Made by a program: the position numbers and the translations under genes. A stretch of 63,306 bases of DNA, the filler included, from Reticulomyxa filosa (Eukaryota; Protista; Foraminifera): the NCBI GenBank assembly GCA_000512085.1. It is 18 parts of 18 records of this genome, joined end to end, with 100 filler letters (N's around TTAATTAATTAA, not from the genome) between each part and the next. Parts side by side here need not be neighbours in the genome. Positions count along the whole stretch, not along the records: positions 51,072 to 60,853 come from ASPP01007834.1; 17 more parts are not named here. One strand, given 5' to 3'. Positions within the stretch are counted from its first letter, which is position 1; every line of letters starts with the position of its first letter. Below, piece by piece: positions 1 through 63,306 of the stretch. The notes beneath the pieces were generated by a model that did not search any database, had not been told where the DNA came from, and was given only the letters and a program-made list of their open reading frames with translations.

Positions 1-94
1 AAAAAAAAAAAAATACTTATTATCTTTATCAAGTTTTTATATATATGTATGTATGGTCAAATAATTCCCAAAAAAAAAATTCAAAACGTAACGT

Positions 95-350
95 TCCCAG
101 TTTTTTTTTAACACGGTAAAAATCCTGGAGCTTTGCATCGCGATAATGTTTAATAGTGGATGGTTTGCATGTTTGTTCAACCTTGTCATACGTGTCGGGG
201 GTCGTTTTAGTGGTCGTGTTGGCTCTTATTTGTTGGTCCAATGTTTGTTTGTTATCTTTTTTTATTTTGGTTATTGTGGTTGATGTCTTTCCTTTTTTTG
301 CTCTTGCTGCCTTGCATGTTTTCTTGGACTTCTTTTTTGTAGTTTGTCAT
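95..350 (-). CDS. Possible first exon of a protein kinase (CAMK/CDPK-like), continuing off the contig
   Basis: Reads ...DAKLQDFYRVKKKLGT followed by a GT donor, resembling the 'dxY.l.k.LG' entry into kinase subdomain I. Linking ATG 350 needs a one-base homopolymer correction. Confidence 0.35.
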
Positions 351-1288
351 TTTATTATTCTTTTGACAGGATTGAAGGTCAAAATATGTTTCGACTATAT
401 TTTGTATATTGTGAAATTATTATGCAAAGTCTAGCTTAGTAAATTGAGATTTCAGAACAAAACATTAAGACCTTTTTCTTTATTACGTTCAAGATTTTTT
501 TTTTAAAGTTTTTTTCAGATGTCATTATCATTAAAATATTAATAATTAACATTTTTCAAAAACATTTTTGTTTTTTTATAAACATTTTTAAAAAATTTAA
601 AAAATAAAATTAAATAAATTTGAGGCATCCTGGGAAGGGACACGTATGGAACATAAAATTGCAACAGTAGTTATAAGTGGAGTAGCTCCCAAAACAACAT
701 TTTATTGCTCATGTTGATCCATGTTTAGTTGTTTTAACAAATTTATAATAAACTTATTATTACAACATCGATTATGATAAAAAATGAATTTTTTTTTTAA
801 AGGGAACAAAAGTCACCGACAAATCATATCAAAAAAAATTATCTTATGAATAAAAAGTTCTTTCAATACAATTCTTTTTTAAAAAATTTTCATTTTTGAC
901 AAATAAATGATTTAGTGAACAATGTTTAATTTTTTCTTTGTTTGTCAATGAAGCAACATTATCTATTTAACGTTTTATTGAACTGATTATTTTAGCGAAT
1001 CACACATAAAAATATTTTTAAAATTTGTTGTTATTCGTACTTGAGCTGTTTTTTAATTGTTCATTTTCTTACAATTTATATGATGATGCAGGTTTCAGTA
1101 GTGAAAATTGATTGATTTTTTATCATAAAAAAGTATTTGAGGAATGACATTTTGTCCATAATAAAAAAATATTGCAGTTTTTTGCGAATTTTGACAAACA
1201 AAAATGAGATGACCTTCAATCTCTTTCTTTGCAAACAACATGAGGATTTGAACAACTAAAACCCTTGTCCTGTAATCAAGATAACATT

Positions 1289-2286
1289 TTAACTCAACAT
1301 TCGGATAAGTTCTGCTTCGTAGTCTTTCTTGGGGTCATGATAAGGATGATCTGGGTGAGATGAGTCGGTAGTCCACAATTGGAATATTTGTCCGCACAAA
1401 GGACAACGATGTTTCGGACCTTGTCGGATTGGAATCCATGCCAATTCATGCTCAACTTCACCGTGATATCCACCTGTATTATCACAACACACCAAATTGA
1501 AATCGAAAAAAAAAATGTTTTTTCAATTTTATGCGAGTCGATTTTATGTCACATTAAATAAGAAAAGTTTAAAATTACATCATTAACCTCTGCAGCCAAT
1601 TATTCTCCAACGACCACGAGATGGTATCAATACTGGGCTTTCTTCAGTTCCAAATGGTCCATACAAGGCAGCATCATCGTAATACGTTTGATGGGTATCT
1701 AAGCCTCCTCGACCACCTATCACACGATGATCCAACTCTGCTCGCAGTTTGCCACCAATGTAACCAAACTCTGATTCAATCACTCCCTGTTCCCATGCTT
1801 CAGCTGGTGTCAGATATTTTGGTTTTTCCAATGAGCGCCATTCATACATTTTTGTCGCAAATTTCAAATCGTACTGTTTGTTTATTTACCCGCCCCCCTT
1901 TACGAATTATTTTTTTTTCTTTTACGTATACCCTTTTTTTCTTTTATTTTCCATCTTCAAAAGAAATTAAGGATGTTTTCGAATTGTCTCTCAACTTGAA
2001 GGTCTTCCAAAGGTAGAATGGACCAATCAGGATCCCAGTGTTGGATTTCAAATTCAATGTCATCAATTATGTTTGCCCAGTGCCAGGCATCCCACCAGTC
2101 AGGATCTACATCTTCTGGTCGGCGAGTATCTGGGGGTTCTTGTGGTCCACTGAAGTGGCGCTGCTGGCAGATCACAGGAGGGGCACATACGCGAAGCAAG
2201 GAATTCGATACTACAGGAGAAATCAACTTTAAGGAGATTTTGCTCCTTAATGCTTTATTGGATAATGGCTGAAAGAATTTTGCCAT
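1289..2286 (-). CDS. COX5B: Cytochrome c oxidase subunit 5B (yeast Cox4-like), 3 exons, about 253 aa
   Basis: Exons 2286-1996, 1873-1588 and 1473-1289 join in frame across GT..AG introns (1874-1995, 1474-1587). Motifs GPFGTEESPVLIPS..RIIGCRG, HELAW and RCPLCGQIFQL give Zn ligands C/H/C/C. The N-terminus is basic, transit-peptide-like, ending QRHFS. Confidence 0.9.
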
Positions 2287-2399
2287 TTTTTTAAGTTTGA
2301 CCACTTTACAAAAAAAAAGAAAGTTCGGTTGACGTTTCTCGTTACATTTGTTTGTGAATATAATGGCAATTATCAAATTTTTAGTCTTTGTAAACTAAG

Positions 2400-4060
2400 A
2401 ACGTCGTTTTGGTAGTAAAGTTTTGAAATATTTGATACTAACAATTATGCTGTTCCTTAACATCAGCCAGTTGTGTGCAAAGACAGATAATCTAGAACCA
2501 ATAAAACGAGGCGTTTATTGTCTACGACAGCACAGAAGAACTAGTTTGTTAAGTTTCTTAAAAGTAAGAAAAAAGCGAGGGCAGCACAACCCAGCACATT
2601 TAGTTGATGTGCCGTGATTTAGATGTTTGTCCAAATAAATGGCAGTACTAGTGCTTTTTGATTTGTATAATGTGTGACGCAATAATTGTCATCCAGTCTG
2701 TTGTAAGCACAAGTATACATAACACTTGACGCAAAGAAAAACAAAGACATACCTATCTCCAATTGCCATGTAATCTTTATTGGCAAATATTACACTCATT
2801 TGATTTTCAATATGTATTGATTTTGGTATTCCAGATCGCCTCTTTTTTTTAACATTTATATTTTTGTTCCATGCTTCCAGTTGTTTGTTATCCTCCTCAT
2901 TTTCATGAGTGCGTTTGCTATTTGGCACAGAAGCCGACAAATTATCAGATTTGTGGATGTCTGTGAAAGAATCGTGATCGTGTTTGCTCGTAGTTTTCTT
3001 GTGAGCGGAGTAGTCGTATTGATGATTTTGAGGAGGTAGGCTTTGAGAATGCAAAATCTGTTGTGAAGGGGAAACAACAGTGGCAGACAATCTGCGCAAC
3101 TGCGCTTTCGTGCCATGAATATCGAACAGCCCAAACTCTTCATCCGTGAACTGTTCCTCGGCCGGAGTGGCATGTTTCATCTTTGGCTGAGGTATCAATG
3201 GGGTAACAGGAACATCATCTTCGGAATCTGTGTTCTGGTCTTCTTCTTCTTCCTCTTCCTCGCCCGTCTCCTCCATATGAGTTGTGTTGTTATCCTTCTC
3301 ATTGTCATGTTTGGGATCGACAATCCTATTCGGCAATGGCAGATGTCCACCGCCAGTCTTCTCTTTTCCACTTTTGGTAAATTCATCCGAGAATTCAGTA
3401 TCACTATTCACAAGATCTTGTGTGGACTGTAACAGCTGAGGTAAATGAGAGTTCATCTTTATATCAGCTTTCACTTCTTCTTCTTCTTTTTTCTTTTCTT
3501 TTTCTTTCTCTTTATTGTTTTTTTTGTCTTGTTCTTCTTCCTCTTCTTCTTGTTCTTCTTCTTCTTGTTCTTCTTCTTCTCTTTCTTCCTTGATCCTTTG
3601 CGTGCGAAGCTCACTACGAAACGACGTGGAGACGGACATGTCCGCAACATTTTGCGAAGCGATCGTCAAAGGGGAAGGCGAGGGCGACAGCGAAAACGAG
3701 GAGGAGGAGGGCGAGGGTGACTGAGGGGACGACAACGTGGCCTTGTTCATCGACATCACAGAGCGAAACATCTCGCGTTCTTTGTCCGACACGAGTTGGA
3801 ACAAGCTCACTGTCCGCTCGGGTTGGTGGCGCAAATAGTCGAAATGGATATGTGGGGGTTCAAACACTTGTCTCGACGCCAGGCCGTCATTGGGGTATTC
3901 CAACAAAAACGTCACAATTTGGCCGTCCTCAAATCGTTCATTTTGTGGCGCGTCATGCAGCGACGACACATGGAAGCCGAATGACTCTCCCGTCGTCGTT
4001 TGGATCAATATCAACAAGTTTTGGCGGTCATAACACTGAGAACAATTTTCACCCGTTGCT
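2400..4060 (-). CDS. TLDc-domain protein, 5' truncated, domain split by a long low-complexity insert
   Basis: CYDRQNLLILIQTTTGESFG (TLDc 'C....LIlIkt..g..FG'), then about 330 aa of acidic/Ser-rich sequence, then IFANKDYMAIGD, a GTATGT donor and a downstream exon TAIYLDKHLNHGTSTKC (about 2650-2595), matching TLDc 'al.lD..L..G.S..C'. The 3' end is approximate. Confidence 0.7.
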
Positions 4061-4160
4061 NNNNNNNNNNNNNNNNNNNNNNNNNNNNNNNNNNNNNNNN
4101 NNNNTTAATTAATTAANNNNNNNNNNNNNNNNNNNNNNNNNNNNNNNNNNNNNNNNNNNN
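4061..4160. other. Artificial contig-joining spacer (first of 17)
   Basis: N-run, TTAATTAATTAA, N-run, 100 nt in total. The same spacer occurs at 9399-9498, 16286-16385, 17767-17866, 18914-19013, 24823-24922, 27796-27895, 29755-29854, 31047-31146, 32394-32493, 34652-34751, 36057-36156, 38076-38175, 40513-40612, 41694-41793, 50972-51071 and 60854-60953. Confidence 0.99.
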
Positions 4161-4269
4161 TTTGAAAAAATTAGAAAGACTTAATAAAAAACCAAAATGA
4201 TATTTAAAAACTACACGATTTTTAGATATTTTTTTTTAAAAAATTTATTTAATGTTGTTTTTTCATAGA

Positions 4270-4770
4270 GAAACACAATCATCTCTATAATGTGGCATTT
4301 TATGTGTCAACTTTCTTTTTATCTTACTGTATTTTCCAAGTTTGAGACAAATCACTAGCTTTTGTCGTTTGTACAATTTATGTTTGTGTGTATATACATA
4401 TATATTTGATGCAATCAAATGACAATTATGTTTTTTATTTCAACATATTCACAAACTTTTGTTGATATATCTATGTATCAACTTTTTGATCAAATTTATA
4501 TTTAATATTTGCATATTTCAATTGATTTTTCTTTTTTTCAATCTTAATTGAACAAAACATACAAAAATATATAGATATCATACAATAGCTAGTTTTTTCC
4601 AAAGCATGGTTGTATATAGTGTTAAGAAAATATTGAATAAAGTTAAGCTAATCAAATATTAAATATTTATGTTTATTTTCAAGTTTTTTTAGAAAAAATA
4701 AATATGTAAATATAGTATAATGCAAAAGAAAGTTAACGCATAAAACAGCACATTATATATACGAATATTG
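4270..4770. mobile_element. Two Tc1/mariner-type element ends back to back (right end at 4329 plus TA, left end at 4713)
   Basis: ATAATGTGGCATTTTATGTGTCAACTTTC...TACTG|TA (about 4287-4331) and its degenerate reverse complement TA|TAGTATAATGCAAAAGAAAGTTAACGCATAAAACAGCACATTAT (4711-4756). Both match the TIR at 47119 and 58350-58388. Confidence 0.55.
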
Positions 4771-5420
4771 TATTTTTTAAATATGATTTTGGTTTTTTAT
4801 TAAATATTTGCTAACTATTTCAAAAATGTAAATATTTTTTCGATAGAATTGTAAAGAATTGCTTAATTTTTAAGTTTTTTTAATGATTTGAAATTTTTGC
4901 CATTTTGTTGTTTGTGCATTTTATTTTGTATTATTAATTTATTTTTTTTTTGTATTTGTAGTTTTTATTAAAGTTATTGTTTATGTTCTTTTTTATTCTC
5001 TAAAATGGTCACAATAACCAAAATGATGTTTATTTTAGAAAAAGAAAATCTTTTGAAAGTTTTTTCTTGATTTATTTTTAAGAGCATTTATCTCGTTTAT
5101 TATCGATAATAGCGCTAAACAAAGATATATTATGCAAAAAATAAGTAATTTTTAAATTACAAGCCGAAAAATTGACACGCAAAAGCAAAAAAAAGACAAA
5201 AGTAAAAAAAATTTAAAACTTTCATTTAAATTATAATGTTTGCTTTTAACAAACTTTTGTTATTCGTTTTCATTGCAAAATCTGACAATTTCATTGTTAC
5301 AATATATGCACAATTGTCAGCTTTTCCCGAAATTTCAAGTTTTTCAACAAACAGGAAAGAATTAGTAAAAAATCAAGGGACTTTCTAAGGAAAAATACCC
5401 CCAAGGATAGCTTACAAAAA

Positions 5421-7018
5421 ATGGCCACCCACACCAAACAAAGCAGCATTACCCCTTTGTTTGAGTTTTTTGGCGCCACCACTCCATTATCCGAGCCAAT
5501 CCAAGAAAAAGGGGACGCAAAAGTAAAAAGAGAAAGCCAAAGCGGTGGACAACAAGATCCCTTAAAAAATGAGGACGTGAACTATGAGGAATACAAGGAG
5601 ATAGAAATCGAGATCCGAGAAATGAAAATATTGTTAAAAAACGCTCGTGAGAAAGTCGCCCATTTAGAACAGAATGTGAAATCAGCAAAAGACGATCGAT
5701 TCAAATCCGAGAATCGTTTGATAAAGCAACTGCAAGAAGAGCAAAACAAGATATTGTCTGCCATTGCGGCGGTGAAAGAAAGTAAATATCGCCTGGCCCG
5801 TTCTGCAGGAGTAGAAATGGATCGCCTTCGAAGCATTATTCGTGTCTTACAAGAGCAAATCAAATGTATCAAATCAGGGATATTACGTCACGACGAAATT
5901 TCACCACTAACCGTTACCAATTATATGCAATATAATTCCAATGCTATCCATTTGCAGTTATTTATTATTACTTTTTTTTTTTTTTATCTTTTTGTATACA
6001 TACAATAGATGTACGAATGTATATTTTTATGTATTTTATGTATTTATATTTGTAATTTTTTTTTTTTAAAAAAAAAAAAAAAAAAGTGTGAGGTATGTAC
6101 TTTTTTTTAGTATAAGCTTTTGTTGCGATATATGACTCATACATCCAAAAAATAAATCATACTTGGAAAATATTAAAAGGTCGTTAGGATTAGAGAATCT
6201 CATGCACACGGCCACGAATTTTGACACAATACAAAGCGGCGGTATTAAACACTATCCTACTGGCTATGAAACTCCAGCACCGAATTTCTTGGAAGAAGAT
6301 ACCAGTTTTGAAAATAATTTTAAGCGAAGAGAACAGGATACAAAAAAAAAAAAAAAAAAAAGGGGGTTGCATTTTTTAAAAATAAAAAAAAAGGGGGGAA
6401 GAGGGAGCCCTTTCCTTTTTTGTGAAGCAGTGATTGTAGCTTGTGTGTGGGAAAACAGTTGGTAATACTCCTGGTGGACCGACACCAATGGGACCGGATC
6501 CGGAAGAAGAAAAAAAAAACGGCACTCGAACGAAAAGACAAAAAGAAGAAGAGGAAGAAAACGAGGAGGAAGAGGAAGATGATCCTTTCCCACATAATGA
6601 TTACAGTCGAATCGATTTCCGAACATTAAAACCAGGAGATGGAAAAACATATCCGTTAGCCTATTCTGTGGTTAAATTTAAGTATATGGGGTATATTCAT
6701 CACCGAGACACAGGTCGTTGGGAACAGTTTACTCATAGCAAAACGACCAATCGAGTGTATTCCACCAGATTAAGCGCAAGTAGCCAAGTACCTGGGTTTG
6801 AAGAAGCATTGCTGACCATGAGCGTAGGTGAGCAGGCAAAAGTGTGGGTGCCGTCGCGATTAGGCTATGGTGTTTATGGAGCTGGCAGTTTGGTCCCACC
6901 TTTTAGTGATTTAGTCTTTATTATTACATTGTTAGCGGTTGAAGAAGATAATGAAGGAAATAACTCCCAATTCCAAACTGGAGCCGACAATCAAGGTTCG
7001 AAACATTATCAATACTAA
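5421..7018 (+). CDS. FKBP-type peptidyl-prolyl isomerase with an N-terminal coiled coil and acidic linker (multi-exon)
   Basis: The last exon is a clear FKBP domain: LKPGDGKTYP..VKFKYMG..QF..VPGFEEALLTMSVGEQAKVWVPSRLGYG...VPPFSDLVF. Joining the coiled-coil ORF 5421-about 5912 and the middle exon to it is inferred. Confidence 0.8.
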
Positions 7019-7813
7019 CTTTTGTCTGGACCTTTTCTTGACATTTTTTTTTACTCATAGACAAATATTTTTGTAGGTCTTTGTTTGTATACATTGTATG
7101 ACATATATAATATCTCCCTCTATTTTATCTTTTGATTTTCAGAGAATCAAACATCAAGACAAGAAGAAGATGCCAATTCTGAGTCAGTTCAAAACTTGTA
7201 GAGGAAGGGGTTTGTGGGGAGTTGGGACGCCGTTTCCTTCTCCCTTTTATCTTGCTCCGCTTCCTTGTTGGTGGCACGCTCATATAAAATGTATTTTGAA
7301 GGTAAACAAAACAAATTGAGAAGACATAGAGAAAAGAACAACATTCAAAATGAAACTCTTTTGCTAAAATTTAACCTGTAAAACTCACAACATTATATTG
7401 ATCTTTGGTAGCAAACGTTGTGTGATTTTATTTTGTACAAATATTGCTTGTGGATGAATTGAACAATGTGCTTTGTTTTTTTTTTGTTTTTGTTGTGCAC
7501 ATGCTCAATTAGTGCACCAACATAAGATCGAAATGTGAACAGATCCTGTTTGCTTGTATCGGCTCATTTAATTTTGTGTTGTGCCTTCTTAAGTGCAAAA
7601 ATTCACATTTACCTTTTGCAATTGAAATGCTTTCAAAGTATTGTATCAAAATGTTATTTGTATACTTCGTACATATATCATTTCTACTCAAAAATTCACA
7701 AATGGAGTGATCAATGTTTCAACACTTCTCCCTTGTGTCAGACAAGAGAAAAAGGTAAAACAACGTGAGCACTCAAATCGAATGCAAAAAGTTTGCCAAT
7801 TGAATAAATAGAT

Positions 7814-9300
7814 TTACAATGTATTGAGATTCAGTCCGTAAGTCTCCAAAACTCGAGCTTGTCTTCGGATGATAGATTTCAACTGCTCATTTTCAGTTTC
7901 TAAGTTTTGGATTTTTGTGTCTTTGTCTTCTTCTTTCACTTCGCCACGATTTTTCAGGTTTGTGACTTCTTCTCTTAGCTTTTCATTGGCTGCCGTTAAC
8001 TGCTCTAATGTCTTCTGTAACCTTGAAACTTCTGCTTTTACTGCTTCATCGTGAATGGTCTCAAAAATTGCAGAATTGAAGGGTCTCAAGGATTGAAGAC
8101 GGTTATGAGAAGATTTGACGCTACCAATGCTATATTCTTGAGGTGCATGGCCCTTGTTTGATGGCGTTTGCACAGACGATGACAAACCGATATTGGGATT
8201 TTGTGAAGTGGGGGGATTATCCCCATTGGTTTTAAACACGATATCAAAAGGACCATTCCCACTTTCCAATATCTCCAGCATCTCTAACATGTCTCGTTTC
8301 CCATTTATCTCCAATAGTTGCCAACCCTTCCTCACGTTGTAGTTACTCGCCTGACTATTGTCACGAACATATTCAACCAATATTTCTTCTTTTAATTCAT
8401 CGGCTTGGATCGTAAATCCCATTGGTTTGAATTCGAATCGGAATTTCTTTTCGACGAAGCGAGGGCTCTTTTTGCTTATGCTCTCTCTTTTGTTCTGATT
8501 TACATTGTCTTGTTTATCGGCCAACGCCGGGATCATCGGAATGTTTACTACTCCATCCTCATCGCTACTTTCGTCGTTATCCTCTTCCAAAATTATTGAA
8601 GGGGGATTATTAAGAGGAGCACTCGTTGCAGGTTGTGATAGCAACCTTTCTGTGCCTATCACCGGCTTTGACGATTGCTTCATATGTGACAGCACCACTA
8701 CATCTTTATCACTATCCTCTTGAATCAGTTTTTCATTCTTTGGCTTCTCTCCAAAACAAATATCAACACAAACATAACCAAATACGTTTAATTTACCACC
8801 CATCCAAAAAAATTTTTGAGCTGTACATTTCATTTTTAAAAAAAAACTCAACATTTTCTTCATTGTCTTCATCTTGTGGAATTAACTGGTTTCCCCCCCC
8901 CACACACACACAAAATACGATGTATTTTATTTTGATTTTTTTTTAATAACAACAGCGAAAAAGTTAGTAATGTGAGAACAATTGAAGCAAAGCAAGAGCG
9001 GCAAGAAATAAACCAAAAAAAAAAAAAACTTGATCAAGATTTTTCTTTTGTTGCTTGGATTTGCGCCTTCCCCCTACAATAGATGCCCGTTGCATGACAT
9101 TGTCTGTGTTAATTTCAGTTTCAGTTTTTTTTTCCTCGTCGCTTCCATCGTCCACTTTTGCTTTTACTGCTCCGGGTAACATCTTGGAAGGGTCCAACGC
9201 CGTTATTAGGCCGGAATATCTTTCCGCCAATTTCGTTGACATTTTTGGAGCTTTCGAAACCATTTGCGCTTGAATTTCTTTCTTGAACATTTCTTCATCT
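7814..9300 (-). CDS. PDZ-like protein with a C-terminal coiled coil, 5' truncated
   Basis: FKPMGFTIQ...ILVEYVRDNSQA...VRKGWQLLEING is a PDZ pattern, followed by a heptad-rich C-terminus. An upstream exon (about 9030-9300) contains LDPSKMLPGA. Confidence 0.6.
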
Positions 9301-9905
9301 TCTTTTTTAACTTTTTTTTTTTTTAAATAAAATAACAATAAAAAAAAAAGTTGTAATATACGGTTATTACGTACAAAAAAAAAAAAAAAAAAAAAAAANN
9401 NNNNNNNNNNNNNNNNNNNNNNNNNNNNNNNNNNNNNNNNNNTTAATTAATTAANNNNNNNNNNNNNNNNNNNNNNNNNNNNNNNNNNNNNNNNNNNNGA
9501 AGAAAATCTGTTACAAATATGGTTTTGATTTTTATTTTGTCTAAAGAAAATACTTATGAATATTTAATTTGAATGTCTCTGCCATTTTTTTCTTTTTTTC
9601 CAAATAAGCAAAACAATAATTTAAACGTGAAAGAAAAGCAGTTGCAAGTTAATTGGTATTCCTTTCTCAGTATTAGATTTTATTATCTTTTTATTTTAAG
9701 TTTCGGGAACATTTTTGCAAGAGTATGGCAAAGTTTTGTTTTGGTATATAGATGCAACAGAAAAAGTGACAAAGATTTAAGGAAAAATGAATTGATTAAT
9801 CTTGGCTGAGTTAACAAATCCAGCAATTTTTTTAAAACTTGTATTTTTTTGCCATCAAATAAAATGATCAGGCAACAAGAACAAAACATGGAGCCAATTC
9901 ATGTG

Positions 9906-12900
9906 TCAATTACCTGAGTCGCGTTTGAACAACTCATAGAGATAGGCATAACTAGTAGCACAGTAATCCCAGGTGAGCGATTCTTTTGGGAAGAATTCCA
10001 ACTCGTTGTCAAAAAACATAACATTATTTAACCAGTTACCGAAGGGCTCCTTTTTTTTCAAATCTCTCATAATTTGTCCCTGGCCTTTCACGACCTCTCT
10101 CCAAGCCTCTAATATTTGCTTTACTATTCCCAAATGTGTCTTTTTTACCATTTCTTGCAGTTGTTGTTTCAATAATTCCGTTAAAGGTACTTTGTAAATG
10201 TCTAACACATCATTATCAATTGTACTTCCATCGACAAACTCCAATTGCACGGCATTGTATAAGAGTCGCCATAAGTTGCACATGTGCCTGCACAGTATGA
10301 AGCCTTTTTGTTGCTCTTCGAAATTCATCATAAATCGTTTGCAACTTTCCTCATCGAACGACATTTGTTCAAGTAACTCTACAAATTGTTTATCTCTGTG
10401 GAAAAAAACAACATCAAAATATTAAAAAACAGAGACATTTATTTGTTTGCGACTTAACAAATCGATAGTTTTGATATTTTGAGAAACGAAAACAAGGACT
10501 TCATTCAATATTTCTAAAGCTCTTTGTATTTCGCTTTGCGATTTCAATGAAGAGAGGAATATCTTCAATAATGGCTGATCAATTGGCTCTGTTTTCAGCT
10601 CTTTATTGTTTTCCTCGATAACGGCCACACAAGTTTTGATATTCAATTGATTGGAAAACTGAAAGAAAGGAATACCAACTTCTAAAATGTCACGATTCTT
10701 AATAAATCGATAAGCAATTTCGTTTTCAATGGCACTTAAATCCAAAATATTGTTTCGATTTTGGTTAATAGCTCCGTATTCCAATGAGGGAAGACTCCAT
10801 TGCTGAATAATTTCGGTTACCTGATCTTTGTCCAGACACACGATATCATTTTCGTGAATGCCAAAAAGAGGCTTATTTTTGCCCATAACCGTGTGCATTT
10901 GGTTGGAATCTTCATCCTTTGCATCATATTTCTCTTCATTATTTGCACGCATTTTAGACTCCACCATTATATCTTCTAAAAATGCATTGTTTGCATCTTG
11001 CAACAGTTGAATAATCTTTACAATTATCAATCCATTTTCATTGTTTTGTGCAGTGGAAAATTCTAAACTAATTGAATTATCTTCGTGTAATTTTGAAATA
11101 ACAAATGACTTGCAGTCGTTTTTTACCTTTCGGTTTGCCAACGTGTTCCAACATGTTTTGAAACCATTCCATAATTGTTGGTAGGACTCCACTTCACTTC
11201 CATATCCTTTCTGTTTCCACTCTTCAATTGCCTGAGCGATGGTTTTGCTTTGACACTCCTGCTGTGAGATTTGTCTAGAAAAGTGGAAATACACATGTTT
11301 CATCCATTGTCCAATAACAGGCAAATATTTCACACTCCAAAGTTCATCCTTGGCGCACATCACATGATATAGTAATGGATGTTTACTTTTCAATGAAGGC
11401 TCTGTCATAAATCTCTGGGCTAAATCATCAAATGATACTTTATGGATGGTCAAAAACAAATGTGGGATGTACTGTTCGCGATAGGACTTGTCAATTCTTT
11501 GTTTCTTCGATTTCAGAGATAATCACTTTCAAACTTTTTCTTCATCAACATTAATTTTACTGCGGCGGTTCAATTCATTGAATCTTGCAGTTTGGCTAAA
11601 AAATCCACGATATTGACTTTCAAATTTTTTTTCAAATTCATACGTGGTGGTGAGATCTGTTCCATTCAACCCATTTGGATACCACTGATTGAAGGTTTGT
11701 GGTAAGTCATTCAATAGTTGATGCAAAGCCACAGATAAAAGTTCATCATTCAAGCAAGTGATCTTTTCCTAGCAATTGGAAATAACCAATTGCCTGCTTC
11801 TGTAGAAACTCAGTTACCTTTGCTGCATCTGTTTTTTGTAGCAATTTTTGAAGTTGACTGCATCCTTCTGAAACAGCAGCATTTCTGATCAACAATGCCA
11901 AATGAAGTAACAAACGCATCAACGTGCAAGCCACTTCATAAATCCTTCTTACTTCTGTCAACCCTTCGTATCTCCAAAACGAATCACCTACCGACAATTC
12001 ATCTTCTGATCCATCCAAAATGTATCCCTTGGGTATTTCTAATTTCAGTCCTGTATTCTGACTTACGTGAGTTGTATCACCAATTTCTTTGCCACATCCA
12101 TCAACCGCACAAGATATCTTTTCTATTGGATGACCACATCTATTGATGATGAATGGATGCATATTTGGACAATAGCGAACCGTAAACGTGTTTCCCTCTA
12201 TTCCTCCTTTTTTCATTGCACGAATCATATTTATTAGCAAATTTTCTGGCATAGCTGGGAGATGACCATTCACATACTCTTTAGGATTTAAAATCAACAT
12301 TTGAAATGGATTTTCTGTTTTTTAAGAAATTCATGTATGGAAAATAAGATTTGATAAGGTTATTTCAAAAAAACAGAATCGTAACTATGCATAATTTGGA
12401 GTGCACCCAAAAAATGGAAACATAATCTTGGAATGTGGACATCAGAAGCGTCACTGTTGTAAGCCAGTCTTAGGCCGGAGGCAGTTTGTGAGAGTTGTCT
12501 ACTTAACAATATCTTAACAAAATTCAGTTCAATGTCAAAATTCAGAACATTGCATTGTAGTAAGTAATCTTTTACCTCTATTTTTTTTTTTTGTTACAAT
12601 TTTGCAACGTATACTAACTTGGAAAAGGAAGGATGGAAAAATATGAGCTACAACAGACACGCCTAACTTGTAAAATTTTCGTTGAAGGCGGTGCCGCAAA
12701 GATTGGATAACGACAGAGCCGCGCCTAATAACGGAATAAAGTCATTTTTATTTCCATTGTACTGCGCATCCACGTCGCCTGATTTAATTCCCTGCAAAAC
12801 TTTATTTCTAAAATTAGTATACTTATCTCCAAAAACGCCGATAAATGGATCTGTAGAGGGGAGATTGGGTGGTCGATATTTGAATACGGAAAACACATTG

Positions 12901-15900
12901 CTCATTTGTGGATCAACAAAGATTGGATACTTTGCACGAATTGCTTCATTTGTGAAAAGCATTTGTGTCCAATCCATGCCCTTAGCAATGTAAAATTGCC
13001 TCAGGAACCATATATGCAAACTGTACTGATGAAATTTGTTGGATTGATTAAAGTGTGTTAACAGTTCGGATGCTTGCTTTACCATAGTGTTTAGCTCTTG
13101 ATTATCCATCATCTCTGATATTTTAAGCGTTTTAGTAATGGACAAAATGGAATCGACACATTGGAATAACTTTGCCTTCACATTTGAAATGTCGGCAATG
13201 TCTTGATTTGGTCCATTGTACTTGATACTTGGTGTATTCGTATAAATGCGTTCTAATATACGATTTAACAGGACAGCCTCATGTGTATCCAATGTAAATG
13301 TCTCATCGTTCCATTGATTCTGGACCAATTCCTCAAGGATTTGCAAACGAATCTTATCCGTTACATGTTTTGCATCTGGAGCCAAGTCATGTGCATTGTG
13401 AAATATGTCAGTTATTACAGAGCAATATACTGTTTTTTTGTTTGGAGTGTCAAGCTTTTCAAGCTTTTTTACTGTTGTTAGTACATCTCGAACGAAATGT
13501 GGACGTTTGTCCAAACAAGATTTCCTTCTTTGGACACACGCTCCAAAATAGTTGTTATTGTGCTCTTTTCATTTAACCATCCATCCTCTGATAACGACAT
13601 CGCATTAAGCAGTACATTGCTCAGCTCTACTTTATCAACAATTTGTCTTTCAAAATGCTTTGCTCCAAGAATTTGCATTTGTGCTCGCCGACACATGGCA
13701 AATATTTCTTCATATTCCTTGCAATTGCCATACCAGTCTTTTGCAAATTGTAAGATCGCTGGAATTGCATCTTCGACTGCCTCCAAACTTCTAGCAATGT
13801 CACTCCACTTATTTTCTGCAAAAAGGTAATTGCAACGTATAAAAAAAGAAAGATAAGACTTTAGGGAAATTTTTATAAAAGCAAAACAAAACAAAAACAA
13901 ACCAGGTGAAAACGAAATAAAGTGTTGCAACAGCAAGCAAATGGAGCCACTCAGTCTTGTGCTCTCATTTTCATCATCCAATAGTTTGTGCAATTTCAAA
14001 ACGATGCCAGTGTCGTCTTGACAAAGCTTCAATAACTTCACATATTTTGCAAAAAAATCAGGCAAAATGTACAAGATGGACTCAATCATCGCAACGGATA
14101 CTTCCCAATTGAATAGTGAAATCACGCAAAACAAAATATCTGCAATGACTTCAGCCTTGCGTTGCTGATTCAAATTATATTTGGCTGTAATGACATCCAT
14201 TAAATACATTCGACAATGCTTGACACTGCACATATTCAAATATTTCAATGCATTTTCACTTCCGTCCATTACCATTTTCAACAAGTTGGAGCTTTGAAGT
14301 ACCTTATGGTGGCTATCTAATCTAGTCTTATTTTCGTTTTCATTATCGTCAGCATTTTCATGTTGATACTTATATTCATGTTCACTCTTTTTTTCGTCTT
14401 CATTCTGGTGGACAGTTACATTCAATTTTTCAACCAGACGTTGAGCAACAACACTGACCAACTTGGAGTGACACCAGTTGTGTAATACGTGGCTCCATGG
14501 GAACATGGCTTCATATTTGACACTAACAGCGCGTAGATCCGGTTCGATGCTTACTAATCTCTGCACTACATCTTTTAACCGAGGAATTGTCACCATTGAA
14601 GTACTTTTTGCAACTTCCACAAATAATTGTGACAAATGGTCGTGATTTTTTTCAACTGCACCAAAAAATACCTTTTTTTTTGGCATGCACATTATGTGTA
14701 ATGCGCAGATCTTTTTTATGTATCTAATTAAAAAAAAAGAATTAACTTGGAAATAACAATTCTCATAAAACGTTGACAAAATATTCATGCAAGCCATGAT
14801 CAATAATCTGTCGGTAACATTTTTGTACTTTTCAAAAAAGGAACAGCCTAATGATAATGCGTCTACGTTGCCAGGATGTTTGACTTCTTTTTCATTCAAA
14901 ATGCACGCAATTGGCTTAGATATTACGCCTTTTTCTTCAAATAATTGCTTTAGCCTCGAAATGATTTCTTTTCGACATTCCACAGTCTCGGCCAATTCTT
15001 CAAATAAAGTCAGCAGTCTTTGTATATCCCTACCCCCATTTTTTTGAGTGGGGAACTGAAGCCGTGCAAACGCGCGCCGAATCGCGTTACGCAACCAAGT
15101 ATTTGATTCATCATTTTTGAGCACATCTGACATGGTTTGTGAAAGTAGAGTTTTCAATTGCACCGACTCCACCAAACTTAAGTTATCAACATATGTGAAT
15201 TTCCATTTTCTGGAGAAAATTAAGGGAAAAGGATTCTTGAAAATCGGCGGTTTAATATGTACAAGCAAAACAACCAATCTTTGTTCCATTTGTTTTTTTT
15301 CTTCGTCTTTGTTATCTTCTTTTTGGTCCTTTCCTTCTTCGTTGCAACAATAGTATTGATAATGCGCATGTTCCAATGTATGTTTGATGTGCATGAAATG
15401 GCTAACGTTTTTGGGGTCATGTACGTACTGCAAAATCAGTAGATCTTGAGTTGTATTATCCGAGCTGAAGAAATGATAAATGGTCTGTTCAAAGTCGATC
15501 GACTTTTTGAATGATGCAATTTTTTTTGTCGCGTAATTCCACTGAACTGGTAAATTGCACTCAAAGTCGCCAGTGAGTATCAATGCCATTTGTTTATTCG
15601 ATTCCATTTGTTGCAGCTCAATAACTTTCCTAAAAGAAGGAAATTCTTTTTGTTCAGCTTTTTCATAATCAAATTTTTCTCCTTGATCAACAGCAACTTC
15701 GAGAATGGTCTCTGGATTACATAAAGGTTTAAATAAATCCACGATTGCATCTACAGTTGCATCATCAAGTTCCGGGTTTTTTGGTTCATTTTGATCAAAA
15801 GCATCAGGTGATTTTTGTTCTTCTTTTCTTTCTACCAAAATGTTAAACAACGCCGAAGGTATAGTGTCATCGTTGAATCCACAAAATAATTTATCCAATT

Positions 15901-16285
15901 GTTTAGAAGCCACTCCAAACACTTGAGCTAATCTTTCTTCTATTTTTGATATCCATGGCTCCGTTTCAGAGGACAACGAGGTACGATATGATATCAATTG
16001 TTTTTCAAAGCGATTTAAAAATGCAATTGGCATCTCAGGTGCGTATGCTATATTTTTATTCACAATCACGATGCATTTGAATTGATCTTTTACAAAACAA
16101 TCTTTGCTCTCGCTTCCCAGAGCCACTCGACAATACATATTTCCTATTTATTTATTTGTGTTATATTTTTCTAGGTCACGCACATAAATAGGGATATTGT
16201 CTTTAAAATAATCTTTACCAGAGGGTTTTTTTTGATATCTTTGGTTAAGCATATCATATAAACTTTCATAAATTGAATCCAACTT
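9906..16285 (-). CDS. RNF213/mysterin-like giant AAA+ ATPase-E3 ligase, C-terminal part, with RZ finger
   Basis: IYESLYDMLNQRY (edge exon) and YCRVALG...FKCIVIV...MPIAFLNRFEKQLI match the late AAA modules of RNF213. LPAMPE followed by CPNMH-x6-CG-x7-C-x4-C-x3-IG-x3-H (12067-12171) is an RZ finger. The gene has several introns and frameshifts at A-homopolymers (about 13510, 11760, 11530). Confidence 0.88.
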
Positions 16286-16385
16286 NNNNNNNNNNNNNNN
16301 NNNNNNNNNNNNNNNNNNNNNNNNNNNNNTTAATTAATTAANNNNNNNNNNNNNNNNNNNNNNNNNNNNNNNNNNNNNNNNNNNN

Positions 16386-17521
16386 CATCTGTGCAACATA
16401 CGCATGCTAGATCATCTGTCGCGTGTAATGGCTCAATACTGTGTGCTTTAATCTTGTTCATTAACTTTGTATGTTCTATGAGTACCACTTCTTCCGCTTT
16501 GTTCAGTGGTTCCAACGGCGGAGGTGAGCTGTTCAATGATTTCAATGACTGGTGTGACTTATCAATTTTTTCCAATTGTGGTAACATGTCTACTGAACGC
16601 AAGTGCCGATTTGACTTGACTTCAGATTCCAATGGATGAAGTTTCTGCGCTGTCATTGTTTCAAGTTCTTTATTTTCATGTTCAACATGTAACGTCCGCA
16701 GTTTGGATACATGCACAATCTTTTCAAGGCCATGTTCACTCTTGATTCTTAAGAGTTACTGGCCCCATACGTTGAATAACTGTATAAGGACCAACGAACT
16801 TTGGTAACAATTTTGACTTGTTTCCTACTCTCTGGTCACATACGAATAATAAAACTGAATCACATACTCCGAAATTATCTTTATGTTTGTTCTTATTTTC
16901 AAATTGTATGCGTTTGTTGTTGTAATTTCTTTGTGCTGATAAAGCTCCCTCCCTGACCAATTGCAGCTGTCTTTGTAGAGTACATTTATACTCATGCAAC
17001 GACTCATATTCATATCTATGCTCTTTCTTTGTTAGTTGCAATTTCATATCTGGAACTAAATAAAACTTTTCACCATACAATTCATGAGGGCTTACTTTTG
17101 ACATTTTGTTGGGCGTCACATTGTAAGAAGCGACAATTGCTGGTAAAAACGATGTCAATAAATCATTGTTTACAAAATCCAACTTTCGATCGACGGCTAT
17201 TGTCACTAATCGTTCCTTTAGATATCGATGAAAACGTTCTAACATTCCATTGGTTTGTGGATGATGAGATGAAGTGAATAATTACTTAATTCCCATTAGT
17301 TTAGACATAAGAGTTGCAACTTTCCCTTTAAACTGCGTTCCATTGTCCGATAATATTGTTTCAGGAACACCGTGGCGATATACCCCTTCATTTGCAAATG
17401 AAAGTGTAATGTCTTTTGCTGTATTTGTCTTAAGGGGCACTGCGGCAGCATATCGTGTAAATCGATCAATCATTGTTAAAATATATTGATAATGTGATTC
17501 TGTCTTTGGCAATGGATACAT
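16386..17521 (-). mobile_element. Ty3/Gypsy LTR retrotransposon integrase relic
   Basis: YILTMIDRFTRY...GVPETILSDNGTQF...HPQTNGMLERFHRYLK (DDE triad), KLLPKFVGPYTV (GPY/F) and HVSKLR. In-frame TAA at 17282. Confidence 0.92.
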
Positions 17522-17766
17522 CCGAAAAGGAATTATGGAGGCACTACCTATTGCTTCGAAGATTTACAGTTTATACCGATCATAAAAATCTAGCTTCATT
17601 ATTTTCATTGTCTGGTAAACAAATTAATTCTAGATTATCCAGATGGGCATTGCAACTCAGTGAATTCTCATTTGAAGCTAGATATTTCCCTGGCACTGAA
17701 AATATAATTGCTGACTTCTTATCTCGACATCCAACATCATTGACTAGAGTTGAGAAATTAGCAGTT
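17522..17766 (+). mobile_element. Ty3/Gypsy RNase H fragment, inverted relative to the integrase
   Basis: WRHYLL.RRFTVYTDHKNL...RLSRWALQLSEFSFEARYFPGTENIIADFLSR is the canonical Ty3 RNase H C-terminus. Confidence 0.92.
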
Positions 17767-18084
17767 NNNNNNNNNNNNNNNNNNNNNNNNNNNNNNNNNN
17801 NNNNNNNNNNTTAATTAATTAANNNNNNNNNNNNNNNNNNNNNNNNNNNNNNNNNNNNNNNNNNNNTTAAGTTCATTTCTTGATTGCTAATACCAAATAG
17901 AAAAAAAAAATAAAAGGACCGAAATCACACATATGGTTGTAACAGATAGGAAAAATTTAAATTTTTTATTCCTAAAAACTTTATCTAATTAAAAAAAAAA
18001 AATTTTATTGACAAGCAACTTAAAAAAAGTTTTTTCAAAAAGGATACTTTTTTTTTTTTCTTTTCTTTGAAGATATATATAGAT

Positions 18085-18875
18085 ATGACAAATACTCCCA
18101 CTCCCAAGGAAGATCAAGTATCAGAACTTCCAAACAATAACTTATTATTTGAAAAAATAGCAATGAAATTTTATACAAACTGGTCACCTCCTAAGCGTGT
18201 GGTAAATGAATATCGAGCAGAAAAAATTCCAGTATATGATATATCAAATATTACTTATGAAATTTTTGTTTGGTATCATTTGATTCCAAATCAACCTTGT
18301 ATCATTCAGTTTTGTAAAATATTCTTTTCAAAATAATTTTAAATATTCTTTTTATAAAAGAAATATAAAAATAAAAAAAAAAAGAAATATTAGCAATGAT
18401 TGGAACATAACAAAAGATTGGCTTAATCCTTCAACAAAAACGGAATCTTTATTAAATATAAATTATGTAAAGACAAAATTTGGTGATGCCACAGTGACAG
18501 TTGCAAATTGTGGTGAGAAAGATTACAGTGATCAAAAACGAACAGAGATGAAATTATCAGAATATATGAATTATTGGGAATCTAAGCAAGTGAATCAAAA
18601 GGATATCATTCCACATATTCAAAAAGAAGTAAATAATGAACAAATGCAATGGATATTTGATCCTCAATATACTAATAATTTATTATACTGTAAAGATTGG
18701 CATATTCAATTGTATTGCAAAGAAAAATCTATTGATAATTTATTTGTGACTCCAAAATTATTTCAAGATGATTGGCTTAACTATTATTGGGATTCCATTT
18801 CCTCACATTCTAAAAATAATATCGATACAAATCAGATTAATGGTAATGATGATAATAAAGATTATTTCAATTCAG
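18085..18875 (+). CDS. JMJD4: JmjC-family oxygenase JMJD4-like, N-terminal part
   Basis: IPNQPCII, VTVANCG....Q....MKLSEYMNYW, LYCKDWH and TPKLFQDDWLNYYWD..DY follow the JMJD4 pattern. Intron at about 18310-18392; truncated by the contig end. Confidence 0.8.
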
Positions 18876-20039
18876 GTATTTATATACATATATATGTACA
18901 TATATGTATATAANNNNNNNNNNNNNNNNNNNNNNNNNNNNNNNNNNNNNNNNNNNNTTAATTAATTAANNNNNNNNNNNNNNNNNNNNNNNNNNNNNNN
19001 NNNNNNNNNNNNNTTGAAATCGATATTGTGAAATATGTCAATCATCATCGCAGTGAAGCCTTTGAAGGTTGACTTCTCATTTCTTTTTTTTAACTATTCA
19101 TATTTTCATAATTTTCTTTTTTGGAATTTCCTAGTCCTTTTGTTCATTTTCACGGCCAAAGAACTTGAACATTTTTCCAACTTCCAATTTTCAATATTAG
19201 TGCTCATTGGCTTCATTGGCTTCAGGATTTACTTCTTCATCACCATTGTCTTATCATCCTTTTTGTTGTACGTATCTTCTTGTCATTTGCTCCTACTCGA
19301 CGGCAAGAAGACACTACTTGAGATCTTGTTTGCCAGAAATAGTGGCAAAATCAATTCTTAACTTCGAACAGTCTTACGCGTGGCTCTTTGCACTTATTTT
19401 TTTTTTCTTGACGTTAACTCTAAACAATAGAAGATCAAAATCAGTATATTGCTCAATTAATTCCATTTATCAGTTTATTCAAAGAAAGTGAAAACCAAAT
19501 CGAACTGCCTACATATTTTCTACTTTTGTTTTAAAATATTAAAGTTCAAAAATTTTTACGATGAATATAATTTGATTAAGATATCAGGTGAGCTGGAGGG
19601 AGGACATTAAAATTATTATTAAAAAAAATCGAAAAAACTACAATTCACAAACGCAGGAATTTTTAGTCAACAAAATTTGAGAGTTAAGCACTTGCAATCG
19701 AATATGTCAACAACTTGGCGTTGTTTAAACTTCACTTACCTTCGCTTGCTAGCACCGCAATCACAACAACTTTCCAATTGCTCGATAGTTGTATTATATT
19801 CTTAGACCTATGTTATATAAGTGTGTTGATAATATGTGTTCAATAACATTACAAGAAAACATTATAACATGGAATAAGGCTGATATAATCATGATAATGG
19901 CCAGCTACTGATTTCAATCCAAAACTTCATTAATACACCTTGAAATACCTATTAAAAAATTTCAAGCAACATATCATATATGTATATATAAATAATCAAT
20001 ATACTCAGAAAATGTTGTGTTGAATATGTATATAAAAAA

Positions 20040-23000
20040 ATACTTTTTCCAAGCAATGGACCAAATCACGATTAACGTCAGGTGACATGAAGAGGAACAG
20101 GGCGCAATCACAGCAAATCATTGTGACGTGAAATTGAGTTCTTGCTGTTCGAGTGCGAACAATTCATTTGTGTCAATAGCGACAAGTCTTTGGGGCATAA
20201 TATGATCGACTTCTGGCACTGACGTTGCCCACGTATCTACCCAGCAGCGCCCCCAACACATTGCAAGCGATTGATTGCACTGTTTTGTCAAACGGTATAT
20301 CGATTTTTGAAAAGTCGATCCCGGAGACAGTCCAGCAAAGATGATCGGCGCTTATTCGAGTCAAGAAGTGCAACAGCTCTTTCTGCATCTATTTACAGCT
20401 CTTCACCAATAATCAATACTCAAAGTCTCACGAGCTAATGATTCTTCTCATCAGCGCGCGTATGATATAAAAATCCAAAGTTACGCATGTGCTCACGCAC
20501 ATAATCAGCGTTGACACTAGTGATCAATCTATGGGTTTTGATTGTTGTTCCTCGCCATAAACTTAGCACAATAATCGAGTTTCACTTGTTTGCCGGCGAA
20601 GTCTTTTTAACGCTTCTGGTTTCCACTTGCAATACCATGATCCATATTTGATGAATGCCGCCATTAAAAACGATATTTGTTCAATGATGAGCAAATAAAT
20701 TTTATTGGAAAAATGACAGACGTGTGCGTTGTAGTGTGACCTTCCATGACTCGATAGCATATTGGATTATCAATTCGACAATGAGGTTTCCACTTGTACT
20801 TTCATCACCGTTGCTATTATTTCTGGGAACTCGCTGCAGCACAAATGGCAATGTAAACAGCAAAAATTTGTCCGTCCGCATTCCAAAATTTCATTGTTAG
20901 ACTTTGAAATTCTATAAAAAATTTCCAGCAGCACATACCACACACAAATAAATAATCTATATACGTATAAAAATGTTATGTCGCTATTAATTATTGATAT
21001 GTACATATTTTAAAAAAATGTATATATATAAACTTTTTCAACCAATGGACCCAAACACGATTATAACGATAGGTAACGGAACTTGGAACAGGCGCACATA
21101 AATGACCAGCCGAATAACAACAAGACCGTGTGGAAATGAGATGGGGGGCTCGGCTGCTTACGTAAAATATTGTCTCGTTCCAGCACCACCACACAGTATT
21201 AATATCCAAATCTTTTTCTTGTTCCTAAATAATGGAGCGACTTTTGAATAGTCGATCCAATTCTCAACTGGCACAACTTTGTTACTTTTTGTAACAAACG
21301 CGCAATAGCATTAGCTCTCTCGCGCACACCAAGTCAAATTGTGGAACACAGCAGCACCCAAGTATTGACGCTCACAGCACTAGTCCAATGTGCTGAGACA
21401 ATTGACAAATTAGTAAAAGATAGCACGGATTGCATTTGGTCGTTGTCACCATAAGCATAATTGGCAATGCTATTGACATTGTCCCACATTTGCAGTAGAT
21501 TCCATTGGAGGGGGCGAAAGGGGAGGATGTGCACTATGTGAAATTCGTCCATGTCTGAGAATGCGCAGTGTTCAGTGTCGCCCGCGAACTTTCGATTCAT
21601 CCCATCAATATGAGCATAATTTAAAATCCAAATTTGAGCATGTGCGTACGCACACGACCATGTTTCGACACGATTGAACAAATTTGGTCGTTATGGAAAT
21701 GGACCTAATTTATACATGCAGGATAACAACCTAAACGCAGATATTAACTTGCCCCGTTAGCACCTGTATATGGCAGTGAATACTTTCTTTGCTGATAACT
21801 ATTGGCGTGGCACAGCGCCAGAGACTTGTGTTCGCATACGTTGATTACAAACAACTTCTTTCAAATATTTCGGGCTACCACTGCTAGACATCGCCGTATT
21901 CATTCGACATTTTCCACTATTTGAAGTTAGTCGACTCTTGCGAGTAGCGACTTTGCGAGTTTCGAGATGTGAAGAGCAAGTCCATAACCAATTTCAATAA
22001 GACCGGTCGACTGATTTTTTTTTCTTTTAACCAAATCCAACGCGATACAAACCTATCATTTTTTTTATTCTATTCATCCTCACATCATCATATTACTCTA
22101 TTTTCTTGCCTGTGTCTTGCGAATTTCGAACAACGTAATGAGCCAATCTTATATACGATGATCCACCCGATGTAATAGTTTGTTAATCGCAATGTCGCTT
22201 ATTTTCTCACAACGATCAAGTCTTTTTCTTTATCATCTTCCACTTCGTCGGTCCAGTCGCTGCAGTCGTTGATATACCATAATGTCGTCGTTTTCACTTT
22301 GCGTGCTATCACCGTCTTCTTTTTTCTTCTTACCGGCGATCTTGCTTTTGTGTTCTGGCGGACCAAGATCTATATATTGTTTGTGATTGATCCGTTAAAA
22401 TCTTGCCCAACTGCTCCTACTCCATATCGCGATATTTTCCGACTACGAGTCCATCTGCTCTCGTCGGCGTTGTGGCGATGAACACACTTTGACCTGATTG
22501 AACGAACGCGAGCATTTGTAATGATGGGGTGCAATATTTGCATATTCTTTTTTTTTATTAGCCGTATTCGCTATATTTCTTTTTCCTTGCTTTCTTGAGT
22601 GCCACCACCACGTCGTCCGTATTCCATTGTCTATCCAGGAAGAAGTTCAACAGAGATAAAGGCGCTTGCTAGACAAACGCAAGGCACAACTCTTGCAGCA
22701 ATGAATCCGAAAATGTAACCAGCTGTCTATCTTTCTTCACCAATCAACAATTCTTAAAGTCATCTGCGAGTTCACACCCAAAATTCAAGTTGCGAATTTG
22801 CGTACGCACACGAACAGTTTCTGCACAATCTCTGCGTTAATAAAAATAGGATCACTTCCATAACGACCAAGTTTTCATCGTTCTTTGACGCTCGTAAATC
22901 TCATTTCGACTATATCTTTGGTGCTGTGCCACGCCAAGAGTTATCATCAGACTTGAATGCACCTACGTTGATTGAAAATAAATTCTTCTAATGTCTACAT

Positions 23001-23700
23001 TTTCCATTGCCAAACATTGCCACGCTCCTTTAGCATTTTCCATTGGGCGCGATATGTTAAACTAGTACACGCCAGCGAATTTGCGCTTTTCCGGAAATGA
23101 AGCGAGATTTCATAACTAAGTTCAACAATGCCGACCAACTGCTTTTTTCTTCTTTCAAACAAATCAAACGCGATACCGACTTGTAATTCTTTTAAATTGT
23201 CGAACGGGCGCATGTCGATGATACGAACGTATTTGCACTGGCAACCCAAATGCTGGAACAATGCAACGAATAGAAAGTATTGAGTCGCATCCAATAGTAT
23301 CTCGTCCGCTCATAGTTGATTCCGGGTATTGTTCAGCGAAGATAATCGGCTCTTGTTTGATAAATGCAATATACAACCCTTGCAACTATGGAATAAAAAA
23401 CACAACACTTTTTTCTATTTCTTGATCTTTCTTCATTTGCCAATGCTTCACTAACGCTCACTACTATCGGTACACTCACGACAATAAATCCAAAGTTGCG
23501 AATACGCACACGTATACGCTAAGTTCGATAGCGATCGATTGTTGATCCGCAATAAAATTTGCTCGAATTTCCACAACTATAAAATCTTTCTTGTTCTTCG
23601 GCTTGCAAACTTCTCCAACACTATCATTGCATCCACGACGTCTGGCCACTTCTCTTCATCAGTTTGATGTTAGTGCGTGTGGCAATACGCATATTTTCCA
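20040..23700. pseudogene. Tandem array of about four decayed paralogous units of an unrecognised gene
   Basis: Shared blocks recur in order: ATGGACC start-like block (20056, 21045); TTTTGAA.AGTCGATCC (about 20305, 21242); AAATCCAA..TGCG/ACGCACA (about 20472, 21625, 22781, 23487); TACGTTGATT (21837, 22963); CAAATC.AACGCGATAC (about 22032, 23160). Stops and indels are present in every frame. Confidence 0.7.
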
Positions 23701-24179
23701 AGTTTTCAAGGGAACAATCTCCCTTTTTTCTTTCTAATTTCTTCAATTTTTTTTCCATCTTTTTTTATCTTTTTCTGTCTTTTTTTTGCTCTTTTTTTTG
23801 TTTTTTTTTTCTTTTTTTTTTGATCTTTTTTTTTGCTCTTTTTTTTTGCTCTTTTTTTTGTTTTTTTTTTCTCATTGACATCTTTTTTATTTTATTTTTC
23901 AACATTTTTTTTTCATCTTAAATTTTTTTTCATTTTTTTCTAATTCTTATTATTCTTTTTTTTATTTTTCTTCATCTTCCTTAAAAAAAAATTTTCCCAC
24001 CACATTTTCCATTGTTTTTTCTTTTCCCATCCCTTTTTTCCATCTAATTTTCCTAATAGAAATAAAAAATAAAAAAATAAAAAAAACAAACTTTCAAATC
24101 TTTTTTTTTGTCATTAAACACTATAAACACAATCATAATTGAAATGATTTTTTCATTTTAAAAAAAACCAAATACATAC

Positions 24180-24730
24180 TTTTGCAGTTGAGCCAAAAGC
24201 TCTAATTCCAATCATATATTATTTTTTTTTCTTTTGTAACGGGAAGTGGACAAATATAAATTTTTGTTGATGGGGGTATGCTTGTTGGCAAACATACAAT
24301 CATTTGATAAAATAAAAAATAAAAAATAAAAAAATACAAAGTCTTTTATTTTTTTTTGAATGAGGGGTGGCTTCAACCCCAAAGTTTTTCTTTGCAGATG
24401 ACGGGGACGGGGACGTATACAATATATATTTTTTGAACAGACGGGTTGCGGCTGTTAATGAAAAAACAAACAAAATGCATTATGTAAAAAAAAAAAAAAA
24501 CCAATAAATAACAAACCTTTTGTACTCCTTGCGGAGACGGGGAGCCTTACCCCATATTCAATATATACATATTTTCTTTTGCTGAAGGATGCAATGCATC
24601 CACACACAAAAATTATCATCTTTTTTATCAAAGTGCGAGGTCTGTTCCAAACACAAAAACAACACTCTTAAGTTACAAAGTATTTTTAAAAAAAAGAAAA
24701 AAGACATACTATGCTTAGAGAGGGAGCGAA
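24180..24730. repeat. Degenerate minisatellite (TTTG..GACGGG-like cores in AT spacers)
   Basis: About 8 related G-rich cores near 24232, 24263, 24355, 24391, 24432, 24529 and 24578, separated by A/T tracts. Confidence 0.45.
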
Positions 24731-24987
24731 TATCACCCTAATTACGACTGTTACGAAGAGACAACCAAGAAAAAAAAAAAAAGACCTTTTCTTAAGTAAG
24801 ACATAAATGCACAACTCATAAANNNNNNNNNNNNNNNNNNNNNNNNNNNNNNNNNNNNNNNNNNNNTTAATTAATTAANNNNNNNNNNNNNNNNNNNNNN
24901 NNNNNNNNNNNNNNNNNNNNNNAAACAATAAATAATAAATAATAAAAATTATCATTTATTATTATTTTTTTTTTTTTTAAAAAAAAG

Positions 24988-25866
24988 ACGCTCAACGATT
25001 TCAAGAATTTTTCAAATTGCTTCCCTTGGCAGTGGTGTCCCCTTTCACGGTGGTAATAGGACTGCTTTATATATGTATATACGTGGCGAAAAGTTGGTAC
25101 CCGTTTTTAGGACTGATTGTGTATGCCACGCTGATGCCGACGCAAGTGTGGTTTTCGAAAAAGTTTGGAAAGTTGAGAGACCAAGCGGTGCAGCACACGG
25201 ACGCGAGATTGAAGTTGATCAACGAGGTGTTGGTGGGATGTCTGGCGATGAAAATGTATTGTTGGGAGAAGCCCTTGTTCGACTCGATTACGAAATCGCG
25301 CGCGTTAGAAATGAAATACATTGGACGTGCAGCAACGATTAAGGGTTTAATTTCAGTTTGATGTTCAGCAGTCAAGCGTTGATCACCTTGGTGATCTTTG
25401 TGCCTTTTTATGTGTCTCACGGCTATCTGTTGCCGAGCGTCATATATCCGGTGGTCACTTTTTTTGCATTGTGGAGATACGCCATCCTACTCCACGTCCC
25501 AGTGTGCGTCCAAATCAATAGCGAGTTGACCGTCAGTGTGCATCGCATCACACAGTTCCTGCTTATCCCGGAGATCGTCTCCAACGCGATTCAGTCCGAC
25601 CCCATCGCAAACAAGGTCTTGGACGACCAGTCAAATCGAGTCCAAGACCACCTGCAGCGCGTGTTGTCGTCGTCGATGATGTATAGCAGCAACCGCGTTA
25701 ATGAGGAAGAGATGAAGATAGATAATAATGAAAAGGAGCAAGAGAAAGAGAAAGAAAAAGAAAAAGAGAATGAAATAAGGAAGGAAACGGAGATGGAAAT
25801 GGAAATGGAGATGGGAATAAAGATCGATACAAAAACTGACACCAATACAACAGCAACAACAACAGC

Positions 25867-25898
<32 letters not shown>

Positions 25899-27750
25899 CG
25901 ACAATAACATTACATGATGGCAATGATGACATTGACAAAAACAATAAAATAGATGACCCCACAATAATATCCAAAGCTTGTGTGCTAATGAATGGAGTCA
26001 CCTTTTCGTGGAATAGTGTGCCACAAGTCACACTAAAACGGATCTTGACGTCGAAGAAAACGCACAGCCGACAAGACGAACAGAAGGAGCAGATCAACAG
26101 ACACATTTCCGTCACACAAGTGCAAGCACTGGACGACGATAACGATGGTGATGATGATGGTGATGGTGACGGGGAGAGAAACAGAGCCGATCTTCAAAAG
26201 CTGATGCTGGACATTGGCTATGGCAACAACGACACCTTAATTGCAGTTGTTGGGAAAATTGGGTCTGGCAAGTCTTCCTTGCTGTCTGCCATTATTGGTG
26301 AGATGCCACTGAAATATGACCAACGTGGACAGTTGCTTATCAAAGGGACCAAAGCCTATGTGTCCCAAAAGTCGTGGATCTTCTCCGCCAGCGTCAAAGA
26401 TAACATTGTCTTTGGCCATCCCTGGGACGAGTCGTGGTACCAACAAGTCATCGTCGCCTGTGCTTTGCGACCTGATTTTCTTTTGTTTCCTCATGGCGAT
26501 GAAACCATCATTGGAGAAGTTTCTTTTTTTTTTTGTTTATATGTATATATTAGATATTTGTACATATACATATGCATGCATGTATGTATGTACGTATGTA
26601 CGTATAAAAAAAAAAAAAAAAGAGGGGCATTAACTTGTCCGGAGGCCAAAAAGCTCGCGTTGGATTAGCTCGAAGTGTGTATGCAAAGGCAGACATTGTG
26701 CTGTTAGACGACCCATTGGCAGCCGTGGACAGCATTGTTGCGAAGCATATCTTTGATAATGTGCTGGACAAAAACACCGGCATAATGAAAGGAATAAAGA
26801 TATTGGTAACGCATCAAACGCAGTTTTTGTCTCGCGTGGACAAGGTGATTGTCATGGAAAATGGGCAAATCGCGCATTGCGACTCGTTGGCAGGATTGCG
26901 CAGACAAGGGATCAATATCAAATCCCTGGTCGATCAAAACCAAAGCATCTTTGACAACGATCACGATACCGCGCTGGCGTCTTCGCCAAGGCCGTCGCAA
27001 TCCCCTGCTCTGTTGGCTTCTTCCTCGCTCTCTTCGATGGCCAATCTGAATACCACATCATCATCGTCCACATCATCATCGTCATCTACGTCCACTACTG
27101 TTGCACCCGATCAATTGGCAAAGGTTCAAATCAAAACACAAACTCAAACCCAAATCAAAGAAGCTGCATTAAAACAAAGTATTGTCAAAGTGGAAGATGT
27201 GCAATCTGGTTGGTCTTTTTTTTTTTAAAAAAAAAAAAAATAAATAATAATAATAAAATCTATACATGTACATATATGTATATATATTGTATTGTATGTA
27301 CGTATACTAATACAGGTCGTGTCAACAAACTCAACTACTTAAATATACTACCCTCGAAAAATGACACAATGAGAGCTCGATTGTGGGGAGGTTTTGGACT
27401 TTTGTGTTTGATGTTTTGCGCGCAAATGGCATTGACGTCGAGCGAATATTGGCTGGGTTACTGGAGCGGCTTGTCTCTAAGTAAACAACACCGAAACAAG
27501 CACTACATGTACATTTACTGCGGGTGGGTGGGTCTCACGTTGTCGTTGGCCTTGGCGAGGAGCATGTCGTGTTTCCGAGTCTTGATCGTCGGCGCCCATC
27601 AGCTTCATGACGCCATGTTCAGAGGCGTGTTATACGCCCCTATGCAATTTTTCGAAAGCAACCCCATTGGCAGGATTTTGAACCGCTTTAGTAAAGATCA
27701 ATGGATTGTGGATGAAATGTTGCCGTTTATTGCTTATGATGCTTTACAAG
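24988..27750 (+). CDS. ABCC/MRP transporter fragment (end of TMD1, NBD1, start of TMD2)
   Basis: TDARLKLINEVL..MKMYCWE; Walker A GKIGSGKSS; AYVSQKSWI; signature LSGGQKARV; LLDDPLAAVD; LHDAMFRGVLYAPMQFFESNPIGRILNRFSKD. Introns at about 26519-26622 and 27209-27315. Confidence 0.95.
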
Positions 27751-30079
27751 GTTTATTTTAATAAAAAAAATATGTGTAAAAAAAAAAAAAAAAAANNNNN
27801 NNNNNNNNNNNNNNNNNNNNNNNNNNNNNNNNNNNNNNNTTAATTAATTAANNNNNNNNNNNNNNNNNNNNNNNNNNNNNNNNNNNNNNNNNNNNACAAG
27901 AGGATAGAGGGGAGGAAGGGGGGGAGAGGGGGATACACACCACAATGAACTTGATTTGCAGTGAAACGGTCGGTGAACCCGGCAAACTCTTTTGTTCACT
28001 CATAGCGCATTCCAACATTTTTGCTCCTCGAGATTTGAATGGAGTTGTCGACTGCGAGTTGTGATGGTTCGGATACACCGTATCGGGCAACTGCTTCCAA
28101 TGTGTGGGGTCACTAGGGTTGAACCACTGCGTGCAATGCAACACCGTCCTTTCTTTGGCGAACATTGGCCTTCGATGCACTTTTGCTTGCTTTCGTGTGA
28201 CACTCTCGGTGCTGGGCTTGCTTTCTTCGAACCCATTTAACGCATGCCACACCGTGTCATCGTTGCTACACCATGCAGACGGCAAGTAAAGTATCTTTTT
28301 CGTATGTGACACCCGAGACGGAGTTTGTCGGTACTCGCTTTGTTGTGGCTTTTCATACACTGGAATCTGTGTGCATTCAACATATTTTTTGCTTGCTGTG
28401 CAAAAGTATAAAAACGTGGAAGAGAGAGGGAACAAGGATTGAAATATCCGAATAAAAATTGGGGGAGTGCGAATGAAAATATTGGCTTTTTTTTTTTTCT
28501 CCTCATCTTCTAATTCAATCTTTTTCTGTGCAGTTTGCTTTTCAAATTCGTGCACGATATTTTTGGTGTAAACAAAATAATAATACCGTAAATTGCACCC
28601 GTTTGCATGCGCTTTTCAACATGGTGTCATTAGATTTTTCATCACTTTCCAATTGCGTGGCTGTGTTTCTTTTTTATTGTTGTGCAAACGCTAACAGTTT
28701 TGACTTGTGTGCAGACTGTGCTGCCGATCTGTTACCTAGGTGTTGTCGTGTTCTTGTTGGGCTTTTTCAGAATTGATTTGATCAATGGTTGTCCATTGTC
28801 AAGTTTGGGAACTTCAATTGAAGGATTATCCACAGCAATGGTGATGCTTTCACCAAGATCAGAAATCATTAGCCGACGTAAGTTTCTTTGACAAGAATCC
28901 TTGGTTGTTCTAAAACAAAGCTTCTATGTGAGAACACCTTTACTTATAAAAGGTTAAATTACGATAGTTGTATAATCCAAGTCGGATACAACTCGCTCAT
29001 CAACATATTTCAACTTATGTTTTGCAATCTAGTCTTGTGGAATTATCATAATGATTGTAAATCAACAATTGCAATAACACAAAACAACACAAATATCGTC
29101 GGTATCTTCCCAAATTAATGCTAAAGCACAAAATAAAAAAAACCAAAAAAGGCCAAGAAAAAAAATTATATGTACAACAAGATTTGATATAAGTCCACCG
29201 ATAAATAAAGGAGGACATTATTTGGGGGAAAAAAAATAACAATAGCAAGAGTGCAATGAATTCTTTAAAAACATATTTTTTCTTTTCATGGTAAGTTTAA
29301 TGTTGTATTGCCTCTTTCCAATATTAAAGCTTTTTCTTTAAGTCCTCTACTATATCTCGCGTAATTTTAACCATTGCGCCTAATTTCTTCCCTCCAGCTA
29401 CTTTATGTTCAACTTTGGCTTTATCTTGTCCTAATGGGCGTATGACTTGAAAAGTGTCAGGCGTGGCACTGCACGTGAGAACAAAGAAGCCATGTTCTTG
29501 TTTGTCCATTTGTTTCGGCAAGGAGGAGACAAAGGAAAGCAATCATCAAACGAAAAGTTTGTGTCATCACAAAGGGCAGAAAGAAGTAAGTACTTAAAAG
29601 AGCATTTTCAAAAAGATGAAAACAAAAAAATACCGCCAGAGAATTCGATTGTTACTTTATCATGCCATCCAAACAGATCCGGTGGTGTTATCTGCACATT
29701 GCCGTCTGTGTGAAAGAATTAAAAGTGATATGTGCTATGCAGAACCTCTTCCATNNNNNNNNNNNNNNNNNNNNNNNNNNNNNNNNNNNNNNNNNNNNTT
29801 AATTAATTAANNNNNNNNNNNNNNNNNNNNNNNNNNNNNNNNNNNNNNNNNNNNTTTTGTTGCTTTGACGAACTTTTTTCTCCCCCTTCATGTTTGTTGT
29901 ATGATAATCTTTCTTTTATCTTATACATTAAAAAGAAGCTAAGAGATTTGTACAAGGTACTAACGTTTTACTCAATTACATGCTTACCTTGCTGTGTATC
30001 CCACTAATGTGGCCTGACAGCCTGTCAGCGTCAGTGCTCTATCTCTCGTATGATGTGCTCTTGGTACCCAATCTGGTGC

Positions 30080-30400
30080 TTTTTCTGAAGATGCTTTTGG
30101 TCCACGAATATCAAATCTTCAAAAACGGGAAGTTCAATGGAAACACTCATTCCAACAACATCATAATCACGCCCGATGGACGTCTCGTAATTATCGACTA
30201 CGGCCAGTTGAAATACCTTTTCAATGAAGAACTCGCTTACTTGACCGAACTGATCATTGACCTGGCCGATCGCAACTAGGAAAGTGTTGTCGAAAAGGTC
30301 GATGAAATGGAATTTCGATCCCCAAATGCATGGATCAATTACTTCATCAAAGTCATGACCACCATTAGAGTTGGTCGCTTAGATAATGATATTTGGAAAG
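30080..30400 (+). pseudogene. ABC1/UbiB (ADCK) atypical kinase relic
   Basis: QIFKNGKFNGNTHSNNIIITPDGRLVIIDYGQLK versus the family motif QIF..GFF.aDPHpGNI....dGrl.lIDyG. The catalytic DPH is changed to NTH, and there is an in-frame TAG at 30277. Confidence 0.7.
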
Positions 30401-31146
30401 ATATGTCGATCGTCGTGTTTTTTTACTCTTTTTGAGAAATCTAGACGAACATGTCAAAGTTCGGGGAATTTTTACTTGACCAAAGAACAGTCTTTCTCTT
30501 GCTGTGGCTATAAGGAATGTATAGAAAAATCCATCCTAAAAAAAGAAAGAAGTATGGAGCCAGCAATATTATATTACAACCGATAAGAAAGAAACGTGTG
30601 AGCGATACTGGACGGATGGTATGTCCAAAATGCAGAAAAAGAAATCGGAAACTCGACAAATATGGCGTATCTTGCACATTTTTTTATCTTGAAAAACTAC
30701 ATTGAAATCTATCGAGAATGTTCCATTTCTTGACTTCATCAATGCATTGCTGACTTGGAGAATGAGTTTAATTGTTTCATTTCTATTGTTATTAGATATA
30801 CAATTAATTTAGAAGCTTCTCCACTTTTATAATTCAATATGCTACCAAATGCAAGATCAGTTTATCATAAGCCCGCATTAATTGCTTACAATTTATTTTC
30901 TTCTGCTTTTAATCATTTTTTTTTTCCAAGATTTTTGTCAAAATTTACCCCATTCGTCACGTTTATGAGCATTCAAAAAAGACCAATTGTTTGAGTGTGA
31001 ACAAAAAAAAAAAGGGGAGACCATCATAGAAAAAAATTTATATATANNNNNNNNNNNNNNNNNNNNNNNNNNNNNNNNNNNNNNNNNNNNTTAATTAATT
31101 AANNNNNNNNNNNNNNNNNNNNNNNNNNNNNNNNNNNNNNNNNNNN

Positions 31147-32357
31147 CGAGTGTTGTTGAGTCTGTCCAAATGTTTCATTCAAGTTGCGTTTCTTTGGTAG
31201 TTGTGTCGACTGTGTTGACTGTGAGTCGAATGATTGTTGATTTGCATTTTTCATTATATTTTCATTAATATTTTCATTAATATTTTCATTAATATTTTCA
31301 TTGATGTTTTCATTGGTATTGGAATCGATAGAGGACAACAACAATGACGTCGAAACAAAACGATCGATCATTCGTTCAATCATAATTTTCATTCGATCAA
31401 TCATGGCTGCCCAATTTTTGGAATCAAAGTTACGCTTGATTTCATCGGTGGCGTGTTTGTACGGATTTTGTTTCAGATTCAACCACGACAATGTCTTAGA
31501 AAAGAGCAGGCCAAAATGTTTCATGACGGGCAGAGCGTGGATGCGCATATCGACGGGTTTGTACCCTCCCAAAAAGTCGCTACTGTCGGTGGACTGGGAA
31601 AGGTTTTGGATGACCAGTTTCTGATTCATGCGTTGTGCCAGATACTGGATGGATGCTGTTTTGCCATTGCCTGTTTCGCCTACGAGTAGGACAGGTTCGT
31701 TGTTGACCACACACATTGCAATCTGTTCCATCAAACACAGTGCATGTCGAGTGAGAACAAAGTTGGTCCATGATTGCCGTTTCAGTTCCTTTTCAAATTC
31801 GTGTTCACTTGCATTGGCATTGGCATTGACACTACCCTTTTTCGCTTGTGCAGCTGTCAACTGCGGATTGCGCAGCACACAACGCTTTTCATTCTTGTTG
31901 TACAAAAACACCAATTGTCCATCGTCCCCTCTCAACTCTGGTATGCGTTGCATCAACAGACGCTCCACGCTAGTGGGATCCAAGTTGAAGAAGCGTCCGA
32001 TTTCCTTGGCCATGTGCAGACGGACTTTGAACTCGCTCTGCCACGCCATGCAGCAGTCGTAGAACTCCAGCAGCAGCTTCACGCCCAAGGTGGTTGTTAT
32101 CCGTTCTCCTTCAAACGACCGAATGTATTCGTTTTTGTTGATTCTGCGCATGAACTTCACGTAGTCGTGCAGCGTGATCCTGCGACCACCGCCGTTGCCG
32201 CCACCACCACCACTACCACCGCCATGCATCCCCACTATCTTCGTCTCGATGCGACATAATTGGGGATATAGCCACGATTCCACGTGTTGTAAGTACTCTC
32301 CCAACTTTACCTGATGAGCCATACTAATTTGTGAACATAGTTCCGCGTAGTTATTCA

Positions 32358-32358
<1 letters not shown>
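31147..32358 (-). CDS. MDN1: Midasin (Rea1) AAA-ATPase fragment
   Basis: LMEQIAMCVVNNEPVLLVGETGNGKTASIQYLA...NLSQSTDSSDFLGGYKPVD and RRITLHDYVKF are midasin AAA motifs. Includes a (NINE)n insert. Confidence 0.92.
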
Positions 32359-32393
<35 letters not shown>

Positions 32394-33299
32394 NNNNNNN
32401 NNNNNNNNNNNNNNNNNNNNNNNNNNNNNNNNNNNNNTTAATTAATTAANNNNNNNNNNNNNNNNNNNNNNNNNNNNNNNNNNNNNNNNNNNNACAATTG
32501 TCAGCATATCTGCAGAATTGATTGAATCTTCAATTGAATATATTATTACATGTAGCATATCGAAAGGAAAAATAATGAATTGCAGTTATTATTGTGAATA
32601 AAATGTCATGCAGTTCTCAAGAAGGATCTGTAAAAGACAAAATTTATATTATTATCTCAATGTGTTATTATGACAACAAAGCTTGTCTAATGTTTTATCA
32701 CATTTATTTCGAATAACAATAATACAAAGTCAATGGTCATAAAGAAATATTTTTGAATTGAAAAATTATGATGAGTTGAAGAGTTCCTTAAAAAGGGTCT
32801 AGTTACAGATTTTTTATTTTTTTATGTCGCATCTTTTGTTTTATTCATTGTTTCCAAAGTTTACAAGGATAGAATTTACATTCCCGGATTGACGAAGAGA
32901 TTTTGTGTACGAAAATGGTCGAAAGAGTTCAAAGAGATTATAACGATATTTTTTTAACTGAAAAATATTTTCGATAATGTCCAAGATATTGACATTATTT
33001 CATCTCCGATCGAAAATTTATTGTGTGCATTGTTTTACAAAATAAAAAATTATTATCTGAATTTTTTTAATTATGCATTCAAAGAATCGATTGTCGATTT
33101 AAAAAATAGCGTTACTTTCATCATTAGCTGAACTCTGTTTAATAAATGATCCTATTAGACTGAAAAGTGACATGAAATAGCTCGTTGTTAAACGAAGCGA
33201 TTTGTTTCAAATTTTCTTTATGTCCCAACAGACGACAGTGTCTAAATCTTTTGATATTTCATATCGCGTAATGTCACTTTGTTATTTTATCACATAATC

Positions 33300-33990
33300 A
33301 AAACGAATACAAGTTTGTCTGTGAGTATCCAATTGATGTTAGATTGTCTGGACATTTGTTATAAAACTGGTAGATAATAACAGTAACAAAAACAAAGACA
33401 GAAATGAAACCACTTTGTTGTTTTTTGGTGGAAATACATATACACGACATACATTGTCGTCATTCCAAACACTTACATAGTTCATCACCAATGAAATGAA
33501 CAAACCAAAGCAGTCAAACAATTGCAATCAATGGTTTCCTTCGACAGATAGCAACAATTATCCAATTCACATTGGAAGAGAAAATGATAATCATTATGGG
33601 GTTCGTGCATTGATCGGTGGAAGCAACAATCATTTATTATTTATCGCTTATAAACCAAAGAAAATTAGTGTGTTTAATTTAAATACACTCGAATTTATTA
33701 GAGATGATATTTTACTAGCTATGGACAAAGTATGGTATCATTGCTTTGTACCAAATTCAGAAAATGGATATAGCTGGAAGGGTAGAAAATACTCTGTTTC
33801 AAAAGCAGTGCACAAAAAATTAATGGATTACATTTGAACTTACTTTGCCAATTCCATTGAAAGATTGTTTTGGGATATCTAATCAAGAAATCAGCCAAAT
33901 ACATATCATTGGTGGATGTAATGATAAAATTGTTCCAGTATCAACTCATATAAAGACAAAAGTGAGTGCATAGAGGAATGCTTCACATCT
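33300..33990 (+). pseudogene. Decayed kelch-like repeat family member
   Basis: CNQW.P.TD.NN.PIHIGR..D.Y.GVRALIGGSNNHLLFI...ISVFNLNT..FI..D.L, flanked by frameshifted and stop-interrupted continuation. Confidence 0.6.
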
Positions 33991-34083
33991 GCTAATAATT
34001 ATTTCAACCATTTAGACCTGTCTTACTTTGTACAAAAATAAATTGTACTGTATGGCCAATTAACAACAATAGACAGTCAAATA

Positions 34084-34416
34084 GTGAAATCAAATTTGTC
34101 TCCAGATGGTAAATTTATTGTATCCTGTTCTAATGATAATACAATTCGAATATGGAATATTAAAACAGGAAAAGAATGGAAAACATTGAAAGGATGTTCA
34201 ACATATGTTTATGATGTAAAGTATTTTCCAAGTAGCCAAACAATTGTATCTTGTTCAAGTGATAATATGGTTCAATTGTGGAACATAAAATCAGGGAAGG
34301 AAATACAAAGATTTGAAGGGTATTCTTATTTTATGATGTGCGTAGATGTTTCTCAAAATAATAATACAATTGCGCCAGGTTCTATAGATTGTAAAATTCG
34401 AATTTGGAAATTATAA
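34084..34416 (+). pseudogene. WD40-repeat fragment (3 repeats), probably pseudogenic
   Basis: SPDGKFIVSCSNDNTIRIWN, IVSCSSDNMVQLWN, GSIDCKIRIW. The GH dipeptides are degraded (GC, GY) and there is no intact upstream frame. Confidence 0.75.
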
Positions 34417-34751
34417 AATTTTTACAAACAAATCATACAATAAGTGAATATTGAAAATGCTTTTTGTTCACCGCAGTTATTATTAGTTTAGCTAATTTCA
34501 TTCATTCTTTTTTCTTTGGCAAACATGTTTTATTTTTCTTGTGTGAAAAAGCCATTTATAGTTTAGTTTTAAAAATGACAGAACTACCAATCGAACAGCA
34601 TAAAAATAAAATAAAGCTGTTATCCGTCTTACGTATACTGAAAAGTTTTTCNNNNNNNNNNNNNNNNNNNNNNNNNNNNNNNNNNNNNNNNNNNNTTAAT
34701 TAATTAANNNNNNNNNNNNNNNNNNNNNNNNNNNNNNNNNNNNNNNNNNNN

Positions 34752-34973
34752 GACGCCTTCGGCACCGGCGGCTTCACCGGCGTGCTGGAACGCTACACCT
34801 ATCCGAAGCTGTTCAACCTCTATCTCGACCCGAAGGAGCAGCACAATTACCTGACGCGCAAGCTGGCCTACATCGAGGCCTTCCAACTCGGCATGCGCAA
34901 CCACCTGGGCACCTTCAAGAAGTACCCGGCCAAGAAGATCATGGGCATCAAGGTCGAAGACAAGCGCGAGTAG
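34752..34973 (+). CDS. Bacterial arylsulfatase-like protein, C-terminal fragment
   Basis: High-GC codon usage; PKLFNLYLDPKE..N is a sulfatase C-terminal motif; ends in TAG at 34973. Confidence 0.7.
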   Translation, partial: DAFGTGGFTGVLERYTYPKLFNLYLDPKEQHNYLTRKLAYIEAFQLGMRNHLGTFKKYPAKKIMGIKVEDKRE

Positions 34974-34995
34974 TCTCGGCAGGCGCGGCGCGGGG

Positions 34996-36056
34996 TTACG
35001 GAGCGATCCCCGTTAATCCCCTGCCGTCAGACCGACAAGGCCGGGCACGTGCCGCCGCACCGCAAGCCGTGCCCGGCGTTTGCGATACCAGAATCACTAT
35101 GCCGGTTACGGACAGGACAGCGACCACGATCCCCATGACCGAGATCAGGATGCGGCCCGCCAGACCGAGGATCCGGCCGGAGTGCAGGGGAAACTGCGCC
35201 TGTACGAAGATGTCGGCGGCAGTAGCCCTTCCAGGGCTGACGGTCACCGACCAGGCGGCCGTCCGCGCCGTCGAAGTAGAGGCGCGCCGGCCCTACGCCC
35301 GCGCCGCCGTGATCGTCGCCAGGAAGAAAGAACAGTGCGCCATAGATGCCGTAGTGCTGGGCGTAGAACACACCTCCGACCGGCTCTGCCCAGCCGCGGC
35401 GCATCCCCTCCGCACGGGCGAGGTCGATTACTTCGGCGAAGCCGACCCCCGGATCGATCGGCCGATGCTTGTCGGCCATGGTTCGCAGTTCGAAGGGCCC
35501 GGAGTCACTTTCGAGATCAGCGACATCATCGGATAGAAGGCTTCGCGGTAGAGGTTCAGCGAGAACCCCGTGAAGGCCAGGATGAACAGCAGGAGCCAGG
35601 TCCAGAGCCCGAACGCCCGGTGAAGGTCGAAATTGAGGCGGTAGGTGCTGCCGGATGTCTTGATCCGCCAGGCAGGCTTCCAGCGCGACCACCAACCGCG
35701 TTGCAGAGCGCGCGCGACGCCGACGGGTCGGCCCGGGTTAGGCGGATGCCGGACCGGCAGCGTCAGGTAGAATCCAATGAAGCAGTCGACGGCCCAGATG
35801 GCGGCGACGACGCCCAGCAGCCACAGGCCCCAGCGGTCGATGCCCCACATCTCCGGGATGTGCAGGCTGTAGTGCAGCTTGTAGAGGAACGAGATGAAGG
35901 TTTCTGACGTGATCGGCCAGGCCTGCCCCCATTGGCGCCTGCCCAGTTCAGCGCCGGTCGCCGGATCGAGGAAGACCTGATTGTAGCCCGGTTCGGAGAG
36001 GCGGCCCGTCGCGGGATCGACGCGCGGCTGCACACTGAACGACAGCGATTCGCCCG
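34996..36056 (-). CDS. Bacterial PepSY-associated TM-helix (PepSY_TM, iron-regulated membrane) protein, 5' truncated and frameshifted
   Basis: VFLDPATG..LG, FLYKLHYSL, NFDLHRAFGLW..FTG, LYFDGADG and FPLHSGRILG..GRIL..VTG are spread over three frames (shifts near 35500, 35228, 35090). Confidence 0.85.
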
Positions 36057-37067
36057 NNNNNNNNNNNNNNNNNNNNNNNNNNNNNNNNNNNNNNNNNNNN
36101 TTAATTAATTAANNNNNNNNNNNNNNNNNNNNNNNNNNNNNNNNNNNNNNNNNNNNGTTGGAACCGAAGGGTTTGAATTCCGGGTTTTTAAAAACAAAAA
36201 AAAAAGGCAACCTGGGACAAAACAAAACTCAAGACAAAAAATTTCATGCACATTTCTTCTAAAAGCACAAAACAAAAAAAACAGCAAATTGAAATCCCAA
36301 CAGCCAGTCACCAATGCATATCCATCATCAAATATGCCCAAACATGAAACACGACTATCAAAATAAAACCATCTAAAAATTTCCTAGTTTCATATATATA
36401 AGGCGTTTCACACAAATGGAGAACAAAATATTCCCAGTGATCAGTATTGAAAATCTAGCCTTTCCAAAGATAATTAGTACAGATTATGAATTATATCATG
36501 TTGTGTGATATGTTGCTGAAAACTTTTAATTTAAGTATAATACAAAGCATTATATTCAAATTCCAAGGAAAAGAGAATAATTTGATTACATTTTAAGAAA
36601 GGCCGAATCGCAATAAATGTATTGTTGTAGATTGTGCGATTAATAATGTAAAAACGTTTGTAGATTTTTGTATCAATAAAGAAACAAAATTTCTTGTCAA
36701 AGAGGGAGTGCATCAGCAAGAGTCACATAATCAAATTGGCGTTTCTAAAAGGAGATAGCCAAGAAATAAAAAATACAAAAATATCATAAGTAAAAAAAAA
36801 AAAATAATCTTTTGTTGAAATTCGGAGGAGTTTGAATATTTTCCTCTTCGTTTCTCGAAAGTAATAGCTATTAGTATAATTTTTTTTTTTGAGATCAACA
36901 CTGAACCTATGGTATGGCAACGCAGCCAACCCATGTTTCAAGTAAGACGATATAGTTGCATGTTGTGTAAACAAAAAGAGCACTAGTGAATGTATACGTG
37001 CATATACATATATATATATATATATGATGCATGTATATAACAAAAAACAAAAAAAAAAAAAAAAACG

Positions 37068-37801
37068 GAATATGAAGAACTGAGCAAGAAGACGACAATT
37101 CTTCATACCCGACACGCCTCGTTGAAGTCACCACAGACGACGACGATTCCTCCGTTGACAGGAGGGATGTCATCGAGCGGGAGTACGAACGTGCGAATGG
37201 GAAGTATGGGACAGACGAGTCACGGAGTGTCGAGTACGTCGTTATTGGGGAATCGAGTAGCACCAGTGAAGACACGAACGACAGATGGGAGTTATCGAGA
37301 GCGAATAAAAGCAAGCACATCATCGCCACGTGGTAACACAACGGGTTACGATGATCAAGAAGCAGCCGCGCACGAGTTTACAAAGAGCCTATTATCCAAG
37401 TTATCGAATGCAGTGAGTGCCACTTCTTTAACAAGTACAAGTACGACATCTGCAGCCACCAATAGTAATACCAATGTGATAATAAGTCCAAGCGAAAGAG
37501 GACACGCTGCTTCCGTCACCAACACCATAGCTGATTCAACACGCTTTGAAAAGCCAGTCAGTCGATCGACCACCGGACCTCAGATCAATGGAACCGACGA
37601 TGATATATCCGGAGCAGAAAGGGGTCCAGGGGGATCCGCAGAAGGAAGAGCGACAGCCCCCGGACAACTGATTCGCAGGTCATCCTCGCTGCTCAGTCGA
37701 TCGCCGTCGCTGCTGCGCGCGAGAACGTTATTCCAAAGTGGCAGCGTGCGCGACAGCACCATGAGCAATGATACCATCGGACGAAATAGTGTCGTGCTCG
37801 G

Positions 37802-37843
<42 letters not shown>

Positions 37844-38025
37844 AAATGCCAATGGCGCTGTCACCGCGACGCTGCAGCTGCTGCAGATGGAACAAGAGAA
37901 AAATCAACTACTCGAACAAATGATCATCCTTCAAAAAACTATTCGCGATCTGGGGGACACTTTGAAAAAAAGTGATGAAAAATTTCTCACCGTGGAAAAA
38001 GACAAACAAAAATTGATGTTTCGTG
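37068..38025 (+). CDS. Ser/Thr-rich low-complexity protein leading into a coiled coil (internal exon)
   Basis: A 320-codon GC-richer ORF flanked by A-tract introns, with a (GV)6 repeat from (GTCGGT)n. No family recognised. Confidence 0.55.
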
Positions 38026-38036
38026 TTTATTTTGTC

Positions 38037-38075
<39 letters not shown>

Positions 38076-39568
38076 NNNNNNNNNNNNNNNNNNNNNNNNN
38101 NNNNNNNNNNNNNNNNNNNTTAATTAATTAANNNNNNNNNNNNNNNNNNNNNNNNNNNNNNNNNNNNNNNNNNNNATTACTTGTCTTAAAAAAGTAATAA
38201 AAAAGTTGAAATTAACAAAAAGATATTATAAAAAATGAAATGTATTTTAAAATACATAACAGTTTGTATATAGTTTTAAAAGTGCTTATTTTCTTCGTAT
38301 ATTTGTTTTGATAAGTAATTATATTAAAATCAATCTAAATATTATATATTAAAACTTTTAATTGTTTATCAATTATTACATAATTCTTGATATATCATAA
38401 TCGAACAATTTTTTTCATTATTTCGATTATCTTTGATATTACTGTAATTGCACTTATTGTTTTCGTCACAATAGTATATAAATTGTATTTATCATTAATT
38501 GTGTCAATTTATATGTTTACTCAATATAAATTGAATCACTATATATTTGTGAATATCATGCAAGAATTTCTTTCAAGTTTGCAACTACATTTTGTAGTTA
38601 TTGGAACATTTCTTTTCTTTTCGTTCAAACATTTTAGTACTCATAATCAATTTACTTTATATCTTTATCGTTATAATTGTTTAGTAAATATTAAAAAATT
38701 AACTTATTGACAACTTAATAATATATTTAGTTTAATATATAATTGTAATCATATTTTTATTCAGCATGTTAACAAACAATACATCATATGCTTTTTTTAA
38801 TGTTGTTGACATATCAACTTATATGATACTATAAGTTTAAATGAAAAAATTTCAACAATTTAACAAAAAGAATAATGTTAAATGACAAACAACATATAAA
38901 CTTAAATTATACCTTGTTAATGTCATTTTACATTGGCTTTGCACATTCAAATTTTCCTTTATGAAATATATCTTTTTTACAAATGTAGCACGAACAATCA
39001 CAACTACTTGTATGAACCAATCAGACATTATCGTCAGTTTCGGAATATTTCTGTAACGGAAAATAAATAATTTTTTTGTAGTCAAAAAATACTTTTTATA
39101 GATTTTTTGTTTTCAATTAAACATGGCCGGTGATTGTTTTAAGATTATAACTTATTAAAGTGGTTTTTCCATCAGAAAATATGCAGAATTTTACAACTGT
39201 CATTACTTAAACACTTACAAATATTGTGTGCAAACAAATCTTTTCAACTAATTTTTTTTGCGAACACATTAAAAAGATGAGTTGTGAAACAAGAAGACAA
39301 TTTTTAAACAAAAAAGAAGGTATCTCTTCAGCCAAATCCCCTAAAAAAAAAAGGCTGGAAGACAGTTTGCTGAAAAGTACTTGATTAAAGTATTGTAAAT
39401 GTCTCCACTCAAAAAATGCTGTTGAGCAAAACACAAACAATTAACTTACGGTAAGACCTCAGCAGCACAAAAAAAAATTTGTTTGATTATTTAATTTAAA
39501 TGTTTGAGTAGAGGCTTGTAATAATAGATTAGGTTTTAAATGGTGTTATTGTTGTTTTGTGAAACATT

Positions 39569-40490
39569 TTAACCGGTTAATTTTCCAATCATCTTTTTAA
39601 ACAGATCAGGCTGCGAGGCTTCAGTAGCGATTAAAGGTTTTCCTTGATCGGCAATAGGCACCATTTTGTTGTAAATATTGACAACAGTTTGGACATCTTG
39701 ACGTTTCAAGCCTCGAATTTCAGCCACTCGCATCAAGTCTTGCGAGTTTCCTTTTTCAACAACCGATTTAAAAGTCATGGCTAGCATTTCTAAGCTTTCA
39801 TAACGAGCAGCAATAATTTTGAGAACGCCCTCAATTTTGCTTACTTCTCTGTGAATAAAAGATTTGTAATAATTGGGAATTTTTACTGCCAATGAAAGGT
39901 CATCTGCTTTGTGTAAAGTTGGAACATTGGCCAATTCTTTTATGATATCTGAGTTTTCCAAGCCCAATTTAGGTAAATCTAACAATGCCGCCTTAAGCGA
40001 TTGAGTATCAATTTGCAACTGGTGAGCACCTTCCTCATTTATTTTTCTATGATTATCAATATATTATTATTTATTGTTTATTATTATTATTATTATCAAA
40101 AATGATGATTGATAAATAAATATAACTTGTAACAATTACGAAGCAAACCTGCATTTGAAAATGGCAACAGCATATCTGGGAATGATGTGTCGAATGAGTT
40201 GAGAGTTGAAATGGGAATGATAATGAGTGATAACTAGCCAATGGACTAAAGCGACGTCTTTTTGTAAAAACTCTTTGAGTTTGGCGATGAAAATGCTCTG
40301 ATCATCAGTTTTCTGCAAGTCATTCCATCTTCGACAATTGGGTAAGTCGCGATCCAACATTGCTCCAATCTTATTCGCGACATTGTTAATCAACACTTCC
40401 AACGTCTTTGCCGCCGTTTCATCAAACACCTTTTCTTTTAATTCGCTCAAGTCAATTTTATTTTCGTATTCGCTGTTCAATGACTGTCCA
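39569..40490 (-). CDS. VPS53: GARP/EARP subunit VPS53, C-terminal part
   Basis: KIDLS...VF, W..LQKTDDQSIFI, EGAHQLQIDTQSLKAALLDLP and Y..FIHREVSKIEGVLKII parallel Vps53 'GDQS.YV', 'GAEQLLLD..SLK..LL.LP' and 'E..LKV'. Intron at about 40048-40140. Confidence 0.8.
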
Positions 40491-40972
40491 TCAGTTTTTT
40501 TTTTAAAAAAAANNNNNNNNNNNNNNNNNNNNNNNNNNNNNNNNNNNNNNNNNNNNTTAATTAATTAANNNNNNNNNNNNNNNNNNNNNNNNNNNNNNNN
40601 NNNNNNNNNNNNAAAAAAAAAAAGAAAGAAAAACAGTAACATAGAACAAGACCAAGAAGATTAAAAGGGTTACTTACATGTAGAACAAGACACACCCTAG
40701 CTTGAGTACAACCAAAACACAGAATAAATAAATATTTTTTCTCTCGGGCTTTGCTTTGCTGAGTCATCTCTCAAACATTTGAATGTCAATTTTGTTCATA
40801 ATTTTTTTATTTTTTGTTTAAGTATAACAAAATAAGAACACTTTTTTTTTAAATTTTTTTTTTTTTTTTTTTTTTTTGAATTCAATTGATCTTTAAACGC
40901 TTGAAGAGAGAAATTAGAAAAATAAAAAAAGAGAGTGTTTTTTTTTTTGCCTGTGTTTTCTGTCAAGTGATT

Positions 40973-41397
40973 TCAGTCCGCGTTTGCCTCTTCAGACAAA
41001 GTTGGATGTAACTTGAGTCTGTGTCGTTTCAAAGTAGCCTTCCTTTTGAACAGTTGGTCGCACAAATGACACTGGAAGTTCTCGTTCAAATGGATCGACT
41101 TTATATGTCGCTTCAGATTTGTAAAATGACGAAACCTTCGCCCACAGTCATTACATTCGTGGGGTTTCTCTCCTATTCCGTCCCCCCCCCCCCCAACGTA
41201 TCCCAACCAACCCCTTTTTTTTTTTTCCTCCTGTCTTTCTTTCTCTCTCCGTATTTTTGACAACTTGAAAAAATACACCATACACAAACAAAAATCAATC
41301 TATTACATTACCGGTGTGGATTCGTCTGTGTTCAATCAAATGAATTTTTTGGAAAAACGATTTCTCACAACTTTCACATTTAAAGCGCCGATCGTCT
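40973..41397 (-). CDS. C2H2 zinc-finger protein, last exons (3 fingers)
   Basis: FKCESCEKSFFQKIHLIEHRRIHTG (about 41311-41385), then an intron, then EKPHECNDCGRRF...HIKSIH and FQCHLCDQLF...HRLKLH. Confidence 0.9.
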
Positions 41398-41793
41398 AGT
41401 TTATAACAAAATAAAAAAACACACACAACATAAATATGTGTATACCTCCAGCAACACCTATCAGGACATTTTGCTAGCCTTGCCCTTTCCCTTCCCTCCT
41501 CACCTTCTCACCCTCCTTCATTATTTATCCATCTTCATCGTTTAAAAAAAAAAAAAAAAAAAAAGACCTTTTCAAAGAATGTTGTATAACACGAAACAAA
41601 GCCAAACAAAAAAAAAAAAAAAAAAAAAAAAAATTTGGTAGACCAGTCGTCAACCTTGCAACGTATACTTTTTTATTTTTTTTATTTTTTTTTNNNNNNN
41701 NNNNNNNNNNNNNNNNNNNNNNNNNNNNNNNNNNNNNTTAATTAATTAANNNNNNNNNNNNNNNNNNNNNNNNNNNNNNNNNNNNNNNNNNNN

Positions 41794-42972
41794 AATATCG
41801 TTTCCCAAACCCTCCGTGAACAAATGCAACGATGCATCATAGCCGATCACTGATTGTACGTCTTTTCGAGCGATATCCAAAACTTTCATCATTTTGGCTT
41901 TTCATTGCAAAAACAACAATCAAACAAAAAAAAAAAAAAACCGAGTCATTAAAAAGTAAGCCACTCTTTTTTTTTTTTTTTTTTGGCTTCTTCATTTTTC
42001 TTGTAATTACATATCACGAAGATTGCACAAAGCGTATATACACACACAAGCCAATAAACAAATAAATAAAAAGACAAACATGGGTCAGAAATAAAAAAAA
42101 AGTCGCCCTTTCCGCTTGAAGCAATTCGCGTCATTAATTCACGATCGAATGAGGCTCCGACACCAAATGCGGAAGTAATGATGCGCGATTCTTCAAACAT
42201 AAGGCCGACTTGTTTAGTGATTTCATTATGATCTGTCACTCCCACGTTGACCATGCCATCACTAAACAAGAATATACGACGATCGGTCGCACGCTCTTCC
42301 TCGAGAGCCCATGACATCAGCACTCGGTAGCCTTGGTCCACTCCTGCAAATAAATTCGTCGATGCTTCTGCTTCCAATTGGTAGATTTGGCTAATCATCC
42401 AATCTTTATCTTTCAACTTTTTGTTGGTCCACACCACCTTCAAAACATGTTTTTTTGTGTATCCCATTCAATGCTCATGTTGTCCTTGCTCTATATTTTC
42501 CCCCCTCCTTTCCCTCCCTCTACTTTACTTACTTTAGCATTTTCAGAGTAGGTTACCAAATGAACAATATCGTCATTCCTCAAATTTTGGATTATTTGAA
42601 TTATACCTTCTTTTGCTGTTTCTAATGGAGCGCCTATTTAATTTTCATTTTTTTGTTTTGTTTTCAAGAAAAGATGTTCATTTTATTGTTTGTGAAAGGG
42701 GAAAGGTGATTGCACCAACCATGCATTGAGCCACTGGTGTCTAACACAATGGCGAGTTCCAAAGGAAGCATTTCCTTCAAAGTCGTATCTTGGGCCTCTG
42801 GAACAGCAATTTCAAACGACACCGGTAATCTCATTTGTTGGTTGTTTGTTATGTATGACGTCATCGGGGTTGCTGTTACAAGCGGGTCAACAGTAGCTGC
42901 CATTGGAGCCATTGTCCAACTTATTATGAATATTGTTAGCAAGATTGCTACAATTTTCTTCAAAATCTTCAT
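41794..42972 (-). CDS. Secreted von Willebrand factor A domain protein, 3' truncated
   Basis: Signal-peptide-like MKILKKIVAILLTIFIISW; MIDAS motif LAIVLDTSGSM; STNL..G; IFLFSDG; AFGVG..FD..LM..IA..GKG.FFFI. Confidence 0.88.
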
Positions 42973-44143
42973 TATTCTTCTAATTCAAACAAATAAACAA
43001 AGAAAAGAAAGACCTTTCGTTCTTAACAGTTTGAGTTTTTTCCTTCTTTAGAGTCCCTTCAATTTTGCCTAACAACTCACGATTTTTTGTGAAAATAAGT
43101 ACAAAAACACAAATTTGCTAGGAATAGTCCTTTTATTATTATTTTGATCGTTGTCCAAAATTTTTTAATGCGCAGCATACTTGTGGAAATATGAAATATT
43201 AAAATATTAAGAGTTATAATGTTTTAATTATCTATTTTTTCATAAGATCATCAATGCAGCAGATTTCAATACTTTGCCAAACTGTCAAAAAACTCCAAAG
43301 TTTTGAAATTGCAAAATAACAATGTGTAAGTTTTTCAATTTAATAGCATTTCGGCTCTGAAGTAATGCAAAATCGATCATAAGGATGAACTTGTAATTAC
43401 TTACTTCAAAGCTTTTAAATATCAGTATTTCCTTCAAATTAAGATATTAACTTTAAATTTAAAGCTTCAAAGGAAGTGACTGTTCTTTAAAAGCTCAAAG
43501 TTTAAAAGTACTGTATCTTGTAACAAACGAGATTAGATGACGTGTTCTTCTCACAGAAGCAGATTCTTTATTACTTTTTGAATATTTTGTGATGTGAAGA
43601 CAGATTGGTATGGTCTATCTTGCAACTGCGTTATTATCTTATAAATTATATTGAAGGACGACGGAAACAAAAACCACAAAACCTTAATGACAGCAAAGTT
43701 TTGTACATTATGAGGGCACATGGTGCATACAATTGTTATTGTTGGCCGGATTCTTGTTTGTAAATGTTAAAATTTTTCTTACATGAAAAAATACAAATTT
43801 TATTTTTGGAAATTGTATGAAGTCACAATTGATAACTTTCTTTCTTCAGTTGATTCTATTCAAAACTTTAAGAAACATGTGCACCAAATTAACAAAAAAG
43901 AATATATATTTGTGTTGTTTTGGGCATTATTTACTTCACAACTAACAATTCGGTTATATTGTTATCGAGTTTAATTTTCAAAACAAAACAAAGTTAGACT
44001 CGAGAAAGACATAATATTCTGCATTCTTACAAGTAGGTTTTAGCTACAACTTTTGATATTTTTTTTAAGTTAACAGCAATATGATACACGCAGCAAAGAA
44101 CGGGAGAGATCACATATTAAAAAAAAGCTACTAATAGATCAAA

Positions 44144-45942
44144 ATGCTCAACACAACAATAGAAGGAGAAGACGCGGATACGGAAAAGAGAAGAAAAGAA
44201 TTAGAAGACTATTTAAAAGAGAATAATGTCCGAAGTAGCGAGAAGTTAGCGAGTACATTTGCGGCCATGGGTGTAGGGATGGATGACTTGTTGAATTGTC
44301 GAGAGAAGGACATAGAAGATCTGTGCAAAGAGGGGAACGTGGCAGTATTGAGCCGAGTGGATTTGCTAAAAGTGCTACGTAACAACGCAAAGTCGCAATT
44401 TTTCAAAGACACACAAGCGAAAAGCCAGCCGCAATTGGTGCTATTGAATCCGGATGAGTTGAACAAAATGAACGAGATCTACGAGCACGCAAAGCAGTTG
44501 GCTGAGCATACCAAGCAATTGCAAGACTACGTAGTGCAATTGGAAGAGAACAGCAAGAAGTCGAAAGAGCGAGCGCAACAAACAGGCGAAAAATGGAAAG
44601 AAGAAATTGACGTATTTATCAAACAAACGATTGATTCGGTTGATAACGAACAACAAAAAAAAAAACATTGTTAATGAAACAAATTGAAACAATGAATCTC
44701 AACGAACAAAATTTCAAAAAAGTCACCGATCAAATGTCCCAATTGATGAATGATACCTCTATTGATATCCATCAGCGCCGATCTGCGCTTTCCACTTTCT
44801 TACAAAATGTTACGCTCGTGTCGTTCTTGCCGTCTCGTTCATTTGCTTTCCATGCTAACAATAACTTACTCATTCGGAAAAATTCCTCGCTCCTTCCTGT
44901 ATTTTTGTCCTCTCTTTTTCTTTTTGTACAAGCAAGCAAAAAATACGTATACTCACAAAAAAAAATATTACAATTTACTTGTGTACATGCTTTTTATGCA
45001 CGTAGGAATTGGCGAAGATGATGAATGTGATTTGTGGCAGTGTTGCCATAGAACTGAAAGAAGTATGTGTATCTAAAGGTCCCACTTCAGTGTTGTGGTT
45101 GAAATGGAAAGAGCCATGGGAAATCGAAGAAGACGAAAAGAATGAACGAGTGTACGAAATTCAAATGAAAAACAGTAAGTCAACATCGGATGATTGGACA
45201 AAAACAGGAGACATTGATATGAAATCAGTCACGATGGATGACAAGACAAATAATGAAAAGGAAGCTTGTCTGAAAATGGAACAATCTTTTGTTGAACGCG
45301 ATAAATATCAATTTCGAATACGTATACACCATTCTCCTCAAATGTTGTCAGATTACTCCAACGTTGTTGGAATTTCATTCCTTTCAGTTCCTTTTTTTAT
45401 CTTTTTCAAAAAAAAAAATAAATATTAAATTGCAAATATCATACACGAACAGTTTTTTTTAATTTGCTAATTCCACAGGAATTGTATCAAATCCCAATTT
45501 CAGTGGCAAAATACAGAAAATTTCATTTATCGTACAGCCCAGAAAACTTGTGTAAGCAAGATGATTCGGTTTATAGAAGTGCTCTTAACAACGAGTTTAA
45601 TGGAAATGAGCCGGATTGGATTGTGTTTGAGATCAGTGGTGACACAAAAATTCTACATTTGACACATGTGTACATTCGATGTAGAGGTGATACGCAGGGA
45701 GTGAAAGAAATGAAAGTGGAGTGGAGTGAGAAGAACAACGACAACGAATGGCTTGCATGCCAACCCAATCCCATCAATGTGCAACAATCACGCGAAATGC
45801 AAATGATTGAATTAACCTGCAAGGCCACTCCCAATGGCATCAAATTTATCAAAATCTCTTTTCTTAACAATTGGGGACAAACTGGAGCAAGTTCCTTCGT
45901 TACGTGGTACATGAGGTGAAATTTTTTGGTGTAAAGAGGTAA
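44144..45942 (+). CDS. SAM-like + coiled coil + FN3-like + discoidin/galactose-binding-like protein
   Basis: LEDYLKEN...F...GVGMDDLLNCREKDIEDLC.....LSRVDLLKVL (SAM-like); about 130 aa of heptads; LKWKEP...YEIQ...W...KYQFRIR...SDYSNVV (FN3-like); YSPENL...DWIVF...VKEMKVEWS...W...KFIKISFLNNWG...EVKFFG (discoidin/DOC-like). Two introns and two single-base frameshifts. Confidence 0.6.
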
Positions 45943-47118
45943 TGAACAAGAAAAAAAGAAAGGATAAAATATGATCACTGGAAAATAATTACAGTTTTCC
46001 TCTTAAAAAAAGCAAATAAAAAGTTACAAAATAACGTCAAGGAATATCGAATAAAACAAAACCAAATGAAAAGTAGTATTTTTCCGTGGGCACTGTAAAT
46101 GGTTTTGGAAAGAAAAGGGACTGATTGCATCTTCAGCGTTATTAGATGCTTCTTTGTAATGAAGAATACTTTTACTAAGTCCCTGTTTTGTGTTCTCTTT
46201 TTTTTATCACTCTTTGTTTTTAATAGATGCTGTTTATTTGATATTTCAATCGCCATTGCTACTGTATTAGAATTTTAATTTGCTCTATTTGATTGTTACT
46301 TGAGCATATTGTGCTCAATTGTTCTGCCTATGGTGAAACTTTTGCTTATTCCCTTTCAGATTGTGCTTATTTGTTACATAAGACAAATTTGATTAGCAAC
46401 AACTTCGAAGCCAAACACGTCCATGTTAAATTTTTGACTCTTTCAAACTGATTCGAGCAAAAGAAACAAATCATGTAAAGAAAAGTCGAAGTTTTGATAA
46501 ATATTTATAATTATTTACTTGACAATTTTTTTTAAAAAAATCGTAACTTCGAGATCGTAGGTGAAACAATTCGATTGTTGGGTGTATATTTAGAAGAATG
46601 TCCGTATTATATATGATTCATGAGATTTTACTGATAGAACAACACGATTGTAGAATGTAATTCAGTAAAGAAAATAAAAAATTGATATGTCATTCGGACA
46701 GTCATCTAATGTATAATATTCGTTTGTGACTTTATTATTACTTATGATCGAAAATATAAAAATTTGTTGAAAGTGTTGACTGACACAAAGTGTAATACGA
46801 AAAGATATTGTTGTCTAAATGACTTTTCAATAAAAATAATTTAATTAAATCAAGAAAATAAATTACAACATTAACACAAGAAGAGATAAAATGATGGAAA
46901 AAGAGAAGTTGTATATAAGTTTTGTGAACGTATATTTAGTGCTCACTTGAATGTTGACATTAAACTTTCACTACATATTTATATTTGGAAAATTTTCACT
47001 ATATTCTGTATTTGTTGCGTATTGTCAGATCTAAAAAAATCCAAATATAAGATGTTGAATTAGTGAACTAGTTTAAATATTGAAATGACGTTCAAATTTT
47101 GTGAAAATATGAAATATA

Positions 47119-49240
47119 CAGCAGAATGCAAATTAAAGTTTAAACTTAAAACGGCACCTTATATAGATGATTGGTTTTCTTCATGAAAAAACAACATTCA
47201 GACATAATTTTTTAAAAAAATATCTACAAATAGTGTAGTTTAAATATCATTTTGATTTTTTATTAAATCTTTACTAATTATTTCAATATTTTATCATTTA
47301 TTTTTCTTTTCTTTTTGTTTAGCTCAGTATAGTTCAACATTTGAGTTTTTTAATCATTTTTATTTTTTTTGAAAATGACTAAATGAGTTTAGAATTTTAA
47401 CAGATTGCGTGCTGTTGCGTCATTGCTGGAGTTTGCGCAAAGTTGTAAAAAAATTTCGTGTAAGTCATGAATATGCGTAAATTGAAGCTGACGTTAAATA
47501 CTGAAAAACCTATTAAAAAGAAACCAAGAAAATTACTTTAGTCAAAAGTACCATAACGAATTTCGTGTGATCTTGCTTTGGAATGTTATGACCTAGTTAT
47601 GCAAGTAAAATTGATAGATGCGTAAATGTAGATATTTACAAAGAAATTATATGAGATAAAATGCTCAAAAGCATTTATTGACATTTATAAGATATGAATA
47701 TTGTATATTTCAGCAAGGTAATGCAAAAATATACAATAATAGACCATTCAGATCAAAGAAGAAATTTGAAATTAGATTGTGAAAAAATGGATAAAGAAAC
47801 ATGCACAAACTTAACAAAATCAATACCAAAGCGAATGCTAGCAGTATAGAATGCAAAAGGGATTTAAACAAATGTTAATTTTCACTAAAAAAAATATTAC
47901 TACAAAAAAAAATTTCGGTTCTTATCTTTTGAACTAACTTGACTTGTTTGGCATTAGACAAAAAAAGATAAAAAAACAAATGATAGTTTGAGACAAAGAA
48001 AAAGGTAGCCAAAACTATCATGCCTTTACAATGCACAACTTTAAAAATAAAAATATGCAAAAAAAATTATTTTGATAACAAAAAAATGAGTTTTCTCAAA
48101 AACTACGCAACGTAGAAGACTAATCTTTTTTTTAGAAAGTGCTATATGAGTATATATTTTTTAAAAAAATATACTTATATGCTCAGTAGTTTAAAACTCA
48201 ATTTTTTTTATAAAAAAATTTTTGCAGAATTTAATGTTATTTTCAAAGTTTGTACATTGTGAAAGCAATATGTTTTGACACTATTTGCTTTGTCTCTACT
48301 AATCATTCGCTTTTTTGCATTTTTGTCTAATGCAAACAAGTTAAGTTAATTCAAAATCTTAAAAACTGAAAATTTTTTTTGTAGTAAGATTTTAGTGAAA
48401 ATTATAATTTGATTAAATCACTTTTTGCTTTGTATAATGTTTGTATTTGCTCTAGCATTGATTTCATTAAGTTGTGTATGTTTTTTCGTCAATTTTTTCA
48501 AATCCTAATTCAAATTATTTACAAAGTTCTTCTTTTGATCTGATTAGTCTGATTTTATATTTTTGATTGTATTTAGGCATTTATTGAAATCAAATACTTT
48601 GGTATAGTTTTGTTCAAGATTCTTTTACTGTAATTGCTTTGTAGCTAGTGCTATTATCTTGCTGAAATATACAATTTTCATTATCTTATAAACACCAACA
48701 ACTGTTTTGAGCATTTTATCACATACAATTTCTTTGTATATCTGCATTGACACCTACATCACTTTTACATTCATACATATGTACTAACACTCCAAAGCAA
48801 TACTAAGTGATTATACTTCAACATCTAAATTTTTATTTTTATATATTGCATTTTCGGTAAGTGTTGCTCCTGGTATCTTCCAAGTATGACACCTTTAATT
48901 AATACATTTTAAATTATTTTGCTTTAATCAGAGAAAAGTACTTACAAACTAAAATGGCACCTTATGAAGATGAGATTTTCCAATACTTTTTCAAAATATC
49001 TATGAATCTTCAAGTATTTTCTACAATATTATTTTATTATTTTTGTAATTTCATTTGGTACTGACCAATTTTGTTTTGTTGTATTTTTTAAAATTTCAAA
49101 GAACTCTAATTTTTTAAGTTTTTTGTTATGTCTTTAATATGAAATTTATTTTTTAATTAAAAAAACATTTTAAAAAACTTTAATTTTTCGTATAGAAAAT
49201 TGATGATCTTCATAATGTGCAATTTTCGTGGCTAGTACTT
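47119..49240. mobile_element. Cluster of decayed Tc1/mariner elements including a tail-to-tail inverted pair
   Basis: TA|CAGCAGAATGCAAA...AAAACGGCACCTTAT TIR at 47119. Transposase remnants IFQQGNA (47705) and LTKSIPKRMLAV.NAKG (about 47810-47860) on +, with a mirror copy IFQQDN (about 48652-48670) on -. About 47575-47975 is an inverted repeat of about 48325-48800. Confidence 0.75.
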
Positions 49241-49964
49241 TGTAAATAGCTATATCTACAAACATGGATTACACAAAGTATTTTGAGATTGTGCGGTCAG
49301 TAATTAGCAATTAATAGAGATTGGTTTGGTAATAAAATAATATAACCTTTCCTTTTGGAAAAATTTTTAGTTACAATGAAAAATTTTCAACAAATTATAC
49401 AAACTTCACTTTACTAGTCTTACCAGAAGAAGCAATGAGAAAAAGTGCTCTTAATGTTGAATGTGATGAAGATCGTTCCAGCCCATCGAAATCTAAATTA
49501 ATTGGTGATACTCCCTCTTGTAATTCTTTTTTTTAAAAGAACCACTAACATGAGCACACCAAAAAAAAAGAACAGACACAAATGAGGTGGAAAATATTGT
49601 TGGCGGCTCACAGGGTAAAACGGCACACGGGAAAAAAAAAAGAATATAACAAAAAACCACAGGGAGGAGAGAAAAAACAGCATGGGAAAAAAATACAATT
49701 GAAACTTGATAAAAAAAAATAAAATAATAGGAAAATTAACACAAAAAAAAACCACAAAATAATATTTGGAAAAAACCAAATAAGACCCTTTGCGCTCTAG
49801 CACGATATTGCTGAGTGAACGAAATGTAAAAAAAAAGAAAACAAAAAAAAGGGTTGCTGGAAATACACACAGCATGCAAAAAAAACATAAAAATTGCCAC
49901 CTTACACTTTTGCTAAAGAAAACACAAGGAAAAAAAAAGCTTTGCTTGAAATAGGTTTGACAAT

Positions 49965-50880
49965 TTATCGTTTGTGGAAAACGTTGGACCAAAGTGACTT
50001 CTTTCGTATTTTCTGTTCTTCTTCCTCTTTCAAATTGGAAATGGGCTCGTCACTTCTCTGCTCAGTATGTCCTGGCATTGAGTCAGAAGCGTGTAATTTC
50101 GGAGGCTAAAAAAAAAAAAAAAAATATATATGTAAATAAAAATCCAATGAATGCAATACTCAAAAAAAAAAAAAAAAAATAACTAGAGCCAATTCCAAAC
50201 GAATGGGCACATCTTCGGTATGAAGAATCTTGAAAATATCGGTAAATGCCATTCCAACCACGTCTTTGTGATTGACGGACACAACCATAGAGCCATCGGT
50301 AATGTCGAAGGGGACGGCAGGATTAATATGGCACACGTAAGCATTGACTTCAGTTCGACCGTTTTCATGAGTGCTTTGTGTCTCCTTTCTTGCCAATAAT
50401 TTTGGATCAGGACAAGTGCCATTTTGATCGGCCCAAATCATTTCCAGCCTCGCTTCCGTGTCCACGCTGTCGTCAGTCAAATTGCTGCAGTTGCTGTCAA
50501 CGCTGCAAGGAGTGCCCGTGAGTCGAGGACGGGAGGAAGAAGACAGTCGATGCGACTCCACTCCCAATTCAACCGAAGAAACAGGAGACAAAGAGCTGGT
50601 GGAAAGACGCTGCATTGAATTGATGGTACGACTGGAACAGATTTCAAATCCCAATGGTCGTTTTGTAACATTGATCACATAATTCATTTCTTTTCGAGAC
50701 AATGGGCCTGTCTTTGACTCGGAGGAAGGTTCGCTTTTGCTAGTGAGCAACAGCTCTTTACTTAGCACCGGAGGGCGGTTCGAATTTTTTCTTTCTTCAA
50801 TTGACACCAATATATCTTCCATTCCTTTCATCCCATACTCACGGGATGATTCCACGTAATGGTTGTCTTGTTGCACACGT
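49965..50880 (-). CDS. PDZ-like protein, last exons, 5' truncated
   Basis: YVINVTKRPLGFEI, then an approximately 85-aa Ser-rich insert, then AYVCHIN....ITDGSMVVSVNHKDVVGMAFTDIFKIL...VPIRLEL. The final exon ends SLWSNVFHKR*. Confidence 0.6.
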
Positions 50881-50935
50881 TCTTTTTTTAATAATAATAA
50901 AAAAAAAAAAAACAATAATATAGTAAATAAAAAGA

Positions 50936-50971
<36 letters not shown>

Positions 50972-51098
50972 NNNNNNNNNNNNNNNNNNNNNNNNNNNNN
51001 NNNNNNNNNNNNNNNTTAATTAATTAANNNNNNNNNNNNNNNNNNNNNNNNNNNNNNNNNNNNNNNNNNNNTTTAAAAAAAAAAAAAAAATCCTAAAG

Positions 51099-51943
51099 GG
51101 AATGTTCTTGTCTTGGCACGACGGTCCATTGGAAAAAGTGAGGACTTTGAACTCGTTCAAGTAGTGAGCACTGGTCATTCATCCGCAATAACTGGGATAT
51201 GTACCTATGACCATGACACAATTGTAGTTTGTTCGAATGGTTCCAACAAATATGTGTTGGCATGTCAATTGAAATCGTTGGTTCACTCGCCAAAGGACCT
51301 GACTTTTTCGTCGTGTCTTCGTGCCAACGGCGATGACGACAGAGCCACTGGGGTACTGTCAACCAAATATGGGCTGTTCGTGGTCTCCAAAAAGCTGCAG
51401 TTATACCAGGTCAAAGTCATCTCAGATGACTACAAGAACGATATTATTTTGGACGTCGATCGTAAGTTTAACGTCAAAACTTCCTCAAAAAAAGACTCCA
51501 TTGCGTCCACCGATGTGTTGATGAATGGCGATTACATCATTTGCTCGAAATACAATGGTTAAGAATATATCCTTTGTAATTTTATTTATTTATTTCCCGC
51601 TTTAAACAATAAATGTATATCTAACTTCATATTATATACATATATATGCATATGTAATGATTTGATGGTTACGATATACACAGAAACTGATCAAACACCT
51701 TGTAATTATTTTCAAGTTTATTATTACGACACGGAAAAAAAGAAGTGGCAGTGCAAGGAGCATCAACCAATGGGTAACAGTGAAATCGCTCGTGCAGTGC
51801 TCATTCCTCCTTTGGACAACTCAACCAAGCCAGAATACGTTGCTATTTGCCATCAAAAGTACTTACTACAATCACAACGAAGCAAGCTCTCGGTTAAAAA
51901 ACCTCAACCGTGCAAAATGGCTTTACTGTCTCTCAAACTATGA
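51099..51943 (+). CDS. Beta-propeller (WD40-like) protein, last exons
   Basis: STGHSSAITGICTYD..IVVCS and a repeated short beta-strand pattern; intron at about 51558-51682. Confidence 0.45.
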
Positions 51944-52262
51944 CAATTCAAAAAAATGTCATTTGTAGTGTGATTAGTATTTTTTCGTTCAATTATGTGC
52001 TTTATTTTTATTTTTAATTTTGCTTTGTGTTTTTTTTTGTTTTGTTTAAGTTTGGGAGATATTGTTTTGTTGTGTGTTTCGTTTTTTTGTTGGATGTAAC
52101 GCATTTTTTTTTCTCTTAATGAGGTCAAAGCCTTTACATTGGAATAATGGTCGTAGTACGAAAAAATATATTAAATTCGTTTTACGCACTTTTTTTTTTT
52201 AAATAAAAAAAGTACGTTGGAATAACCCTTTTCAATTTTTTTGGTCTGGAAAAGCTACAATA

Positions 52263-54222
52263 ATGGCAGATCGTGAAGACTCTCCTGAAGCAGACGCTCA
52301 AATTTCCCCTAACGATGGAGAAGTGGATATGGTTGGCGACGAGGTTAACGAACGGATCAAAGTGGCAGTGAGAATACGTCCTTTAAACGCACGTGAAAAA
52401 CAGAAAGAAAGCAAGATAATTGTCAAAGTGGAAGGGAGTTTCTTATGGCTAACAGATCCAACAAAAGGCGTGGATAAAAAATTTGATTATGACTTTGTAT
52501 ATCAATCCTTTGACAGCAATAACTGTGCGACCAATGAAGACATTTTCAAAGTTGTGAACAGATGGAAAGGGAAGGGAAAAGAAAAGGTGGAGAGGGCATA
52601 GTAAGATGGAGAGAAAACTCAGTACAAGAAATAACAACAATAAAAAAATAATAAAAAAATTTGGACCTTTGATTCATCAATGAGGGTTGTTTTGGTTGTG
52701 TACAACAGGATTTGGGACACATGTTTGTAGACAATGCTTTCAGTGGATTCAATGTTATGTAGTCACGAGATAGGGACCATACATATATGCATATGTTTAT
52801 GTATATTTGTAGATTTATATTTATGCTTATATTGTATACTTGCATTCATGTATATGCATATATAACTATACACATATACATGCATATATATTTCTTCCCG
52901 ATTTTTGATAGAGTTTTTTCAAGTGGTCCACAGACACGATTATATGCAAGCGACAAACAATAACAACAAAAATGTATAGGCAAGTGTATTTGCATATGGC
53001 CAGACAGGCTCAGGCAAGACCTTTACAATGTTAGGACATCCAAAATCTCCGGGTTTAATCCCATATGGATGTGAGGAGATATTCAAAAGAATCGATCGTG
53101 ATTACAACGGCACGGATATTCAAGTACCTTTCTTTTGTGCATTGTAGTATTGCGATCATTATTAATGATTGCAACCATTCTGATTGCTTGTTGTTTGTTT
53201 ATGGAATTCCAGAGCAACACACAAAATACAAAATACAAAATACAAAATACAAAATATACAACCAAAAAAAAGATTGAAGTCGAAGCGTCGTACTTGGAAA
53301 TATACATGGACCGTATTTTTGACTTACTTGCCGCGCCGGATCCAAAAAAAAAAACAATCAAAAAAGGGTTTAGTATTTGTGAGTGTAAAAAAAAAGATTG
53401 CAGCCTTGATTTTTACAAACAAAATTTTTTTTTTTTTTAAAAAAAAGAACGGAGAGAAAAAAATTACCGATTCGCTTTCATCCCAAACGTGGTGCATTTG
53501 TTGAAGGTTTGACTATGCATGCAGTTGGAAGTTATGAAGATATACGCAAGTTGATGAATTTGGGAGTTGCTAATCGAACAGTCGCCGAAACACAAATGAA
53601 TAAAATTAGTTCGAGATCTCATTGTATTTTCACCTTGCATATTCAAATGTCACAAGTTTAATTCGCTCAACTTTTTTATTCTATCTATTTGTTTTTTTTT
53701 TTCTTCTCTTTGCCCTCTCCCCTCCCCCCCCCCTTTTGCAATTTATCAACAAACTTGGCAAAAATAATGACAATAGAAATCCTCTGGAGAAATAACACGC
53801 TCTAAAGTAAACCTGATTGATTTGGCGGGCTCAGAACGTGTGAATAAGACGGGTGTTGCTGCTGGTGGAGAAAGGTCCGACTTTTTGAGGATAACAAACC
53901 TCAATTCACACACGAGCCAAATCACAACAACAAAAAAAAAATAAATATAAATAAATGAAAAATAATAAAAAACTGGGAACAGAATGGAAGAGTTGAAGAA
54001 AATCAATTTGTCATTGAATGCATTGGGTGATGTTATATCTGCATTGGCAAGTCGAGCCAAATTTGTACCTTTCAACAACTCGACATTGACAACATTGCTT
54101 AGAGAGTCGTTGTCCGGCAATTCAAAGACCATGTATGTTGTGTTGTGTTGAATTTGTTTTTACGTTGGCAAAGCGGATACATGTACTATTCTTACAATAC
54201 TTTGTTGTTTACAACTACGATG

Positions 54223-54264
<42 letters not shown>

Positions 54265-57200
54265 CAAAAGAATGATGGCAGCGATATCTCCAGCAGAAGA
54301 CAACTTTGAAGAATCAATGTCCACACTACGTTATGCGTCACGTGTGAAGAAAATCAAAACACACGCCAGAAAGAATGCCGCAGAGAGCAAACAAAAAATT
54401 GAACGTGAACTGCGAGCAGAAATCGACCGATTGAAAAAAAAGCTGGAATTGCAACAAGGCAATCAAGGCCAAGTCGATCAAATCACATCGCAAGTCGAAG
54501 CGACCAGCGAATCACTGCGCCGAATTCAAATGGAACATACGCAAAAAATTGATGAGATGAACAAGGCATACGCGAGCATCAGCAAGACCCTGTTGAAGAT
54601 GGGCATCACTGTCGGAGAGTCCGAAGAAAAACAACGACGCGCACCAAAGCTAATCAATATCAGTAGCGATCCATCTCTAAGCGGGTCCATGGTCTTCTTC
54701 CTCGTCAAGTCCGTCATCTCCGTGGGCTGTTCTCCTCAAGGGGCGAATGCCGAACAAGAAAAAAACTGGAAGAGCGTGCTCAAAAAGAATTGCAGCGACA
54801 AATTGCAATTAACAAAGGTGAAAAAGTCGACGAAAAAGATAACTCAGCATCGGATAAAAGGCAAAAGAAGGACCCTTTTGTTGATGGGGTTCCTGATATT
54901 TTATTGTCAAGCAATGTTACTTTATCTTATATTTTTTTTTTTTTTTTTTGAAATAAGCAGAGAGGTAGAGCAAAAAGTACAATGTGACAATGCCAGGATC
55001 CTGGAGTGTTTCCAAAGCATGCCATTTTGTCCGTTCGACGAACCATCGTCGATATTCGACAAGTCGCTATTGATGAACGTGCAAAAGTGTGGAGTTTGCT
55101 GTTAAGTCAATGTTGAAAATAACTACACACTATTCTTTCATATTTTTTTTTTTTCTTTCTCTTTCATTCAATTGGATCCGATAATCAAACAAAAATAAAT
55201 AAGATTTGAGCAATGTGACAAAAATGCGGATGGATTTCTAAATCGTGACGAATTGAACGGCTGGCTAAAACAAATTGTTGCAACAGACAAAGGATATTCC
55301 GGAATAAGTGATTCGGATTATGCCCAATTTTGCAGACAATTACAATGCGATCCTAAAAATGGCCTAACTTTTAACAAGCTGAAAGACCACTACATACCAG
55401 ACATTGAATACGGTGGAATCGTTGTCCGAGGAATTGCCAAAGATTTGCTCACAAAGAAATTACCTGCTGATGTCAAAGAGTTTTTAGGAGAAGAAATACC
55501 AATCCAAAATGTCGGACTTGAAAAAAACGGAATTCGAATTAATACCTCCAGAAAAATCACTATGAAAGTTTAGAGTGTGTGCAAAAATTTTTGTCTTTGT
55601 GTAGGATAAGATATAAATGCAAATGCAACATATACACATATATGTATATGTATATGTATGTATACATTTATATTTGTCTACACATAATAACAAAGGAAAT
55701 AGCCGTATATCAAAAGTCAATTGTAGATATGTTCGAAGAGAGTGGGAAAGGTATGGAAGCATTGTTAATTGGTCCTCCAGATGACGACTCGGATAACTTC
55801 ATTGAAGAGTCGCACATAACGATTGAAGACGCAGATCCAAGCAATGAACGTATAATGATATTTGTGAACGGTGATCGAGTGCGATTTGAACCTGTTCATA
55901 TTAGCAACGGGGACAATGTGTTGTTTGGAAGTCGCCAATTGTTCCAATTGATTGTGCCAATGCAAGCAAGTGACGATATTGAAAAGAAAAAGCGCCGAAA
56001 GAAAGCCGAGTCGGATATGAAGGAACTTGTGGAGAAAGAGCAAGTGTTTTTGTTTAAGAAGCCAGTGGACTCATTGGTTGTGTTTGACAAACTGATGGAA
56101 ATACGATTGAAACAAAAGTGTTACAGCGTAGAAAACTTGGATGTGGAAAAGTTAAAGGCACAGATAATGATGAATCGCCAAGTGTTGGCTCAAAGCGGTG
56201 GCGAAGAAGATTGGGGACTTATGAAAATACACGATCAATTTATGCAAGACTATCGTACGCTATCTACGAAAACACAAACGGCAAATAGCATGTCCTTGGA
56301 ATTGGATCGTGGCCTATTGTTCAACGTCATAACCGCCAAATATTTTGATAGCCTGAAAGACGTCCAGTCGGAACGTATTTTGATTCTTCGCGAATGCCAT
56401 TACACTGAACCTGAATTGCAATTGGAAATGCTCCCTTATCAGTTCGAAGAATTGCTAACACTATTGGAAAGATATTACGAATTGGTCAAGCAAGACGGTG
56501 AAACCATTGCTACTGAGACAATGGATGAAGATCCATTTGTTCCGTCTGAAATTGATGCCTGCTATGGAGTAGCTCGATTGGCCATCACCGGTCGTAAGAT
56601 ACCTCAAGAGCCTATCAAGTTGCCATTAATTATGGCCGGAACCAATGATGAAATTGGATCTTTGCTCGTCGAAGTTGGATTCACTTTGTCCGACTCGTCC
56701 TCGAATAAATGCTATGATTTCCAGCAAATTGAAGACAAAAGTCAAAATGACTTTAGATGTCATCAAATGTACGCTGCAGCAACCAGTAAGGTATTGCCAT
56801 ATTTCTTTTGTCGCTGTTGGCTCAGATGTCATTCGATTCCGATGTGATGGTATGTTGTTTTTAAAATTTAAAATAAATAAATAACTCTACTAATGATTCT
56901 TCAAACTCTCTTTGTGGTTGAAATTAGCTCCAACTGATGGTCCAAAAGGAAAAGAATTTGATTTTGCAGAAGCATATGAAGTACGATCACTGAAAATGAG
57001 CAAGAACTTCCGTAATTTCATCGGCGCAGAAGGTATTCAATTTAAGGTATGGGCACCGGTGTTTGACAATCCTTATGATATGCCTCCGGTTATTGCTAGC
57101 AAATTCAATTCAAAAAATCTCACTATTCGCATACAAACTCCAGATGGTGAGCAATTGAAACTTAATTGTAAAACCGGAAATACTATTACTGCTTTGAAAC

Positions 57201-57895
57201 GAAAAATTGATTTTCAAACAAACATTCCAGAAGATGCTCAAACGTAATTTCATTTCTCTATTTTCTCTCTCTCTCTTGGTCGACTTTTCAATATGTAAAA
57301 TGAAAAAAATCACAGTTTAATTTACGATAAGACAACATTGGAGAATAATCGAACCTTATCAGACTATGGAGTTCCTGAAGATGCATTGTTGCTATTGTTG
57401 GTAGAAACCAAACGTCGCAAATCTGTAGATGCAGAATTTCATCCGCCATTTAAGACACAAAAAGGACTTCTGGAAGGTGTGAGTGAAGAAAAAATATTTG
57501 ATGAAATCGACGATGCAGAAGACAATGACCGAGAAACACTTCCAGAAAGAGTACAAAAAGCGCTGGAAAAAGAATTAACCAATCCTGATCTAAGTGCTGA
57601 AGATAGATCCAAATTGCGAAGGGCCAAAAATCGTAGTGTTCATATTGCATTGTTGGAACAAGACAGCCGCCGTGTGCTCCCGTTAACAATGGAGGGATAT
57701 CAAGAAGAAAACAAAAAGCTCAAAGATTCATTGCGAAAAGCACAAGAACAAATTCAAGCTTTGGAAAGTCAAGTGGTTGCACTTGAAGCAAAACTACAGA
57801 CTTCTGGAACAACAGCCAATAAAACAGACACAAAAAGTGATAAACCCAAGAGTGGCACAAAATTTTTCGGTGCATGGCGCAAAAACAAAGACTAG
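52263..57895 (+). CDS. Kinesin-3-like motor with FHA, inserted EF-hand and C-terminal ubiquitin-like domain (about 14 exons)
   Basis: [10 protein letters not shown]; [11 protein letters not shown] (52990); SYLEIY; [17 protein letters not shown]; LIDLAGSE; SLSGNSKT; AAISPA...[13 protein letters not shown]; kinesin-3 pre-[17 protein letters not shown]; FHA FVNG..GDNVLFG; EF loop [12 protein letters not shown]; Ubl [12 protein letters not shown]. Confidence 0.93.
54225..54262. repeat. (CAA)n microsatellite at an intron 3' end
   Basis: About 13 CAA units directly upstream of the AAAG acceptor of a kinesin exon. Confidence 0.9.
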
Positions 57896-58691
57896 CCTAA
57901 TCTTTTTTCATTTCTGTTTCGTTTTTTTCGTTGAAGGGCCGCTATCAAAAAGATTGATGTGTAAAAATGCCTTCCTGTGATAATATATATAATTTTTTTT
58001 TGCACAATCTTTGACTCTGAGCAGCCATTTGTGATATGTGTTAAATTGGAACTGGAAAACAATGTCTTTTTTCTACTTTGCATTCACTGCACAAATTAGA
58101 AATTACTTTTTTCTTTTTCCAAGTTTTCAATCACACTAAATTATGTGCGAAAAAATTTTAATCAAATAATAAAAAAAACAATTATATCAAAAAAATACAC
58201 GTTTTACTGATATTGTAGAAAAAAGATTGCAATAAACGAGCATTAGCGCAAATTTGTCGACTGACACGACTTGTTTGCGCATTCAAAAAAATATTTAAAC
58301 CCCCTTGTCATAATATGGCTCAAACTAAGTCAGTATGAGATTTTAAAAGATAAGGTGCCGTTTTATGTGTCAACTTTGCATTCTACTGTAGTTCAGAGCA
58401 AAAAGTATTTGTCATTTGTTGTACACAATGATCAATATTCGATATCTTTCTACTTTGTTTTTTTCCAGAATTGTTCAACTTCTCTTTTTCTTATTCTTTG
58501 TTTTGTCTTTGCAATATTGACATATTTGATAGATTTATGCTTTGTATGTAATGCTTATGTAAGTGATTTAAGTCTTGTCCAGTATCAACATATATATAAT
58601 ACACAAATCAAATTTATTATTTGTTCTTTTAACATTTATAGTTTTTTCTTAAATATTTTAAGTAATATTTATATATTATTTAAATTTACTA

Positions 58692-59538
58692 CAGTAGTTT
58701 GAAAAAAAAACTTAAACATATAATGCTACTTTATTAAGACCCTTTTTTTATTTTATTTGAATTTTGTGATTTGTATTGAGATTTAACATTACACCGTTAG
58801 GAAAGCGAAAGACTTGAAAGTACTATTAAGTATCGAAAGTGAAGTTATAGTTTTATTTGTTAATAACTAAGACTTGAAGTTGAATTGCTTATATACGATT
58901 ACAAAAAGATAAAATCGAAACTAACTGAAGAATGTAAAGCAAAGCTACTTAATTTTATTGATGAACAAAAAATTAGACTGTTGATTATTGGAAAAGGTTA
59001 TATTTTTGGAAGAAATAAAAGCTGACTTATATTGAAGTGATTAAATTCACTATATGTTGAAAAAAGAAAAATATCGTACTAGTGATAGATGTTTATAAAG
59101 GTTAACGTTTGGTGGTGTAGCATCATGTCATGTGAGGCTTTGGTGTTAAATGCTTTAATGTTCTTGTGAGATTGAATGATGAGTCAATAACACAATTTAT
59201 TAAAAATATTTTATAATGAAATAAATCAAAATAAAACTTTACAAATGTGATTAAATAAAAATAACACAACTATTAAAAGACATATGCAAAAGTTTAATTG
59301 AATGCCAAACAAATTCAAGCTATTATCGACACCAAAGGAAAGTTAACAAAGTAAACAATATTAAAAAAATTTTCAAATTGTAAGAGGAAAAATTGTTTAA
59401 CCTAGAATGACTTTATTTAAAAGTATGTATCATATTTAAAACACGTTTAAAAAATTATGTCTTAATGTTGTTTTTTCGTGTAGAAAATCAATATCTTCAT
59501 ACTGTGGCATTATATGTGTACTGTTTTTAAAATGACTG
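58692..59538 (+). mobile_element. Internally deleted Tc1/mariner element with TA target sites
   Basis: Begins TA|CAGTAG (58690) and ends GACTG|TA (59540), both with degenerate TIRs. Internal remnants FIDEQK (first D), VNVWWCS (cf. VMVWGC) and QAIIDTKGKLTK. A further well-preserved right TIR lies at 58350-58388. Confidence 0.7.
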
Positions 59539-60188
59539 TATTATTTGTATAATTTGTGTTTTTTATCTGAATATTATTGAAAAAAAAATATTTGATTAAC
59601 AAAATGAAATCAATTTATGAAATTCTTTAATATTTATAAATAATTTGTACTTTACTTAAACTTCTTATACAAATTTTTCATTTTTTTTCCTAAAGATAAA
59701 TTTTTTTTTTTTCATACATTGAGGACAAAAACATTTATTAATCGTAGAAACAATCTAGAATTGATTAGTTTAAACAATTTACATAACTACATACATAAAA
59801 ACTTTCTTTCTAAATATAATATCAATCTTTTGAAAATATTGCTACATTGGCCCCAAGTACATGAACGCAGAATAGTATATCAATTAATTTCAGGCAAAGT
59901 TGTGCTGAATAAATACATATCCCTCATTAAAAGATCCGGTACACCTTAATGCAAATTGTGCGTACACGAAACAGATTACAAAGTTTGGAGTTAAACACTT
60001 TCACTCCATCATCCTTGCGAGATTGATAAAAAAATTTCACTAAAACTTACTTTTTTTTCTCGTTCAAAAAAGGTAAGACAAGAGCGTACTTCATTGCTTC
60101 TTGTGCCAAGAATAAAAACGAACACCAGAAATAATTTCAATTGAAACAAAAAAATGCAAAAAAACAAAAGCAAAGATATACACAAAAT

Positions 60189-60807
60189 TCAATTGCTTTT
60201 GTCTTTTATCGGCTCCAAAGAAGAAGCAGAGACAATGTTTTGATTTGGGACATTGCGCAAACCCCAGAATAAGGAAAATACAATGAAGGCATTGAGCGGG
60301 AAGATGAAAAGGGACAAAAAATAGAGATTCCAATGATACATTAGACAAAGGGAGCCAACAAAAAGAAAGCAAGCAATTTCAAGCAAGGCAATGAAGAGTG
60401 GGACTAAAACAGGAGTGATCAATGTGAAAGTAACATTTAACCGCCACAATTTCGCCAAAATGATTGAGCCAATAAACAGCGCGATGAATAGATACAAAAA
60501 TATCCAACCAACAAATGTGAAATACAGATTAACCAACAATAAAGCATATACAGGCAAAATAAGATCTAGAGCATCGCTTACATCACTCATTTCGAATGGT
60601 AATGATCTTGACAAAAAAGACATCCAATTTGTGGAATTGTTTTGTTTCCTCTTGTAGCTTGAGATCTTTTGTAGCCTCATCTCCAACAGATTCATGTTCA
60701 ATCACATTTATCGTCAATACGGAAGAATTGATCTTTTTGATTATGAATTGTCGAGCAGGTATGAATATAATTGCGGTCCAAATTAAATAAATCGTAATAA
60801 CGCACAT
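60189..60807 (-). CDS. Polytopic membrane protein, last exon
   Basis: Five or more hydrophobic segments across overlapping ORFs 60583-60807 and 60189-60701; no family recognised. Confidence 0.5.
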
Positions 60808-60953
60808 ACGAAAAACAAAACAGAAACATACATAGATGACAATAATTGAAAAANNNNNNNNNNNNNNNNNNNNNNNNNNNNNNNNNNNNNNNNNNNNTTA
60901 ATTAATTAANNNNNNNNNNNNNNNNNNNNNNNNNNNNNNNNNNNNNNNNNNNN

Positions 60954-61802
60954 ATATATGTAATACTCAACAAGTAGTAAAAGTGGACAAAAATACCAAA
61001 AGACTAGACCTTCGCATAACGTGAACAAATTGAATGACAGACTCATCTTGTTTGTCTTGGTTAATCGCACTGGGATGAGCGTCCAATCGCAATCTGCTTC
61101 CACCCAGTCTCGACGTACTCTCTCGCTCTCTGTTTTCTGTCTCTGGTTCTTGTCTGCTCATTTGGATCAACTTTTTTTGCCACATGTTGATGTGTTTATT
61201 GTCATATGTTATATGTACGTATACATACATATACATATATGTATATGTATATATGTATATGTATACACATTTATTTGGTCATAGTTATATAAAAGACTTT
61301 TTTTTTTTTTTTTTTGAGTCGATGACAAAACTTGACTGATTTTCCATAAAAACAACGACAGAGTTGTAATAGACCACACCAAGTCTAAGAGGTAGAGCGC
61401 GATAATGACGCCAAAGATATCAGGCTTTTTGACATCGAGTTGGGGCAGACATGTGACATACGAACCTATCGAATGTGAGCGCACTTCTTTTTGTATTATG
61501 TAAATCCACATCGCATACAGTGTTGCCCCGGACACTACAATGGCCAATCGAATTCTTTGAAGCATGTGTGCACTATAACGTAAGTGGCTCCCCTCAAACA
61601 CCACCGACAGTCTTTTTTTTTTTTTTTTTACGTGTGTTTTCAATCGTTTGTCCATTTGCCATGTACGTTTGCAATTTTGGGCACAGTTTTTTTTTTTTTT
61701 TTTTTTGCATTTACAAATTTTGTGCAAGTATATTGGTCATATTTGTATATACATATACACATATATATTTATTTATTTGTTTATATAAATCTTCTTTTTA
61801 AG

Positions 61803-61833
<31 letters not shown>

Positions 61834-62200
61834 GTGACCTGTAGGTTAATAAACACCACATGCTGACTTTATAGACTGTGTAAAAAAAAAAATTAGCGTC
61901 GTAAGGAAAGCTGCAAATCCAAAAACTTGTGTCAAAATACTCTGCTGGGATAAATAGGTCCACTAGAAATACTCCGTAGTAACATCCTACAAAGAAAGCA
62001 CTTATCATTGTCGTAAACGTCGTGGTCACCATTAAAAACCATGTGCAATGGTCTGCCGAGTGAGGGAGTGCTTTCCTTCTCTTGACGAAGAAGTTGCACG
62101 TTGTAATTGTCAACAATATCGACACAAAAATACCTAATAGTCCACATGCTGCTCCCAAGAGTAGCCAAGAAGCAGGAAGTGCGTCGTTTGGAATTTGCAT
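60954..62200 (-). CDS. Seven-TM/GPCR-like membrane protein, 3' truncated
   Basis: TM1-3 in 61781-62200 with a Cys before TM3 (WICSF) and YR at its end; TM4-5 with an extracellular Cys (VTCLP); a polar third loop; and the start of TM6 (MRRSSLL). Confidence 0.55.
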
Positions 62201-62463
62201 TTTTATTTATTTTCTCTACTCTTTCATTTTTCTACCTTTTTAAAAACACATGGTTTTTTTTTTTTTTTTTTTTAGGATTGGTGTTCCATTTGTTTACAAA
62301 TTTTTGTAACGCACTTGCCAGCGTATTCGATGTTTGGTTTAAAATTCTGTTTGTGTAACAATAACATCCGTGTTGTTGTTCGTTGGTTGCAACGAACGAG
62401 ACGAAAGCGAAAACAGGGTTCTGCCCCAATGCTTTTTTTTTTGAAAAAGCGAATACGTAAGTA

Positions 62464-63214
62464 ATGGGTGATAATCGTTCAGGCTTAGCCTCGACAAAAA
62501 TCAGCAGTAGTGGGATTCATGGGTATGGACATGTGAATCAGAATCAAGCGTATACTCCGACGGATACAGAAACAGATAAAAAAAGAATAACACATTCAGA
62601 ACCTCGACAAGAAACAAATGAAGAATTTCTGAAAAAATATAATAGCAAATCGGTGTTGGAGTTGCACCAAATACTAAGACACAAGCAAGTGAACAGTGTG
62701 AATGTGTTTCAAAAGTACATCAGCCAAGTGTTGGGCAAAATGCATCGTCCAGGTCAAGCATCGTTATTGCACTCAACAAGCAATAGTCCGCAGCACGACA
62801 GGACGAGCGTGACGACGACAGCAAGTCAATTGCATCAACACCAACAAAACGGCAACTACCACAGCAATGAGACGAAGATCAAAGAGGAGGACAAAGAAGA
62901 GGAGAGCAACACTCGAACCAGCATTCCAAAGAGTGAAGAGACAGGAAGGAGTTCGGCCGTCTCGATCCAGTCGGACCGAAGGAAGAGTACGATTTACAAC
63001 GTTAGCATATCGGAGCTACGTATCAACTGTAAGAAAGTGCTACGAGGACATCGACAGAGACCAGCGTCGGTGGATTGGAATTCGAAAACGGGAGACTTGG
63101 TCAGCGTCGCAAGAGACGGCTTGCTCCTCATTTGGGACCCTGTTACCGAGCATAAAAAGTATGCCATCGGGTTGTCGTGTGAATTTGTCATGAGCGTTCG
63201 ATATAGTGCTTCAG
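62464..63214 (+). CDS. G-protein beta-subunit-like WD40 protein with a long N-terminal extension, 3' truncated (absent from the ORF track)
   Basis: Open frame from ATG 62464 to the window end. KKVLRGHRQRPASVDWNSKTGDLVSVARDGLLLIWDPVTEHKKYAIGLSCEFVMSVRYSASG aligns with G-beta RRTLRGHLAKIYAMHW...LVSASQDGKLIIWD..T.NKVHAIPL.SSWVMTCAYAPSG. Confidence 0.8.
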
Positions 63215-63262
63215 GTCGTGTTGTTGATCTGTGTGCTGAAGCCTATATACAAATACATATAA

Positions 63263-63295
<33 letters not shown>

Positions 63296-63306
63296 TTTTT
63301 TTTTTT

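What the first reader, a model, noticed from the sequence alone, without database searches (positions are those of the whole stretch)
54630..57895. Kinesin with an EF-hand module inserted inside its FHA domain and a ubiquitin-like tail
Seen: the kinesin-3 FHA starts normally ([31 protein letters not shown] at about 54995-55035). It is then interrupted by about 150 aa containing a canonical 12-residue EF loop [12 protein letters not shown] (55217-55252) and a degenerate second hand. The FHA resumes afterwards (IFVNG...[15 protein letters not shown]). A ubiquitin-fold domain follows near the C-terminus ([28 protein letters not shown]...IPEDAQT-LIY...[12 protein letters not shown], about 57120-57400). 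Known: kinesin-3 FHA/CC1 regions mediate cargo binding and autoinhibition, and I do not know this domain combination in characterised kinesins. Inference: a directly Ca2+-gated cargo motor, relevant to rapid reticulopodial transport if the host is a foraminiferan.
Basis: partly seen in the sequence, partly recalled or inferred. Interest (0 to 1): 0.8.

Follow-up and report, generated by a model that had tools for sequence, protein, structure and literature searches.

The report
Foraminiferal kinesin-3 with EF-hand inside FHA
This is a real 13-exon motor-protein gene of a Reticulomyxa-like foraminiferan: a kinesin-3 whose self-inhibiting FHA domain is split by a calcium-binding-type (EF-hand) module and whose tail carries a ubiquitin-like domain. 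The layout is conserved in distant relatives and was not found described, but its calcium control is untested.

Summary
A + strand gene runs from 52263 to 57895 in 13 GT-AG exons. It encodes a kinesin motor, neck and CC1, then an FHA domain cut in two by about 182 residues. The insert contains a fully canonical 12-residue EF loop (55217-55252). CC2, an MBS domain, a MATH-like sandwich, a ubiquitin-like domain split by an intron, and a coiled-coil tail follow.

No RNA data could be obtained. The splicing is supported by relatives instead. One contig (L004) reads motor end, FHA N-half, EF module and FHA C-half in a single uninterrupted ORF. A Reticulomyxa filosa contig (L005) reads FHA N-half and EF hand without introns. 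P0005 reads MBS, MATH-like domain, Ubl and C-terminus in one ORF. The EF exon is 364 nt, so it cannot be skipped alone without breaking the frame.

The closest solved relative along the whole length is the kinesin-3 KLP-6, which has 12 residues where relative L004 has about 214 (about 182 in the window). The family is rare and known only as fragments.

The window copy has two 1-nt frame breaks, both in A-runs. They are probably assembly errors, but a pseudogene is possible. Calcium gating of autoinhibition is a reasonable inference, not shown. Verdict: a new variant of kinesin-3, interest about 0.6.

The parts
52263..57895 (+). Whole kinesin gene, ATG to stop (stop codon 57893-57895), 13 exons
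   Evidence: Three-frame reading and a frame-keeping GT-AG search. Pfam Kinesin hits on exons 1, 3, 5, 7 and 8 (the exon 1 and 8 pieces below Pfam's threshold).
52263..52550 (+). Exon 1: N-terminal extension and start of the motor. The donor may instead follow 52553.
52709..52753 (+). Exon 2
   Evidence: The junction restores the motif that precedes the P-loop.
52980..53123 (+). Exon 3: P-loop GQTGSGKT
   Evidence: Pfam Kinesin E 7.7e-15
53273..53367 (+). Exon 4
53448..53655 (+). Exon 5: switch I SSRSH. The acceptor may instead be at 53457.
   Evidence: Pfam Kinesin E 2e-18. The intron-less relative L006 breaks at this border.
53777..53874 (+). Exon 6: switch II DLAGSE
   Evidence: Borders match the intron-less L006 exactly
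53983..54132 (+). Exon 7: loop 12 and helix 5. Loop 12 is short, with no lysine-rich K-loop.
   Evidence: Pfam Kinesin E 1.7e-15. Borders match L006. K-loop absence judged by eye.
54271..54915 (+). Exon 8: end of motor, neck coil and CC1, FHA strands 1-3, charged loop, FHA strand 4
54668..54685 (+). FHA beta1-beta2 'D-loop' (DPSLSG). Its Asp is at 54668-54670.
   Evidence: Five of its six residues (D, P, L, S, G) are invariant in alignment A8. In KLP-6 this loop plugs Mg-ADP in the motor (PMC9314371).
54759..54765 (+). Frame break 1: an A7 run. The frame shifts by one base here.
   Evidence: R. filosa L005 and contig L006 read straight through the homologous codons in one frame. GC of the stretch that includes the charged loop (54730-54880) is 0.41, like exons and unlike introns.
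54997..55100 (+). Exon 9: FHA strand 5 with the conserved His (54997-55035), a linker, and the first half of the EF entering helix
   Evidence: Junctions are continuous in L005 and L004. L003 has an intron at the same place.
55204..55567 (+). Exon 10: rest of EF hand 1, a degenerate EF hand 2, and the start of an alpha/beta sub-module. It is 364 nt, not a multiple of 3.
   Evidence: Pfam EF-hand_1 E 0.0026, below threshold. P0003 is 65% identical over exactly this exon. Profile A9 hits calerythrin at 6.8e-6 and an alpha-actinin EF pair at 1.3e-4.
55217..55252 (+). Canonical 12-residue EF loop
   Evidence: Read directly. Asp1, Asn9 and Glu12 are invariant in five homologues.
55696..56849 (+). 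Exon 11: end of the insert (55696-55812), FHA C-half (55813-55959), CC2, MBS, and the first part of the MATH-like sandwich
   Evidence: Profile A7 hits KIF1B and KIF13B FHA at 3.1e-5. Tail profile A10 has KLP-6 as its only PDB hit. Foldseek of the relative's tail model matches KLP-6 at 4.4e-9.
56737..56740 (+). Frame break 2: an A4 run with one base too many relative to the homologues' reading
   Evidence: Frames compared with P0005, P0004 and P0002
56928..57243 (+). Exon 12: end of the MATH-like domain and the Ubl N-half (57125-57243)
   Evidence: R. filosa L001 has no intron at this junction. Pfam ubiquitin profile positions 1-39.
57316..57895 (+). Exon 13: Ubl C-half (57316-57409, no terminal Gly-Gly), a conserved basic motif, a coiled coil, and a conserved C-terminus
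   Evidence: Pfam ubiquitin profile positions 41-71. Colinear with P0005 and L003 up to the stop.

Best explanation
The region is one protein-coding gene of a Reticulomyxa-like foraminiferan. It encodes a KLP-6-type kinesin-3 with this order: motor, neck coil, CC1, FHA, CC2, MBS, MATH-like sandwich, then two lineage-specific additions.

The first addition is an insert of about 180 residues in the hairpin between FHA strands 5 and 6. It consists of an EF-hand pair (first hand canonical, second degenerate) followed by a small alpha/beta unit. The second addition is a non-conjugatable ubiquitin-like domain plus a coiled coil after the MATH-like domain.

Shown: the architecture, its continuity in one polypeptide in relatives, and its conservation in at least two lineages that share only 26-28% identity in the insert.

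Inferred: in kinesin-3 the FHA docks on the motor and plugs Mg-ADP with its D-loop, and that loop is invariant here. The EF pair therefore most likely acts as a built-in Ca2+ sensor. On binding Ca2+ it would change shape and alter how the FHA-CC2-MBS-MATH block clamps the motor, or how CC1-FHA dimerises, switching the motor between its locked and active states. The Ubl and C-terminal coil would serve as the cargo or adaptor handle.

The two 1-nt frame breaks in the window copy are most likely homopolymer errors of the assembly.
For: - Gene model with frame-keeping GT-AG introns of 72-226 nt. Exon GC is 0.36-0.46 and intron GC 0.20-0.35.
- Kinesin motor by Pfam on separate exons.
- L004 ORF 1-1809 holds motor end, CC1, FHA N-half, EF module and FHA C-half with no stop.
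- R. filosa L005 ORF 1-735 (P0020) holds CC1, FHA N-half, charged loop and EF hand without introns. It is 94% identical to the window over exon 8.
- L006 is intron-less across exons 5-8 and breaks exactly at the borders of introns 5-7.
- L003 has the same gene order and an intron at the same place as window intron 9.
- P0005 reads MBS, MATH-like domain, Ubl and C-terminus in one ORF, with Pfam ubiquitin at 4e-8.
- phmmer of the L004 ORF against the PDB: the best hit is KLP-6 (7wrg). Query 2-218 aligns to chain 283-499 and query 433-477 to chain 512-555, so about 214 residues stand where KLP-6 has 12.
- FHA C-half profile hits KIF1B and KIF13B FHA at 3.1e-5. The N-half profile hits only kinesin-3 FHA domains.
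- EF profile hits EF-hand proteins only, best 6.8e-6.
- Tail model matches KLP-6 at Foldseek E 4.4e-9, the KIF13B MBS domain at probability 1.0 (Foldseek E 0.035), and MATH domains more weakly.
- D-loop conserved; its role is described in PMC9314371.
- dN/dS against L005 is 0.014 for exon 8 and 0.069 for exon 9. The EF exon has dN 0.31 with dS saturated.
- The two FHA halves of L004 co-fold as separate chains: score 0.58 with best control 0.01, runs agreeing in at least 95% of contacts, partner pLDDT at least 77. The tool rates this 'weak support'. The mark was reached by 51 of 78 solved complexes and 2 of 108 mismatches, but at 0.60 or under by only 5 of the 78 solved complexes and by all 4 mismatches that passed.
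Against:
- The window copy has two frame breaks, and the R. filosa copies carry frameshifts and a stop, so some family members are decayed.
- Pfam EF-hand and FHA hits stay below the curated thresholds.
- The AlphaFold model of the interrupted FHA is poor, with mean pLDDT 55.6 and the FHA N-half under 50, so the re-formed fold is not demonstrated.
- Two of the five homologues have a deviant EF loop: Gly6 to Glu in P0020, and Thr3 and Ser5 in P0009.
- Ca2+ binding and any effect on motility are untested.
- The motor lacks a K-loop, and by sequence alone it is no closer to kinesin-3 than to kinesin-2.
Confidence: 0.7

Rival explanations
1. The architecture is real in the family, but the window copy is a recently decayed pseudogene. 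Two genuine 1-nt indels truncate the protein inside the FHA.
For: - Frame breaks at 54759-54765 and 56737-56740.
- R. filosa holds several frameshifted or stop-containing copies of the same family: L001, L002, L005 and P0023.
Against: - Both breaks lie in A-runs, the typical site of assembly indel errors.
- Apart from the two breaks, all 13 exons are open and every splice site is intact.
- The motor catalytic motifs are intact.
- dN/dS against relatives is 0.01-0.07 in the flanking exons.
Confidence: 0.2
2. The EF module is a structural or partner-binding insert that no longer senses Ca2+. The protein is an ordinary autoinhibited kinesin-3 with a decorated FHA, and regulation comes from adaptors as in animal kinesin-3s.
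For: - The second hand is degenerate.
- P0020 and P0009 deviate at loop positions 3, 5 or 6.
- The EF exon evolves faster than its neighbours, with dN 0.31 against 0.03-0.11.
- Pfam scores are below threshold.
Against: - The window, P0003 and L004 loops fit every position of the canonical pattern.
- Asp1, Asn9 and the bidentate Glu12 are invariant in all five sequences, although the two lineages share only 26-28% identity in the insert.
Confidence: 0.3
3. Gene-model artefact: the EF-hand exon or the Ubl exons belong to a separate or nested gene and are not part of the kinesin mRNA.
For: - There is no RNA evidence for this locus.
- Exon-by-exon Pfam hits for the EF hand and the Ubl are weak.
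Against: - Relatives have uninterrupted ORFs spanning FHA, EF and FHA (L004, P0009), FHA and EF (L005), and MBS, MATH-like domain and Ubl (P0005).
- The EF entering helix is shared between exons 9 and 10.
- Exon 10 is 364 nt, so skipping it alone breaks the frame.
- The two halves of the Pfam ubiquitin profile fall on either side of intron 12.
Confidence: 0.05

Closest known systems
C. elegans KLP-6 (kinesin-3; full-length autoinhibited structure, PDB 7WRG; PMC9314371)
   Same: The order is the same: motor, neck coil, CC1, FHA, CC2, MBS, MATH. KLP-6 is the best PDB sequence hit for the relative's motor-to-FHA ORF. It is the only PDB hit of the tail profile and the best fold match of the tail model. 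The FHA D-loop with its Asp is conserved.
   Different: KLP-6 has a 12-residue hairpin where this family has an EF-pair and alpha/beta insert (about 214 residues in relative L004, about 182 in the window). KLP-6 has no Ubl domain or C-terminal coiled coil after the MATH domain. The window clade also has a charged loop of about 54 residues between FHA strands 3 and 4. Loop 12 lacks the lysine-rich K-loop.
KIF1A regulated by Ca2+/calmodulin (PMC6077247)
   Same: A kinesin-3 whose cargo handling responds to Ca2+ through EF-hand chemistry.
   Different: In KIF1A the sensor is free calmodulin binding the tail in trans. Here an EF-hand pair is part of the motor polypeptide, inside the FHA. No Ca2+ response has been measured for this protein.
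Kinesin-3 FHA domains of KIF1A, KIF1B and KIF13B (PDB 4EJQ, 2EH0, 3FM8)
   Same: Both halves of the split domain align colinearly to these FHA domains. The C-half scores E 3.1e-5. The N-half hits only these domains, at E 0.13-0.39.
   Different: The domain is interrupted by a large insert. By eye, the Arg and Ser of the classic phosphothreonine-binding site are absent, while the conserved His is present.
Miro-Milton-kinesin-1 and KCBP-KIC Ca2+ control (from general knowledge, not tested here)
   Same: EF-hand proteins switch a kinesin off or release it from the microtubule when Ca2+ rises.
   Different: In those systems the EF hands sit on separate adaptor or regulator proteins, and the motors belong to kinesin-1 or kinesin-14.

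Membership tests
Kinesin superfamily (Pfam PF00225) | Motor domain with P-loop, switch I and switch II motifs | tested here: met
   Pfam Kinesin on exons 3, 5 and 7 at E 1e-15 to 2e-18. [13 protein letters not shown] and DLAGSE read directly. The 93%-identical relative P0021 scores 203.6 bits.
Kinesin-3 | N-terminal motor followed by neck coil, CC1 and an FHA domain | tested here: met
   The relative's ORF aligns to KLP-6 from the motor through CC1 into both FHA halves. FHA half-profiles hit only kinesin-3 FHA domains at the top.
Kinesin-3 | CC2-MBS-MATH tail block behind the FHA | tested here: met
   Model of P0005:1-290 matches KLP-6 at Foldseek E 4.4e-9, KIF13B MBS at probability 1.0 (Foldseek E 0.035), and MATH domains more weakly. 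Window exons 11-12 align to it. The model is only moderate, with pLDDT 63.
Kinesin-3 | Lysine-rich K-loop in loop 12 | tested here: not met
   Loop 12 in exon 7 is short with no lysine run (read by eye). The K-loop is typical of the family but not universal.
Kinesin-3 | Motor domain groups with kinesin-3 in a phylogeny | tested here: inconclusive
   phmmer of P0021 against the PDB puts kinesin-2 (OSM-3, KIF3B) and kinesin-3 (KIF13B, KIF14, KIF1A) together at the top.
Kinesin-3 | Conserved FHA D-loop Asp that plugs Mg-ADP in the autoinhibited state | tested here: met
   Five of the six DPxLSG residues (D, P, L, S, G) are invariant in 7 sequences. The role is taken from PMC9314371. The function itself is not testable here.
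FHA domain (Pfam PF00498) | Beta-sandwich fold formed by both halves | tested here: inconclusive
   AlphaFold model is poor in the FHA part. Separate-chain co-fold of the halves scored 0.58 against a best control of 0.01, rated weak support. Pfam FHA covers only the C-half at E 0.007-0.013, below threshold.
FHA domain (Pfam PF00498) | Phosphothreonine-binding Arg (strand 3-4 loop) and Ser-x-x-His | tested here: not met
   By eye, Arg is replaced after the Gly of strand 3 and Ser is replaced, while His is kept. Classic pThr binding is therefore unlikely, as in several kinesin-3 FHA domains.
EF-hand (Pfam PF00036, PROSITE PS00018) | 12-residue loop with Asp1, Asp/Asn/Ser3, Asp/Ser5, Gly6, hydrophobic 8 and Glu12, flanked by helices | tested here: met
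   The loop at 55217-55252 fits every pattern position by eye. The profile of five homologues hits EF-hand proteins only, best 6.8e-6, with an EF pair aligned over 77 positions at 1.3e-4. Four helices are predicted in the relative's model. Pfam single-sequence scores are 17.6-21.3 bits, below the 25.4 threshold.
EF-hand (Pfam PF00036, PROSITE PS00018) | Binds Ca2+ | not testable with these tools
   Needs a biochemical assay.
Ubiquitin family (Pfam PF00240) | Beta-grasp domain matching the ubiquitin profile | tested here: met
   Window halves match profile positions 1-39 (13.8 bits) and 41-71 (12.7 bits) on either side of intron 12. The uninterrupted relatives pass the threshold: P0005 at 33.4 bits and L003 at 31.2 bits.
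Ubiquitin family (Pfam PF00240) | C-terminal Gly-Gly for conjugation | tested here: not met
   The domain runs on into the tail without Gly-Gly. It is an integral ubiquitin-like domain, not a ubiquitin precursor.

The most novel reading that the evidence does not exclude
Retarian amoebae (foraminifera, perhaps radiolarians) may have built a Ca2+ switch directly into the autoinhibitory lock of a kinesin-3. Ca2+ binding to the EF pair inserted in the FHA hairpin would release or tighten the FHA D-loop plug on the motor. Local Ca2+ transients in reticulopodia would then start or stop this transport motor without calmodulin or adaptor proteins. The Ubl tail would select the cargo.
Probability: 0.3. 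Interest if true: 0.8.

Novelty: new variant of a known kind. Interest (0 to 1): 0.62.

Why it matters
Kinesin-3 motors are kept off by a lock in which the FHA domain plugs the nucleotide pocket. How that lock is opened is an active question.

A natural kinesin-3 with an EF-hand pair spliced into that same FHA would be the first case, to my knowledge, of a Ca2+-sensor fold in cis inside a kinesin regulatory domain. It makes a simple hypothesis directly testable with a recombinant fragment.

Foraminifera are known for very fast bidirectional microtubule transport in their reticulopodia (general knowledge), and almost nothing is known of its molecular control.

The work also gives a worked example of a domain-in-domain insertion tolerated by an FHA fold. 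It defines a rare family that so far exists in databases only as unannotated fragments.

Tried and rejected
All later work used coordinates only.
- The window's exons were never joined into a spliced protein for any search or fold. Each exon was searched by reference, and the uninterrupted ORFs of relatives (L004, L005, P0005, P0009) served as proxies.
- A short intron in place of frame break 1 (for example 54729-54847) was considered. It was rejected because R. filosa L005 and L006 read the homologous codons in one frame and the stretch that includes the charged loop (54730-54880) has exon-like GC.
- An intron in place of frame break 2 was rejected for the same reason, from P0005, P0004 and P0002.
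- MAFFT kept aligning the FHA N-half fragments onto the C-half (A1, A2, A4), so those alignments were discarded. A5 was used for the fold.
- AlphaFold of the interrupted FHA of L004 gave a poor model (pLDDT 55.6). Foldseek on it found nothing significant, only ferredoxin-like hints for the alpha/beta part of the insert. No fold claim rests on it.
- The ESM Atlas feature search gave only low-score kinesin/FHA clusters (0.75-0.81). These are leads only.
- The metagenome scan with the EF exon returned one locus, L008. It is an unrelated EF-hand gene, not a kinesin.
- R. filosa contig L002 has 679 nt upstream of the FHA C-half exon with no EF exon. This is uninformative, since the intron may simply be longer.
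- Pfam on the neighbouring ORFs found nothing.
Full report
**What is there**

The piece 51072-60853 is AT-rich eukaryotic DNA. A three-frame reading and a search for frame-keeping GT-AG pairs give one + strand gene from the ATG at 52263 to the stop at 57893-57895. It has 13 exons:
- 52263-52550
- 52709-52753
- 52980-53123
- 53273-53367
- 53448-53655
- 53777-53874
- 53983-54132
- 54271-54915
- 54997-55100
- 55204-55567
- 55696-56849
- 56928-57243
- 57316-57895

Introns are 72-226 nt with GC 0.20-0.35. Exon GC is 0.36-0.46. Each exon was searched by reference, and relatives with uninterrupted reading frames served as proxies.

**Check of the observation**

Pfam on single exons finds the kinesin motor strongly (exons 3, 5 and 7 at E 1e-15 to 2e-18). 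It finds an EF hand weakly in exon 10 (E 0.0026, below threshold). The two halves of the ubiquitin profile fall on either side of intron 12, positions 1-39 and 41-71.

- The entering helix of the EF hand begins in exon 9 and is cut by intron 9 (donor after 55100).
- The insert is about 182 residues.
- A further charged loop of about 54 residues lies between FHA strands 3 and 4.
- The frame breaks twice.

**Is it one mRNA?**

Comparative evidence fills the gap.

1. The exhaustive HMMER search with exon 11 and the word searches found only short fragments, but several sit on contigs that could be fetched.
2. L004 (a Logan contig) has one ORF, 1-1809. It runs from the end of the motor through the neck and CC1, the FHA N-half, the EF module and the FHA C-half without a stop. 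In the same frame from 3049, the tail with a Pfam-significant ubiquitin domain runs to the C-terminus (P0005, 4e-8).
3. L005 is a Reticulomyxa filosa contig whose ORF 1-735 (P0020, RFI_28654) is 94% identical to the window over exon 8. It reads CC1, FHA N-half, charged loop, strand 5 and EF hand with no intron.
4. L006 is intron-less across window exons 5-8. Its DNA alignment breaks exactly at the borders of window introns 5-7.
5. L003 has the same gene order and an intron at the same codon as window intron 9. Its ORF P0009 joins the EF module to the FHA C-half.
6. R. filosa L001 has no intron at the exon 11-12 junction.
7. Exon 10 is 364 nt, so it cannot be skipped alone without a frameshift.
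8. P0003 is an independent soil sequence. It is 65% identical over exactly exon 10, and it diverges at both exon ends.

**The two frame breaks**

At 54759-54765 (A7) the frame slips by one base. L005 and L006 read the homologous codons in one frame. The stretch that includes the charged loop (54730-54880) has exon-like GC and is conserved as protein in R. filosa.

At 56737-56740 (A4) there is one base too many relative to the reading shared by P0005, P0004 and P0002.

Both breaks sit in homopolymers. All other exons are open, the splice sites are intact, and dN/dS against L005 is 0.014 for exon 8 and 0.069 for exon 9. I read them as assembly errors (about 75%) rather than decay (about 20-25%).

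Several R. filosa copies do carry frameshifts and a stop. They are also intron-less where the window has introns, so they may be retrocopies or poor assembly.

**What kind of kinesin**

The L004 ORF's best PDB match is full-length KLP-6 (7wrg). Query 2-218 aligns to chain 283-499, and query 433-477 aligns to chain 512-555. Relative L004 therefore has about 214 residues where KLP-6 has 12; the window's insert is about 182 residues.

- A profile of the FHA C-half hits KIF1B and KIF13B FHA at 3.1e-5, then KLP-6 and KIF1A.
- The N-half profile hits only kinesin-3 FHA domains, at E 0.13-0.39.
- Folding the two halves of L004 as separate chains gave a score of 0.58 against a best control of 0.01. 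The runs agreed in at least 95% of contacts and the partner pLDDT was at least 77. The tool rates this as weak support. The mark was reached by 51 of 78 solved complexes and 2 of 108 mismatches, but at 0.60 or under by only 5 of the 78 solved complexes and by all 4 mismatches that passed.
- The AlphaFold model of the whole interrupted domain was poor (pLDDT 55.6) and supports no fold claim. It does predict four helices followed by a beta-alpha-beta-beta-alpha-beta unit in the insert.
- The tail profile A10 has KLP-6 as its only PDB hit. A moderate model of the tail (pLDDT 63) matches KLP-6 at Foldseek E 4.4e-9, the KIF13B MBS domain at probability 1.0 (Foldseek E 0.035), and MATH domains more weakly.

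The protein is thus colinear with KLP-6 over motor, NC, CC1, FHA, CC2, MBS and MATH.

Two caveats apply. Loop 12 has no K-loop. The motor half alone is as close to kinesin-2 as to kinesin-3.

**The EF module**

A profile of five homologues hits only EF-hand proteins in the PDB. Calerythrin scores 6.8e-6. The calmodulin-like EF pair of an Entamoeba alpha-actinin scores 1.3e-4 and aligns over 77 positions, which covers both hands.

Asp1, Asn9 and Glu12 of the loop are invariant. The window, P0003 and L004 are fully canonical. P0020 has Glu at position 6. P0009 has Thr3 and Ser5. The second hand is degenerate.

**Mechanism (inference)**

In KLP-6 the FHA docks on the motor. Its beta1-beta2 D-loop Asp chelates the Mg of Mg-ADP, and CC1c and CC2 clamp the FHA in place (PMC9314371).

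That D-loop (DPSLSG, Asp at 54668-54670) is conserved in this family: five of its six positions are invariant in alignment A8. The lock is therefore probably retained.

An EF pair that opens on Ca2+ binding, anchored by both ends in the strand 5-6 hairpin, is well placed to change the packing of that block or the CC1-FHA dimer. I take a cis-acting Ca2+ sensor of autoinhibition as the most likely function (about 0.35-0.4). A Ca2+-insensitive structural or partner-binding insert is the main rival.

The Ubl has no Gly-Gly. With the conserved C-terminal coil it is most simply a cargo or adaptor handle.

**Comparison and novelty**

The nearest known system by function is Ca2+/calmodulin control of KIF1A cargo binding, which acts in trans (PMC6077247). 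The nearest by structure is KLP-6.

No paper in the library mentions a kinesin with an EF hand in its FHA or with a ubiquitin-like tail.

The family is rare. The exhaustive search gave 15 hits among 1.84 billion representatives, all fragments of 479 residues or fewer. The sources were R. filosa, soil and marine metagenomes or metatranscriptomes, and one acantharian transcriptome.

The insert is present in two lineages that share only 26-28% identity in it, so it is old within this group.

**Verdict**

This is a new variant of a known kind (kinesin-3). The architecture is real and conserved. The function is unproven, and the window copy needs its two homopolymer sites checked.

Noticed in passing
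window 51633-51657, 52844-52891, 55631-55655: A TATACATATATATGCATATGTA-like motif, partly palindromic, recurs in three different introns: one in the upstream gene and introns 2 and 10 of the kinesin. It could be a microsatellite-like intron element.
   Followed up: partly
window 54211-54267 and 53215-53249: A (CAA)n microsatellite lies in intron 7 and a (CAAAATA)n repeat in intron 3.
   Followed up: no
window 51113-51943: Two + strand ORFs (149 and 93 aa) separated by an AT-rich gap look like the last exons of a neighbouring gene. Pfam finds nothing.
   Followed up: partly
window 60189-60701 (- strand): A hydrophobic 170-aa ORF near the end of the piece, possibly a membrane protein exon. There is no Pfam hit.
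   Followed up: partly
L001, L002, L005 (Reticulomyxa filosa contigs): The R. filosa copies of this gene family lack introns where the window has them, and they carry frameshifts and a TGA. They may be retrocopies or pseudogenes, or products of an error-prone assembly.
   Followed up: partly
L004 1650-3040: About 1.3 kb of low-complexity sequence lies between the FHA and MBS coding parts of the relative. A 454-aa antisense 'gene' is called on it. It is probably a long intron and a spurious call.
   Followed up: no
P0014 (EukProt, Astrolonche serrata): An acantharian transcript fragment aligns to the MBS/MATH-like tail region. The tail family therefore reaches Radiolaria. Whether that gene has the EF insert is unknown.
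   Followed up: no
window 54644-54705 compared with 55813-55870: MAFFT repeatedly aligned the FHA N-terminal strand region onto the first strands of the C-half. Both have a similar Asp-Pro-Ser motif followed by a hydrophobic strand. This internal similarity may or may not mean anything.
   Followed up: no
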